From a virus (lineage: Duplodnaviria > Heunggongvirae > Uroviricota > Caudoviricetes): a stretch of DNA of 9,095 nucleotides. The notes beneath the pieces were generated by a model. The model saw nothing but the letters and a program-made list of their open reading frames with translations. It made no database searches and was not told where the DNA came from. Where the stretch lies: IMG/VR virus record IMGVR_UViG_2534681655_000016; one strand, written 5' to 3'. A program made the position numbers and the translations under genes. Of this stretch, positions 1-9,095 are shown in pieces. Positions within the stretch are counted from its first letter, which is position 1. Each line of letters opens with the position of its first letter.

Positions 1-48
1 TTGTACTGCACCCATTTTGTTGGACGATGAAATGGAATAGCCCCTAAT

Positions 49-570
49 ATGTCAAAGCCAAAATACCCTTTTGAAAAGCGCCTTGAAGTCGTGAATCACT
101 ACTTCACAACTGATGATGGTTACAGGATCATCTCGGCACGTTTTGGTGTCCCCCGAACCCAGGTCAGGACATGGGTTGCCCTCTATGAAAAACATGGAGA
201 AAAAGGTTTAATTCCCAAACCTAAAGGCGTTAGTGCTGATCCAGAGTTGCGTATTAAGGTCGTGAAAGCTGTGATCGAGCAGCACATGTCCCTTAATCAG
301 GCTGCTGCTCACTTTATGCTTGCTGGTAGTGGTTCTGTAGCCAGGTGGCTGAAGGTCTATGAAGAGCGCGGAGAAGCTGGTTTACGCGCGCTCAAGATTG
401 GCACCAAAAGAAACATTGCAATATCAGTTGATCCAGAAAAAGCGGCATCAGCATTGGAGCTGTCAAAAGACCGACGCATTGAGGATCTTGAAAGGCAAGT
501 TCGATTTCTTGAAACGCGGCTTATGTATCTAAAAAAGCTGAAAGCCTTAGCTCATCCCACGAAAAAGTGA
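49..570 (+). CDS. insJ: IS150 transposase OrfA (InsJ), helix-turn-helix DNA-binding protein
   Basis: 173-aa ORF starting at ATG 49. The translation MSKPKYPFEKRLEVVNHYF... matches recalled IS150 InsJ. It ends in the TGA at 568..570, overlapping the orfB start. Confidence 0.9.
   Translation: MSKPKYPFEKRLEVVNHYFTTDDGYRIISARFGVPRTQVRTWVALYEKHGEKGLIPKPKGVSADPELRIKVVKAVIEQHMSLNQAAAHFMLAGSGSVARWLKVYEERGEAGLRALKIGTKRNIAISVDPEKAASALELSKDRRIEDLERQVRFLETRLMYLKKLKALAHPTKK
531..537 (+). other. Programmed -1 ribosomal frameshift slippery heptamer A-AAA-AAG (orfA to orfB fusion site)
   Basis: The sequence aaaaaag at 531..537 is phased as A AAA AAG in the insJ reading frame, near the 3' end of orfA. This is the canonical IS3-family/IS150 frameshift motif. 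Confidence 0.6.
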
Positions 571-1417
571 AAGTACTCAACGAGCTAAGGCAGTTTTATC
601 CTCTTGATGAGCTTCTCAGGGCTGCGGAGATACCGCGCAGTACGTTTTATTATCATCTAAAGGCTCTCAGCAAGCCTGACAAGTATGCGGACGTTAAAAA
701 GCGTATTAGTGAGATTTATCACGAGAATAGAGGCCGATACGGATACCGTAGGGTAACGCTGTCTCTTCATCGAGAAGGGAAACAGATTAACCATAAAGCT
801 GTTCAGCGCCTGATGGGAACCCTCTCACTTAAAGCAGCGATTAAGGTCAAGCGATACCGCTCTTACAGAGGAGAGGTAGGGCAAACCGCCCCTAATGTTC
901 TCCAAAGAGATTTCAAGGCTACGCGGCCAAACGAGAAGTGGGTTACCGATGTTACTGAATTTGCAGTCAATGGGCGCAAGCTGTATTTGTCTCCAGTAAT
1001 AGATCTCTTCAACAACGAAGTTATTTCTTACAGCCTTTCGGAAAGACCAGTGATGAACATGGTTGAGAATATGCCGATCAGGCATTCAAAAAGCTTAATC
1101 CTCACGAGCATCCTGTTCTGCACTCTGACCAGGGATGGCAGTATCGTATGAGAAGATATCAAAATATCCTTAAAGAACATGGTATTAAACAAAGCATGTC
1201 CAGAAAAGGCAATTGTCTGGATAATGCTGTGGTGGAGTGTTTCTTTGGAACCTTAAAGTCGGAGTGTTTTTATCTTGATGAGTTCAGTAATATAAGCGAA
1301 CTGAAGGATGCTGTTACGGAATATATTGAATACTACAACAGCAGAAGAATTAGCCTGAAATTAAAAGGTCTGACTCCAATTGAATATCGGAATCAGACCT
1401 ATATGCCTCGTGTTTAA
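567..1417 (+). pseudogene. insK: IS150 transposase OrfB (InsK, DDE catalytic domain), disrupted by an apparent 1-bp deletion near 1074
   Basis: The ORF track splits the expected ~283-aa protein into 567..1151 and 1148..1417. The first piece ends ...[29 protein letters not shown], while the same DNA read one frame over gives ...[30 protein letters not shown], containing the conserved HSDQG motif. This is consistent with loss of one base between atgc and cgatcagg (1071..1080). It starts at GTG 567. Confidence 0.75.
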
Positions 1418-1443
1418 CTGTCCAACTTTTTGGGGTCAGTACA

Positions 1444-2385
1444 CTGGAAGGCTTTCATCCAGAAACAGTCAAAGTGGAAAACATGCAGCGGCAGATTGCG
1501 TTCCGCCATACCATCGATAAAGCTGTTTACCGTCGCTTCGTCGTAGTTGGTGGTAAATGAAGTGGTTAGCCACAGGCCGAAGGACCACGCGGGCGGCAGC
1601 GCCGGACGACCAGTAAAGCGGGTATAACGATCAAGTACCGCTTTCGGCGTCGGGCCGTCGATAACAAAGTATTCGAGATATTCACTCTCAACGCTGAACT
1701 GCACTTTGGAGACTTTCTCCGATCCCACTTCAAAAGAGACACACTGGGGATGATTGACCAGTACCCCATAACCACGGTTAGTCATGTAGAACGGGATATT
1801 TTTATACGCCTGTTCAGTACTTGTGCCGCCGTCCCGGTTCCAGGTCTCTACCGTCTGGCCATTGCGCACCAGGGCAGTAAAGCGCTCTCCCAGACCGTAA
1901 ACTGTTTCGCCAACGCCAAGATCAAGCCGCTCAAACATATAATTGCGTTGATTATTCGTGTCCTGCACGTAGCCATTATTTTTCACCTGACTACCGGTAA
2001 TACGTTCGCCGTTGCGCAGAAAATCCAGTGACCAGAACTCACCTTTGCTGACACGCGCGCTTAAGTTGCCACTTTTAAACTCAGCATAACGTTCTGTGTT
2101 TTCGATTGTGACCTTCACGTCCTGCAAAATATTGAGCGGGTAATGAGGACCGTTATTCAGCGCCCCCTGAAAATGCTCAATCCGCACACCGACAATACCT
2201 TCCTGTGGGGAGAAAAAGCGCAGCGTAAATAAAGGCGTGTCAAGCTGCCAGGTACGTTCACGTACATCACGGGGGGCAGCATAGACCACCATTTCATTAT
2301 CCTGCTGTTCAACCTCGAACACCTGAAGCGGGTGAATCAAATTGAGGCCAGGTTGAATCAACCAGTTTCCATCGCTAATTTTCAT
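1444..2385 (-). pseudogene. yicI: 5' fragment of alpha-xylosidase gene yicI (glycoside hydrolase family 31), truncated by the IS150 insertion
   Basis: The minus-strand ORF starts at ATG 2385 ([25 protein letters not shown]...) and matches the YicI N-terminus. After about 314 native codons the frame crosses the IS150 right end at 1443/1444 and terminates inside the IS (tail CTDPKKLDS*). Full-length YicI is about 772 aa, so the C-terminal part including the catalytic region is missing here. Confidence 0.85.
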
Positions 2386-2394
2386 TGCCGTTCC

Positions 2395-3777
2395 TTAGTT
2401 CTGCACTTCTTGAGAGGTGAATTGTTGCTGGCAACGGCGTTTACCCTGAGCCAGCTGTTCCATAACGGTTTTCAGATTGTGCGTCGTGAGTGAGTAGTAG
2501 CGTTTAGCGATAATCGCGCTCAGCAAATAACAGATCGCCGGAACAATCGTGAATAGCGCAATAATGATGCTAATCGTGGCGCTGTTCTGCGCTTTTTCTG
2601 CCGCATCATATCCGCCATAAGCCAGCATCCAGCCGATAAGAGCGCCGCCGAAGGCCAACCCCAGTTTGAGCACAAACAGCGTGCCAGCAAAACTGATCCC
2701 GGTCAGGCGTTTACCATTGCACCACTCGCCGTAGTCGACGGTATCGGACATCATTACCCACTGGATAGGTGTCACCAGTTGATGCAACACACCAATCACG
2801 AAGATGAAGACAAACATAGTGATGCTGGCCTGCATGGGAACAAAGAACATCGCGAGGCTAATCACTGCCAGCAGGGCGTTCGTCCACCAGAAGATAGTGA
2901 CTTTACATTTCCAGTCGGTCAGAGGTTTTGCCAGTGCGGAACCAATCAGGTTACCCACGCAATAAGTGGTGAGAAAAGCGACAAACACTTCCGGCGTGCC
3001 CAAAATCCATGTGACGTAATACATCATCGCCCCACCGCGTACGCACACCGCCAGGATATTGAAAATGGTTAGTAAACCGACAATCCGCCACTGGTCGTTT
3101 TGCCAGATATCACGTAAATCTTCCCGCATAGACGTTGTTGTAGGTGGTGCTTCAACGCGTTCTTTAGTGGTGAAGAAACAAAATGCCAGCATCATGAATG
3201 CCACCACGGAAAGGACCGCGATACCGCCCTGGAAACCGAGTGGTTTATTATCACCGCCAATTAAATTAACCAGTGGCATCATCAGAACAGTAGAAAGCAT
3301 GCCTCCCGCGGTCGCCAGCACAAAACGCCAGGATTGCAGCGAGATACGCTGAGTCGGGTCATTGGTGATTACACCACCCAATGCGCAGTAAGGGATATTG
3401 ACGACGGTATAAAGTAAGGTAAGTAGGGTGTAAGTAATTGCTGCATAGATCATTTTGCCGTTCATACTGAGATCTGGCGTGCTATAGGCCAGTACACAGA
3501 CGATCCCGAATGGCAGTGCGCCAAACAGTACCCACGGACGAAATTTACCCCAGCGAGAGCGCGTTCGATCGGCCAACAACCCCATGCAAGGATCGGAAAT
3601 CGCATCCAGTGCACGAGCGACCAAAAACATGGTTCCGACAAAACCGGCAGGAATGCCAAAAATATCGGTATAAAAGAACATCATATATAACATTACGTTA
3701 TCGAAAATAATGTGGCTGGCGGCGTCTCCCATGCCATAACCAATTTTCTCTTTAACGGACAACACTTCACTCTTCAT
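2395..3777 (-). CDS. yicJ: Sugar (glycoside-pentoside-hexuronide family):cation symporter, YicJ
   Basis: Long hydrophobic multi-TM ORF whose translation from MKSEVLSVKEKIGYGMGDAASHIIF... matches YicJ (460 aa). I chose ATG 3777, which has a GAGGAA ribosome-binding site 6-8 nt upstream, over the ORF-track start at 3834. Its stop lies 9 bp upstream of the yicI start, giving operon arrangement yicJ-yicI. Confidence 0.9.
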   Translation of the reverse strand: MKSEVLSVKEKIGYGMGDAASHIIFDNVMLYMMFFYTDIFGIPAGFVGTMFLVARALDAISDPCMGLLADRTRSRWGKFRPWVLFGALPFGIVCVLAYSTPDLSMNGKMIYAAITYTLLTLLYTVVNIPYCALGGVITNDPTQRISLQSWRFVLATAGGMLSTVLMMPLVNLIGGDNKPLGFQGGIAVLSVVAFMMLAFCFFTTKERVEAPPTTTSMREDLRDIWQNDQWRIVGLLTIFNILAVCVRGGAMMYYVTWILGTPEVFVAFLTTYCVGNLIGSALAKPLTDWKCKVTIFWWTNALLAVISLAMFFVPMQASITMFVFIFVIGVLHQLVTPIQWVMMSDTVDYGEWCNGKRLTGISFAGTLFVLKLGLAFGGALIGWMLAYGGYDAAEKAQNSATISIIIALFTIVPAICYLLSAIIAKRYYSLTTHNLKTVMEQLAQGKRRCQQQFTSQEVQN

Positions 3778-4032
3778 CTGCTTTTCCTCGATGCTATAGG
3801 GGTGCTGAGACCGATAACGCATTTTGTAAACCATCCCTGTGAGAGCGAATATTCCGATATCTGGTTATTAATTTATGATTCTTGTTTTATGTGATCGTGG
3901 TAGCGTTAATTCCGCTCATATATCATTGTAAAATATGGGTTTTATATGAACTATAATGCTTTCGTGATAATACGCTGCGTGTATTAGGCGGAAAAAACTG
4001 ATCTGGGGGATGTAGAAACTCAAGGAAGTAGC

Positions 4033-4038
4033 TATAAT
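4033..4038 (+). promoter_or_regulatory. Putative -10 element (TATAAT) of the selC promoter
   Basis: Perfect TATAAT hexamer about 32 nt upstream of the mature tRNA 5' end. No strong -35 element is evident, so this is tentative. Confidence 0.35.
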
Positions 4039-4069
4039 GCGCCCCGCCTCCATGTAGCAATCGAGGCGC

Positions 4070-4164
4070 GGAAGATCGTCGTCTCCGGTGAGGCGGCTGG
4101 ACTTCAAATCCAGTTGGGGCCGCCAGCGGTCCCGGGCAGGTTCGACTCCTGTGATCTTCCGCCA
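4070..4164 (+). tRNA. selC: tRNA-Sec (selenocysteine tRNA, anticodon UCA), 95 nt, ending in CCA
   Basis: GGAAGATCGTCGTCTCCGGTGAGGCGGCTGGACTTCAAATCCAGTTGGGGCCGCCAGCGGTCCCGGGCAGGTTCGACTCCTGTGATCTTCCGCCA matches recalled E. coli selC. It has the long extra arm typical of tRNA-Sec and the anticodon TCA at 4104..4106. Confidence 0.92.
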
Positions 4165-4326
4165 AACCTCATCCAGCCAGTTCCGAGACACTCCATAAAA
4201 TCATTTATATTCAATGCGATGAATAATCAGCTTGTCCGTAATAGTCCGAGATCATCTCCCTGAATCCGCGAAAAATATGTATAGTAATGTGTATAGATTT
4301 TTTATACGTAGTTTTCAGTTATACAC

Positions 4327-5505
4327 ATGGCCCTAACCGATATACAGATCAAACGTGCAAAACCACAAGACAAACCATACACATTAAACGATGGGCAAGG
4401 TCTGTCATTGCTTATCAATCCCGATGGCTCGAAAGGCTGGCGTTTCCGTTTCCGGTTTGCAGGGAAAGCGCGGTTAATGTCATTTGGCAGCTACGATTTA
4501 GTAAGCCTCGCAGAAGCACGTGAGAAACGCGATACGGCTCGTAAGCAGGTAGCAAACGGCATTGATCCAGTAGCAGAGCGTAAGGCTCAGAAAATTGCTC
4601 AGAAATTATCAACTGAAAACTCTTTTGAGGCCGTTAGCAGAGAATGGCATGCAGCAAAAGCAGATCGCTGGACTTTAGCTTATCGCGAAGAAATTATTAA
4701 AACATTTGAACAGGATGTTTTTCCTTTCATTGGTAAACGGCCAATAGCTGAAATTAAACCCCTAGAACTGCTTGAAGTTCTTAAACGCATAGAAAAACGT
4801 GGAGCGTTGGAGAAAACCAGAAAAGTACGTCAACGATGCGGAGAGGTGTTTCGCTACGCGATCATCACTGGCCGCGCTGAATACAATCCAGCACCTGATT
4901 TAGCTATCGCATTAGCTGTACCGAAGCAAAAACATCATCCTTTTCTATCAGCAGAAGAACTCCCTCATTTTGTCAGAGATCTTGAGGCTTACACAGGTAG
5001 CATAATCACTAAAAATGCAACTAAAATTGTGATGCTTACTGGAGTCAGGACACAGGAAATGCGTTTTGCCACTTGGGACGAAATTGATTTACAAAAAAAG
5101 GTATGGGAAATACCGGCCGAACGAATGAAAATGCGCCGACCACATCTTGTACCACTCTCCACTCAAGTAGTTGAAATTTTTCAACAACTCAAGCTAATCA
5201 CCAAAAACTATCCATATATTTTTATCGGCCGTAATAATCACACTAAGCCAATTTCTAAAGAAAGTGTATCCCAAGTAATAGAATTACTTGGCTATAAAGG
5301 AAGAGCTACGGGCCACGGATTCCGCCATACAATGTCTACTATTTTGCATGAGTACGGATTTAACAGCGAATGGATAGAGTTACAATTGGCTCATGTTGAT
5401 AAGAATAGTATTCGAGGCACTTATAATCATGCCCAATATTTAGAAAAGAGAAGTTCTATGATGCAGTGGTACAGTGATTATATCCTTAATAGAGATAAAG
5501 CATAG
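4327..5505 (+). CDS. int: P4-type tyrosine recombinase/integrase (site-specific integrase of the selC-inserted satellite)
   Basis: 392-aa ORF starting 163 bp after the selC 3' end. The N-terminus (MALTDIQIKRAKPQDKPYTLNDGQGLSLLINPDGSKGWRFRFRF...) is the arm-binding region typical of P4-like integrases. The C-terminus carries catalytic-type residues in GHGFRHT, LAHV and RGTYNH (R...H..R..Y). Confidence 0.9.
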   Translation: MALTDIQIKRAKPQDKPYTLNDGQGLSLLINPDGSKGWRFRFRFAGKARLMSFGSYDLVSLAEAREKRDTARKQVANGIDPVAERKAQKIAQKLSTENSFEAVSREWHAAKADRWTLAYREEIIKTFEQDVFPFIGKRPIAEIKPLELLEVLKRIEKRGALEKTRKVRQRCGEVFRYAIITGRAEYNPAPDLAIALAVPKQKHHPFLSAEELPHFVRDLEAYTGSIITKNATKIVMLTGVRTQEMRFATWDEIDLQKKVWEIPAERMKMRRPHLVPLSTQVVEIFQQLKLITKNYPYIFIGRNNHTKPISKESVSQVIELLGYKGRATGHGFRHTMSTILHEYGFNSEWIELQLAHVDKNSIRGTYNHAQYLEKRSSMMQWYSDYILNRDKA

Positions 5506-5560
5506 AATAATAGAAGTTAATGCTGTATACTGTAAATTAACAATATAGTAAGGATTGAAA

Positions 5561-6427
5561 ATGAAGAAGACAGTACTTATAACTGATTTAGATAACACAC
5601 TATTCGACTGGTTTAGCGTTTGGTATCATAGCTTTAATGCAATGCTAAATAAAGTCGTTGAGATTTCCGGTTTTTCTAAAGACGAGCTTATTGCACAGAT
5701 AAAACCGATTCATCAAAAATATGGTACTGCCGAATACTCTTTTATTCTAGAAAGCATACCTCTTTTACAAGAAAAATATGGTGATAGAAACTCCATCAAT
5801 TTAGTTATGGATGATGCTATACACGCTTTCAGAAGTGAGAGAAAGAAATATCTTTCTCTGTACCCAACAGTAATGGACACTTTGAGTGTATTAAAAAGTA
5901 AAGGGTGTTATATTGTCGCGTATACTGAATCCAAAGCTTATTACTCCAATTTCCGCTTAACAAGATTAGGATTAGATGGTGTGATTGATGTCCTTTTCTC
6001 TCCTGAAGATCATGAAATCCCTGATGGTGAGAAAAAACAAGATAAATATAATCTAATGCTGACAAAGCAAGAATATACACCTATTGATGAAATTAAACCA
6101 AACCCACAACTTCTTCTGGACATAATAAAATCAATTGGTGCCACACCAGAAGAGTGTGTATATATAGGTGACAGTGAAATGAAAGATATAGAAATGGCCC
6201 AAAAAGCAAACGTATCAGATGTTTTTGCAAGCTATGGAACGAATCATTTTGAAGAGAACAAGGAGGGATATGAATTACTCCGTGCGGTAACCCACTGGAC
6301 TGATGCTGATGTTGAAAGGGAAAGAAAAATTAAAGAAAATGCCTTCGGAGCAAAACCCACATATGTAGCCAAACAATTTTCAGATATTTTGTCTTTTTTT
6401 GAATTTACCAAATTTAAAGGAAAATAG
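5561..6427 (+). CDS. HAD-superfamily (haloacid dehalogenase-like) hydrolase/phosphatase, cargo gene 1 of the satellite hotspot
   Basis: All four HAD motifs are present in order: motif I LITDLDNTLFDW (DxDxT), motif II IVAYTES, motif III conserved Lys in IKPNP, motif IV GDSEMKD (GDxxxD). There is a cap-like insertion between motifs I and II. An AAGGA ribosome-binding site lies 8 nt before ATG 5561; the ORF track's TTG at 5555 is less likely. The gene is very AT-rich compared with the flanks. Confidence 0.8.
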   Translation: MKKTVLITDLDNTLFDWFSVWYHSFNAMLNKVVEISGFSKDELIAQIKPIHQKYGTAEYSFILESIPLLQEKYGDRNSINLVMDDAIHAFRSERKKYLSLYPTVMDTLSVLKSKGCYIVAYTESKAYYSNFRLTRLGLDGVIDVLFSPEDHEIPDGEKKQDKYNLMLTKQEYTPIDEIKPNPQLLLDIIKSIGATPEECVYIGDSEMKDIEMAQKANVSDVFASYGTNHFEENKEGYELLRAVTHWTDADVERERKIKENAFGAKPTYVAKQFSDILSFFEFTKFKGK

Positions 6428-6428
6428 A

Positions 6429-7061
6429 ATGAACAATCTAGAATTAAAGAAACATGATGACGCTATAAAATTAGAAAATCTCAAGTTGAAAATTGATATC
6501 TGGAAGACAGTTGTTGACGTTCAGAAACATTTTAATGATCTTGAGATGAAGGTTAGAAACTTCGGAATTTTGATCTTGTCTGCATTTATTGGTGCAATTG
6601 GTGTAAGCTTTAATTCCGGCGCTGAATTTATAGCCTTTGGCAATCATTACTCTGTTGCTGCCATTCTTGCTTTCGGGGCATCTGTTGTTTGGTTGTTATT
6701 TTATTTTGTTGACGTTTACTGGTATCACCCATTACTTCTTGGAGCTGTAAAGAAAGGTTCAGAACTCGAAAAAGAAATTGCATCCGACATCCCAGGAATT
6801 AATCTTACAGAAACCATAGGAAAAAGTAGCCCAAAAGATATTTTGCTCTGGAAAAATATGCATAGTACTGGAAAAGCTAACCTTTTCTACTTTGGGGTTT
6901 TAGCTGTTCTGTTAACTATTTTTATTTCTCTACTGTGCTTTAAATCCCCGCAAAAGACAAATCAACTAAATGAATTAAATATTAAAGCAAATTGCACTAG
7001 AAACAGTAATTACAATGGAGTTAATTGCATTATCGCATCACAGCCAAGTGACAACAAATAG
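6429..7061 (+). CDS. Small membrane protein with a charged, coiled-coil-like N-terminal domain and three predicted transmembrane helices, cargo gene 2
   Basis: ATG 6429 lies 1 nt after the HAD stop (TAG 6425..6427), with an AAGGA ribosome-binding site inside the upstream gene's 3' end, suggesting translational coupling. The protein has three hydrophobic segments: FGILILSAFIGAIGVSF, YSVAAILAFGASVVWLLFYFVDVYWY and FYFGVLAVLLTIFISLLCF. The N-terminal ~45 aa are Lys/Glu-rich. No enzymatic motif was recognised. Confidence 0.75.
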   Translation: MNNLELKKHDDAIKLENLKLKIDIWKTVVDVQKHFNDLEMKVRNFGILILSAFIGAIGVSFNSGAEFIAFGNHYSVAAILAFGASVVWLLFYFVDVYWYHPLLLGAVKKGSELEKEIASDIPGINLTETIGKSSPKDILLWKNMHSTGKANLFYFGVLAVLLTIFISLLCFKSPQKTNQLNELNIKANCTRNSNYNGVNCIIASQPSDNK

Positions 7062-7151
7062 TGCACTTTATCACTCTTTACCCCAACTGCATGTACTTAC
7101 CTTGTGAGCACAGAGACGCGCTATAAATAAACACTTTACTGCTGGCGGGCG

Positions 7152-7170
7152 GTGCTTTCCCCGCCTCGCC
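7152..7170 (-). other. cos: P2/P4-type cos site (19-nt cohesive-end sequence GGCGAGGCGGGGAAAGCAC) with flanking 7-bp inverted repeats
   Basis: The plus strand reads GTGCTTTCCCCGCCTCGCC, the exact reverse complement of the recalled P2/P4 cohesive end. It is flanked by inverted repeats GCGGGCG (7145..7151) and CGCCCGC (7171..7177). Its position downstream of psu matches the P4 genome map. Confidence 0.7.
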
Positions 7171-7271
7171 CGCCCGCTTTGCGGGGCGGTTTTAATGCAG
7201 TTGCACTGACACGCTCAGGCCGCGCCGGGAATGGCGCGGTCTGCAGAAAATGAGGCAGGAAAACGCATGCA

Positions 7272-7306
7272 AAGCCATGCACCTTATCGATGCATGGCTT
7301 TTTTCA
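7272..7306 (+). terminator. Rho-independent terminator-like hairpin (10-bp perfect stem AAGCCATGCA/TGCATGGCTT, 9-nt loop, then a T-run)
   Basis: Perfect inverted repeat at 7272..7281 and 7291..7300, followed by TTTT (6 T's counting the stem end). It lies between the convergent cargo operon and psu. The plus-strand orientation is canonical; the minus strand has a weaker U-tract. Confidence 0.5.
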
Positions 7307-7334
7307 GTAAAAACGGGCGGATTTTCGGGGAATT

Positions 7335-7907
7335 TTACACAGACTGACGTGATGCCAGTTGCGCACTTTTACGCGAAAAAATCATGTTCTGCGCAGGGGT
7401 GAATTTTTCACGGCTGTCATCCACCGAAGCCGCGTCAGGCCTGAATCCGATGGTCGTTAAAATGTCGCTATCCTGTGCGGAATAATTAATTTTTTCCCCC
7501 TTCGCAAGCCAGGACAGAAGGGCTTCACGCAGGGCATCTGTGGCACGCTGTATGGCACAGTTTCGGGCAATGGCCGTCAGCTCACTGTAGCCCATCAGCT
7601 CCGGTGCCAGTGCCGCCGCCAGTGCTGTGCCGTGCTGCTGCATAAAATCATTCAGCCGGTCGCGGATGCTGATGTGCTGAACGGCTTCATGCGAACGAAT
7701 ATAACGACCGGCAGCCTGATTCACCTGCCATTTTCTGACTTCGATAATATTGCGTAATTCGTCCAGGCGACTGACGTTTCTGCCTTCCCCGGACAGAAGC
7801 CGCAGATATTCCTGTTCGGCCGCAGCCAGCTCATTTTTGCGTTGCAGCCATGCTGCTTTGTTATTCTGACAGGTGTCAAAGGCCTGCTGTAAGGCTGTGC
7901 TTTCCAT
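7335..7907 (-). CDS. psu: P4 Psu (polarity suppression / capsid decoration protein)
   Basis: 190-aa ORF whose length and sequence (MESTALQQAFDTCQNNKAAWLQRKNELAAAEQEYLRLL...) match recalled phage P4 Psu. It is the last gene of the sid-delta-psu late operon. Confidence 0.88.
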   Translation of the reverse strand: MESTALQQAFDTCQNNKAAWLQRKNELAAAEQEYLRLLSGEGRNVSRLDELRNIIEVRKWQVNQAAGRYIRSHEAVQHISIRDRLNDFMQQHGTALAAALAPELMGYSELTAIARNCAIQRATDALREALLSWLAKGEKINYSAQDSDILTTIGFRPDAASVDDSREKFTPAQNMIFSRKSAQLASRQSV

Positions 7908-7980
7908 CGTTATCTCTTTCTCATCATGCTGAAGAATAAAAATACGGTGTGCGGCGACGGCCGGGGTTAACCGGCAGCCC

Positions 7981-8481
7981 TCATTCCAGACGCAGCGAAT
8001 ATGATTGTGTTTTTAACCGTACTGGCGGCAGTTCCTGTTTTTCATGCAGGCGTTCTGCCAGTTCGTCCGGTGTGACCGGGCGGACAATGAAGCGGTTGAT
8101 GGTCTGAAGCGTTTTAAACACCAGACCACAGCCCGGATCCGTGCACACATAAAAACGTTCGGTGACTTCCTGAGACAGACGCCGCGATGTTCTTGACAGT
8201 GCAAGGCCTTTACATCTCCGACAACAATATCCGGTAACAAGCATTCTTTTCGGGCGTTTCATACTGCCGGAGGCAGAAGTCAGTGAATCGCGGTATCTCT
8301 GTTTGCCTGAAATGTATTCCATTCCTGAATCTTTACAGTCAGAGAAAAAGCTTTCACTCGCTTCAAATGTCGCAGAGCAATAAATATTCCGGCACTGTGC
8401 AATCATTATCTTGGTGCCATCGTCCATGAAATGTGCGCGGCGGGTGTGAGCAACATGTCCACACGACGGGCAGTAAATCAT
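7981..8481 (-). CDS. delta: P4 Delta (Ogr-like tandem zinc-finger late-gene transcriptional activator)
   Basis: 166-aa ORF with two Cys-rich Ogr-like repeats (CPSCGHVAHTRR...C...C and C..C......CTDPGCG). Its size matches P4 delta. The ATG overlaps the sid stop in an ATGA arrangement at 8478..8481. Confidence 0.88.
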   Translation of the reverse strand: MIYCPSCGHVAHTRRAHFMDDGTKIMIAQCRNIYCSATFEASESFFSDCKDSGMEYISGKQRYRDSLTSASGSMKRPKRMLVTGYCCRRCKGLALSRTSRRLSQEVTERFYVCTDPGCGLVFKTLQTINRFIVRPVTPDELAERLHEKQELPPVRLKTQSYSLRLE

Positions 8482-9095
8482 GACAGCAGTCCTCTGGCCT
8501 TAAGCTCTGCACCCTGCTGGTCTATTTTGTCCTGCCACACCTTGCGCTGTGCCGGTGTGCCTGCCACCTCATAATCCATGTGCGGGAGTGTTGCCGCTGA
8601 CAGTCCGGTCAGCCGGAGAACCGGCTCGCCGGTGAGGCTGATTTGCATCTGTTTTATTTTCTGTTCCAGCGATGATTTCACCTGCTGCATGACAGCTTTA
8701 TCGGGTGCGACGTAGCCCTGATGCCCGGTGGTGTTGGCGAGCGGATTTTCCTGTACCAGAATGCTCAGATGCATTGCCCGGACAAGCGCCTCACAGGTTT
8801 CATTCAGGGCGTGTTCCAGCTCATGCTCTGCATACAGACTCAGAGGTGATGATGTGCCTTCCGGTAGGCGGTGGCCGTGCTGTCACACGCCCCTTTCAGG
8901 CGTTCACGTTCGAAATTCAGCACCACGGCCAGATTGTCATATTCCTGTACCAGCTCCCGGCGTGCCACGCGCTCAATGTGGCGCTGTTTCAGCTCGTCGC
9001 TCAGGACACCACCGGCTGCACGAAAGGCCGTGCGCCAGTCGTCAGCGTCGTTTCCGTCGGCCTGCGCCAGCGCATTTTTTTCCTGCTCTGCCCGT
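8478..9095 (-). pseudogene. sid: P4 Sid (capsid size-determination external scaffold), apparently frameshifted; the 5' end lies beyond the window
   Basis: The C-terminal part is in the frame ending at TGA 8478..8480 and is open back to a stop at 8883..8885. The N-terminal part (RAEQEKNALAQADGNDADDWRTAFRAAGGVLSDELKQRHIERVARRELVQEYDNLAVVLNFERERLKGACDSTATAYRKAHHHL*) is in a different frame, running from the window edge to a TGA at 8840..8842. The two frames overlap at 8843..8882 and their combined length fits the ~244-aa Sid, implying a 1-bp indel there. Confidence 0.7.

Follow-up and report, generated by a model that had tools for sequence, protein, structure and literature searches.

Organization of the locus

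The window, that is, the whole 9,095-nt stretch of DNA analysed here, carries a stray base at its first position, followed by the insertion sequence IS150, a truncated copy of the alpha-xylosidase gene yicI (yicI'), the transporter gene yicJ, the tRNA gene selC, and a P4-like satellite prophage that extends from its integrase gene at position 4327 onward (Table 1). Base for base, the window is the reverse complement of an entire draft contig, APXH01000137.1 (assembly GCA_000356465.2). This contig ends 1 nt beyond IS150, so that the far side of the element is unreadable within the window, and reading it there was ruled out for that reason.

Table 1. Features of the window between its first base and selC.
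Feature	Position	Strand	Remarks
Single base 't'	1..1		Left of IS150, at the contig end; no match to the true left flank ...caccaCTG
IS150 (IS3 family)	2..1443	+	1442 bp here vs 1443 bp canonical; 99.5–99.8% identity to annotated copies
Left terminal inverted repeat (IRL), TGTACTGCACCC...	2..32	+	Inverted-repeat pair with IRR
Right terminal inverted repeat (IRR), ...GGGGTCAGTACA	1413..1443	+	Inverted-repeat pair with IRL
IS150 orfA, 173 aa, helix-turn-helix	49..570	+	Pfam HTH_28/HTH_23
A-AAA-AAG slippery heptamer, programmed -1 frameshift to OrfAB	531..537	+	Read from sequence
IS150 orfB, rve / DDE integrase core	567..1417	+	Split here: 567..1151 and 1148..1417
Terminator-like hairpin in IS150 right end, 15-bp stem followed by T-rich tail	1366..1400	-	Predicted function
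Fusion ORF, 323 aa: 314 YicI codons, 9 IS150 right-end codons, stop	1414..2385	-
Target-site duplication CTG, right-hand copy	1444..1446		Codon 314 (CAG) of yicI
yicI', codons 1–314, GH31 alpha-xylosidase: N-terminal domain and start of barrel	1444..2385	-	NF007940
yicJ, intact 460-aa GPH-family transporter, first gene of the yicJI pair	2395..3777	-	9-nt gap to yicI
selC, tRNA-Sec	4070..4164	+	Boundary between the yicJI backbone and the P4-like island

The truncated yicI gene and its fusion product

The yicI portion of the window (exactly 942 nt) matches the NCBIfam alpha-xylosidase model NF007940 over profile positions 1–316 of 771 (E=4e-162), and it differs by 2 nt and one amino acid from the intact YicI allele of strain ET82, which itself matches the solved structures 1WE5, 1XSI, and 2F2H with 1862 bits over residues 1–772. 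Two proposals of an earlier note on this DNA, namely that the reading frame is that of YicI and that it runs into the right end of IS150 after about 314 native codons, are borne out by these matches. The profile score of 541.4 bits falls below the curated cutoff of 606, so that the gene, being truncated, does not rank as a functional YicI under this model. At the insertion site the intact gene of strain ET82 reads caccaCTGgaaggc, and the right flank of IS150 in the window (CAGTACA/CTGgaaggc) is therefore native yicI sequence from its initial CTG onward, just as had been proposed.

Past codon 314, the frame continues through nine codons and a stop that are supplied by the right end of IS150, giving a C-terminal sequence of ...KAFQ/CTDPKKLDS before the stop codon. 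Database entries for E. coli P0298942.2 and 2845350, EMW28174.1 among them, contain exactly this 323-aa fusion protein; the name P0298942 gave no match in a literature search. In full-length YicI, the motifs KTD416FGE and HWGGD482C sit beyond residue 314, and both of their Asp residues are absent from the window's ORF; we take D416 to be the catalytic nucleophile and D482 the acid/base (numbering of Lovering et al., 2005). YicI is described as having two catalytic Asp residues (PMC5745559). Because Asp416 and Asp482 both fall in the severed 3' piece, no active alpha-xylosidase should be produced, and the loss of this activity that the earlier note had anticipated is accordingly what the sequence predicts.

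Compared with YicI, the GH31 enzyme of known structure (PDB 1WE5, 1XSI, 2F2H), the window's product is encoded at the same site beside yicJ and selC, and over residues 1–314 it is one substitution away from an intact allele. It is, however, cut at residue 314, gains nine IS-encoded residues, and has lost Asp416, Asp482, and the greater part of the barrel; the 3' part of the gene lies across the IS.

Apart from this insertion, independent yicI lesions within codons 315–331 were observed in other E. coli assemblies (L013, L014, L015, L016, and L018), consisting either in the loss of a single nucleotide at nt 972 or 981 or in a nonsense codon at position 315 or 320. These lesions show that yicI is repeatedly pseudogenised in E. 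coli, in a sample that is biased by the look-up of the 442-aa distal ORF through which it was obtained.

The IS150 element

Many copies annotated as 'IS3-like element IS150 family transposase' align with the element in the window at the identity given in Table 1. Its ends are 31-nt imperfect terminal inverted repeats (TGTACTG...CAGTACA) that are 71% complementary. The orfA frame reads cTA AAA AAG at the slippery heptamer, and the RefSeq annotation of the same element carries the label 'programmed frameshift'; the -1 frameshift mechanism of IS150 is cited in PMC11708052 (its ref 18). The two OrfB pieces match NF033516 at profile positions 93–263 and 290–369, together with Pfam rve, the reading frame being broken between them by a 1-nt deletion. 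The element shares with IS150 of E. coli (insJ/insK) its near-complete sequence identity, its termini, a 3-bp duplication, and, apart from the break in orfB, its orfA/orfB arrangement with the A-AAA-AAG heptamer, and it differs in lacking one orfB base that is present in sister contigs.

The missing nucleotide follows position 1075, where the window reads ATGC-CGATC and eight other copies read ATGCTCGA or ATGCTCGATC. This copy accordingly measures 1442 bp, as against 1443 bp in seven others. Among the copies compared, the deletion is unique to the window's contig; sister contig L007 has an A at this site (ATGCACGATC), and the position appears as T, A, or a gap across sister assemblies. Strain 510016 holds about eight copies of IS150, and sister contigs end at many different points within the element; because they break so variously within a multi-copy repeat, the IS portion of the contig is likely a collapsed consensus. 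The 1-nt deletion is probably an assembly error in this collapsed repeat. A truly defective IS150 with a split orfB is less likely, given the T or A that sister contigs show there, although the transposase of this particular copy would be inactive if the deletion were real.

The distal half of yicI and the target-site duplication

The far side of IS150 was sought by exact look-up of two sequences, the fusion ORF and the 442-aa ORF present in the distal piece of yicI. About 20 sister assemblies have contigs bearing the fusion ORF. In one of these, GCA_000356165.2 from the same isolate series, the 323-aa fusion ORF recurs unchanged on contig AQET01000044.1 (L003), together with the IS150 right end and the same P4-like island. 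Contig AQET01000054.1 (L019) of that assembly, retrieved with the 442-aa ORF, opens with 254 nt of the IS150 left end, equal to window positions 2..255. Beyond these 254 nt, L019 continues with CAG/TGGTGCGATTTTGAG, corresponding to yicI codons 315–772 with no stop and only one synonymous nucleotide different from strain ET82, and then with yicH, xanP, and gltS. The reciprocal left junction is thus present on contigs separate from those bearing the fusion ORF (L019 and L020). Furthermore, two complete genomes, NZ_CP025851.1 (strain 510016) and CP025886.1, contain the arrangement yicJ-yicI'-IS150-'yicI-yicH in one piece, and RefSeq already annotates both yicI halves as pseudogenes in strain 510016. 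As the earlier note had expected for a simple insertion, the rest of yicI lies across the IS, as codons 315–772 in L019 and likewise in the two complete genomes.

The left junction reads ...caccaCTG/TGTACTG in L019, strain 510016, and CP025886. This left-hand CTG, read in those three sequences and lying outside the window, matches the CTG at the right junction of the window, and IS150 is therefore flanked by CTG on both sides. Simple IS150 insertion typically leaves a 3-bp duplication, and IS150-adjacent deletions occur without one (PMC11708052). The search for a target-site duplication suggested in the earlier note was thus successful, and the structures of L019, strain 510016, and CP025886 agree with the simple insertion that it had considered, as opposed to a deletion or rearrangement.

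Taken together, the locus very probably records one simple IS150 insertion in codon 314 of yicI, which inactivated yicI and spared yicJ. IS150 would have entered this codon by the ordinary copy-and-paste transposition of IS3-family elements, copying the 3-bp target CTG in the process. The right end of the element abuts the proximal part of yicI because the transposase genes point opposite to yicI. The gene is thereby divided into a 5' piece encoding residues 1–314 plus nine IS-derived residues and a 3' piece encoding residues 315–772, the latter lacking both a promoter and a start codon of its own.

Distribution of the insertion and competing explanations

The insertion is common to closely related E. 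coli isolates from humans, represented by the P0298942.x and 2845350 drafts, strain 510016, and CP025886. Strain 510016 matches window positions 2..4164 exactly, except where the window lacks one IS nucleotide and where a few bases differ at the right junction. Both yicI halves are otherwise devoid of stops and frameshifts, and the insertion event is therefore judged to be recent.

The right junction differs between the drafts and the complete genomes. In both of the latter (L001:13444-13452; L017, which is CP025886.1), at the site equivalent to window 1444-1451, it reads TGTCGAGG rather than the native CTGGAAGG, with five consecutive bases changed exactly at the end of the IS, and the CTG duplication is not intact there. 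This junction (TGT/CGAGGCTTTC) fits the consensus of IS150 flanks described below perfectly. Multi-mapped IS150 reads may have introduced it during polishing, or it may reflect a genuine micro-conversion.

The different junctions (CTGGAAGG in the window and TGTCGAGG in the two complete genomes) are compatible with independent insertions in the P0298942-type drafts and in 510016/CP025886, both directed to a sequence-specified IS150 hotspot. The selC islands also differ, a P4-like satellite occupying the window and another integrase island occupying strain 510016, and the flank that IS150 prefers (YGRGGC at +4..+9) has a partial counterpart at the yicI site. We nevertheless regard separate insertions as unlikely: position and orientation are identical, of 5426 complete E. 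coli genomes in RefSeq just one has IS150 at this position, and 4.16 kb of flank and IS DNA are identical, including two SNPs relative to the best intact allele. It is this 4.16-kb identity that favours one event.

An IS150-adjacent deletion, or an inversion via another IS150 copy, would have left DNA other than yicI to the left of the element in this isolate, and the terminal bases might be taken as a sign of this. Where ...actg would be expected in front of the IS left end, the window shows 't' and sister contig L005 shows 'cagt', whereas L019 and the two complete genomes read ...CACCACTG; in addition, IS150-adjacent deletions without target duplication are frequent in lines of the E. coli long-term evolution experiment, or LTEE (PMC11708052). 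These signs, however, amount to one to four bases at contig ends, beside a repeat present in about seven to eight copies per genome (eight IS150 places in strain 510016), and the varied breaks of sister contigs within IS150 are the signature of repeat collapse and not of a real junction. Moreover, a sister assembly that shares the fusion ORF and the island joins distal yicI to the IS150 left end with a matching CTG, and two complete genomes have the simple structure. The terminal 't' and 'cagt' were consequently rejected as evidence of rearrangement, being contradicted by L019 and both complete genomes, and the 't' at position 1 is probably bleed at the contig end from another IS150 copy, or an error. 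A rearrangement of this kind is very improbable.

Finally, the notion that the IS150-yicI join is an assembly chimera and that yicI is really intact draws on the collapsed appearance of the contig's IS (the 1-nt deletion, with T, A, or a gap in sister assemblies), but it is scarcely credible in view of the exact 323-aa fusion protein on at least 15 contigs from independent assemblies, the reciprocal left junction on separate contigs (L019 and L020), and the same structure in two finished genomes.

yicJ and expression around the insertion

The yicJ gene matches NF008526 over positions 1–460 of 460 with 1055.7 bits, above the cutoff of 836, and it shows no DNA difference from the WP_000834439.1 allele found in strain 510016; the view that the transporter is intact therefore holds. 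Its description as 'orphaned' is apt only in a limited sense, since its own expression, with yicJ placed ahead of yicI, should be unaffected. Since yicJ lies upstream of yicI and the promoter region toward selC is untouched, expression of yicJ should persist, and the transporter is presumably still made. Transcripts of yicJI would probably end at the strong hairpin 1400..1366 on the minus strand, just past the stop codon of the fusion ORF.

The earlier note had also raised the idea that the outward-facing IS end alters the expression of neighbouring genes, and this finds no support here: a simple sigma-70 scan returned no sigma-70-like site across the junction that could serve as an outward promoter at the IS150 right end, and no operon gene lies downstream of yicI because yicH is convergent.

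The P4-like satellite at selC

Beyond selC, the window is occupied by a P4-like satellite prophage integrated at this tRNA gene (4327–9095), and the contig ends inside the island. Its recognizable genes include an integrase (4327–5505), psu (7335–7907, minus strand), ogr/delta (7981–8481, minus strand), and a sid-like ORF that, compared with sister contigs, is frameshifted by a gap of 1 nt near 8844. Within 7311–8844 the sister contigs show a cluster of SNPs, which suggests that several P4-like copies have been collapsed in the assembly.

Between the integrase and psu lies a variable slot containing genes for a HAD-type hydrolase and a small membrane protein (5561–6427 and 6429–7061). The slot proteins match PADLOC candidate defence models, namely 'Hydrolase' PDLC03008 (6e-198) and 'Hydrolase-TM' PDLC03009 (7e-140), and one RefSeq record names the slot genes misB and misC.

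Flank preference of IS150

The sequences into which IS150 is inserted were also compared. An initial set of four look-alike flanks was biased, having been drawn from a ranking that favoured similar flanks, and the analysis was repeated on an unbiased sample, for which collections of metagenomes and of species-representative genomes were scanned for the 24-mer that ends the IS. The loci compared in all were window 1444-1456, L021-L024, and L026-L221. In the unbiased sample, 22 distinct right flanks belonged to elements with at least 90% identity to IS150, and 12 of them carry YGRGGC at +4..+9 after the IS end, often followed by TTTC, with the highest information at G+7, G+8, and C+9. The yicI site, CTG/GAAGGCTTTC, is a partial match to this motif and resembles a plasmid hok site, GCT/TGAGGCTTTC.

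In at least 11 flanks, a Hok-family ORF begins 70–96 nt downstream of IS150 or of its 95%-identical relatives (L062, L081, L124, L082, L118, L221, L220, L223, L080, L099, and L033; also L021:1744-2057), and in IncF-type plasmids the IS is located between psiA and mok/hok. At four motif sites (L026, L044, L058, and L097), no such Hok-family ORF was found within the 600 nt searched. IS150 lies at hokA in K-12, and it is reportedly found at hokB/sokB in the LTEE; the placement at hok/sok leaders observed here fits these sites. A non-exhaustive literature search for a published IS150 target consensus turned up nothing specific.

A possible reading of these flanks, which we consider doubtful, is that IS150 selects its targets by an asymmetric flank consisting of the 3-bp target plus YGRGGC(TTTC), as at hok/sok leaders, and that the yicI site mimics such a flank. 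If this were true, yicI would be a predictable, recurrent target of IS150, and the loss of YicI with retention of YicJ could be a repeated, possibly selected, event in gut E. coli. The flank preference may help in predicting IS150 hotspots.

The exact 24 nt of the IRR (GTCCAACTTTTTGGGGTCAGTACA) also occur, in the genome scan, in elements of many Streptococcus species, Fusobacterium, Alistipes, Anaerosphaera, and others (L145-L264). Among those Streptococcus elements that were checked, OrfB shares only about 48–50% identity with IS150 OrfB, and the flanks of such Streptococcus-type elements with an exact IRR are T-rich and often terminator-like (GCC followed by a run of T).

Implications

The disruption of yicI is an ordinary gene-inactivating IS150 insertion, already known in kind, and involves no new mechanism. 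It resembles other IS-generated pseudogenes of E. coli and Shigella (e.g., those of IS150 in the LTEE) in its 3-bp duplication and in the inactivation of a dispensable catabolic gene, and it differs from them in no notable respect. For annotation purposes, the locus is best described as two pseudogene halves and one fusion ORF, rather than as a 'glycosyl hydrolase 31 family protein'. With regard to the biology of the organism, one human-derived lineage of E. coli would have lost its YicI alpha-xylosidase through a recent hop of IS150 while keeping the YicJ transporter, and the yicI::IS150 insertion could act as a marker of that lineage.

Follow-up and report, generated by a model that had tools for sequence, protein, structure and literature searches.

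The integrated form of the satellite P4 (NC_001609, 11.6 kb) carries attL, int, a variable slot, cos, psu, delta and sid in that order, with gop, beta and cII occupying the slot, and its attachment site is leuX. The interval between int and psu of P4 is a defence hotspot that counts retrons among its occupants (Rousset et al. 2022, PMC9122126). In the same study, a construct named pFR97 ("Hydrolase + 3TM", locus P4; Table S2A) was synthesised from contig NZ_APXH01000137 of Escherichia coli 2862600, and plaque assays showed that it specifically inhibits T7, the only phage affected within the tested panel (Rousset et al. 2022, PMC9122126). A P4-like element in the selenocysteyl-tRNA gene selC, the retronphage phiR73, was described in 1991 (Sun, Inouye and Inouye 1991; Inouye et al. 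1991).

The operon of E. coli 2862600 has also been described as encoding homologues of MisC and MisB, which places it with type II Metis (Osterman et al. 2025, bioRxiv 10.1101/2025.11.05.686725). The type II Metis system of Phyllobacterium sp. UNC302MFCol5.2 was characterised in that work by the toxicity of N6-methyl-dAMP (m6dAMP), a dependence on Dam, phage escapers in denA and a pocket mutant. It acts on T6, and type I Metis acts on T2, T4, T5, T6 and T7 (Osterman et al. 2025).

The window analysed here is the whole stretch of 9,095 nucleotides. Sequence comparison identified it as contig APXH01000137.1 (9,095 bp) of E. coli 2862600, and it stops at position 9095 because the contig stops there. 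The region that begins at the 3' end of selC is very probably the left two-thirds of a P4-like satellite, integrated site-specifically in that 3' end and carrying type II Metis cargo in the slot between int and cos. Its features are listed in Table 1. The integrated P4 map shows exactly the same order, attL-int-cargo-cos-psu-delta-sid, and the preliminary description, which had placed int, cargo, cos, psu, delta and sid after tRNA-Sec, was correct in each of these features and in their order.

Table 1. Features of the selC-borne satellite in the window (positions counted from the first nucleotide of the window).
Feature	Position	Strand	Remarks
selC, tRNA-Sec, anticodon TCA, integration target	4070-4164	+	ARAGORN
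attL core GACTCCTGTGATCTTCCGCCAAA	4144-4166	+	23 bp, made up of the final 21 nt of selC and the next 2 nt; copied as attR in near-identical elements
Candidate arm-type integrase-binding repeats	4278-4325		TGTATAG at 4278 and 4290 (12-nt period), inverted copy at 4319
int, tyrosine integrase of P4/DUF4102 type, 392 aa	4327-5505	+	Pfam Arm-DNA-bind_3, Phage_int_M and Phage_integrase
misB, HAD-family phosphatase, 288 aa	5561-6427	+	Pfam HAD_2 and Hydrolase; PADLOC "Hydrolase", E = 6.2e-198, full length
misC, putative membrane effector, 210 aa	6429-7061	+	PADLOC "Hydrolase-TM", E = 7.4e-140, full-length profile match
cos cohesive end GGCGAGGCGGGGAAAGCAC	7152-7170	-	P2/P4 19-nt end, 19/19; right edge of the variable hotspot
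cos-proximal non-coding region, P4-homologous	7171-7334		Part of the 98.5% P4 match
psu, polarity suppression and capsid decoration	7335-7907	-	Pfam Psu, E = 1.3e-88; 189/190 aa as in P4 Psu
delta, late-gene transactivator	7981-8481	-	Pfam Ogr_Delta, two zinc-finger stretches; 163/166 aa as in P4 Delta
sid, capsid size-determination scaffold (partial)	8478-9095, running beyond	-	Codons 40-244; frame broken near 8843

The selC gene of the window is identical to that of K-12, and the element uses it as its attachment site in place of the site used by P4. The element had been said to begin directly after tRNA-Sec; int and the genes behind it do follow selC, but the start is not strictly outside the gene, since the 23-bp att core overlaps its last 21 nucleotides. 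The window contains attL only, and attR is absent up to its end at 9095. Copies of the 23-bp core serving as attR lie 10,490 bp and 10,188 bp downstream in near-identical elements of two complete genomes, L002 and L001 respectively. In L001, the flank past attR is the same as the K-12 flank past selC. The K-12 site is empty; a comparison with an empty selC had been proposed earlier. The finding of psu, delta, sid and cos by homology, together with an att core inside the 3' end of selC, bears out the earlier assignment of a P4-like satellite to this site.

The integrase gene starts 162 nt past selC, and its product shares 38% identity with P4 Int (E = 2e-96) and 71% amino acid identity with the integrase of another selC island. 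The domain architecture is of the P4 type, but the identity to P4 Int itself is low. Of 5,426 complete E. coli genomes, 470 have a related int gene (nucleotide identity of at least about 80%) directly downstream of selC, as counted from int alignments beginning at the first base after selC, with two loci checked individually. This distribution and the similarity to the other selC-island integrase suggest that Int is specific for selC, as had been presumed. Between selC and int, three of the four copies of TGTATAR in the whole window fall within the interval listed in Table 1, where they may represent arm-binding sites of the integrase. In the L002 element, the right arm likewise contains two copies of TGTATAA with a 12-nt period, and tandem 12-nt repeats are also present in the attP arms of P4.

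At the other side of the slot, the 19-nt cohesive end corresponds to P4 nt 1-19, and no such match was obtained in 200 shuffles. Similarity to P4 fades within about 15 nt on the cargo side of cos. Away from the cargo, window positions 7171-9095 align to P4 nt 9699-11624 with 98.5% DNA identity, and a terminator scan detected a GC-rich hairpin at 7170-7189. The identifications of cos, psu, delta and sid given in the preliminary description all hold in these homology tests, whether by Pfam model, by alignment to P4 or by the complete cos match.

The two cargo genes are co-directional, with a single nucleotide between the misB stop and the misC start, and they form a cassette of low GC content (33-36%, compared to 49-57% in the flanking backbone). 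MisB contains the catalytic motif DLDNT at residues 9-13 (DxD), as well as GDSEMKD. MisC has three hydrophobic helices in a hydropathy scan (about residues 42-65, 73-98 and 148-175) and matches no Pfam or NCBIfam model. The DNA of L001 and L002 is identical to misB of the window (product WP_000754434.1), the gene is named misB by RefSeq in strain E6, and RefSeq also applies the labels misB and misC at a 99.9% identical locus. The cargo was found in only 8 of the 5,426 complete genomes.

Proteins 1 and 2 encoded by pFR97 (the latter annotated with "3 TMs") are identical to MisB and MisC of the window. The insert of pFR97 starts at window position 5411, and its displayed 399 nt correspond to positions 5411-5809 with zero mismatches. 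The locus is thus the same, with no difference, and the window shows the insert of the construct in its native setting. By gene content and published assignment, the cargo is a type II Metis system (MisB-MisC). Like the type II Metis of Osterman et al. (2025), it is an operon of two genes, one for a HAD phosphatase and one for a membrane effector with three helices; a difference lies in its gene order, misB followed by misC. In the preliminary description, novel cargo took the place of the gop/beta/cII interval of P4. The replacement stands, with misB and misC in that place, but the novelty does not, because "Hydrolase + 3TM" was synthesised from this same contig and validated against T7 (Rousset et al. 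2022). The system is already known: it was published in 2022, is present in PADLOC as Hydrolase and Hydrolase-TM, and is cited as a homologue of MisB-MisC (Osterman et al. 2025).

The left halves of the elements in L001 and L002 are about 99% identical to that of the window. These complete elements measure 10.2-10.5 kb, compared to 11.6 kb for P4, and have the 23-bp repeat from the 3' end of selC at either boundary. Before attR they contain a vis/alpA-like gene, an Icd/cI region, epsilon, orf151, orf106 and alpha. The primase gene alpha, cI, epsilon and attR, which had been expected further on, are thus present in near-identical elements, while the window itself ends before them. The same selC-int...psu-delta-sid scaffold is found in other selC-borne P4-like satellites of E. 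coli, for example those of O157:H7 FRIK2069 and of LR-25, and their integrase genes start directly after selC with 82-87% DNA identity to int of the window. Other cargo on the selC-int scaffold includes an anti-phage dCTP deaminase in one relative and a DEAD-box helicase with a hypothetical protein in another. The Icd-like gene of LR-25 is frameshifted.

By homology to P4, Int would insert the element at the 3' end of selC in a site-specific recombination that regenerates the tRNA gene, and would also excise it. Upon infection by a P2-like helper, or its induction, Delta would switch on the late genes of the helper, Sid would scaffold a small capsid, Psu would decorate the capsid and block Rho, and the helper terminase would cut cos. 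MisB may clear basal m6dAMP, as its Phyllobacterium orthologue suggests. During infection by a T7-like lytic phage, degradation of the Dam-methylated host chromosome would yield m6dAMP, which MisC would bind; MisC might then oligomerise and damage the membrane or form a pore, and the infection would be aborted. We infer the m6dAMP trigger, the Dam dependence and the pore formation of the E. coli pair by analogy with Phyllobacterium.

The sid gene is incomplete in the window. The contig stops short of its first 39 codons, and a 1-nt deletion splits the remainder into two frame segments, which both match P4 Sid except for E162D and the shift itself, at HHHL/LSLY. The deletion, the end of the contig within sid, draft contigs of sister strains that continue into ypjA with no selC-type attR after alpha, and pseudogenised P4-like genes in relatives, such as that of LR-25, would all be expected of a P4-like element that has decayed to a remnant, can no longer move and is retained as a defence island, with Sid inactive, with the half for replication and derepression lost or rearranged, and with int and misBC as the only parts that matter. 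We consider such decay unlikely. The deletion is confined to the assembly of the window: P4, L002 and four sister-strain contigs carry the extra base, and two of these contigs encode the full 244-aa Sid (the other two end inside sid). A second 1-nt deletion unique to the same assembly lies in IS150, which is also a multicopy element. The site in sid is polymorphic (A/C) among relatives, a pattern typical of the consensus errors that collapsed repeats produce. The deletion is probably an assembly artefact. The most plausible account of the unusual right junction in the sister contigs is a chimeric assembly that joined them to an ssrA-borne satellite, and the complete genomes with the 99.4% identical left half possess full elements with attR. 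An integrated satellite of which the window holds the left part agrees better with these observations.

The role of the cargo admits of further readings. The published restriction to T7, set against the wider or different phage range of other Metis systems, counts against a plain Metis mechanism, and a different trigger threshold or ligand in E. coli MisB-MisC could explain it. That the pair differs in this way from the Phyllobacterium system, firing on genome-degrading lytic phages and never on a P2-like helper, or else that the frameshift in sid is real and a Sid-less satellite survives mainly as a defence island, is in our estimation quite unlikely. The main role of the cargo might also be to stabilise the satellite as a toxin-antidote addiction module, with MisC toxic and MisB blocking its activation, and with defence as a side effect. 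Metis defence does not require MisB, which nevertheless prevents the toxicity of the effector (Osterman et al. 2025, bioRxiv 10.1101/2025.11.05.686725), and the gop and beta genes that occupy this slot in P4 show toxin-antitoxin-like behaviour (Rousset et al. 2022, PMC9122126). However, the phenotype of the cloned operon is phage-specific, directed against T7, and the homologous system is activated by a phage-induced metabolite and needs phage denA. We consider addiction as the main role very unlikely; defence and addiction are not mutually exclusive. A passive metabolic or transport function could be read from the generic annotation of MisB as "HAD family hydrolase / phosphoglycolate phosphatase" and from a membrane protein that has no family model. 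Matches to the phosphoglycolate phosphatase models are far below their cut-offs, the other occupants of the hotspot are defence systems, and the published plaque assays, performed with the identical sequence and validating it against T7, contradict this function, which we regard as extremely improbable. A defence cargo of the type II Metis kind is the reading retained here.

A P4-like satellite at selC is in itself long known, from retronphage phiR73 in 1991. Like the element of the window, phiR73 is P4-like, resides in selC and carries non-P4 defence cargo in the hotspot, but that cargo is retron Ec73 in place of MisB-MisC. The interval from int to cos, where P4 has gop, beta and cII, is the defence hotspot concerned, filled here by what appears to be a type II Metis system.

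The DNA is part of a P4-like satellite integrated at selC, in which the hotspot has been replaced by other cargo. This was the reading of the preliminary description, and it is correct, as indicated by the P4 gene order, the cos site, the identity of psu and delta, and an attachment core found in relatives. The order int-cargo-cos-psu-delta-sid, which that description had placed after tRNA-Sec, was borne out by ARAGORN, Pfam, the cos match and the identity to P4; its individual calls of psu, delta and cos likewise passed homology tests (Pfam and alignment to P4).

Features of the selC element in the window
Feature	Position (nt)	Strand	Remarks
tRNA-Sec (selC)	4070-4164	+	ARAGORN; single tRNA gene in the window
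int, tyrosine integrase, 392 aa	4327-5505	+	Arm-DNA-bind_3, Phage_int_M and Phage_integrase domains
misB	5561-6427	+	same direction as misC
misC, 210 aa	6429-7061	+	same direction as misB
cos, P2/P4 cohesive end, 19 nt	7152-7170		19/19 match; 0 in 200 shuffles
psu	7335-7907	-	Pfam E = 1.3e-88
delta	7981-8481	-	two Ogr/Delta fingers
sid	right end of window	-	3' 205 codons only

The P4 map runs cos-gop-beta-cII-int-attP-crr-alpha ... sid-delta-psu-cos; therefore, integrated P4 should read attL-int-cII/beta/gop-cos-psu-delta-sid, which is exactly the gene order of the window. Nucleotides 7171-9095 are 98.5% identical to P4 nt 9699-11624, with 189 of 190 residues identical in Psu and 163 of 166 in Delta. 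On the cargo side of cos, similarity to P4 is lost within approximately 15 nt, so that the variable slot extends from the int stop codon to cos. In P4-like satellites, the region between int and psu is a defence hotspot, represented in E. coli by 5,251 loci with more than 300 gene arrangements, and the same slot in P4 itself holds gop/beta/cII (Rousset et al. 2022, PMC9122126). The GC content of the cargo is 33-36%, compared to 49-57% further right in the window. A scan of 4100-7400 for sigma-70 promoters and terminators found fewer promoter-like sites than in shuffled sequences, and none on the plus strand upstream of misB. Delta is a tandem double finger of 166 aa in the window and in P4, compared to a single 81-aa finger in strains E6 (15759-16004 of L001, its complete genome) and LR-25, whose elements are otherwise 99% identical; this single-finger delta accounts for the 88% coverage of several matches.

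The integrase aligns with P4 Int along its entire length (38% identity, E = 2e-96) and shares 71% identity with its counterpart in an unrelated selC island of strain 510016. A query running from the base immediately past selC to the end of int was matched over at least 80% of its length in 470 of 5,426 complete E. coli genomes, always on the chromosome; among the matches listed, the alignment begins at query base 1 in nearly all cases. The slot contents differ between the two of these genomes that were inspected, with selC-int-[dCTP deaminase]-psu-delta-sid in O157:H7 FRIK2069 and selC-int-[DEAD helicase + hypothetical]-psu-delta-sid in LR-25.

The right half of the element was examined in two complete genomes with near-identical elements, MS 16-3 (L002) and E6, in which the left half matches the window at 99.4% identity over the full length and at 99.1% over the 88% covered, respectively. 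Beyond the left half, both carry a vis/alpA-like HTH gene, an Icd-like/cI region, epsilon, orf151, orf106 (DUF5375) and the alpha primase-helicase. In each, the element is closed by the attR core, a repeat of GACTCCTGTGATCTTCCGCCAAA lying 10,490 bp from the first copy in L002 and 10,188 bp in L001. The direct repeat of the selC 3' end that the preliminary description had expected past 9095 is thus present in these two genomes, but the selC core was not found a second time in L005 and L006, two sister-strain draft contigs that extend past sid. Comparison with the empty selC site of K-12, also proposed in that description, showed that the DNA past attR in L001 is identical to that past selC in K-12, where yicT' and setC follow; this proves that the insertion in L001 is clean.

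Both attachment arms contain short spaced repeats. The attL arm (4278-4325) has two TGTATAG repeats 12 nt apart and an inverted copy, and the right arm of L002 (22394-22412) has two TGTATAA repeats with equal 12-nt spacing. Judged from their sequence and spacing, these TGTATAR-type repeats are similar to the 12-nt tandem repeats that are annotated in the arms of P4 attP and are candidate arm-type sites of the selC-type integrase. In MS 16-3 (L002 22461-23719), a RhuM-family gene comes after attR and, at a further 1.2 kb, there is a third partial selC core, CGACTCCTGTGATC ... CGCCAAAATGCCTCT, suggesting that remains of another selC island lie there in tandem; the corresponding place in L001 holds only a rhuM pseudogene fragment. 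Retronphage phiR73, a P4-like element in the selenocysteyl-tRNA gene, has been known since 1991.

The left flank contains an IS150 copy (1-1441) that interrupts yicI, leaving a 323-aa yicI fragment at 1414-2385. In most E. coli genomes, the match to the window begins only at 1442. Strain 510016 also has this IS150/yicI junction, but the island at its selC is a different one, which excludes it as the source genome. The start of the contig at the IS end is as expected for an assembly break induced by a repeat.

The cargo had been described as novel. The window is, base for base, contig APXH01000137.1 (9,095 bp) of assembly GCA_000356465.2, which was retrieved by an exact match to the 210-aa cargo protein, and its two cargo genes had been cloned from that contig, validated against T7 and cited as a type II Metis homologue. 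The plasmid pFR97 is listed as 'Hydrolase + 3TM', locus P4, with E. coli 2862600 (NZ_APXH01000137) as source (Rousset et al. 2022, Table S2A). The displayed 399 nt of its insert match 5411-5809 with zero mismatches, and both listed proteins are identical to the window translations; this exact match to a published construct settles the identity of MisB-MisC. PADLOC profiles 'Hydrolase' (E = 6.2e-198) and 'Hydrolase-TM' (E = 7.4e-140) were covered end to end, and in strain E6, RefSeq names the products of a locus with 99.9% identity misB and misC. NCBIfam gave only sub-threshold generic HAD matches for MisB, which are neutral on the Metis assignment, and no match for MisC, Psu or the Sid fragment. 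In MisB, HAD motif I (DLDNT) spans residues 9-13 and a GDSEMKD motif is also present, three hydrophobic segments lie in MisC (~42-65, 73-98 and 148-175), and 1 nt separates the misB stop codon from the misC start. The cassette is rare, being found in 8 of 5,426 complete E. coli genomes, each time with at least 99.8% identity. In the table that lists pFR97, the entry pFR96 ('Phosphoesterase + HAD'), which is type I Metis-like, gives only a truncated first protein (Rousset et al. 2022).

In type I Metis, MisA is an NAD+ diphosphatase switched on by N6-methyl-dAMP (m6dAMP), which builds up only if the Dam-methylated chromosome of the host is broken down by a phage, and the HAD phosphatase MisB prevents autoimmunity by dephosphorylating basal m6dAMP (Osterman et al. 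2025, 10.1101/2025.11.05.686725). Type II consists of misB and misC, the latter encoding a protein with three membrane helices. For the Phyllobacterium MisB-MisC pair, host Dam is required, T6 denA mutants escape, added m6dAMP is toxic, and m6dAMP binding in a cytoplasmic pocket and octameric rings are predicted; defence is retained with a MisB catalytic mutant (Osterman et al. 2025). The same study notes that T7 defence had been shown earlier for an operon of MisC and MisB homologues in E. coli 2862600, which is the operon in the window. Since the pFR97 proteins are also identical to those of the window, anti-T7 defence has been demonstrated by others for this exact sequence. By analogy with its Phyllobacterium orthologue, the window pair would also use the m6dAMP, Dam and pore steps. 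Metis is inactive against temperate phages that spare the host genome (Osterman et al. 2025) and, for this reason, we infer that misBC should not restrict the P2-like helper of the satellite.

In L005 (13430-16002) and L006 (13180-15750), the selC element continues through alpha and the crr repeats and then directly into ypjA. A genuine selC-ypjA rearrangement would give this arrangement; in K-12, however, the ssrA/CP4-57 and selC elements are co-oriented and ~1.06 Mb apart, so that a true join would cost a deletion of ~1 Mb, and this explanation was rejected. In complete genomes, the ypjA junction marks the right-hand boundary of a P4-like satellite located at ssrA. The two contigs are therefore likely chimeric assemblies across repeated P4 backbone, and the lineage probably carries two P4-like satellites, the second at ssrA.

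Two private 1-nt deletions in the window also bear on assembly. The deletion at ~1074 divides IS150 orfB into ORFs of 194 aa (567-1151) and 89 aa (1148-1417); it is not found in L005 or L007, the two sister contigs covering the site, and probably arose as an error in the consensus of a multicopy element. The deletion at ~8843 gives HHHL-stop in place of HHHLLSLY in sid and is not found in P4, L002 or any of the four sister contigs examined. Position 8843 is A or C depending on the relative, which suggests a base-calling error within a collapsed repeat, not a true pseudogene; an artefact is thus more likely than true inactivation of sid. The window and L007 are identical across 1075-7517, differences concentrate in the psu-delta-sid backbone, and other sister contigs break exactly at the cos/psu boundary.

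Previous work has described the satellite family, the use of selC for attachment, the hotspot and the exact cargo, and the discovery value is small, the cargo having been published and cloned from the same contig. The locus serves as a calibration case, in that 'no recognisable homologue' from sequence alone does not mean novel. It also illustrates why a defence system that senses degradation of the host genome suits a satellite dependent on a temperate helper.

What the first reader, a model, noticed from the sequence alone, without database searches (positions are those of the whole stretch)
5561..7061. Candidate two-gene anti-phage system (HAD-family hydrolase + 3-TM membrane protein) in the P4-satellite defence hotspot next to the integrase
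Seen in sequence: two co-oriented genes lie between the satellite integrase and cos/psu, with a 1-nt gap between them (likely translational coupling) and strikingly low GC compared with both flanks. Established knowledge: in phage P4 this interval holds gop/beta/cII, and in P4-like satellites it is a variable hotspot that carries diverse anti-phage systems. From memory, a hydrolase + 3TM pair has been reported from this kind of hotspot, but I cannot confirm that this pair is homologous to it. Inference: the pair is an immunity or abortive-infection module, with the hydrolase as the enzymatic component and the membrane protein as the effector or anchor. How such a module would work is not deducible from the sequence.
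Basis: partly seen in the sequence, partly recalled or inferred. Interest (0 to 1): 0.85.

Follow-up and report, generated by a model that had tools for sequence, protein, structure and literature searches.

The report
Known anti-phage pair: type II Metis
The two genes are real, but they are the "Hydrolase + 3TM" anti-phage system of P4-like satellites, already tested in 2022 with identical protein sequences and since renamed type II Metis (MisB-MisC), so this is a correct but ordinary re-discovery.

Summary
Two co-oriented genes (5561-6427 and 6429-7061, TAG-A-ATG junction, GC 0.34) lie between a tyrosine integrase next to tRNA-Sec and the P4 cos site and psu.

The pair is not new. Both proteins are 100% identical in amino acid sequence to the "Hydrolase + 3TM" system cloned from E. 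coli 2862600 (plasmid pFR97) by Rousset et al. 2022. That clone, on its native promoter, protected E. coli against phage T7. Both proteins hit the PADLOC models full length (654 and 462 bits).

A 2025 preprint (Osterman et al.) lists this exact pair as MisB-MisC, type II Metis. In its model MisC, a three-helix membrane protein, binds N6-methyl-dAMP, which is released when a lytic phage degrades Dam-methylated host DNA. MisC then kills the cell, probably as an octameric pore. MisB, a HAD phosphatase, removes basal m6dAMP and so prevents self-toxicity.

That mechanism was shown for a Phyllobacterium homologue that is 32-37% identical. Applying it to this E. coli pair is inference. It is supported by conserved pocket residues, including L103, the equivalent of the mutated L110.

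In 69 of 80 loci from many phyla, a MisB homologue sits directly upstream of the MisC relative.

Novelty: already known. Interest: low.

The parts
5561..6427 (+). misB: HAD-family phosphatase, 288 aa. Motif I is D9-L-D11-N-T13. In the Metis model it is the guard that dephosphorylates basal m6dAMP.
   Evidence: Pfam HAD_2, Hydrolase and Hydrolase_like. PADLOC PDLC03008 'Hydrolase', 654 bits, positions 1-288 of 288. 100% identical to pFR97 protein 1 and to IMG 2534901412. 36.6% identical to Phyllobacterium MisB and 39.6% to type I MisB of E. coli 402837, with DLDNT, TES, KPNP and GDS motifs conserved.
6429..7061 (+). misC: 210-aa membrane protein with three transmembrane helices (about residues 45-63, 76-98 and 149-170). 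It is the predicted m6dAMP sensor and membrane-disrupting effector.
   Evidence: PADLOC PDLC03009 'Hydrolase-TM', 462 bits, positions 1-210 of 210. 100% identical to pFR97 protein 2 and to IMG 2534901413. Three hydropathy peaks. AlphaFold2 model with pLDDT 78.7. Invariant residues W25, K26, Q32, H34, F35, N36, R43, D95, W98, Y99, H100, L102, L103, G105, V107 and E114. L103 aligns with Phyllobacterium L110.
5506..5560 (+). Upstream non-coding region with the misB ribosome-binding site (AAGGA at 5551-5555). It lies inside the 150 nt of upstream sequence that drove expression in the published native-promoter clone.
   Evidence: The first 399 nt of the pFR97 insert equal window 5411-5809 exactly. 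The simple sigma-70 scan found no + strand consensus promoter here. A candidate -10 hexamer TATACT at 5526-5531 was seen by eye only.
7152..7170 (-). P2/P4 cos cohesive-end sequence GGCGAGGCGGGGAAAGCAC. It marks the right-hand border of the hotspot.
   Evidence: Exact match, with 0 expected by chance. Similarity to P4 begins at 7171, which corresponds to the end of the P4 genome. An adjacent G+C-rich hairpin followed by a T run at 7170-7189 could terminate the operon.
4327..5505 (+). Satellite tyrosine integrase, the left-hand border of the hotspot (context).
   Evidence: Pfam Arm-DNA-bind_3, Phage_int_M and Phage_integrase. No megablast match to P4 int.
4070..4164 (+). tRNA-Sec (selC), the integration site of the satellite (context).
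   Evidence: ARAGORN. The same arrangement is seen in E. coli E6.
7335..7907 (-). psu of the P4-like satellite (context).
   Evidence: Pfam Psu, 1.3e-88. 98.5% DNA identity to P4.

Best explanation
The pair is the misB-misC operon, that is type II Metis, first described as 'Hydrolase + 3TM' (Rst_Hydrolase-3Tm). It is carried as cargo in the int-cos hotspot of a P4-like satellite integrated at selC.

Proposed mechanism:
- In uninfected cells, traces of N6-methyl-dAMP (m6dAMP) arise from repair of Dam-methylated DNA. MisB, a Mg-dependent HAD phosphatase, dephosphorylates them to inert m6dA.
- When a lytic phage such as T7 degrades the host chromosome to mononucleotides, m6dAMP rises about 100-fold and exceeds what MisB can remove.
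- m6dAMP then binds a conserved cytoplasmic pocket of MisC, formed by the N-terminal helix and the cytosolic end of TM2.
- MisC compromises the membrane, probably as an octameric pore. This aborts the infection before progeny are made.

What is shown: the identity of the genes, and T7 protection by proteins of this exact amino-acid sequence.

What is shown only in homologues: dependence on Dam, toxicity of added m6dAMP, loss of defence in MisC L110A, dispensability of MisB catalysis for defence (all in the Phyllobacterium system), and MisB phosphatase activity on m6dAMP (in type I MisB).

What is inferred: that the same trigger and the same pore mechanism operate in this E. coli pair.
For: Both proteins are 100% identical to the pFR97 proteins, and 399 nt of the insert match exactly. 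That clone specifically inhibits T7.

The same two sequences form row 1 of the MisB-homologue table of the Metis preprint, with a 3-helix TM neighbour. The preprint names the E. coli 2862600 operon as a MisC/MisB homologue.

PADLOC gives full-length hits of 654 and 462 bits. RefSeq annotates the same genes as misB and misC in E. coli E6, in the same selC/P4-like context.

The published mechanism is read.

Conservation supports transfer of the mechanism. MisC is 32% identical to Phyllobacterium MisC. The functionally essential L110 aligns with L103, which is invariant in 21 of 21 and 80 of 80 homologues, and the surrounding HFND and D..WYH.LL.G.V motifs are also invariant. The catalytic D9 and D11 of MisB are conserved.

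The pair is conserved across phyla: 69 of 80 loci with a MisC relative have a MisB homologue immediately upstream on the same strand.

The predicted topology (N-terminus inside, three TM helices) puts the conserved residues on the cytoplasmic side.
Against: No experiment on this E. coli pair has tested Dam dependence, m6dAMP binding or membrane damage. The mechanistic work used a homologue only 32-37% identical.

The reported host range of the identical clone is T7 only. T4 also degrades host DNA and is blocked by type I Metis, yet it was not blocked. This could mean a different trigger. It is confounded by temperature, however: T7 was assayed at room temperature and T4 at 37 C, while type II Metis is assayed at 25 C.

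The pore is an AlphaFold3 prediction in a preprint (ipTM 0.74), not an observation.

The preprint's supplementary table is internally inconsistent about which type II sequence was synthesised.
Confidence: 0.85

Rival explanations
1. The pair is a defence system, but the E. coli variant senses a signal other than m6dAMP. Candidates are another nucleotide-degradation product or a T7-specific cue. The Metis trigger would then not transfer to it.
For: The identical clone protected only against T7 out of eight phages, including T4. It is only 32% (MisC) and 37% (MisB) identical to the characterised Phyllobacterium proteins. Enterobacterial MisC proteins carry an extra C-terminal Cys-pair hairpin that distant homologues lack.
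Against: The residues of the predicted pocket are invariant across the family, including the essential leucine. The T7-only range is confounded by assay temperature. MisB clusters with m6dAMP phosphatases of both Metis types at 37-40% identity, with the same motifs.
Confidence: 0.1
2. The pair is mainly an addiction (toxin-antitoxin-like) module that stabilises the satellite. MisC would be the toxin and MisB an enzymatic antitoxin, with phage defence as a side effect.
For: In the homologue, MisB's role is to prevent MisC toxicity and it is dispensable for defence. The neighbouring P4 cargo gop-beta is thought to be toxin-antitoxin-like. The 1-nt gap fits tightly coupled expression.
Against: Defence against T7 was measured directly for this sequence, on a plasmid outside any satellite. 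A clade of MisC-like genes exists with no MisB at all, which is hard to reconcile with an obligate toxin-antitoxin pair. The two readings are not mutually exclusive.
Confidence: 0.04
3. The pair is a housekeeping phosphatase with an unrelated membrane protein, carried by chance, with no defence role.
For: MisB gives only generic HAD and phosphoglycolate-phosphatase-like matches in Pfam, NCBIfam and PDB. MisC has no Pfam or NCBIfam family.
Against: There is published phage protection for the identical sequence. The pair sits in a mobile hotspot, has atypically low GC, and occurs in only 8 of 5426 complete E. coli genomes. The gene order is strictly conserved in 69 of 80 loci from unrelated phyla.
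Confidence: 0.01

Closest known systems
'Hydrolase + 3TM' system, plasmid pFR97, from a P4-like satellite of E. coli 2862600 (Rousset et al. 2022, Cell Host Microbe, PMC9122126). In PADLOC these are models PDLC03008 and PDLC03009. From my own memory, the DefenseFinder name is Rst_Hydrolase-3Tm.
   Same: Both proteins are identical (288 of 288 and 210 of 210 residues). The upstream DNA is identical over the 399 nt available. The hotspot is the same, between int and cos.
   Different: Nothing detectable in the system itself. Whether the window comes from the same strain is unknown. The 8 complete genomes that carry the system differ from the window at 0.1-0.3% of bases.
Type II Metis (MisB-MisC) of Phyllobacterium sp. 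UNC302MFCol5.2 (Osterman et al. 2025, bioRxiv 10.1101/2025.11.05.686725).
   Same: Same two-gene architecture: a HAD phosphatase plus a 3-TM protein. The catalytic aspartates and the pocket motifs are conserved, including L110, which aligns with L103. The authors place it in the same family.
   Different: Identity is only 32% (MisC) and 37% (MisB). The E. coli MisC has a Cys-pair C-terminal tail in place of the Phyllobacterium tail. Dam dependence, m6dAMP toxicity and the mutants were reported for the Phyllobacterium system, not for this one.
Type I Metis (MisA-MisB), for example E. coli 401675, 402837 and E308. The untested-positive 'Phosphoesterase + HAD' pFR96 of Rousset 2022 has the same architecture.
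   Same: A homologous MisB guard phosphatase (39.6% identity to 402837 MisB). The same trigger logic. It is also found in P4 hotspots.
   Different: The effector is MisA, a soluble PUA-like domain plus calcineurin-like NAD+ diphosphatase. No such gene is in the window. Here the effector is a membrane protein.
Nucleotide-activated membrane effectors of other abortive-infection systems, such as the transmembrane effectors of CBASS, Pycsar and Thoeris. This comparison rests on general knowledge and on their citation in PMC9122126.
   Same: A small nucleotide ligand activates a membrane-spanning protein that kills the infected cell.
   Different: Those ligands are second messengers made by a dedicated cyclase or TIR enzyme after phage sensing. 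Here the ligand is a breakdown product of host DNA, and the partner enzyme destroys it rather than making it. MisC has no sequence or fold similarity to any solved structure.

Membership tests
Hydrolase + 3TM / type II Metis (MisB-MisC) | Sequence match to the reference proteins and models | tested here: met
   100% amino-acid identity to pFR97 proteins 1 and 2 and to IMG 2534901412 and 2534901413. Full-length PADLOC hits of 654 and 462 bits.
Hydrolase + 3TM / type II Metis (MisB-MisC) | MisB is a HAD-superfamily phosphatase with the two catalytic aspartates of motif I | tested here: met
   Pfam HAD_2, Hydrolase and Hydrolase_like above their cut-offs. D9-L-D11-N-T aligns with D9/D11 of Phyllobacterium MisB and with DLDNT of type I MisB.
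Hydrolase + 3TM / type II Metis (MisB-MisC) | The partner has three transmembrane helices and no annotated domain | tested here: met
   Three Kyte-Doolittle peaks. AlphaFold2 helices span 45-63, 76-98 and 149-170. No Pfam or NCBIfam hit. Phobius and TMHMM gave '3 TM' in both papers.
Hydrolase + 3TM / type II Metis (MisB-MisC) | The two genes are adjacent, co-oriented and conserved as a pair | tested here: met
   1-nt gap in the window. In 69 of 80 loci from many phyla a MisB homologue lies immediately upstream of the MisC relative on the same strand.
Hydrolase + 3TM / type II Metis (MisB-MisC) | Conserved cytoplasmic ligand pocket in MisC, including the leucine whose mutation abolishes defence | tested here: met
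   Phyllobacterium L110 aligns with E. coli L103. L103 and the HFND and D..WYH.LL.G.V motifs are invariant. The pocket geometry itself was not modelled with a ligand here.
Hydrolase + 3TM / type II Metis (MisB-MisC) | Confers anti-phage protection | not testable with these tools
   Published for the identical sequence: specific inhibition of T7 from a low-copy plasmid with the native promoter (PMC9122126).
Hydrolase + 3TM / type II Metis (MisB-MisC) | Activation depends on host Dam methylation, phage-driven host DNA degradation and m6dAMP | not testable with these tools
   Reported for the Phyllobacterium homologue only. No such data exist for the E. coli 2862600 pair. The supplementary table is ambiguous about which sequence was synthesised.
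Type I Metis (MisA-MisB) | MisB is paired with a PUA-like domain plus calcineurin-like phosphoesterase (PF00149), MisA | tested here: not met
   No such ORF lies next to misB. The only neighbour in the operon is the 3-TM protein.
P4-like satellite defence hotspot (Rousset 2022) | The cargo lies between the satellite integrase and cos/psu of a P4-like element | tested here: met
   Integrase at 4327-5505, exact cos at 7152-7170, and psu, delta and sid 98.5% identical to P4. P4 itself carries gop-beta-cII at this position.

The most novel reading that the evidence does not exclude
The most novel reading still open concerns the E. coli satellite-borne MisB-MisC. It might not simply copy the Phyllobacterium system but respond to a different or narrower cue. 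It could, for example, be truly T7-specific or cold-active, with the enterobacterial Cys-pair periplasmic tail of MisC playing a role.

Separately, the roughly 165-aa MisC-like clade that lacks any MisB would be a stand-alone, single-gene sensor of host-genome degradation that needs no guard phosphatase.
Probability: 0.12. Interest if true: 0.4.

Novelty: already known. Interest (0 to 1): 0.1.

Why it matters
The value for the scan is calibration. From raw sequence the first-stage reader correctly spotted a genuine defence system in a satellite hotspot, but the system is already catalogued, experimentally validated and mechanistically explained.

Three residual points are of modest value:
- The m6dAMP mechanism has not been demonstrated on this E. 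coli pair.
- Its 'T7-only' range may be an artefact of assay temperature.
- A MisB-less MisC-like clade exists that the MisB-seeded survey could not have found.

Tried and rejected
- Pfam and NCBIfam searches for MisC gave nothing.
- A PDB profile search with the MisC alignment gave no hit at E <= 1.
- Foldseek of the AlphaFold2 MisC model against PDB gave a best E of 0.34, all generic long-helix proteins, so there is no informative structural relative.
- MisB against PDB gave only generic HAD and phosphoglycolate-phosphatase matches (E >= 6e-5, C-terminal motif only), which says nothing about substrate.
- The consensus promoter scan found no + strand sigma-70 site upstream of misB, so I do not claim a promoter position.
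- A literature search for later Metis or m6dAMP papers found only the one preprint.
- The housekeeping-operon reading was rejected because of the published assays and the mobile, patchy distribution of the pair.
- Type I Metis membership was rejected because there is no MisA.
- I could not decide whether the window is strain 2862600 itself.

Full report
**1. What is in the sequence**

The window is a piece of E. coli chromosome. In order it holds:
- an IS150 copy at 49-1417, inserted into yicI;
- the remnant of yicI at 1414-2385 (-);
- yicJ at 2395-3834 (-);
- tRNA-Sec at 4070-4164;
- the left arm of a P4-like satellite.

The satellite arm runs as follows:
- a tyrosine integrase at 4327-5505;
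- the two genes of the finding at 5561-6427 and 6429-7061;
- the exact 19-nt P2/P4 cos sequence at 7152-7170;
- psu, delta and sid on the minus strand.

From 7171 to the end of the window the DNA is 98.5% identical to the right end of phage P4.

- The genes are co-oriented and the junction reads TAG-A-ATG.
- AGGA-type ribosome-binding sites precede both ATGs.
- GC is 0.34 for the cargo, 0.42 for int and 0.53 for psu.
- The first protein is a HAD hydrolase by Pfam.
- The second has three hydrophobic helices.

**2. What it is**

PADLOC gives full-length, very strong hits for both proteins: PDLC03008 'Hydrolase' at 654 bits over 1-288 of 288, and PDLC03009 'Hydrolase-TM' at 462 bits over 1-210 of 210.

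Rousset et al. 2022 (PMC9122126) cloned 'Hydrolase + 3TM' as pFR97 from a P4-like satellite of E. coli 2862600. [quoted passage not shown] Comparing their Table S2A with the window shows the following:
- both proteins are 100% identical (288 and 210 residues);
- the 399 nt of insert printed there equal window 5411-5809 exactly.

The same two sequences form the first row of Supplementary Table 1 of Osterman et al. 2025 (bioRxiv 10.1101/2025.11.05.686725). That preprint names the HAD protein MisB and the 3-TM protein MisC, and calls the pair type II Metis. It cites the 2862600 operon as a homologue.

RefSeq already labels the genes misB and misC in E. coli E6, where they sit in the same selC/P4-like context. 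Only 8 of 5426 complete E. coli genomes carry the locus, all at 99.7% identity or more.

**3. How it most likely works**

This section is read from the preprint.
- Lytic phages degrade the Dam-methylated host chromosome to mononucleotides, so m6dAMP rises about 100-fold.
- In type II Metis, the defence needs Dam.
- It is escaped by T6 denA mutants.
- MisC L110A abolishes defence, whereas MisB D9N does not.
- AlphaFold3 places m6dAMP in an intracellular pocket of MisC and predicts an octameric ring.
- MisB of type I Metis dephosphorylates m6dAMP to m6dA in vitro and removes basal m6dAMP in vivo.

So MisC is both sensor and effector, and MisB is a guard against self-toxicity.

These experiments were done on a Phyllobacterium pair and on type I systems. 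I therefore tested how well the mechanism transfers to the window's pair:
- E. coli MisC is 32% identical to Phyllobacterium MisC over 150 columns.
- MisB is 36.6% identical to Phyllobacterium MisB and 39.6% identical to a type I MisB.
- Phyllobacterium L110 aligns with E. coli L103. This residue is invariant in a 21-sequence alignment and in 80 further homologues.
- Also invariant are W25, Q32, H34-F35-N36, R43, D95, W98-Y99-H100, L102, G105, V107 and E114.
- An AlphaFold2 model (pLDDT 78.7), read with the positive-inside rule, puts these residues on the cytoplasmic side. They lie on the N-terminal helix and the extension of TM2, which agrees with an intracellular pocket. The topology is my inference.

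The pair is strongly conserved. Among 80 genomic loci from Proteobacteria, Acidobacteriota, Actinomycetota, Bacteroidota, Planctomycetota and others that encode a MisC relative, 69 have a MisB homologue directly upstream on the same strand.

**4. Caveats and rival readings**

No Dam, m6dAMP or membrane experiment has been reported for this E. coli pair.

Its published range is T7 only, although T4 was also in the panel. There is a confound, however. Rousset et al. incubated the T7 plates at room temperature and the plates for all other phages at 37 C. The preprint assays type II Metis at 25 C and type I at 37 C. The narrow range may therefore reflect temperature rather than specificity. This is my inference.

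A different trigger remains possible (about 0.1). A primarily addictive, toxin-antitoxin-like role is conceivable and is not exclusive of defence. A housekeeping role is excluded in practice.

**5. Comparison with what is known, and novelty**

All family features that can be tested with sequence tools are met. The functional features are published, either for the identical sequence (defence) or for homologues (trigger).

The pair is not type I Metis, because there is no MisA. MisC has no sequence or fold relative among solved structures.

The verdict is 'already known'. Interest is low.

**6. Side observations**

- sid carries a 1-nt deletion relative to P4.
- The IS150 orfB is split, and the element interrupts yicI.
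- A clade of MisC-like genes of about 165 aa keeps the pocket residues but lacks any MisB within 4 kb.
- The preprint's Supplementary Table 3 prints the E. coli 2862600 misB DNA in the row labelled Phyllobacterium. It also lists plasmid 'Metis 2862600' for two strains that are labelled as carrying the Phyllobacterium system.

Noticed in passing
window 8478-9095 (-), indel at about 8843/8844: The satellite's sid gene has a 1-nt deletion relative to phage P4. The Sid reading frame breaks after ...AYRKAHHHL, and the two halves appear as ORFs 8840-8968 and 8478-8774. It is either a sid pseudogene, so the satellite could not redirect capsid size, or an assembly error.
   Followed up: partly
window 49-1417 (+) and 1414-2385 (-): An IS150 copy interrupts yicI (alpha-xylosidase), of which only 323 codons remain. 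The IS150 orfB is itself split into two ORFs (567-1151 and 1148-1417), with the rve domain divided between them, so it carries a frameshift. Only one complete E. coli genome (strain 510016, NZ_CP025851.1) has the same IS150/yicI junction, and it does not carry misBC.
   Followed up: partly
window 4070-5505: The P4-like satellite sits at tRNA-Sec (selC). Its integrase has no megablast-level similarity to P4 int, although psu, delta and sid are 98.5% identical to P4. The element is thus a mosaic: a P4 right arm with a different integration module.
   Followed up: partly
loci L025, L028, L033, L047, L052, L054, L055, L060, L062 (MisC-like ORF near 4001 in most): A coherent clade of shorter MisC-like proteins (137-188 aa, motif VDVQMHFNDLCLRIRSF) keeps all the predicted pocket residues. 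It has no MisB homologue within about 4 kb and no constant neighbour. Several sit beside integrases or transposases. L055 and L062 have too little upstream DNA to judge on their own. The Metis survey was seeded from MisB and so could not have found these genes. They may be single-gene versions of the system.
   Followed up: partly
bioRxiv 10.1101/2025.11.05.686725, Supplementary Table 3, compared with window 5561-5959: The 'synthesized sequence' printed for 'Phyllobacterium sp. UNC302MFCol5.2, type II Metis' is, over the 399 nt shown, identical to the window's misB, that is to E. coli 2862600. Strains 521 and 522, labelled as carrying the Phyllobacterium system, list plasmid 'Metis 2862600'. 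The mutant name MisC L110A fits the Phyllobacterium numbering, since E. coli residue 110 is Gly. A clerical mix-up is therefore likely but not certain.
   Followed up: partly
PMC9122126 methods compared with the bioRxiv methods (no window coordinates): The 'T7-specific' phenotype of the identical clone may be confounded by temperature. T7 was the only phage plated at room temperature and the other seven were plated at 37 C, while type II Metis is assayed at 25 C in the preprint.
   Followed up: no
window 6978-7058 (MisC residues about 184-210): Enterobacterial MisC proteins share a C-terminal C-x-R-x2-N-[YF]-[DN]-[GT]-x2-C motif, predicted to be a beta-hairpin on the periplasmic side (pLDDT about 57-61). 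It is absent from the Vibrio, Alteromonadales and distant homologues, which have unrelated tails. Its function is unknown.
   Followed up: no
window 5561-5600: Counted from the ATG at 5561, the HAD motif-I aspartates are D9 and D11, which match the D9N mutant of the preprint.
   Followed up: yes

What the first reader, a model, noticed from the sequence alone, without database searches (positions are those of the whole stretch)
5561..6427. The HAD hydrolase has a complete catalytic motif set and a cap insertion, so it is probably an active phosphatase/nucleotidase-type enzyme
Motif I (DLDNT, with the nucleophilic and general acid/base Asp residues), motif II (Thr/Ser in IVAYTES), motif III (Lys in IKPNP) and motif IV (GDSEMKD) are all present in canonical order and spacing. 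The insertion between motifs I and II is consistent with a C1-type cap that dictates substrate choice. Active HAD phosphatases in mobile-element cargo could plausibly act on nucleotides (dNMP/NTP pool depletion), on modified-nucleotide precursors, or on a phosphorylated signal. The ~70-aa C-terminal extension beyond motif IV (...THWTDADVERERKIKENAFGAKPTYVAKQFSDILSFFEF...) has no obvious motif and could be the regulatory or interaction region.
Basis: partly seen in the sequence, partly recalled or inferred. Interest (0 to 1): 0.6.

Follow-up and report, generated by a model that had tools for sequence, protein, structure and literature searches.

The report
Known Metis type II phosphatase MisB
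The gene is a real, intact HAD-type phosphatase, but it is already known: this exact protein pair is a published anti-phage system, and the phosphatase is thought to act as its safety valve by destroying a methylated-nucleotide alarm signal.

Summary

It is not new. This protein and the 3-TM protein encoded one base downstream (6429-7061) are 100% identical to the "Hydrolase + 3TM" system of E. coli 2862600, which Rousset et al. 2022 showed blocks phage T7. Osterman et al. 2025 (bioRxiv) assign that operon to type II Metis, as MisB plus MisC.

In Metis, MisB removes the phosphate from N6-methyl-dAMP, the signal released when a phage degrades Dam-methylated host DNA. This stops the effector (here the membrane protein MisC) from firing without infection. 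Catalytic-dead MisB still defends.

So the enzyme call is right. The implied effector role, and the proposed refutation test, are wrong.

The "C-terminal extension" is really core strands beta5 and beta6 plus a conserved helical insert (VTHW motif) that type I MisB also has.

- MisC follows MisB in 74 of 80 related loci.
- In 11 of those loci MisB and MisC are fused into one protein.

Novelty: already known. Interest: low.

The parts
5561..6427 (+). misB: HAD-IA phosphatase, 288 aa (predicted m6dAMP 5'-nucleotidase; the immunity or buffer component)
5585..5599 (+). HAD motif I, DLDNT (nucleophile D9, acid/base D11, T13)
   Evidence: Position. Conserved in 200/200 relatives. Lies at the end of beta1 in the model. 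Aligns with DLDDT of PH1655.
5600..5860 (+). C1 cap: five helices, about aa 14-100, carrying invariant W17, W21, T56, E58, Y59, R91, R94
   Evidence: Secondary structure from the AF2 model. Invariant columns in A1 and in the 200-sequence set.
5912..5932 (+). HAD motif II, IVAYTES (T122)
6002..6076 (+). Loop insertion between beta3 and motif III (aa 148-172), with invariant D150 and near-invariant H151; lowest model confidence (pLDDT about 76)
   Evidence: Its length varies among relatives.
6092..6106 (+). HAD motif III, IKPNP (K179)
   Evidence: Aligns with the KPxP of PH1655, PH0459 and AlnB.
6167..6187 (+). HAD motif IV, GDSEMKD (D204, D209; the GDxxxxD variant)
   Evidence: Aligns with GDnpvkD of PH0459.
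6245..6346 (+). Family-specific three-helix insert between beta5 and beta6 (aa 229-262), with the VTHW motif at aa 243-246 (the VTHWTD string spans nt 6287-6304)
   Evidence: Model helices 229-232, 234-243 and 248-260. H245 and W246 conserved in 197/201, and present in type I MisB. The Pfam Hydrolase_like match ends at aa 232.
6429..7061 (+). misC: 210-aa membrane effector with three TM helices (about aa 42-63, 76-98, 146-170); the start codon lies 1 nt after the misB stop
   Evidence: PADLOC PDLC03009 E=6e-140. 100% identical to pFR97 protein 2. Hydropathy peaks. AF2 helices. No Pfam or NCBIfam family.
5411..5560 (+). Upstream region contained in the published functional clone (native promoter region)
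   Evidence: The 399-nt prefix of the pFR97 insert matches window 5411-5809 exactly. No + strand sigma-70 consensus was found by the simple scan.
4327..5505 (+). P4-type tyrosine integrase: left border of the satellite's defence hotspot
   Evidence: Pfam Arm-DNA-bind_3, Phage_int_M and Phage_integrase.
4070..4164 (+). tRNA-Sec (selC): integration site of the satellite
   Evidence: ARAGORN. Same layout in E. coli E6.
7335..7907 (-). psu (polarity suppression protein): right border of the hotspot
   Evidence: Pfam Psu E=1e-88.

Best explanation
The ORF is misB of a type II Metis anti-phage system. It is carried in the int-psu defence hotspot of a P4-like satellite integrated at selC.

Proposed mechanism:
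1. MisB is a cytoplasmic, Mg2+-dependent HAD-IA phosphatase. Using D9 as nucleophile, it hydrolyses N6-methyl-2'-deoxyadenosine 5'-monophosphate (m6dAMP) to the inert nucleoside m6dA.
2. In uninfected cells it mops up the traces of m6dAMP released by DNA repair. This keeps the co-translated partner MisC, a 3-TM membrane protein that binds m6dAMP on its cytoplasmic side, switched off.
3. When a lytic phage such as T7 degrades the Dam-methylated host chromosome, m6dAMP rises far above what MisB can clear.
4. MisC is triggered. It is predicted to form an oligomeric pore, and the infected cell dies without releasing phage.

MisB is therefore the threshold-setter or antidote, not the weapon.

Shown here: intact HAD catalytic machinery and fold; 100% identity to the validated E. 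coli 2862600 system; tight MisB-MisC linkage, including natural fusions.

Shown by others, on 40-50%-identical orthologues: m6dAMP phosphatase activity, Dam dependence, and the fact that MisB catalysis is not needed for defence.

Inferred for this exact protein: the substrate and the buffering role.
For: Identity. The window proteins equal pFR97 'Hydrolase + 3TM' proteins 1 and 2 residue for residue, and the clone's DNA prefix matches exactly. Rousset 2022 showed this clone inhibits T7. Osterman et al. 2025 name the E. coli 2862600 operon as MisB/MisC homologues. They report MisB dephosphorylating m6dAMP, Dam and denA dependence, MisC sensing m6dAMP, and defence surviving a MisB Asp mutation. 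RefSeq labels a 99.2%-identical locus misB/misC.

One family with type I MisB. The window protein is 40% identical over its full length to the E. coli P4-hotspot type I MisB, which lies next to a PUA-like plus Metallophos MisA. It is 43-46% identical to two other type I MisBs. The cap residues and the VTHW insert are shared.

Linkage. A MisC-like ORF lies immediately downstream, on the same strand, in 74 of 80 related genome loci across many phyla. Eleven of these are MisB-MisC fusions. Twelve of the top 120 protein clusters are such fusions.

Foreign origin. The two genes are 33-36% G+C, against about 44-57% in the flanks.
Against: No biochemistry exists for this exact protein. The in vitro assay used type I MisB from E. 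coli 401675. The genetics used a Phyllobacterium type II system. I could not obtain either of those two sequences for a direct comparison.

The mechanism paper is a preprint.

In Rousset's panel this system protected only against T7 and not T4, although T4 also degrades host DNA and is blocked by type I Metis (the type II system was tested against T6). This is unexplained.

I therefore could not verify which conserved cap or insert residues line a nucleotide pocket.
Confidence: 0.82

Rival explanations
1. The HAD enzyme is itself the defence effector. On infection it strips phosphates from (d)NMPs or (d)NTPs and starves the phage of nucleotides, with the membrane protein acting as a sensor or anchor.
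For: The catalytic site is intact. Nucleotide-depleting defences exist (established knowledge). Partial dNTP and NTP depletion was seen in infected type I Metis cells.
Against: In the published type I and type II systems the partner alone (MisA or MisC) defends, and catalytic Asp mutants of MisB keep full defence but become toxic. The authors attribute the nucleotide depletion in type I to secondary effects of NAD+ loss. HAD-IA monoester phosphatases are not known as triphosphate-pool depleters (established knowledge).
Confidence: 0.04
2. The architecture and buffering logic are the same, but this E. coli variant is tuned to a different phosphorylated signal, for example another modified mononucleotide or a ribonucleotide. 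That would explain its T7-only phenotype.
For: The defence spectrum in Rousset 2022 was narrow. Identity to characterised orthologues is only 40-50%. The preprint itself anticipates Metis variants that sense other modified bases.
Against: The conserved cap and insert residues are nearly invariant across type I and type II members, including this one: W17, E58, Y59, R94, H245, W246. This suggests one shared ligand. E. coli's main DNA modification is Dam m6A, and the preprint's authors group this operon with type II.
Confidence: 0.1
3. It is an ordinary housekeeping phosphatase, such as phosphoglycolate phosphatase (the name several databases give to relatives), that merely happens to lie in the island.
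For: Source annotations say 'phosphoglycolate phosphatase' for several homologues. There are weak NCBIfam PGP hits.
Against: PGP equivalog scores are 38-47 bits against cut-offs of 180-225. The gene sits in a defence hotspot, is translationally coupled to misC, is linked or fused to MisC in 74 of 80 loci, and the pair was experimentally shown to block T7.
Confidence: 0.02

Closest known systems
Type II Metis (MisB + MisC), Osterman et al. 2025, bioRxiv 10.1101/2025.11.05.686725; the same system as 'Hydrolase + 3TM' / Rst_Hydrolase-3Tm of Rousset et al. 2022 (PMC9122126)
   Same: Both proteins are identical in sequence to the E. coli 2862600 system, which Rousset cloned and validated against T7 and which Osterman et al. 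cite as MisB/MisC homologues. The gene order, P4 hotspot location and 3-TM partner all match.
   Different: Nothing at the sequence level. The mechanistic experiments (Dam dependence, m6dAMP toxicity, MisB and MisC point mutants) were done on the Phyllobacterium orthologue, not on this E. coli version. In that bacterial family, MisB is 45-49% and MisC 36-38% identical to the window proteins.
Type I Metis MisB (partner MisA: PUA-like + calcineurin-like NAD+ diphosphatase)
   Same: Same HAD family: 40-46% identity over the full length, the same catalytic motifs, the same conserved cap residues and the same VTHW helical insert. In E. coli it occupies the same P4 int-psu hotspot. This is the orthologue group whose m6dAMP phosphatase activity was measured in vitro.
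   Different: The effector partner is the soluble NADase MisA, not the membrane protein MisC. No MisA is present in this window.
Capped HAD-IA phosphatases of known structure: PH1655 (2hoq), Thermococcus onnurineus HAD phosphatase (4ygq), human N-acetylneuraminate-9-phosphatase NANP/HDHD4 (2w4m), YfnB, phosphoglycolate phosphatases
   Same: Rossmannoid core, C1 helical cap, the four motifs and the GDxxxxD form of motif IV.
   Different: Only 15-27% identity. MisB has two extra elements, a loop at aa 148-172 and a three-helix insert at aa 229-262, plus its own set of invariant cap residues. NCBIfam equivalog cut-offs for PGP, YjjG and pyrimidine 5'-nucleotidase are all missed by a wide margin.

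Membership tests
HAD superfamily, phosphatase type, subfamily IA (C1 cap) | Motif I DxDx(T/V) at the end of beta1 | tested here: met
   D9-L-D11-N-T13. Strand 5-9 in the model. Invariant in 200/200 relatives. Aligned to DLDDT of PH1655.
HAD superfamily, phosphatase type, subfamily IA (C1 cap) | Motif II Ser/Thr after beta2; motif III Lys; motif IV acidic pair after beta4 | tested here: met
   T122 follows strand 117-121. K179 precedes helix 182-191. G203-D204...D209 follows strand 199-203. All are conserved in 199-200 of 200.
HAD superfamily, phosphatase type, subfamily IA (C1 cap) | Rossmannoid HAD fold with a helical cap inserted directly after motif I | tested here: met
HAD superfamily, phosphatase type, subfamily IA (C1 cap) | Mg2+-dependent phosphomonoesterase activity | not testable with these tools
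   Needs enzymology. Reported for type I MisB of E. coli 401675.
MisB of Metis | Belongs to the MisB homologue cluster | tested here: met
   100% identical to the E. coli 2862600 protein that the Metis authors call a MisB homologue. 40-46% full-length identity to HADs adjacent to PUA-like + Metallophos MisA.
MisB of Metis | A misA (PF00149) or misC (TM protein) gene within two genes (the preprint's own criterion) | tested here: met
   The 3-TM ORF starts 1 nt after the misB stop. The same arrangement occurs in 74 of 80 related loci.
MisB of Metis | Dephosphorylates m6dAMP to m6dA | not testable with these tools
   Inferred from orthologues only.
MisB of Metis | Catalysis is dispensable for defence but needed to prevent effector toxicity | not testable with these tools
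   Shown for the E. coli 401675 type I and Phyllobacterium type II systems. Never tested for this operon.
Type II Metis system / PADLOC and DefenseFinder 'Hydrolase-3Tm' | Both component profiles matched, adjacent and on the same strand | tested here: met
   PDLC03008 E=6e-198 (1-288 of 288) and PDLC03009 E=6e-140 (1-210 of 210).
Type II Metis system / PADLOC and DefenseFinder 'Hydrolase-3Tm' | MisC has three membrane-spanning helices and is homologous to MisC of other type II loci | tested here: met
   Three hydropathy peaks. AF2 helices spanning 42-63, 76-98 and 146-170. BLASTP hits in 73 loci, including Aquamicrobium (E=2e-25) and Mesorhizobium (E=1e-26). Not compared directly with the Phyllobacterium protein, whose sequence I did not have.
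Type II Metis system / PADLOC and DefenseFinder 'Hydrolase-3Tm' | Anti-phage activity that depends on host Dam and on phage-driven host DNA degradation | not testable with these tools
   Anti-T7 activity of this exact sequence is published. Dam and denA dependence was shown only for orthologues.
Phosphoglycolate phosphatase (Gph), the name given to relatives by some sources | Score above the NCBIfam equivalog cut-off | tested here: not met
   NF009695 scored 46.9 against a cut-off of 225. TIGR01449 scored 38.4 against 180.
YjjG / pyrimidine 5'-nucleotidase HADs | Score above the NCBIfam equivalog cut-off | tested here: not met
   TIGR02254 scored 23.6 against 159.9. TIGR01993 scored 21.6 against 142.9. 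It probably works like a 5'-nucleotidase but is not a member of these families.

The most novel reading that the evidence does not exclude
MisB may not be a freely diffusing scavenger. It may work physically docked on the cytoplasmic face of the MisC oligomer. Natural single-chain MisB-MisC fusions occur in about 15% of related loci, and the preprint's main text does not mention them. Under this reading MisB would set a local firing threshold at the pore's m6dAMP site. The MisB-specific three-helix insert (aa 229-262, VTHW) and the loop at aa 148-172 would form an extra lid that reads the N6-methyl-adenine. Differences in this local gate would explain why the E. coli version responds only to T7.
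Probability: 0.2. Interest if true: 0.35.

Novelty: already known. Interest (0 to 1): 0.15.

Why it matters
Metis is an interesting kind of immunity. The cell detects that its own methylated chromosome is being shredded, by sensing m6dAMP, and MisB sets the threshold between background DNA repair and a real attack. That was reported in 2025, and this exact gene pair was validated as a defence system in 2022. The finding therefore adds no new biology. Its value is as a correct annotation of the window: a type II Metis system in a P4-like satellite at selC. It also corrects the expectation that killing the phosphatase should abolish defence.

Tried and rejected
- NCBIfam gave only sub-threshold hits (best TIGR02253 CTE7, 62.8 against a cut-off of 169.75) and no MisB-specific model. 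Source labels such as 'phosphoglycolate phosphatase' or 'FMN phosphatase YigB' were rejected on those scores.
- Direct sequence search of the PDB gave only weak partial hits, E about 1e-4 to 1e-8.
- Literature searches for 'Hydrolase-3Tm' and variants returned only catalogue mentions. The decisive lead was the misB/misC gene names in one RefSeq record, which led to the preprint.
- The MisC model (pLDDT 76.6) has no significant match in the PDB; the best E-value is 0.46.
- The simple promoter scan found no + strand sigma-70 consensus upstream of misB.
- The published reverse primer is not present exactly in the window. By eye, its site overlaps the hairpin at 7170-7189 with one mismatch.
- I could not retrieve the sequences of MisB from E. 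coli 401675 or from Phyllobacterium sp. UNC302MFCol5.2. The MisB of the HVH3 clone was also unavailable because the table cells are truncated. As type I comparators I used HADs found next to PUA-like + Metallophos genes.
- Model coordinates are not returned by the tools. I therefore made no geometric check of the active site and could not map which conserved residues face the pocket.
- The search of protein representatives and a MisC-wide homologue search were not run, because the answer did not depend on them.
- The locus sample was seeded with type II-derived peptide patterns and keeps only the 80 best matches. The 74-of-80 MisC association therefore overstates the share of type II in the whole MisB family.

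Full report
WHAT IS IN THE WINDOW. From left to right, the 9,095-base window contains:
- an IS3-family element (49-1417);
- a truncated GH31 glycosidase gene (yicI-like, 1414-2385, minus strand);
- an MFS_2-family sugar transporter gene (yicJ-like, 2395-3834, minus strand);
- tRNA-Sec (4070-4164);
- a P4-type integrase (4327-5505);
- the HAD ORF (5561-6427);
- a 210-aa ORF starting one base after its stop codon (6429-7061);
- then, on the minus strand, psu (7335-7907), an Ogr/Delta gene (7981-8481) and sid.
This is a P4-like phage satellite integrated at selC. The two low-G+C genes (33-36%, against about 44-57% in the flanks) lie in the variable slot between int and psu.

CHECK OF THE OBSERVATION. 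The ORF starts at ATG 5561 and encodes 288 aa. The four quoted strings are present at aa 9-13 (DLDNT), 118-124 (IVAYTES), 178-182 (IKPNP) and 203-209 (GDSEMKD). Pfam matches HAD_2 (E=7e-18), Hydrolase (E=2e-15) and Hydrolase_like (E=1.5e-8).

An AlphaFold2 model built on 40 homologues is confident (mean pLDDT 93.4, pTM 0.90). It places each motif where the HAD fold requires:
- D9 at the end of beta1;
- T122 just after beta2;
- K179 just before the helix that leads into beta4;
- D204 at the end of beta4.

CORRECTION ON THE C-TERMINUS. The 79 residues after motif IV are not an appended tail. They contain the canonical helix (206-215), beta5 (219-223, followed by the invariant Y225-G226), beta6 (268-270) and the terminal helix (273-279). 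About 34 residues forming three helices (229-262) are inserted between the two strands. The insert is not motif-free. V243-T-H245-W246, V251 and E254 are among the best-conserved positions of the family. A second family-specific element is a loop at aa 148-172, with invariant D150 and near-invariant H151.

IDENTITY. PADLOC matches both proteins end to end: 'Hydrolase' at E=6e-198 and 'Hydrolase-TM' at E=6e-140. Rousset et al. [quoted passage not shown] Their Table S2A lists clone pFR97, 'Hydrolase + 3TM', from E. coli 2862600. Both of its protein sequences are identical, residue for residue, to the two window ORFs. The printed 399 nt of the cloned fragment equal window 5411-5809.

Eight of 5,426 complete E. 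coli genomes carry the locus at 99.2% identity or more. One RefSeq record names the genes misB and misC. That name led to Osterman et al. 2025 (bioRxiv 10.1101/2025.11.05.686725).

WHAT THE LITERATURE SAYS IT DOES. All of the following comes from that preprint.
- Type I Metis is MisA (a PUA-like sensor fused to a calcineurin-like NAD+ diphosphatase) plus MisB (the HAD).
- m6dAMP is released when phages degrade Dam-methylated host DNA, and it activates MisA.
- Purified MisB dephosphorylates m6dAMP to m6dA and removes basal m6dAMP in vivo.
- MisA alone defends. MisB Asp mutants keep defence but slow growth and lower NAD+.
- Type II Metis replaces MisA with MisC, a 3-TM protein predicted to bind m6dAMP on its cytoplasmic side and to form an octameric ring.
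- The tested type II system (Phyllobacterium) needs Dam, is escaped by T6 denA mutants, and is triggered by m6dAMP added to the medium. It keeps defending when the MisB catalytic Asp is mutated.
- The authors state that the E. coli 2862600 operon of Rousset et al. encodes MisC and MisB homologues.

INDEPENDENT CHECKS MADE HERE. A scan of species-representative genomes returned 80 loci encoding relatives at 40-64% identity. They come from Proteobacteria, Actinomycetota, Acidobacteriota, Chloroflexota and other phyla. The partners were as follows:
- In 74 loci a MisC-like ORF lies directly downstream on the same strand. In 11 of these the two are fused into one protein with MisB at the N-terminus.
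- Two of the remaining six loci end at a contig edge.
- Two (L036, L075) have a PUA-like + Metallophos gene next to the HAD, so they are type I.
- One has a TM + TPR protein.
- One has only an N6_N4 DNA methylase nearby.

Twelve of the 120 best protein clusters are also MisB-MisC fusions. The sample is biased towards type II by the way it was seeded.

The E. coli type I system sits in the same hotspot of another P4-like satellite (strain PK6, at ssrA). Its MisB is 40% identical to the window protein over residues 3-277, including the ITHW insert. The other two type I MisBs are 43% and 46% identical. They keep W17, E58, Y59, R94, H245 and W246.

The window protein therefore belongs to a single MisB family whose members pair with either effector. 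The shared insert argues for a role in the enzyme itself, most likely substrate recognition. That role is my inference, and the insert is probably not a MisC-docking surface.

THE PARTNER. MisC shows three hydropathy peaks. Its AF2 model has moderate confidence (pLDDT 76.6). A long N-terminal helix runs into TM1 (2-63). A short hairpin follows, then TM2 continues into a cytoplasmic helix (76-117), then TM3 (146-170). Invariant residues cluster in the N-terminal helix (W25, K26, Q32, H34, F35, N36) and just after TM2 (D95, Y99, H100, G105, E114). Because MisB is fused to the MisC N-terminus in natural fusions, that end must be cytoplasmic. This fits the reported intracellular ligand pocket. No PDB fold matches MisC.

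MECHANISM, AND HOW SURE I AM. My best explanation, at confidence about 0.8, has three parts. MisB is an m6dAMP 5'-nucleotidase that keeps MisC silent until a phage shreds the chromosome. MisC then kills the cell. The pair is translationally coupled, with a 1-nt gap and an AGGA about 8 nt upstream of the misC ATG.
- Shown here: the intact enzyme, its identity to the validated system, and the tight linkage to MisC.
- Shown by others, on orthologues: the chemistry and the logic of the system.
- Inferred for this exact protein: the substrate and the buffering role.
- Unexplained: Rousset's panel included T4, yet protection was seen only against T7.

The enzyme call is correct, and so is the guess of 'a phosphorylated signal'. 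The implied effector role is not. The proposed refutation includes 'intact defence in catalytic-dead mutants'. That part would mislead, because it is the published phenotype of this family even where the enzyme has been shown to be active. The system is already described, so novelty is 'already known' and interest is low. The only small additions are the frequency of MisB-MisC fusions, the description of the C-terminal insert and its presence in type I MisB, and a few odd MisB neighbourhoods.

Noticed in passing
L004, L024, L040, L047, L050, L056, L059, L061, L069, L072, L073; proteins P0025, P0048, P0051, P0054, P0061, P0064, P0092, P0102, P0108, P0112, P0114, P0119: Natural single-chain MisB-MisC fusions (HAD at the N-terminus, 3-TM domain at the C-terminus; 449-547 aa). 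They occur in 11 of 74 type II loci and in 12 of the top 120 protein clusters. The Metis preprint's main text does not mention fusions. They imply that the MisC N-terminus is cytoplasmic and suggest the phosphatase acts next to the effector.
   Followed up: partly
window 8478-9095 (minus strand), indel near 8843: The P4 sid gene carries a 1-nt deletion relative to the 98.7%-identical copy in E. coli E6 (L001). The reading frame shifts after '...AYRKAHHHL', so sid looks like a pseudogene here, unless this is a sequencing error.
   Followed up: partly
window 49-1441: An IS3-family element (HTH_28 orfA; an orfB split into two ORFs, 567-1151 and 1148-1417, with the rve domain divided between them) interrupts the GH31 alpha-xylosidase gene yicI. 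yicI is intact in E. coli E6.
   Followed up: partly
window 7893-8467 compared with L001 8389-8649: In a satellite that is otherwise 99% identical, the Ogr/Delta segment is swapped. This window has a 166-aa two-finger Delta, while E. coli E6 has an 81-aa Ogr-like protein. This points to mosaic exchange inside the satellite.
   Followed up: no
window 7114-7334, including the G+C-rich hairpin at 7170-7189: The non-coding stretch between misC and psu matched more than 2,200 of 5,426 complete E. coli genomes in the search that used window 5506-7334 as query; in the records listed that lack the misBC locus the match is confined to this stretch. It contains the CCGCCCCGCAAAGCGGGCGG palindrome used as a primer site by Rousset et al. 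It is probably the conserved cos-proximal border of the P4 hotspot. The 'terminator-like' call is this palindrome.
   Followed up: partly
L082 4501-6956 (E. coli PK6, P4-like satellite at ssrA): A type I Metis (537-aa PUA-like + Metallophos MisA, plus a 279-aa MisB) occupies the same psu-int hotspot in another E. coli satellite. The first 268 nt of its misA are identical to clone pFR96 (E. coli HVH3), for which Rousset et al. detected no activity on their phage panel.
   Followed up: partly
L051 5201-6454; L080 4901-5926; L036 2614-3495: Unusual MisB neighbourhoods. In a Dehalococcoidia MAG, a protein with an N-terminal TM segment plus TPR repeats lies downstream of MisB instead of MisC. In an Acidobacteria MAG, only an N6_N4 DNA methylase lies next to MisB. 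In another Acidobacteriota MAG, a type I MisB/MisA pair is preceded by an N6_N4 methylase, which may correspond to the 'type III' idea of the preprint.
   Followed up: no
L065 4870-6482: In an Actinomycetota genome, misB and misC are separated by about 1.6 kb that holds an unrelated 369-aa ORF. It may be a mobile-element insertion. Not examined.
   Followed up: no
literature: PMC9122126 compared with bioRxiv 10.1101/2025.11.05.686725: The E. coli 2862600 system protected only against T7 in a panel that included T4. Type I Metis blocks T2, T4, T5, T6 and T7, and the Phyllobacterium type II system blocks T6. T7 plates were incubated at room temperature and the others at 37 C, so temperature or expression level could be the cause.
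   Followed up: no

What the first reader, a model, noticed from the sequence alone, without database searches (positions are those of the whole stretch)
6429..7061. 3-TM protein with a charged coiled-coil-like N-terminus: candidate membrane effector or anchor
The protein has no recognisable enzymatic motif. It has a ~45-aa Lys/Glu-rich N-terminal segment (NNLELKKHDDAIKLENLKLKIDIWKTVVDVQKHFNDLEMKV), three strongly hydrophobic helices, and a ~50-aa loop between helices 2 and 3. Small multi-TM proteins paired with an enzyme are a recurring architecture in abortive-infection systems, where the membrane protein depolarises or permeabilises the membrane upon activation. The tight coupling to the HAD gene suggests a stoichiometric complex.
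Basis: inference. Interest (0 to 1): 0.6.

Follow-up and report, generated by a model that had tools for sequence, protein, structure and literature searches.

The report
MisC membrane effector of Metis defence

Summary
The ORF at 6429-7061 is real. It encodes 210 aa with a charged N-terminal helix, three hydrophobic helices and a ~50-aa loop between helices 2 and 3. It starts 1 nt after the stop codon of a HAD phosphatase gene.

The system is already known. Both proteins are 100% identical to the 'Hydrolase + 3TM' operon of E. coli 2862600, which Rousset et al. 2022 cloned from a P4-satellite hotspot and showed to block phage T7. They match PADLOC's Hydrolase-TM models over their full length. 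RefSeq names the near-identical genes misB and misC. A 2025 preprint lists this exact protein as MisC of type II Metis.

Published model: phage degradation of Dam-methylated host DNA releases m6dAMP. MisC senses it on its cytoplasmic face and becomes toxic, as a predicted octameric pore. MisB dephosphorylates basal m6dAMP to prevent self-killing. The ligand experiments used a 29%-identical homologue; the leucine mutated there corresponds to L103 here, which is conserved.

'Coiled coil' and 'stoichiometric complex with the HAD enzyme' are not established.

Side observations:
- MisB-MisC fusions are common in the family.
- The enterobacterial C-terminal tail carries a conserved cysteine pair.
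- The preprint has a supplementary-table inconsistency.
- 'T7-specific' defence may be a temperature effect.

The parts
4070..4164 (+). tRNA-Sec (selC), integration site of the P4-like satellite
   Evidence: ARAGORN. The same layout is annotated in E. coli E6.
4327..5505 (+). Tyrosine integrase of the satellite; left border of the variable cargo region
   Evidence: Pfam Arm-DNA-bind_3, Phage_int_M and Phage_integrase.
5561..6427 (+). misB: HAD-family phosphatase of 288 aa with motif I D9-L-D11-N-T. Proposed scavenger of basal m6dAMP.
   Evidence: Pfam HAD_2 E 7e-18. PADLOC PDLC03008 E 6e-198. 100% identical to protein 1 of Rousset's pFR97. 40% identical to the biochemically characterised MisB of E. 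coli 401675 and 35% to Phyllobacterium MisB.
6429..7061 (+). misC: 210-aa 3-TM sensor/effector; this is the finding
   Evidence: PADLOC PDLC03009 'Hydrolase-TM', E 6e-140, profile positions 1-210 of 210. 100% identical to protein 2 of pFR97 and to the 'TM' partner listed for E. coli 2862600 in the Metis preprint's Table S1. RefSeq gene name misC in strain E6, which differs at 2 residues.
6483..6563 (+). MisC aa 19-45: conserved membrane-proximal half of the N-terminal helix (K19, W25, K26, Q32, H34, F35, N36, M40, R43)
   Evidence: Invariant or near-invariant columns in A1. At least 90% conserved in 296 unique family sequences. Part of one continuous helix 3-63 in the AF2 model.
6558..6620 (+). 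TM1 (about aa 44-64)
   Evidence: Hydropathy and AF2 helix.
6648..6722 (+). TM2 (about aa 74-98)
   Evidence: Hydropathy and AF2 helix 76-118.
6711..6770 (+). MisC aa 95-114: conserved juxtamembrane motif D95-x2-W-Y-H-P-L-L103-L-G-A-V...E114. L103 (codon 6735-6737) aligns with L110 of Phyllobacterium MisC, whose L110A mutation abolishes defence.
   Evidence: Alignments. L110A strain in the preprint's Table S3 and text.
6876..6944 (+). TM3 (about aa 150-172)
   Evidence: Hydropathy and AF2 helix 146-170.
6987..7034 (+). C-terminal tail hairpin (aa 187-202) with Cys189 and Cys199, probably periplasmic. The cysteine pair is conserved only among enterobacterial and Aeromonas homologues.
   Evidence: Alignment A1 rows 1-11. 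AF2 strands 187-191 and 198-202 at low pLDDT. Periplasmic location and a disulfide are inference.
7152..7170 (-). cos: 19-nt P2/P4 cohesive end GGCGAGGCGGGGAAAGCAC; right border of the variable cargo region
   Evidence: Identical to nt 1-19 of P4 NC_001609. The linear end of the P4 record maps to window 7171.
7170..7189 (+). GC-rich hairpin followed by a T-run; possible terminator of misBC (overlaps the cos region)
   Evidence: Consensus scan only.
7335..7907 (-). psu (satellite core gene)
   Evidence: Pfam Psu E 1e-88. 98.5% DNA identity to P4.
7981..8481 (-). delta (Ogr/Delta zinc-finger activator; satellite core gene)
   Evidence: Pfam Ogr_Delta. P4 annotation.

Best explanation
Window 6429-7061 encodes MisC, the membrane sensor-effector of a type II Metis anti-phage system. 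The system was previously named 'Hydrolase + 3TM' (PADLOC: Hydrolase-TM). Here it is the only cargo in the int-cos defence hotspot of a P4-like satellite integrated at tRNA-Sec in E. coli.

Working model, taken from the Metis preprint and applied to this protein:
1. A lytic phage such as T7 degrades the Dam-methylated host chromosome to mononucleotides, so N6-methyl-dAMP (m6dAMP) rises sharply.
2. m6dAMP binds a pocket on the cytoplasmic face of MisC. I infer that this pocket is built from the conserved N-terminal helix segment (W25, K26, Q32, H34, F35, N36, R43) and the motif after TM2 (D95, W98, Y99, H100, L102, L103, G105, V107, E114).
3. Ligand-bound MisC, predicted to be an octameric ring, becomes toxic, presumably by opening or forming a pore in the inner membrane. 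This aborts the infection.
4. MisB, the HAD phosphatase translated just upstream, continuously dephosphorylates basal m6dAMP to inert m6dA, so MisC stays silent in uninfected cells.

Status of each step:
- Shown for this exact sequence: anti-T7 defence.
- Shown for a 29%-identical homologue: dam dependence, escape by denA phage mutants, toxicity of added m6dAMP, loss of defence with L110A, and no loss with catalytic-dead MisB.
- Shown for a 40%-identical MisB: phosphatase activity on m6dAMP.
- Predicted only: the binding pocket, the octamer, the pore and the topology (N-terminus in, C-terminus out).
For: Identity:
- MisB and MisC are 100% identical to the proteins of Rousset's pFR97 (E. coli 2862600). 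The 399 nt of insert shown match the window from 5411.
- The same 210-aa sequence is listed as the 3-TM partner of MisB in the Metis preprint's Table S1.
- PADLOC hits are full length, E 6e-140 and 6e-198.
- RefSeq annotates misB and misC in a locus 99.9% identical over the misBC segment.

Function:
- Rousset et al. report that the HAD hydrolase plus TM protein specifically inhibits T7.
- The preprint gives the type II Metis experiments and model.

Homology to the characterised proteins:
- MisC against Phyllobacterium MisC: E 1e-12, 29% identity. L103 aligns with the mutated L110.
- L103 is leucine in 97% of 296 unique family sequences.
- MisB is 35-40% identical to both characterised MisBs and has an intact DxD motif.

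Architecture and context:
- Three TM segments.
- Conservation is concentrated in the N-terminal helix segment and the motif after TM2, not in the TM cores.
- A MisB-like gene lies directly upstream on the same strand or fused in 67 of 76 species-representative loci.
- The cargo sits between int and cos with GC 0.33-0.35 against about 0.5 in the flanks.
Against: - The ligand experiments were done on the Phyllobacterium system, not on this sequence, and are so far in a preprint only.
- Pore formation and the octamer rest on AlphaFold3 models. No membrane-integrity measurement is reported in the text I read.
- Rousset's assay found defence only against T7, not T4, although T4 also degrades host DNA. 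This may be a temperature effect, because T7 was the only phage plated at room temperature and the preprint assayed type II Metis at 25 C. That has not been tested.
- My AF2 monomer has only moderate confidence (pLDDT 77.8, pTM 0.62), and I could not inspect coordinates or model multimers.
- No solved structure resembles it.
Confidence: 0.8

Rival explanations
1. MisC and MisB form a classical toxin-antitoxin-like stoichiometric complex. MisB neutralises MisC by direct binding, and infection releases or destroys MisB.
For: There is a 1-nt gap between the genes, which suggests translational coupling. The MisB-then-MisC order is near-universal. Single-polypeptide MisB-MisC fusions with 0-13-aa linkers occur in 15 of 76 loci and 28 of 218 proteins, which argues for physical proximity.
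Against: In type I Metis, catalytic aspartate mutants of MisB lose the protective effect, so catalysis rather than mere binding prevents toxicity. MisB removes m6dAMP in vivo and in vitro. In a fusion the two parts cannot dissociate, so release cannot be the trigger. A few MisC genes have no MisB nearby.
Confidence: 0.07
2. The E. coli MisC senses a signal other than m6dAMP, such as another modified nucleotide or a T7-specific product. This would explain the T7-only phenotype.
For: Rousset et al. saw defence only against T7 in an eight-phage panel that included T4. This MisC is only 29% identical to the MisC for which m6dAMP dependence was shown. The preprint itself expects Metis variants that sense other modified bases.
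Against: Most family-conserved positions, including L103 (= L110), are shared between the two proteins. T7 was the only phage plated at room temperature, and type II Metis was assayed at 25 C. MisB is 40% identical to an enzyme shown to act on m6dAMP.
Confidence: 0.08
3. MisC is merely a membrane anchor or scaffold that localises the HAD phosphatase, and the enzyme is the real effector.
For: The N-terminal amphipathic helix and the fusions could be read as tethering.
Against: Catalytic-dead MisB still gives defence, and a MisC point mutant abolishes it. MisB alone does not protect in type I. The strongest conservation in MisC is in a juxtamembrane motif, not in generic TM anchors.
Confidence: 0.03
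4. This is not a defence gene at all but a housekeeping small membrane protein or nucleoside transporter coupled to a nucleotidase.
For: No annotated domain is found. HAD nucleotidases are common in metabolism.
Against: There is direct published anti-phage activity for the identical operon. It lies in the P4 int-cos hotspot with foreign GC content. It is present in only 13 of 5426 complete E. coli genomes.
Confidence: 0.02

Closest known systems
'Hydrolase + 3TM' system of E. coli 2862600 (Rousset et al. 2022, Cell Host Microbe, PMC9122126; PADLOC 'Hydrolase-TM'; I recall DefenseFinder calling it Rst_Hydrolase-3Tm, from memory)
   Same: Both proteins are 100% identical. The 399 nt of the cloned insert shown are identical. 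The position in a P4-like satellite hotspot is the same.
   Different: Nothing at the protein level. The reverse cloning primer differs from the window by a base or two near cos, so the window may come from a different strain carrying the same cargo.
MisC of type II Metis, Phyllobacterium sp. UNC302MFCol5.2 (Osterman et al., bioRxiv 10.1101/2025.11.05.686725)
   Same: Both have three TM helices, sit in an operon with MisB, share most family-conserved positions including the essential leucine (L110 = L103), and belong to the same family by HMM.
   Different: Identity is only 29% (E 1e-12). The C-terminal tails differ and the cysteine pair is absent in Phyllobacterium. Dam dependence, denA escape and m6dAMP toxicity were shown there, not for the E. 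coli protein.
Type I Metis (MisA calcineurin-like NAD+ diphosphatase plus MisB)
   Same: It has the same MisB buffer enzyme (40% identity to the characterised one) and the same proposed trigger, m6dAMP.
   Different: The effector is a soluble NAD+-cleaving enzyme, not a membrane protein. No MisA is present in this window.
Nucleotide-gated transmembrane effectors of CBASS, Pycsar and Thoeris and SLATT-type 2-TM proteins (from my knowledge of the literature)
   Same: Works alike: a small multi-TM protein that binds a nucleotide on the cytoplasmic side and kills the cell by damaging the membrane.
   Different: No sequence or fold relationship was detected. The ligand is a breakdown product of host DNA, not a signal made by a dedicated cyclase. 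The partner enzyme destroys the ligand rather than making it.
Pfam PF24838 '8xMP' (octameric membrane protein family)
   Same: Weak, recurrent matches occur in 10 of 22 MisC homologues, with best E 0.0013. One fusion protein matches profile positions 2-130 of 136. The family name echoes the AF3 octamer prediction for MisC.
   Different: All scores (16-18 bits) are below the 30-bit gathering cut-off, so membership is not met. I found no literature on 8xMP.
gop-beta-cII cargo of the reference P4 satellite
   Same: It occupies the same locus between cos and int and is also an anti-phage cargo.
   Different: The genes are unrelated. Homology with P4 stops about 23 nt past the cos end.

Membership tests
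Type II Metis (MisB-MisC) | MisC has three predicted membrane-spanning helices and no annotated domain | tested here: met
   Three hydropathy peaks and AF2 helices. No Pfam or NCBIfam family is above threshold.
Type II Metis (MisB-MisC) | Encoded in an operon with a MisB-type HAD phosphatase that has catalytic aspartates | tested here: met
   misB lies 1 nt upstream on the same strand. It has the D9-L-D11 motif and is 35-40% identical to both characterised MisBs. The same synteny is found in 67 of 76 loci.
Type II Metis (MisB-MisC) | Sequence homology to the experimentally characterised MisC, with the essential pocket leucine (L110) conserved | tested here: met
   BLASTP E 1e-12, with L103 aligned to L110. 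Leucine at this position in 97% of 296 family sequences. The exact protein is listed as the MisB partner in the preprint's Table S1.
Type II Metis (MisB-MisC) | Activation by m6dAMP, and dependence on host Dam and on phage-driven host DNA degradation | not testable with these tools
   Shown only for the Phyllobacterium system. Needs a dam-deleted host, T7 gene 3/6 mutants and m6dAMP feeding with this operon.
Type II Metis (MisB-MisC) | Predicted octameric membrane ring | not testable with these tools
   Only monomer prediction is available here. The indirect hint is sub-threshold Pfam 8xMP matches.
Type II Metis (MisB-MisC) | Confers anti-phage defence | tested here: met
   Not re-tested experimentally. 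The identical operon was shown to block T7 (PMC9122126).
PADLOC Hydrolase-TM / Rousset 'Hydrolase + 3TM' | Both component HMMs matched over full length by adjacent genes | tested here: met
   PDLC03009 positions 1-210 of 210, E 6e-140. PDLC03008 positions 1-288 of 288, E 6e-198.
P4-like satellite defence hotspot cargo | Located between the integrase and cos/psu of a P4-like element | tested here: met
   int 4327-5505 and cos 7152-7170. psu, delta and sid are 98.5% identical to P4.
Pfam PF24838 8xMP | Score at or above the gathering threshold (30 bits) | tested here: not met
   16 bits, E 0.011. The best among 22 homologues is E 0.0013.
   AF2 gives one continuous helix 3-63 running into TM1. 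By eye the hydrophobic spacing is roughly 3-4. The partner helix cannot be seen without coordinates or multimer models.

The most novel reading that the evidence does not exclude
The phosphatase may not be a free, diffusible scavenger. It may be physically docked on the cytoplasmic N-terminal helices of the MisC ring, as it is covalently in the natural MisB-MisC fusions found in about 13-20% of family members. In that case it would act as a built-in local threshold-setter for the pore. A related untested idea is that the 'T7-only' range of this E. coli system is a temperature effect (active at about 25 C, silent at 37 C) and not phage specificity.
Probability: 0.25. Interest if true: 0.35.

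Novelty: already known. Interest (0 to 1): 0.12.

Why it matters
The finding itself adds nothing new. The exact protein has been cloned, shown to defend against T7, given HMMs in defence-finder databases, named misC in RefSeq and placed in a mechanistic model.

Metis is interesting biology, because the cell detects its own methylated nucleotides as a sign that its genome is being shredded.

The small additions here could help people working on Metis:
- family-wide conservation mapped onto this protein;
- frequent MisB-MisC fusions;
- a clade-specific, probably periplasmic cysteine hairpin;
- the temperature caveat on phage range;
- the supplementary-table inconsistency in the preprint.

None of these changes the picture.

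Tried and rejected
- Pfam, NCBIfam: no significant family for MisC. The BlaR1 hit (E 0.031, 12.6 bits against a cut-off of 400) was rejected as noise.
- Foldseek against PDB: nothing with E below 0.4.
- Profile search of PDB sequences: 0 hits at E up to 10.
- AFDB50 fold search: library unavailable.
- Literature search for '8xMP': only unrelated papers.
- tblastn of MisC against INPHARED phage records: no match.
- NAR 2026 P2/P4 hotspot paper: the main text does not mention this system.
- Alternative TTG start at 6399: considered and rejected, because of homologues' N-termini, the ribosome-binding site and the RefSeq gene call.
- Possibility that the preprint's 'Phyllobacterium' system is really this E. 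coli sequence, since its Table S3 prints this DNA: considered and rejected as the more likely reading. The mutant name L110A fits only the Phyllobacterium MisC given in Table S1; residue 110 here is Gly.
- Promoter scan: no convincing sigma-70 consensus upstream of misB on the + strand. Rousset's insert starting at 5411 nevertheless worked from its native promoter.

Full report
**Observation.** The window carries an ORF from ATG 6429 to TAG 7061 on the + strand, encoding 210 aa. It begins 1 nt after the stop codon (6425-6427) of a 288-aa HAD-family gene at 5561-6427 and is preceded by an AAGGAA ribosome-binding motif. Residues 1-45 contain 9 Lys/Arg and 8 Asp/Glu. Three stretches exceed a Kyte-Doolittle mean of 1.6 over 19 residues, at about aa 44-64, 74-98 and 150-172. 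A ~50-aa polar loop (aa 100-149) separates the second and third. An AlphaFold2 monomer built on a 22-sequence alignment (mean pLDDT 77.8) gives helix 3-63 (the N-terminal helix continuous with TM1), a short hairpin 66-75, helix 76-118, helix 126-133, helix 146-170 and a low-confidence C-terminal hairpin 187-202. No Pfam or NCBIfam family reaches threshold.

**Context.** The window is E. coli chromosome. It contains an IS3-family element (49-1417) that cuts yicI, then yicJ, tRNA-Sec at 4070-4164, a tyrosine integrase at 4327-5505 and the two-gene cassette. The 19-nt P2/P4 cohesive end follows at 7152-7170; on the minus strand it is identical to nt 1-19 of P4 NC_001609. After it come psu, delta and sid at 98.5% DNA identity to P4. 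Homology to P4 stops about 23 nt beyond cos. The interval from about 5506 to 7148 is thus the variable cargo slot that holds gop-beta-cII in P4. Its GC content is 0.33-0.35 against about 0.5 in the flanks. This is the P4-satellite defence hotspot described by Rousset et al. 2022 (PMC9122126).

**Identity.** PADLOC models PDLC03009 'Hydrolase-TM' and PDLC03008 'Hydrolase' match the two proteins end to end (E 6e-140 and 6e-198). Table S2A of Rousset et al. gives the sequences of plasmid pFR97, labelled 'Hydrolase + 3TM', P4, E. coli 2862600, NZ_APXH01000137, '3 TMs in protein 2'. Both proteins are 100% identical to those of the window, and the 399 nt of insert shown match the window from 5411. 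That paper reports that this HAD-like hydrolase with a transmembrane protein specifically inhibits phage T7, and it proposes abortive infection. In complete E. coli genomes the cassette is rare: 8 of 5426 carry it at 99.7% identity or more, 5 more carry an allele about 70% identical, and all are chromosomal. In strain E6, RefSeq names the genes misB and misC.

**Mechanism from the literature.** The gene names come from Osterman et al., bioRxiv 10.1101/2025.11.05.686725.
- Metis senses N6-methyl-dAMP, which is released when lytic phages degrade the Dam-methylated host genome.
- In type I, m6dAMP activates MisA, an NAD+ diphosphatase.
- MisB, a HAD phosphatase, converts basal m6dAMP to m6dA and so prevents toxicity. 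This was shown in vitro and in vivo for E. coli 401675 MisB.
- In type II, MisB is paired with MisC, a 3-TM protein.

For the Phyllobacterium sp. UNC302MFCol5.2 operon the authors show the following:
- defence is lost in a dam-deleted host;
- T6 denA mutants escape;
- cells stop growing when m6dAMP is added;
- MisC L110A abolishes defence;
- catalytic-dead MisB D9N does not abolish defence.

AlphaFold3 places m6dAMP in a pocket in the intracellular part of MisC and predicts an octameric ring that could be a pore. These are predictions, not measurements. The preprint's Table S1 lists the exact 210-aa protein of this window as the 3-TM partner of MisB in E. coli 2862600.

**Link to the characterised proteins.** The window MisC aligns with Phyllobacterium MisC at 29% identity (E 1e-12), and the mutated L110 corresponds to L103 here (YHRML110RGAV against YHPLL103LGAV). 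The window MisB is 35% identical to Phyllobacterium MisB (E 4e-55) and 40% identical to the biochemically characterised MisB of E. coli 401675 (E 4e-63). It retains the D9-x-D11 motif. An exhaustive profile search finds 1624 clusters (50% identity) with E at or below 1e-3. In 296 unique family sequences, the positions conserved in at least 88% are W25, K26, Q32, H34, F35, N36, R43, D95, W98, Y99, H100, L102, L103, G105, V107, E114, L126, I130, S134, S146, K149, F153 and Y154. These lie in the membrane-proximal half of the N-terminal helix, in the stretch just after TM2, and in the loop before TM3. On my inferred topology these are all on the cytoplasmic side, while the TM cores are less conserved. 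That pattern fits a cytoplasmic ligand pocket better than a generic coiled coil or anchor. I could not inspect coordinates to confirm that these residues meet in space.

**Topology (inference).**
- Positive charges are concentrated in the N-terminus (9 K/R) and the TM2-TM3 loop (7 K/R), with none in the TM1-TM2 loop.
- In natural fusions, the cytoplasmic HAD enzyme is joined directly to the MisC N-terminus (see the next paragraph).
- Both points indicate N-terminus in, C-terminus out.
- The enterobacterial and Aeromonas homologues share two cysteines (C189, C199) flanking a predicted hairpin in the C-terminal tail. This would fit a periplasmic disulfide.

**Synteny and fusions.** In 76 species-representative genomes with a MisC homologue, 67 have a MisB-like HAD either immediately upstream on the same strand or fused. 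These span Proteobacteria, Acidobacteriota, Actinomycetota, Bacteroidota, Planctomycetota, Chloroflexota, a CPR bacterium and one archaeal MAG. In 15 of them a single ORF carries both domains. Among 218 family proteins, 28 carry a MisB-like domain N-terminal to MisC, with 0-13-aa linkers in most. Fifteen of these have a complete HAD domain, and Pfam confirms HAD in those I scanned. Four loci have MisC without MisB within 2.5 kb, and one has a convergent arrangement. The words 'fusion' and 'fused' do not occur in the preprint's main text. The fusions argue for physical proximity of enzyme and sensor but do not prove a complex in the two-gene form.

- Right: a defence-type membrane effector paired with an enzyme, probably acting by abortive infection.
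- Imprecise: the N-terminus is a conserved sensor-side element, not a generic coiled coil; MisC is the sensor as well as the effector; and the HAD enzyme antagonises activation by destroying the ligand. A stoichiometric complex is neither required nor shown.

**Open points.**
1. All ligand experiments used a 29%-identical homologue and are at preprint stage.
2. The pore and the octamer are predictions only.
3. Rousset's T7-only phenotype sits oddly with a sensor of general host-DNA degradation, because T4 was in the panel. However, T7 was the only phage plated at room temperature, all others being at 37 C, and the preprint lists 25 C for type II Metis assays. The narrow range may therefore be a temperature effect. 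This is my inference and is untested.
4. The preprint's Table S3 prints, for the 'Phyllobacterium' type II system, a synthesised sequence whose 399 nt shown are identical to window 5561-5959. It also lists plasmid 'Metis 2862600' for two strains named UNC302MFCol5.2. The mutant name L110A fits only the Phyllobacterium MisC of Table S1, since residue 110 here is Gly. A table error is the simpler reading, but it leaves some doubt about which construct was used in which experiment.

**Verdict.** The feature is real and correctly described. It is MisC of a type II Metis system (= 'Hydrolase + 3TM') on a P4-like satellite and is already known. Interest is low. The side observations are minor additions.

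Noticed in passing
L007, L010, L011, L014, L015, L018, L019, L021, L025, L029, L030, L032, L055, L058, L063 (match near 4100-5650 in most); proteins P0103, P0115, P0123, P0124, P0131, P0138, P0141, P0146, P0151, P0172, P0181, P0209: MisB and MisC occur as one polypeptide, with the HAD domain N-terminal and a 0-13-aa linker in most. This is seen in 15 of 76 species-representative loci and 28 of 218 family proteins, across many phyla. The Metis preprint's main text does not contain the words 'fusion' or 'fused'.
   Followed up: yes
window 5561-5959, compared with Supplementary Table 3 of bioRxiv 10.1101/2025.11.05.686725: The 'synthesized sequence' printed for the Phyllobacterium sp. UNC302MFCol5.2 type II Metis system is identical to the E. 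coli misB of this window over the 399 nt shown. Two strains named UNC302MFCol5.2 list plasmid 'Metis 2862600'. The mutant name L110A fits only the true Phyllobacterium MisC of Table S1, so a table mix-up is likely.
   Followed up: partly
window 5411-7200 (the cloned system): Rousset et al. plated T7 at room temperature and all other phages at 37 C, and the Metis preprint assayed type II Metis at 25 C. The reported 'T7-specific' defence of this operon may therefore reflect temperature, not phage range.
   Followed up: partly
window 6987-7034 (MisC aa 187-202): Two cysteines (C189, C199) flank a predicted beta-hairpin in the C-terminal tail. They are conserved in enterobacterial and Aeromonas homologues but absent in more distant ones. 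They may form a periplasmic disulfide of unknown role.
   Followed up: partly
window 6495-6704 (MisC aa 23-92); protein P0100 aa 202-345: Sub-threshold but recurrent matches to Pfam PF24838 '8xMP, octameric membrane protein family' occur in 10 of 22 homologues. This echoes the AlphaFold3 octamer prediction for MisC. I found no literature on 8xMP.
   Followed up: partly
window 8478-9095, around 8843 (minus strand): The sid gene of the satellite has a 1-nt deletion relative to P4, which shifts the frame. Only the C-terminal 98 codons remain as an ORF. The cause could be a sid pseudogene or a sequencing error.
   Followed up: partly
window 49-1417 and 1414-2385: An IS3-family element (orfA is 173 aa; I recall it resembling IS150 InsJ) truncates yicI to 323 codons. 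Its orfB is split into two ORFs (567-1151 and 1148-1417), which suggests a frameshifted transposase.
   Followed up: no
L026 3205-3747, L040 4965-5558, L048 5001-5504, L077 4944-5255, L054 260-1153: A few MisC homologues have no MisB-like gene within 2.5 kb, and one (L054) has MisB convergent on the opposite strand. If MisC is toxic without MisB, it is unexplained how these cells cope.
   Followed up: partly
Rousset et al. 2022, Table S2 (pFR96, E. coli HVH3, P4 hotspot): A 'Phosphoesterase + HAD' pair from a P4 hotspot showed no activity in their panel. By its domain description it looks like a type I Metis (MisA-MisB) system. I did not compare the sequences.
   Followed up: no
plasmid hits H32-H39 (for example NZ_CP006989.1 Rhizobium etli 159777-160277): MisC homologues occur on 8 plasmids of Rhizobium, Pseudomonas syringae, Rhodobacter, Arthrobacter and Cnuibacter. 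Some lie under a feature annotated as a HAD hydrolase, so they are probably fusions. None occur in the phage collection.
   Followed up: no

Follow-up and report, generated by a model that had tools for sequence, protein, structure and literature searches.

The window analysed here, which is the whole stretch of 9,095 nucleotides of DNA from IMG/VR record IMGVR_UViG_2534681655_000016, carries the tRNA-Sec gene, int, the hotspot cargo, cos, psu, delta and sid one after another, which is the gene order of P4 in prophage orientation. The following features were assigned, with positions counted from the first letter of the window:

1-1441: IS150, inserted in yicI
1414-2385, minus strand: rest of yicI
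2395-3834, minus strand: yicJ
4070-4164, plus strand: tRNA-Sec gene (selC), the integration target (ARAGORN; Rfam RF01852, 83.8 bits)
4144-4166: att core (attL), GACTCCTGTGATCTTCCGCCAAA, a 23-bp repeat made of the 3' end of tRNA-Sec plus 2 nt
4327-5505, plus strand: P4/phiR73-type tyrosine integrase (int), 392 aa, intact (Pfam Arm-DNA-bind_3, Phage_int_M and Phage_integrase)
5561-6427, plus strand: cargo gene 1, HAD-family hydrolase of Hydrolase-TM (PADLOC PDLC03008, E = 6e-198, full length)
6429-7061, plus strand: cargo gene 2, membrane protein (PADLOC PDLC03009 Hydrolase-TM, E = 6e-140, full length)
7145-7199, minus strand: 55-bp conserved cos core, -29 to +7 around the cohesive end, matching P4 at 54/55 positions
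7148, minus strand: hotspot-side flank, position +4, where the cos strand has C (G in 107/107 sampled sites)
7152-7170, minus strand: cohesive-end sequence GGCGAGGCGGGGAAAGCAC, 19 nt, the location of the staggered terminase nicks
7170-7193, plus strand: cos-proximal GC stem CCGCCCGC-TTT-GCGGGGCGG followed by TTTT, terminator-like, within the conserved core
7220-7239: GC hairpin CCGCGCC-GGGAAT-GGCGCGG on the psu side, 50-69 nt from the nick
7271-7307: perfect 11-bp hairpin with a T-run on the plus strand and an A-run/T-rich tail for the minus strand, identical in P4
7335-7907, minus strand: psu (polarity suppression/capsid decoration), 190 aa, intact (PF07455, E = 1e-88)
7981-8481, minus strand: delta (Ogr/Delta late-gene activator), 166 aa, intact, of P4 delta length (PF04606)
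8478-9095, minus strand: sid (capsid size determination), frameshifted by a 1-bp deletion near 8843 and running off the window

The Rfam search of the window returned tRNA-Sec alone. The 23-bp att repeat at its 3' end recurs 9.96-10.6 kb downstream in relatives of this element, a distance that places attR beyond the window. The same integrase protein is annotated in the RefSeq relatives, and the best integrase matches in the phage collection are about 48% identical to it. Besides its PADLOC match, cargo gene 1 matches the Pfam families HAD_2 and Hydrolase, and hydropathy analysis of the product of cargo gene 2 revealed three hydrophobic segments (45-63, 76-94 and 152-170). As assigned from the full-length matches to both PADLOC models, the pair is the Hydrolase-TM anti-phage system of Rousset 2022, a HAD-like hydrolase plus a transmembrane protein that was validated against T7 (Rousset et al. 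2022, PMC9122126). In P4-like satellites, cos adjoins the defence-gene hotspot that separates int from psu (PMC9122126; PMC8628076), and the core gene set of such satellites has been defined (de Sousa & Rocha 2021, PMC8628076). Here, the integrase, psu and delta were all found, in the order int-hotspot-cos-psu-delta-sid that marks this core (PMC8628076); the intact sid also expected of a P4-like satellite was not found in the window. phiR73 is described as a cryptic prophage of P4-like type that occupies selC (Sun, Inouye & Inouye 1991, as cited in PMC6174562; Inouye 1991, as cited in PMC8628076). We therefore consider it quite probable that a satellite prophage of the P4-like, phiR73 type is integrated in E. 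coli at the selC 3' end and that the cos site is its own.

Near-identical relatives are complete satellites with the att repeat at either end and a length of 9.96-10.6 kb, close to the 11.6 kb of P4, and they carry the full P4 gene set. The genes alpA, epsilon and the alpha primase-helicase, like the rest of the replication, immunity and regulatory half of the element, would lie past the window end; these three are present in the relatives that share the int-cargo-cos block. The window has intact copies of int, psu, delta and the two cargo genes, and no helper phage was seen in it. A reading made beforehand from the sequence alone (hereafter the sequence-only reading) had pictured a cos retained in a decayed island; what we observed instead is the canonical layout of a P4-like prophage that has complete relatives and in which only sid is visibly damaged.

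The damage to sid is a single missing base, CAGAAGG having become CAGAGG, as revealed by BLAST comparison with MS 16-3 and P4 and by comparison of the translation with an intact homologue. A 1-bp deletion is also present in IS150 orfB (near 1074), where it yields two ORFs of 194 and 89 aa. Because this is the second such deletion within 9 kb, the sid frameshift may be either a sequencing or assembly error or real decay. In classical genetics, P4 sid mutants continue to be packaged, in heads of P2 size that contain multimers. Packaging of classical P4 thus does without sid, and a genuine defect in this gene would be expected to alter capsid size and not the use of cos.

Two further observations concern the surroundings of such elements. 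The IS150 insertion site in yicI is shared with E. coli 510016 (NZ_CP025851.1), whose selC island differs. E. coli ESDR8 (L257, 14629-34299) has the satellite and the LEE pathogenicity island arranged in tandem at selC; an IS21-family element interrupts the satellite's sid, and the only att match found downstream is a partial one of 14 nt.

To place the cos junction, the joined genome ends of P4, P2 and 186 were compared with the window. The plus strand at 7152-7170 reads GTGCTTTCCCCGCCTCGCC, the reverse complement of GGCGAGGCGGGGAAAGCAC, and GGCGAGGCGGGGAAAGCAC corresponds both to nucleotides 1-19 of P4 (NC_001609) and to the feature annotated as 'cosL; left cohesive end' in P2 (NC_001895). 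The cohesive end of phage 186 differs from it by 2 nt. This comparison bears out the proposal of the sequence-only reading that the 19-mer is the reverse complement of the P2/P4 cohesive end. With up to 3 mismatches allowed, the 19-mer is unique in the window; shuffled sequences gave a chance expectation of 0.01, which rules out an accidental GC-rich match. On the psu side, the 329 bp adjoining the cohesive end are 98.5% identical to the P4 right end, as is the DNA of the psu region to that of P4, and window positions 7171-9095 align with P4 11624-9699 at 98.5% identity. Hence, the P4 right end abuts the cohesive end as it does in circular P4. The 19-mer sits at the place expected for the cos of a P4-like satellite, so that packaging by a helper is the proper interpretation of the site, and the inference to this effect in the sequence-only reading is reasonable.

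The same 19-mer and core occur in P2-like phages, so that the site might in principle mark the end of a P2-like prophage remnant and not of a satellite. On one side of it lies psu, at a Pfam E-value of 1e-88 and within DNA that matches P4 over its whole aligned length, and on the other lie an integrase and a defence cargo; we give this alternative practically no chance. A P2 prophage end is refuted by the genes present, as no portal or terminase gene follows cos.

Conservation around the cohesive end was examined in 120 IMG/VR loci with the exact 19-mer, which reduced to 107 distinct sequences; a P2 portal gene was found nearby in 93 of the loci, psu in 20 and neither in 7. Per-position comparison of the 107 distinct P2/P4-type sites revealed a conserved span that reaches to about -35 in the right-end flank and to +7 in the left-end flank. 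As far as the sampled sequences go, this span fits the '55-bp core' that is attributed to Ziermann & Calendar 1990 in the citing papers PMC9594776 and PMC5694545. Apart from +4, each conserved position of the core has the consensus base or that of P4 in the window. Its right-end flank (-29 to -1, TGCATTAAAACCGCCCCGYRAAGCGGGCG) is identical to that of P4 and matches all well-conserved consensus positions of the 107 sites. In the left-end flank (+1 to +7), P4 reads CGCGCGC and both P2 and 186 read TGCGCGC; the window reads CGCCCGC, which has the C of P4 at +1 and agrees with YGCGCGC at 6/7 positions. A scan of IMG/VR for the exact 19-mer followed by a base other than G at +4 returned no contigs. 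The cos had been called intact, and this description holds for the unchanged 19-mer; it does not hold for the core, which carries the rare G-to-C change at +4.

The +4 substitution also explains the symmetry of the site. The inverted repeats GCGGGCG/CGCCCGC that had been noticed around the 19-mer are real, and their arms (7145-7152 and 7170-7177) in fact extend to 8 nt with 100% complementarity. As a feature of cos, however, such symmetric GC-rich repeats are not standard, because P4, P2 and 186 read YGCGCGC at this place; in canonical sites, GCGGGCG faces the complement of YGCGCGC with a central mismatch. The perfect flanking repeat thus results from the G-to-C change at 7148, which makes the left half-site an exact mirror of the right half-site (GCGGGCG).

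As G occupies +4 in all of the 107 distinct sites, this position may be strongly constrained, and the change could make cleavage less efficient. In the extreme case it would abolish or strongly reduce nicking and leave a dead cos in a fixed island that moves only vertically or by general recombination. Such a loss would suit the invariance of +4 in the sampled sites, the empty IMG/VR scan and the frameshifted sid of the window, as well as the rarity of the variant in E. coli, where it was found in at least 14 of 5,426 complete genomes. A cos-type match is present in 2,220 of these 5,426 genomes, and the exact junction of the window in 8 of them. Moreover, NCTC8623 and ETEC4090, two relatives at the selC locus with related HAD cargo, keep the canonical TGCGCGC, which is a further point in favour of a lost site and which also indicates that C at +4 is the derived state.

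The natural distribution of the variant speaks against such a loss. A metagenome scan returned three sites with a base other than G at +4, namely the junction of the window, a P2-like site reading TGCACGC, and a selC satellite reading CGCCCGC beside a PARIS-like AriA/AriB cargo. The last of these junctions was also found in six further complete genomes of E. coli, 042 and VR50 among them. In total, the +4C allele occurs in combination with at least three psu-delta-sid modules, two unrelated cargos and several chromosomal backgrounds, and it is therefore probably still packaging-competent. A 186-type P2-like prophage has TGCCCGC as well, and the change restores perfect dyad symmetry and does not break it. 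In addition, the int-cargo-cos block hardly varies between strains whose chromosomal backgrounds diverge by as much as 2.2%, and its left boundary at attL suggests integrase-mediated arrival. Taking both sides together, we regard a dead cos as unlikely. From its natural distribution, the +4C variant probably still supports packaging; its spread could instead reflect homologous recombination after transfer by another route. A more specific idea is that the +4C allele may be a functional cos variant with an altered terminase interaction, in which more efficient or helper-specific nicking would favour the packaging of this selC-satellite sub-lineage or alter its range of helpers; we consider this idea speculative and rather improbable.

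Several loci carrying the variant can be placed precisely. In metagenome contig L258, the PARIS-like AriA/AriB (DUF4435) cargo at 11189-13598 adjoins the CGCCCGC flank, and in E. coli 042 (NC_017626.1) the corresponding junction lies at about 4240481-4240611. IMGVR_UViG_2579778675_000004 (L129), a 29.5-kb 186-type P2-like prophage, reads GGCGAGGCGGGGAAAGCAT at the cohesive end and then TGCCCGC (about 8845-8869), which is the same G-to-C change at +4 in a helper-type phage.

Comparison of the window with five of the eight E. coli genomes that have the exact junction revealed a 3,006-bp int-cargo-cos block of 99.8-100% identity. In the same genomes, divergence is as high as 2.2% in the chromosomal DNA of yicI-yicJ and as high as 5% on the psu-delta-sid side, which includes a different, short delta. 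Divergence among these relatives begins at 7183-7218, directly past cos, and this abrupt switch marks cos as a recombination boundary. The left edge of the near-identical block coincides with attL, which suggests that the block arrived by site-specific integration of a circular element. When window positions 4164-7170 are set against those from 7171 onward in L001 and L254-L257, identity switches within about 15-50 bp of cos. Within the int-cargo block, four substitutions (at 4395, 5379, 6435 and 6945) are found in the window only and in none of the five near-identical relatives.

The psu side of cos contains several further stems. The hairpin at 7220-7239 extends to 11-nt arms with 91% complementarity and has a DNA folding energy of -14 kcal/mol (z = -5.0). 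In P4 it is identical except for one flanking base, and in P2 it is absent. A covariation test in fixed register on 21 P4-like sequences revealed no compensatory pair for this hairpin; in these sequences the 3' arm keeps its sequence also where the 5' arm varies. Thus, the second hairpin proposed in the sequence-only reading is present exactly as described, but its absence from P2 and the lack of covariation in fixed register indicate that it is not a general component of cos. Inspection by eye revealed alternative perfect hairpins at the same place, one with arms ACGCCGCG/CGCGGCGT in PigCaeca_2, CH4804 and L061, and another with arms CAGGCC/GGCCTG in E6 and L087. When the region 7216-7243 is compared with L254, L255, L256, L061 and L087, GC-rich hairpins that differ from one another are seen at equal distance from cos, which hints at selection for structure over sequence. 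A structural role for the 7220-7239 hairpin is possible, the register-shifted alternatives being observations by eye and not a statistical result.

Closer to the cohesive end, the stem at 7170-7189 is conserved in P2-like and P4-like sites. Beyond the 7220-7239 hairpin, the structure at 7271-7307, with its stem at 7271-7301, folds at -11.5 kcal/mol (z = -5.5) and likely terminates transcription in both directions, from the cargo operon and from the psu operon, which converge here. The cos-proximal stem is also linked to the sequence just past the psu stop codon by a long-range inverted repeat of 11 nt with 91% complementarity (7170-7180 and 7310-7320).

It may be asked whether these inverted repeats and hairpins are mainly terminators or RNA-stability elements of the cargo and psu-delta-sid operons with no role in packaging, and we find the arguments for and against this about evenly balanced. 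The perfect 11-bp stem at 7271-7301 is followed by TTTTTT on the plus strand, the stem at 7170-7189 together with its TTTT scores as terminator-like, and the RNA of the psu 3' region folds with z = -5.3; moreover, P2 packages normally with no counterpart of the 7220-7239 hairpin. This hairpin, however, has no T-run on either strand, and the 7170-7189 stem lies inside the core that P2-like and P4-like sites have in common whatever transcription units flank them. A role in transcription would also complement the cos function of 7145-7199 and would not compete with it.

Returning to the satellite prophage with its cos site, the identity of the cohesive end and of the psu-side flank with P4, the gene order, and the intact int, cargo, psu and delta genes can be read directly from the DNA, and the following course of events, in line with established P2/P4 biology, may be proposed. 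After excision and replication, the terminase of a P2-like helper (gpM/gpP) would recognise the core of about 55 bp at 7145-7199 and introduce staggered nicks on either side of 7152-7170. The circle of about 10 kb would then be packaged into capsids made by the helper, with the Hydrolase-TM cargo carried along. We infer that this particular copy would be cleaved and packaged despite its G-to-C change at +4. If, by an assumed analogy with lambda cosN, the terminase reads its half-sites symmetrically, this change would be the one least likely to be harmful. The hairpin at 7271-7307 would serve as a transcription signal between the convergent operons, and the one at 7220-7239 may be regarded as P4-lineage sequence of uncertain role.

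The site confirms the selC island as a P4-like satellite; in principle, its anti-phage cargo could be moved in P2-type particles, which is established biology. It is an ordinary cos of a known type of element with a known cargo at a known integration site, all of which have already been well described. Its only mildly unusual feature is the +4 substitution, which creates the perfect dyad and, being rare, offers a small handle on how the P2 terminase reads its site. If the +4C allele were indeed a functional variant with altered terminase interaction, natural variation at this position could be used to dissect half-site recognition by the P2 terminase. The switch in divergence at cos is one more example of cos bounding cargo exchange in P4-like satellites.

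Among the systems compared, P4 (NC_001609) shares with the window the 19-nt end, 54 of the 55 core positions, the cos-psu-delta-sid side at 98.5% identity and both hairpins between psu and cos. In contrast to the window, P4 has G at +4, an integrase that targets leuX instead of selC, and no 1-bp deletion in sid; on the hotspot side the two sequences are unrelated beyond +7, where P4 carries gop-beta-cII in place of Hydrolase-TM. The retronphage phiR73, as far as its description in the literature goes, is likewise a P4-like satellite in the selenocysteine tRNA gene with its cargo between int and cos, the cargo there being a retron. The Peduoviridae helpers P2 and 186 have the same cohesive end (2 nt different in 186) and the conserved flanks from about -35 to +7. 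Unlike the window, they keep cos between a hotspot (old/tin in P2) and the portal gene Q and read TGCGCGC at +1 to +7, and P2 has no counterpart of the 7220-7239 hairpin. Finally, the P4 defence hotspot beside cos (Rousset et al. 2022, PMC9122126; NAR 2026, PMC13586616) has its cargo at the same position, right next to cos in the interval from int to psu, and the sharp recombination boundary at cos reported for it is also seen here, so that the present locus represents one more instance of this hotspot.
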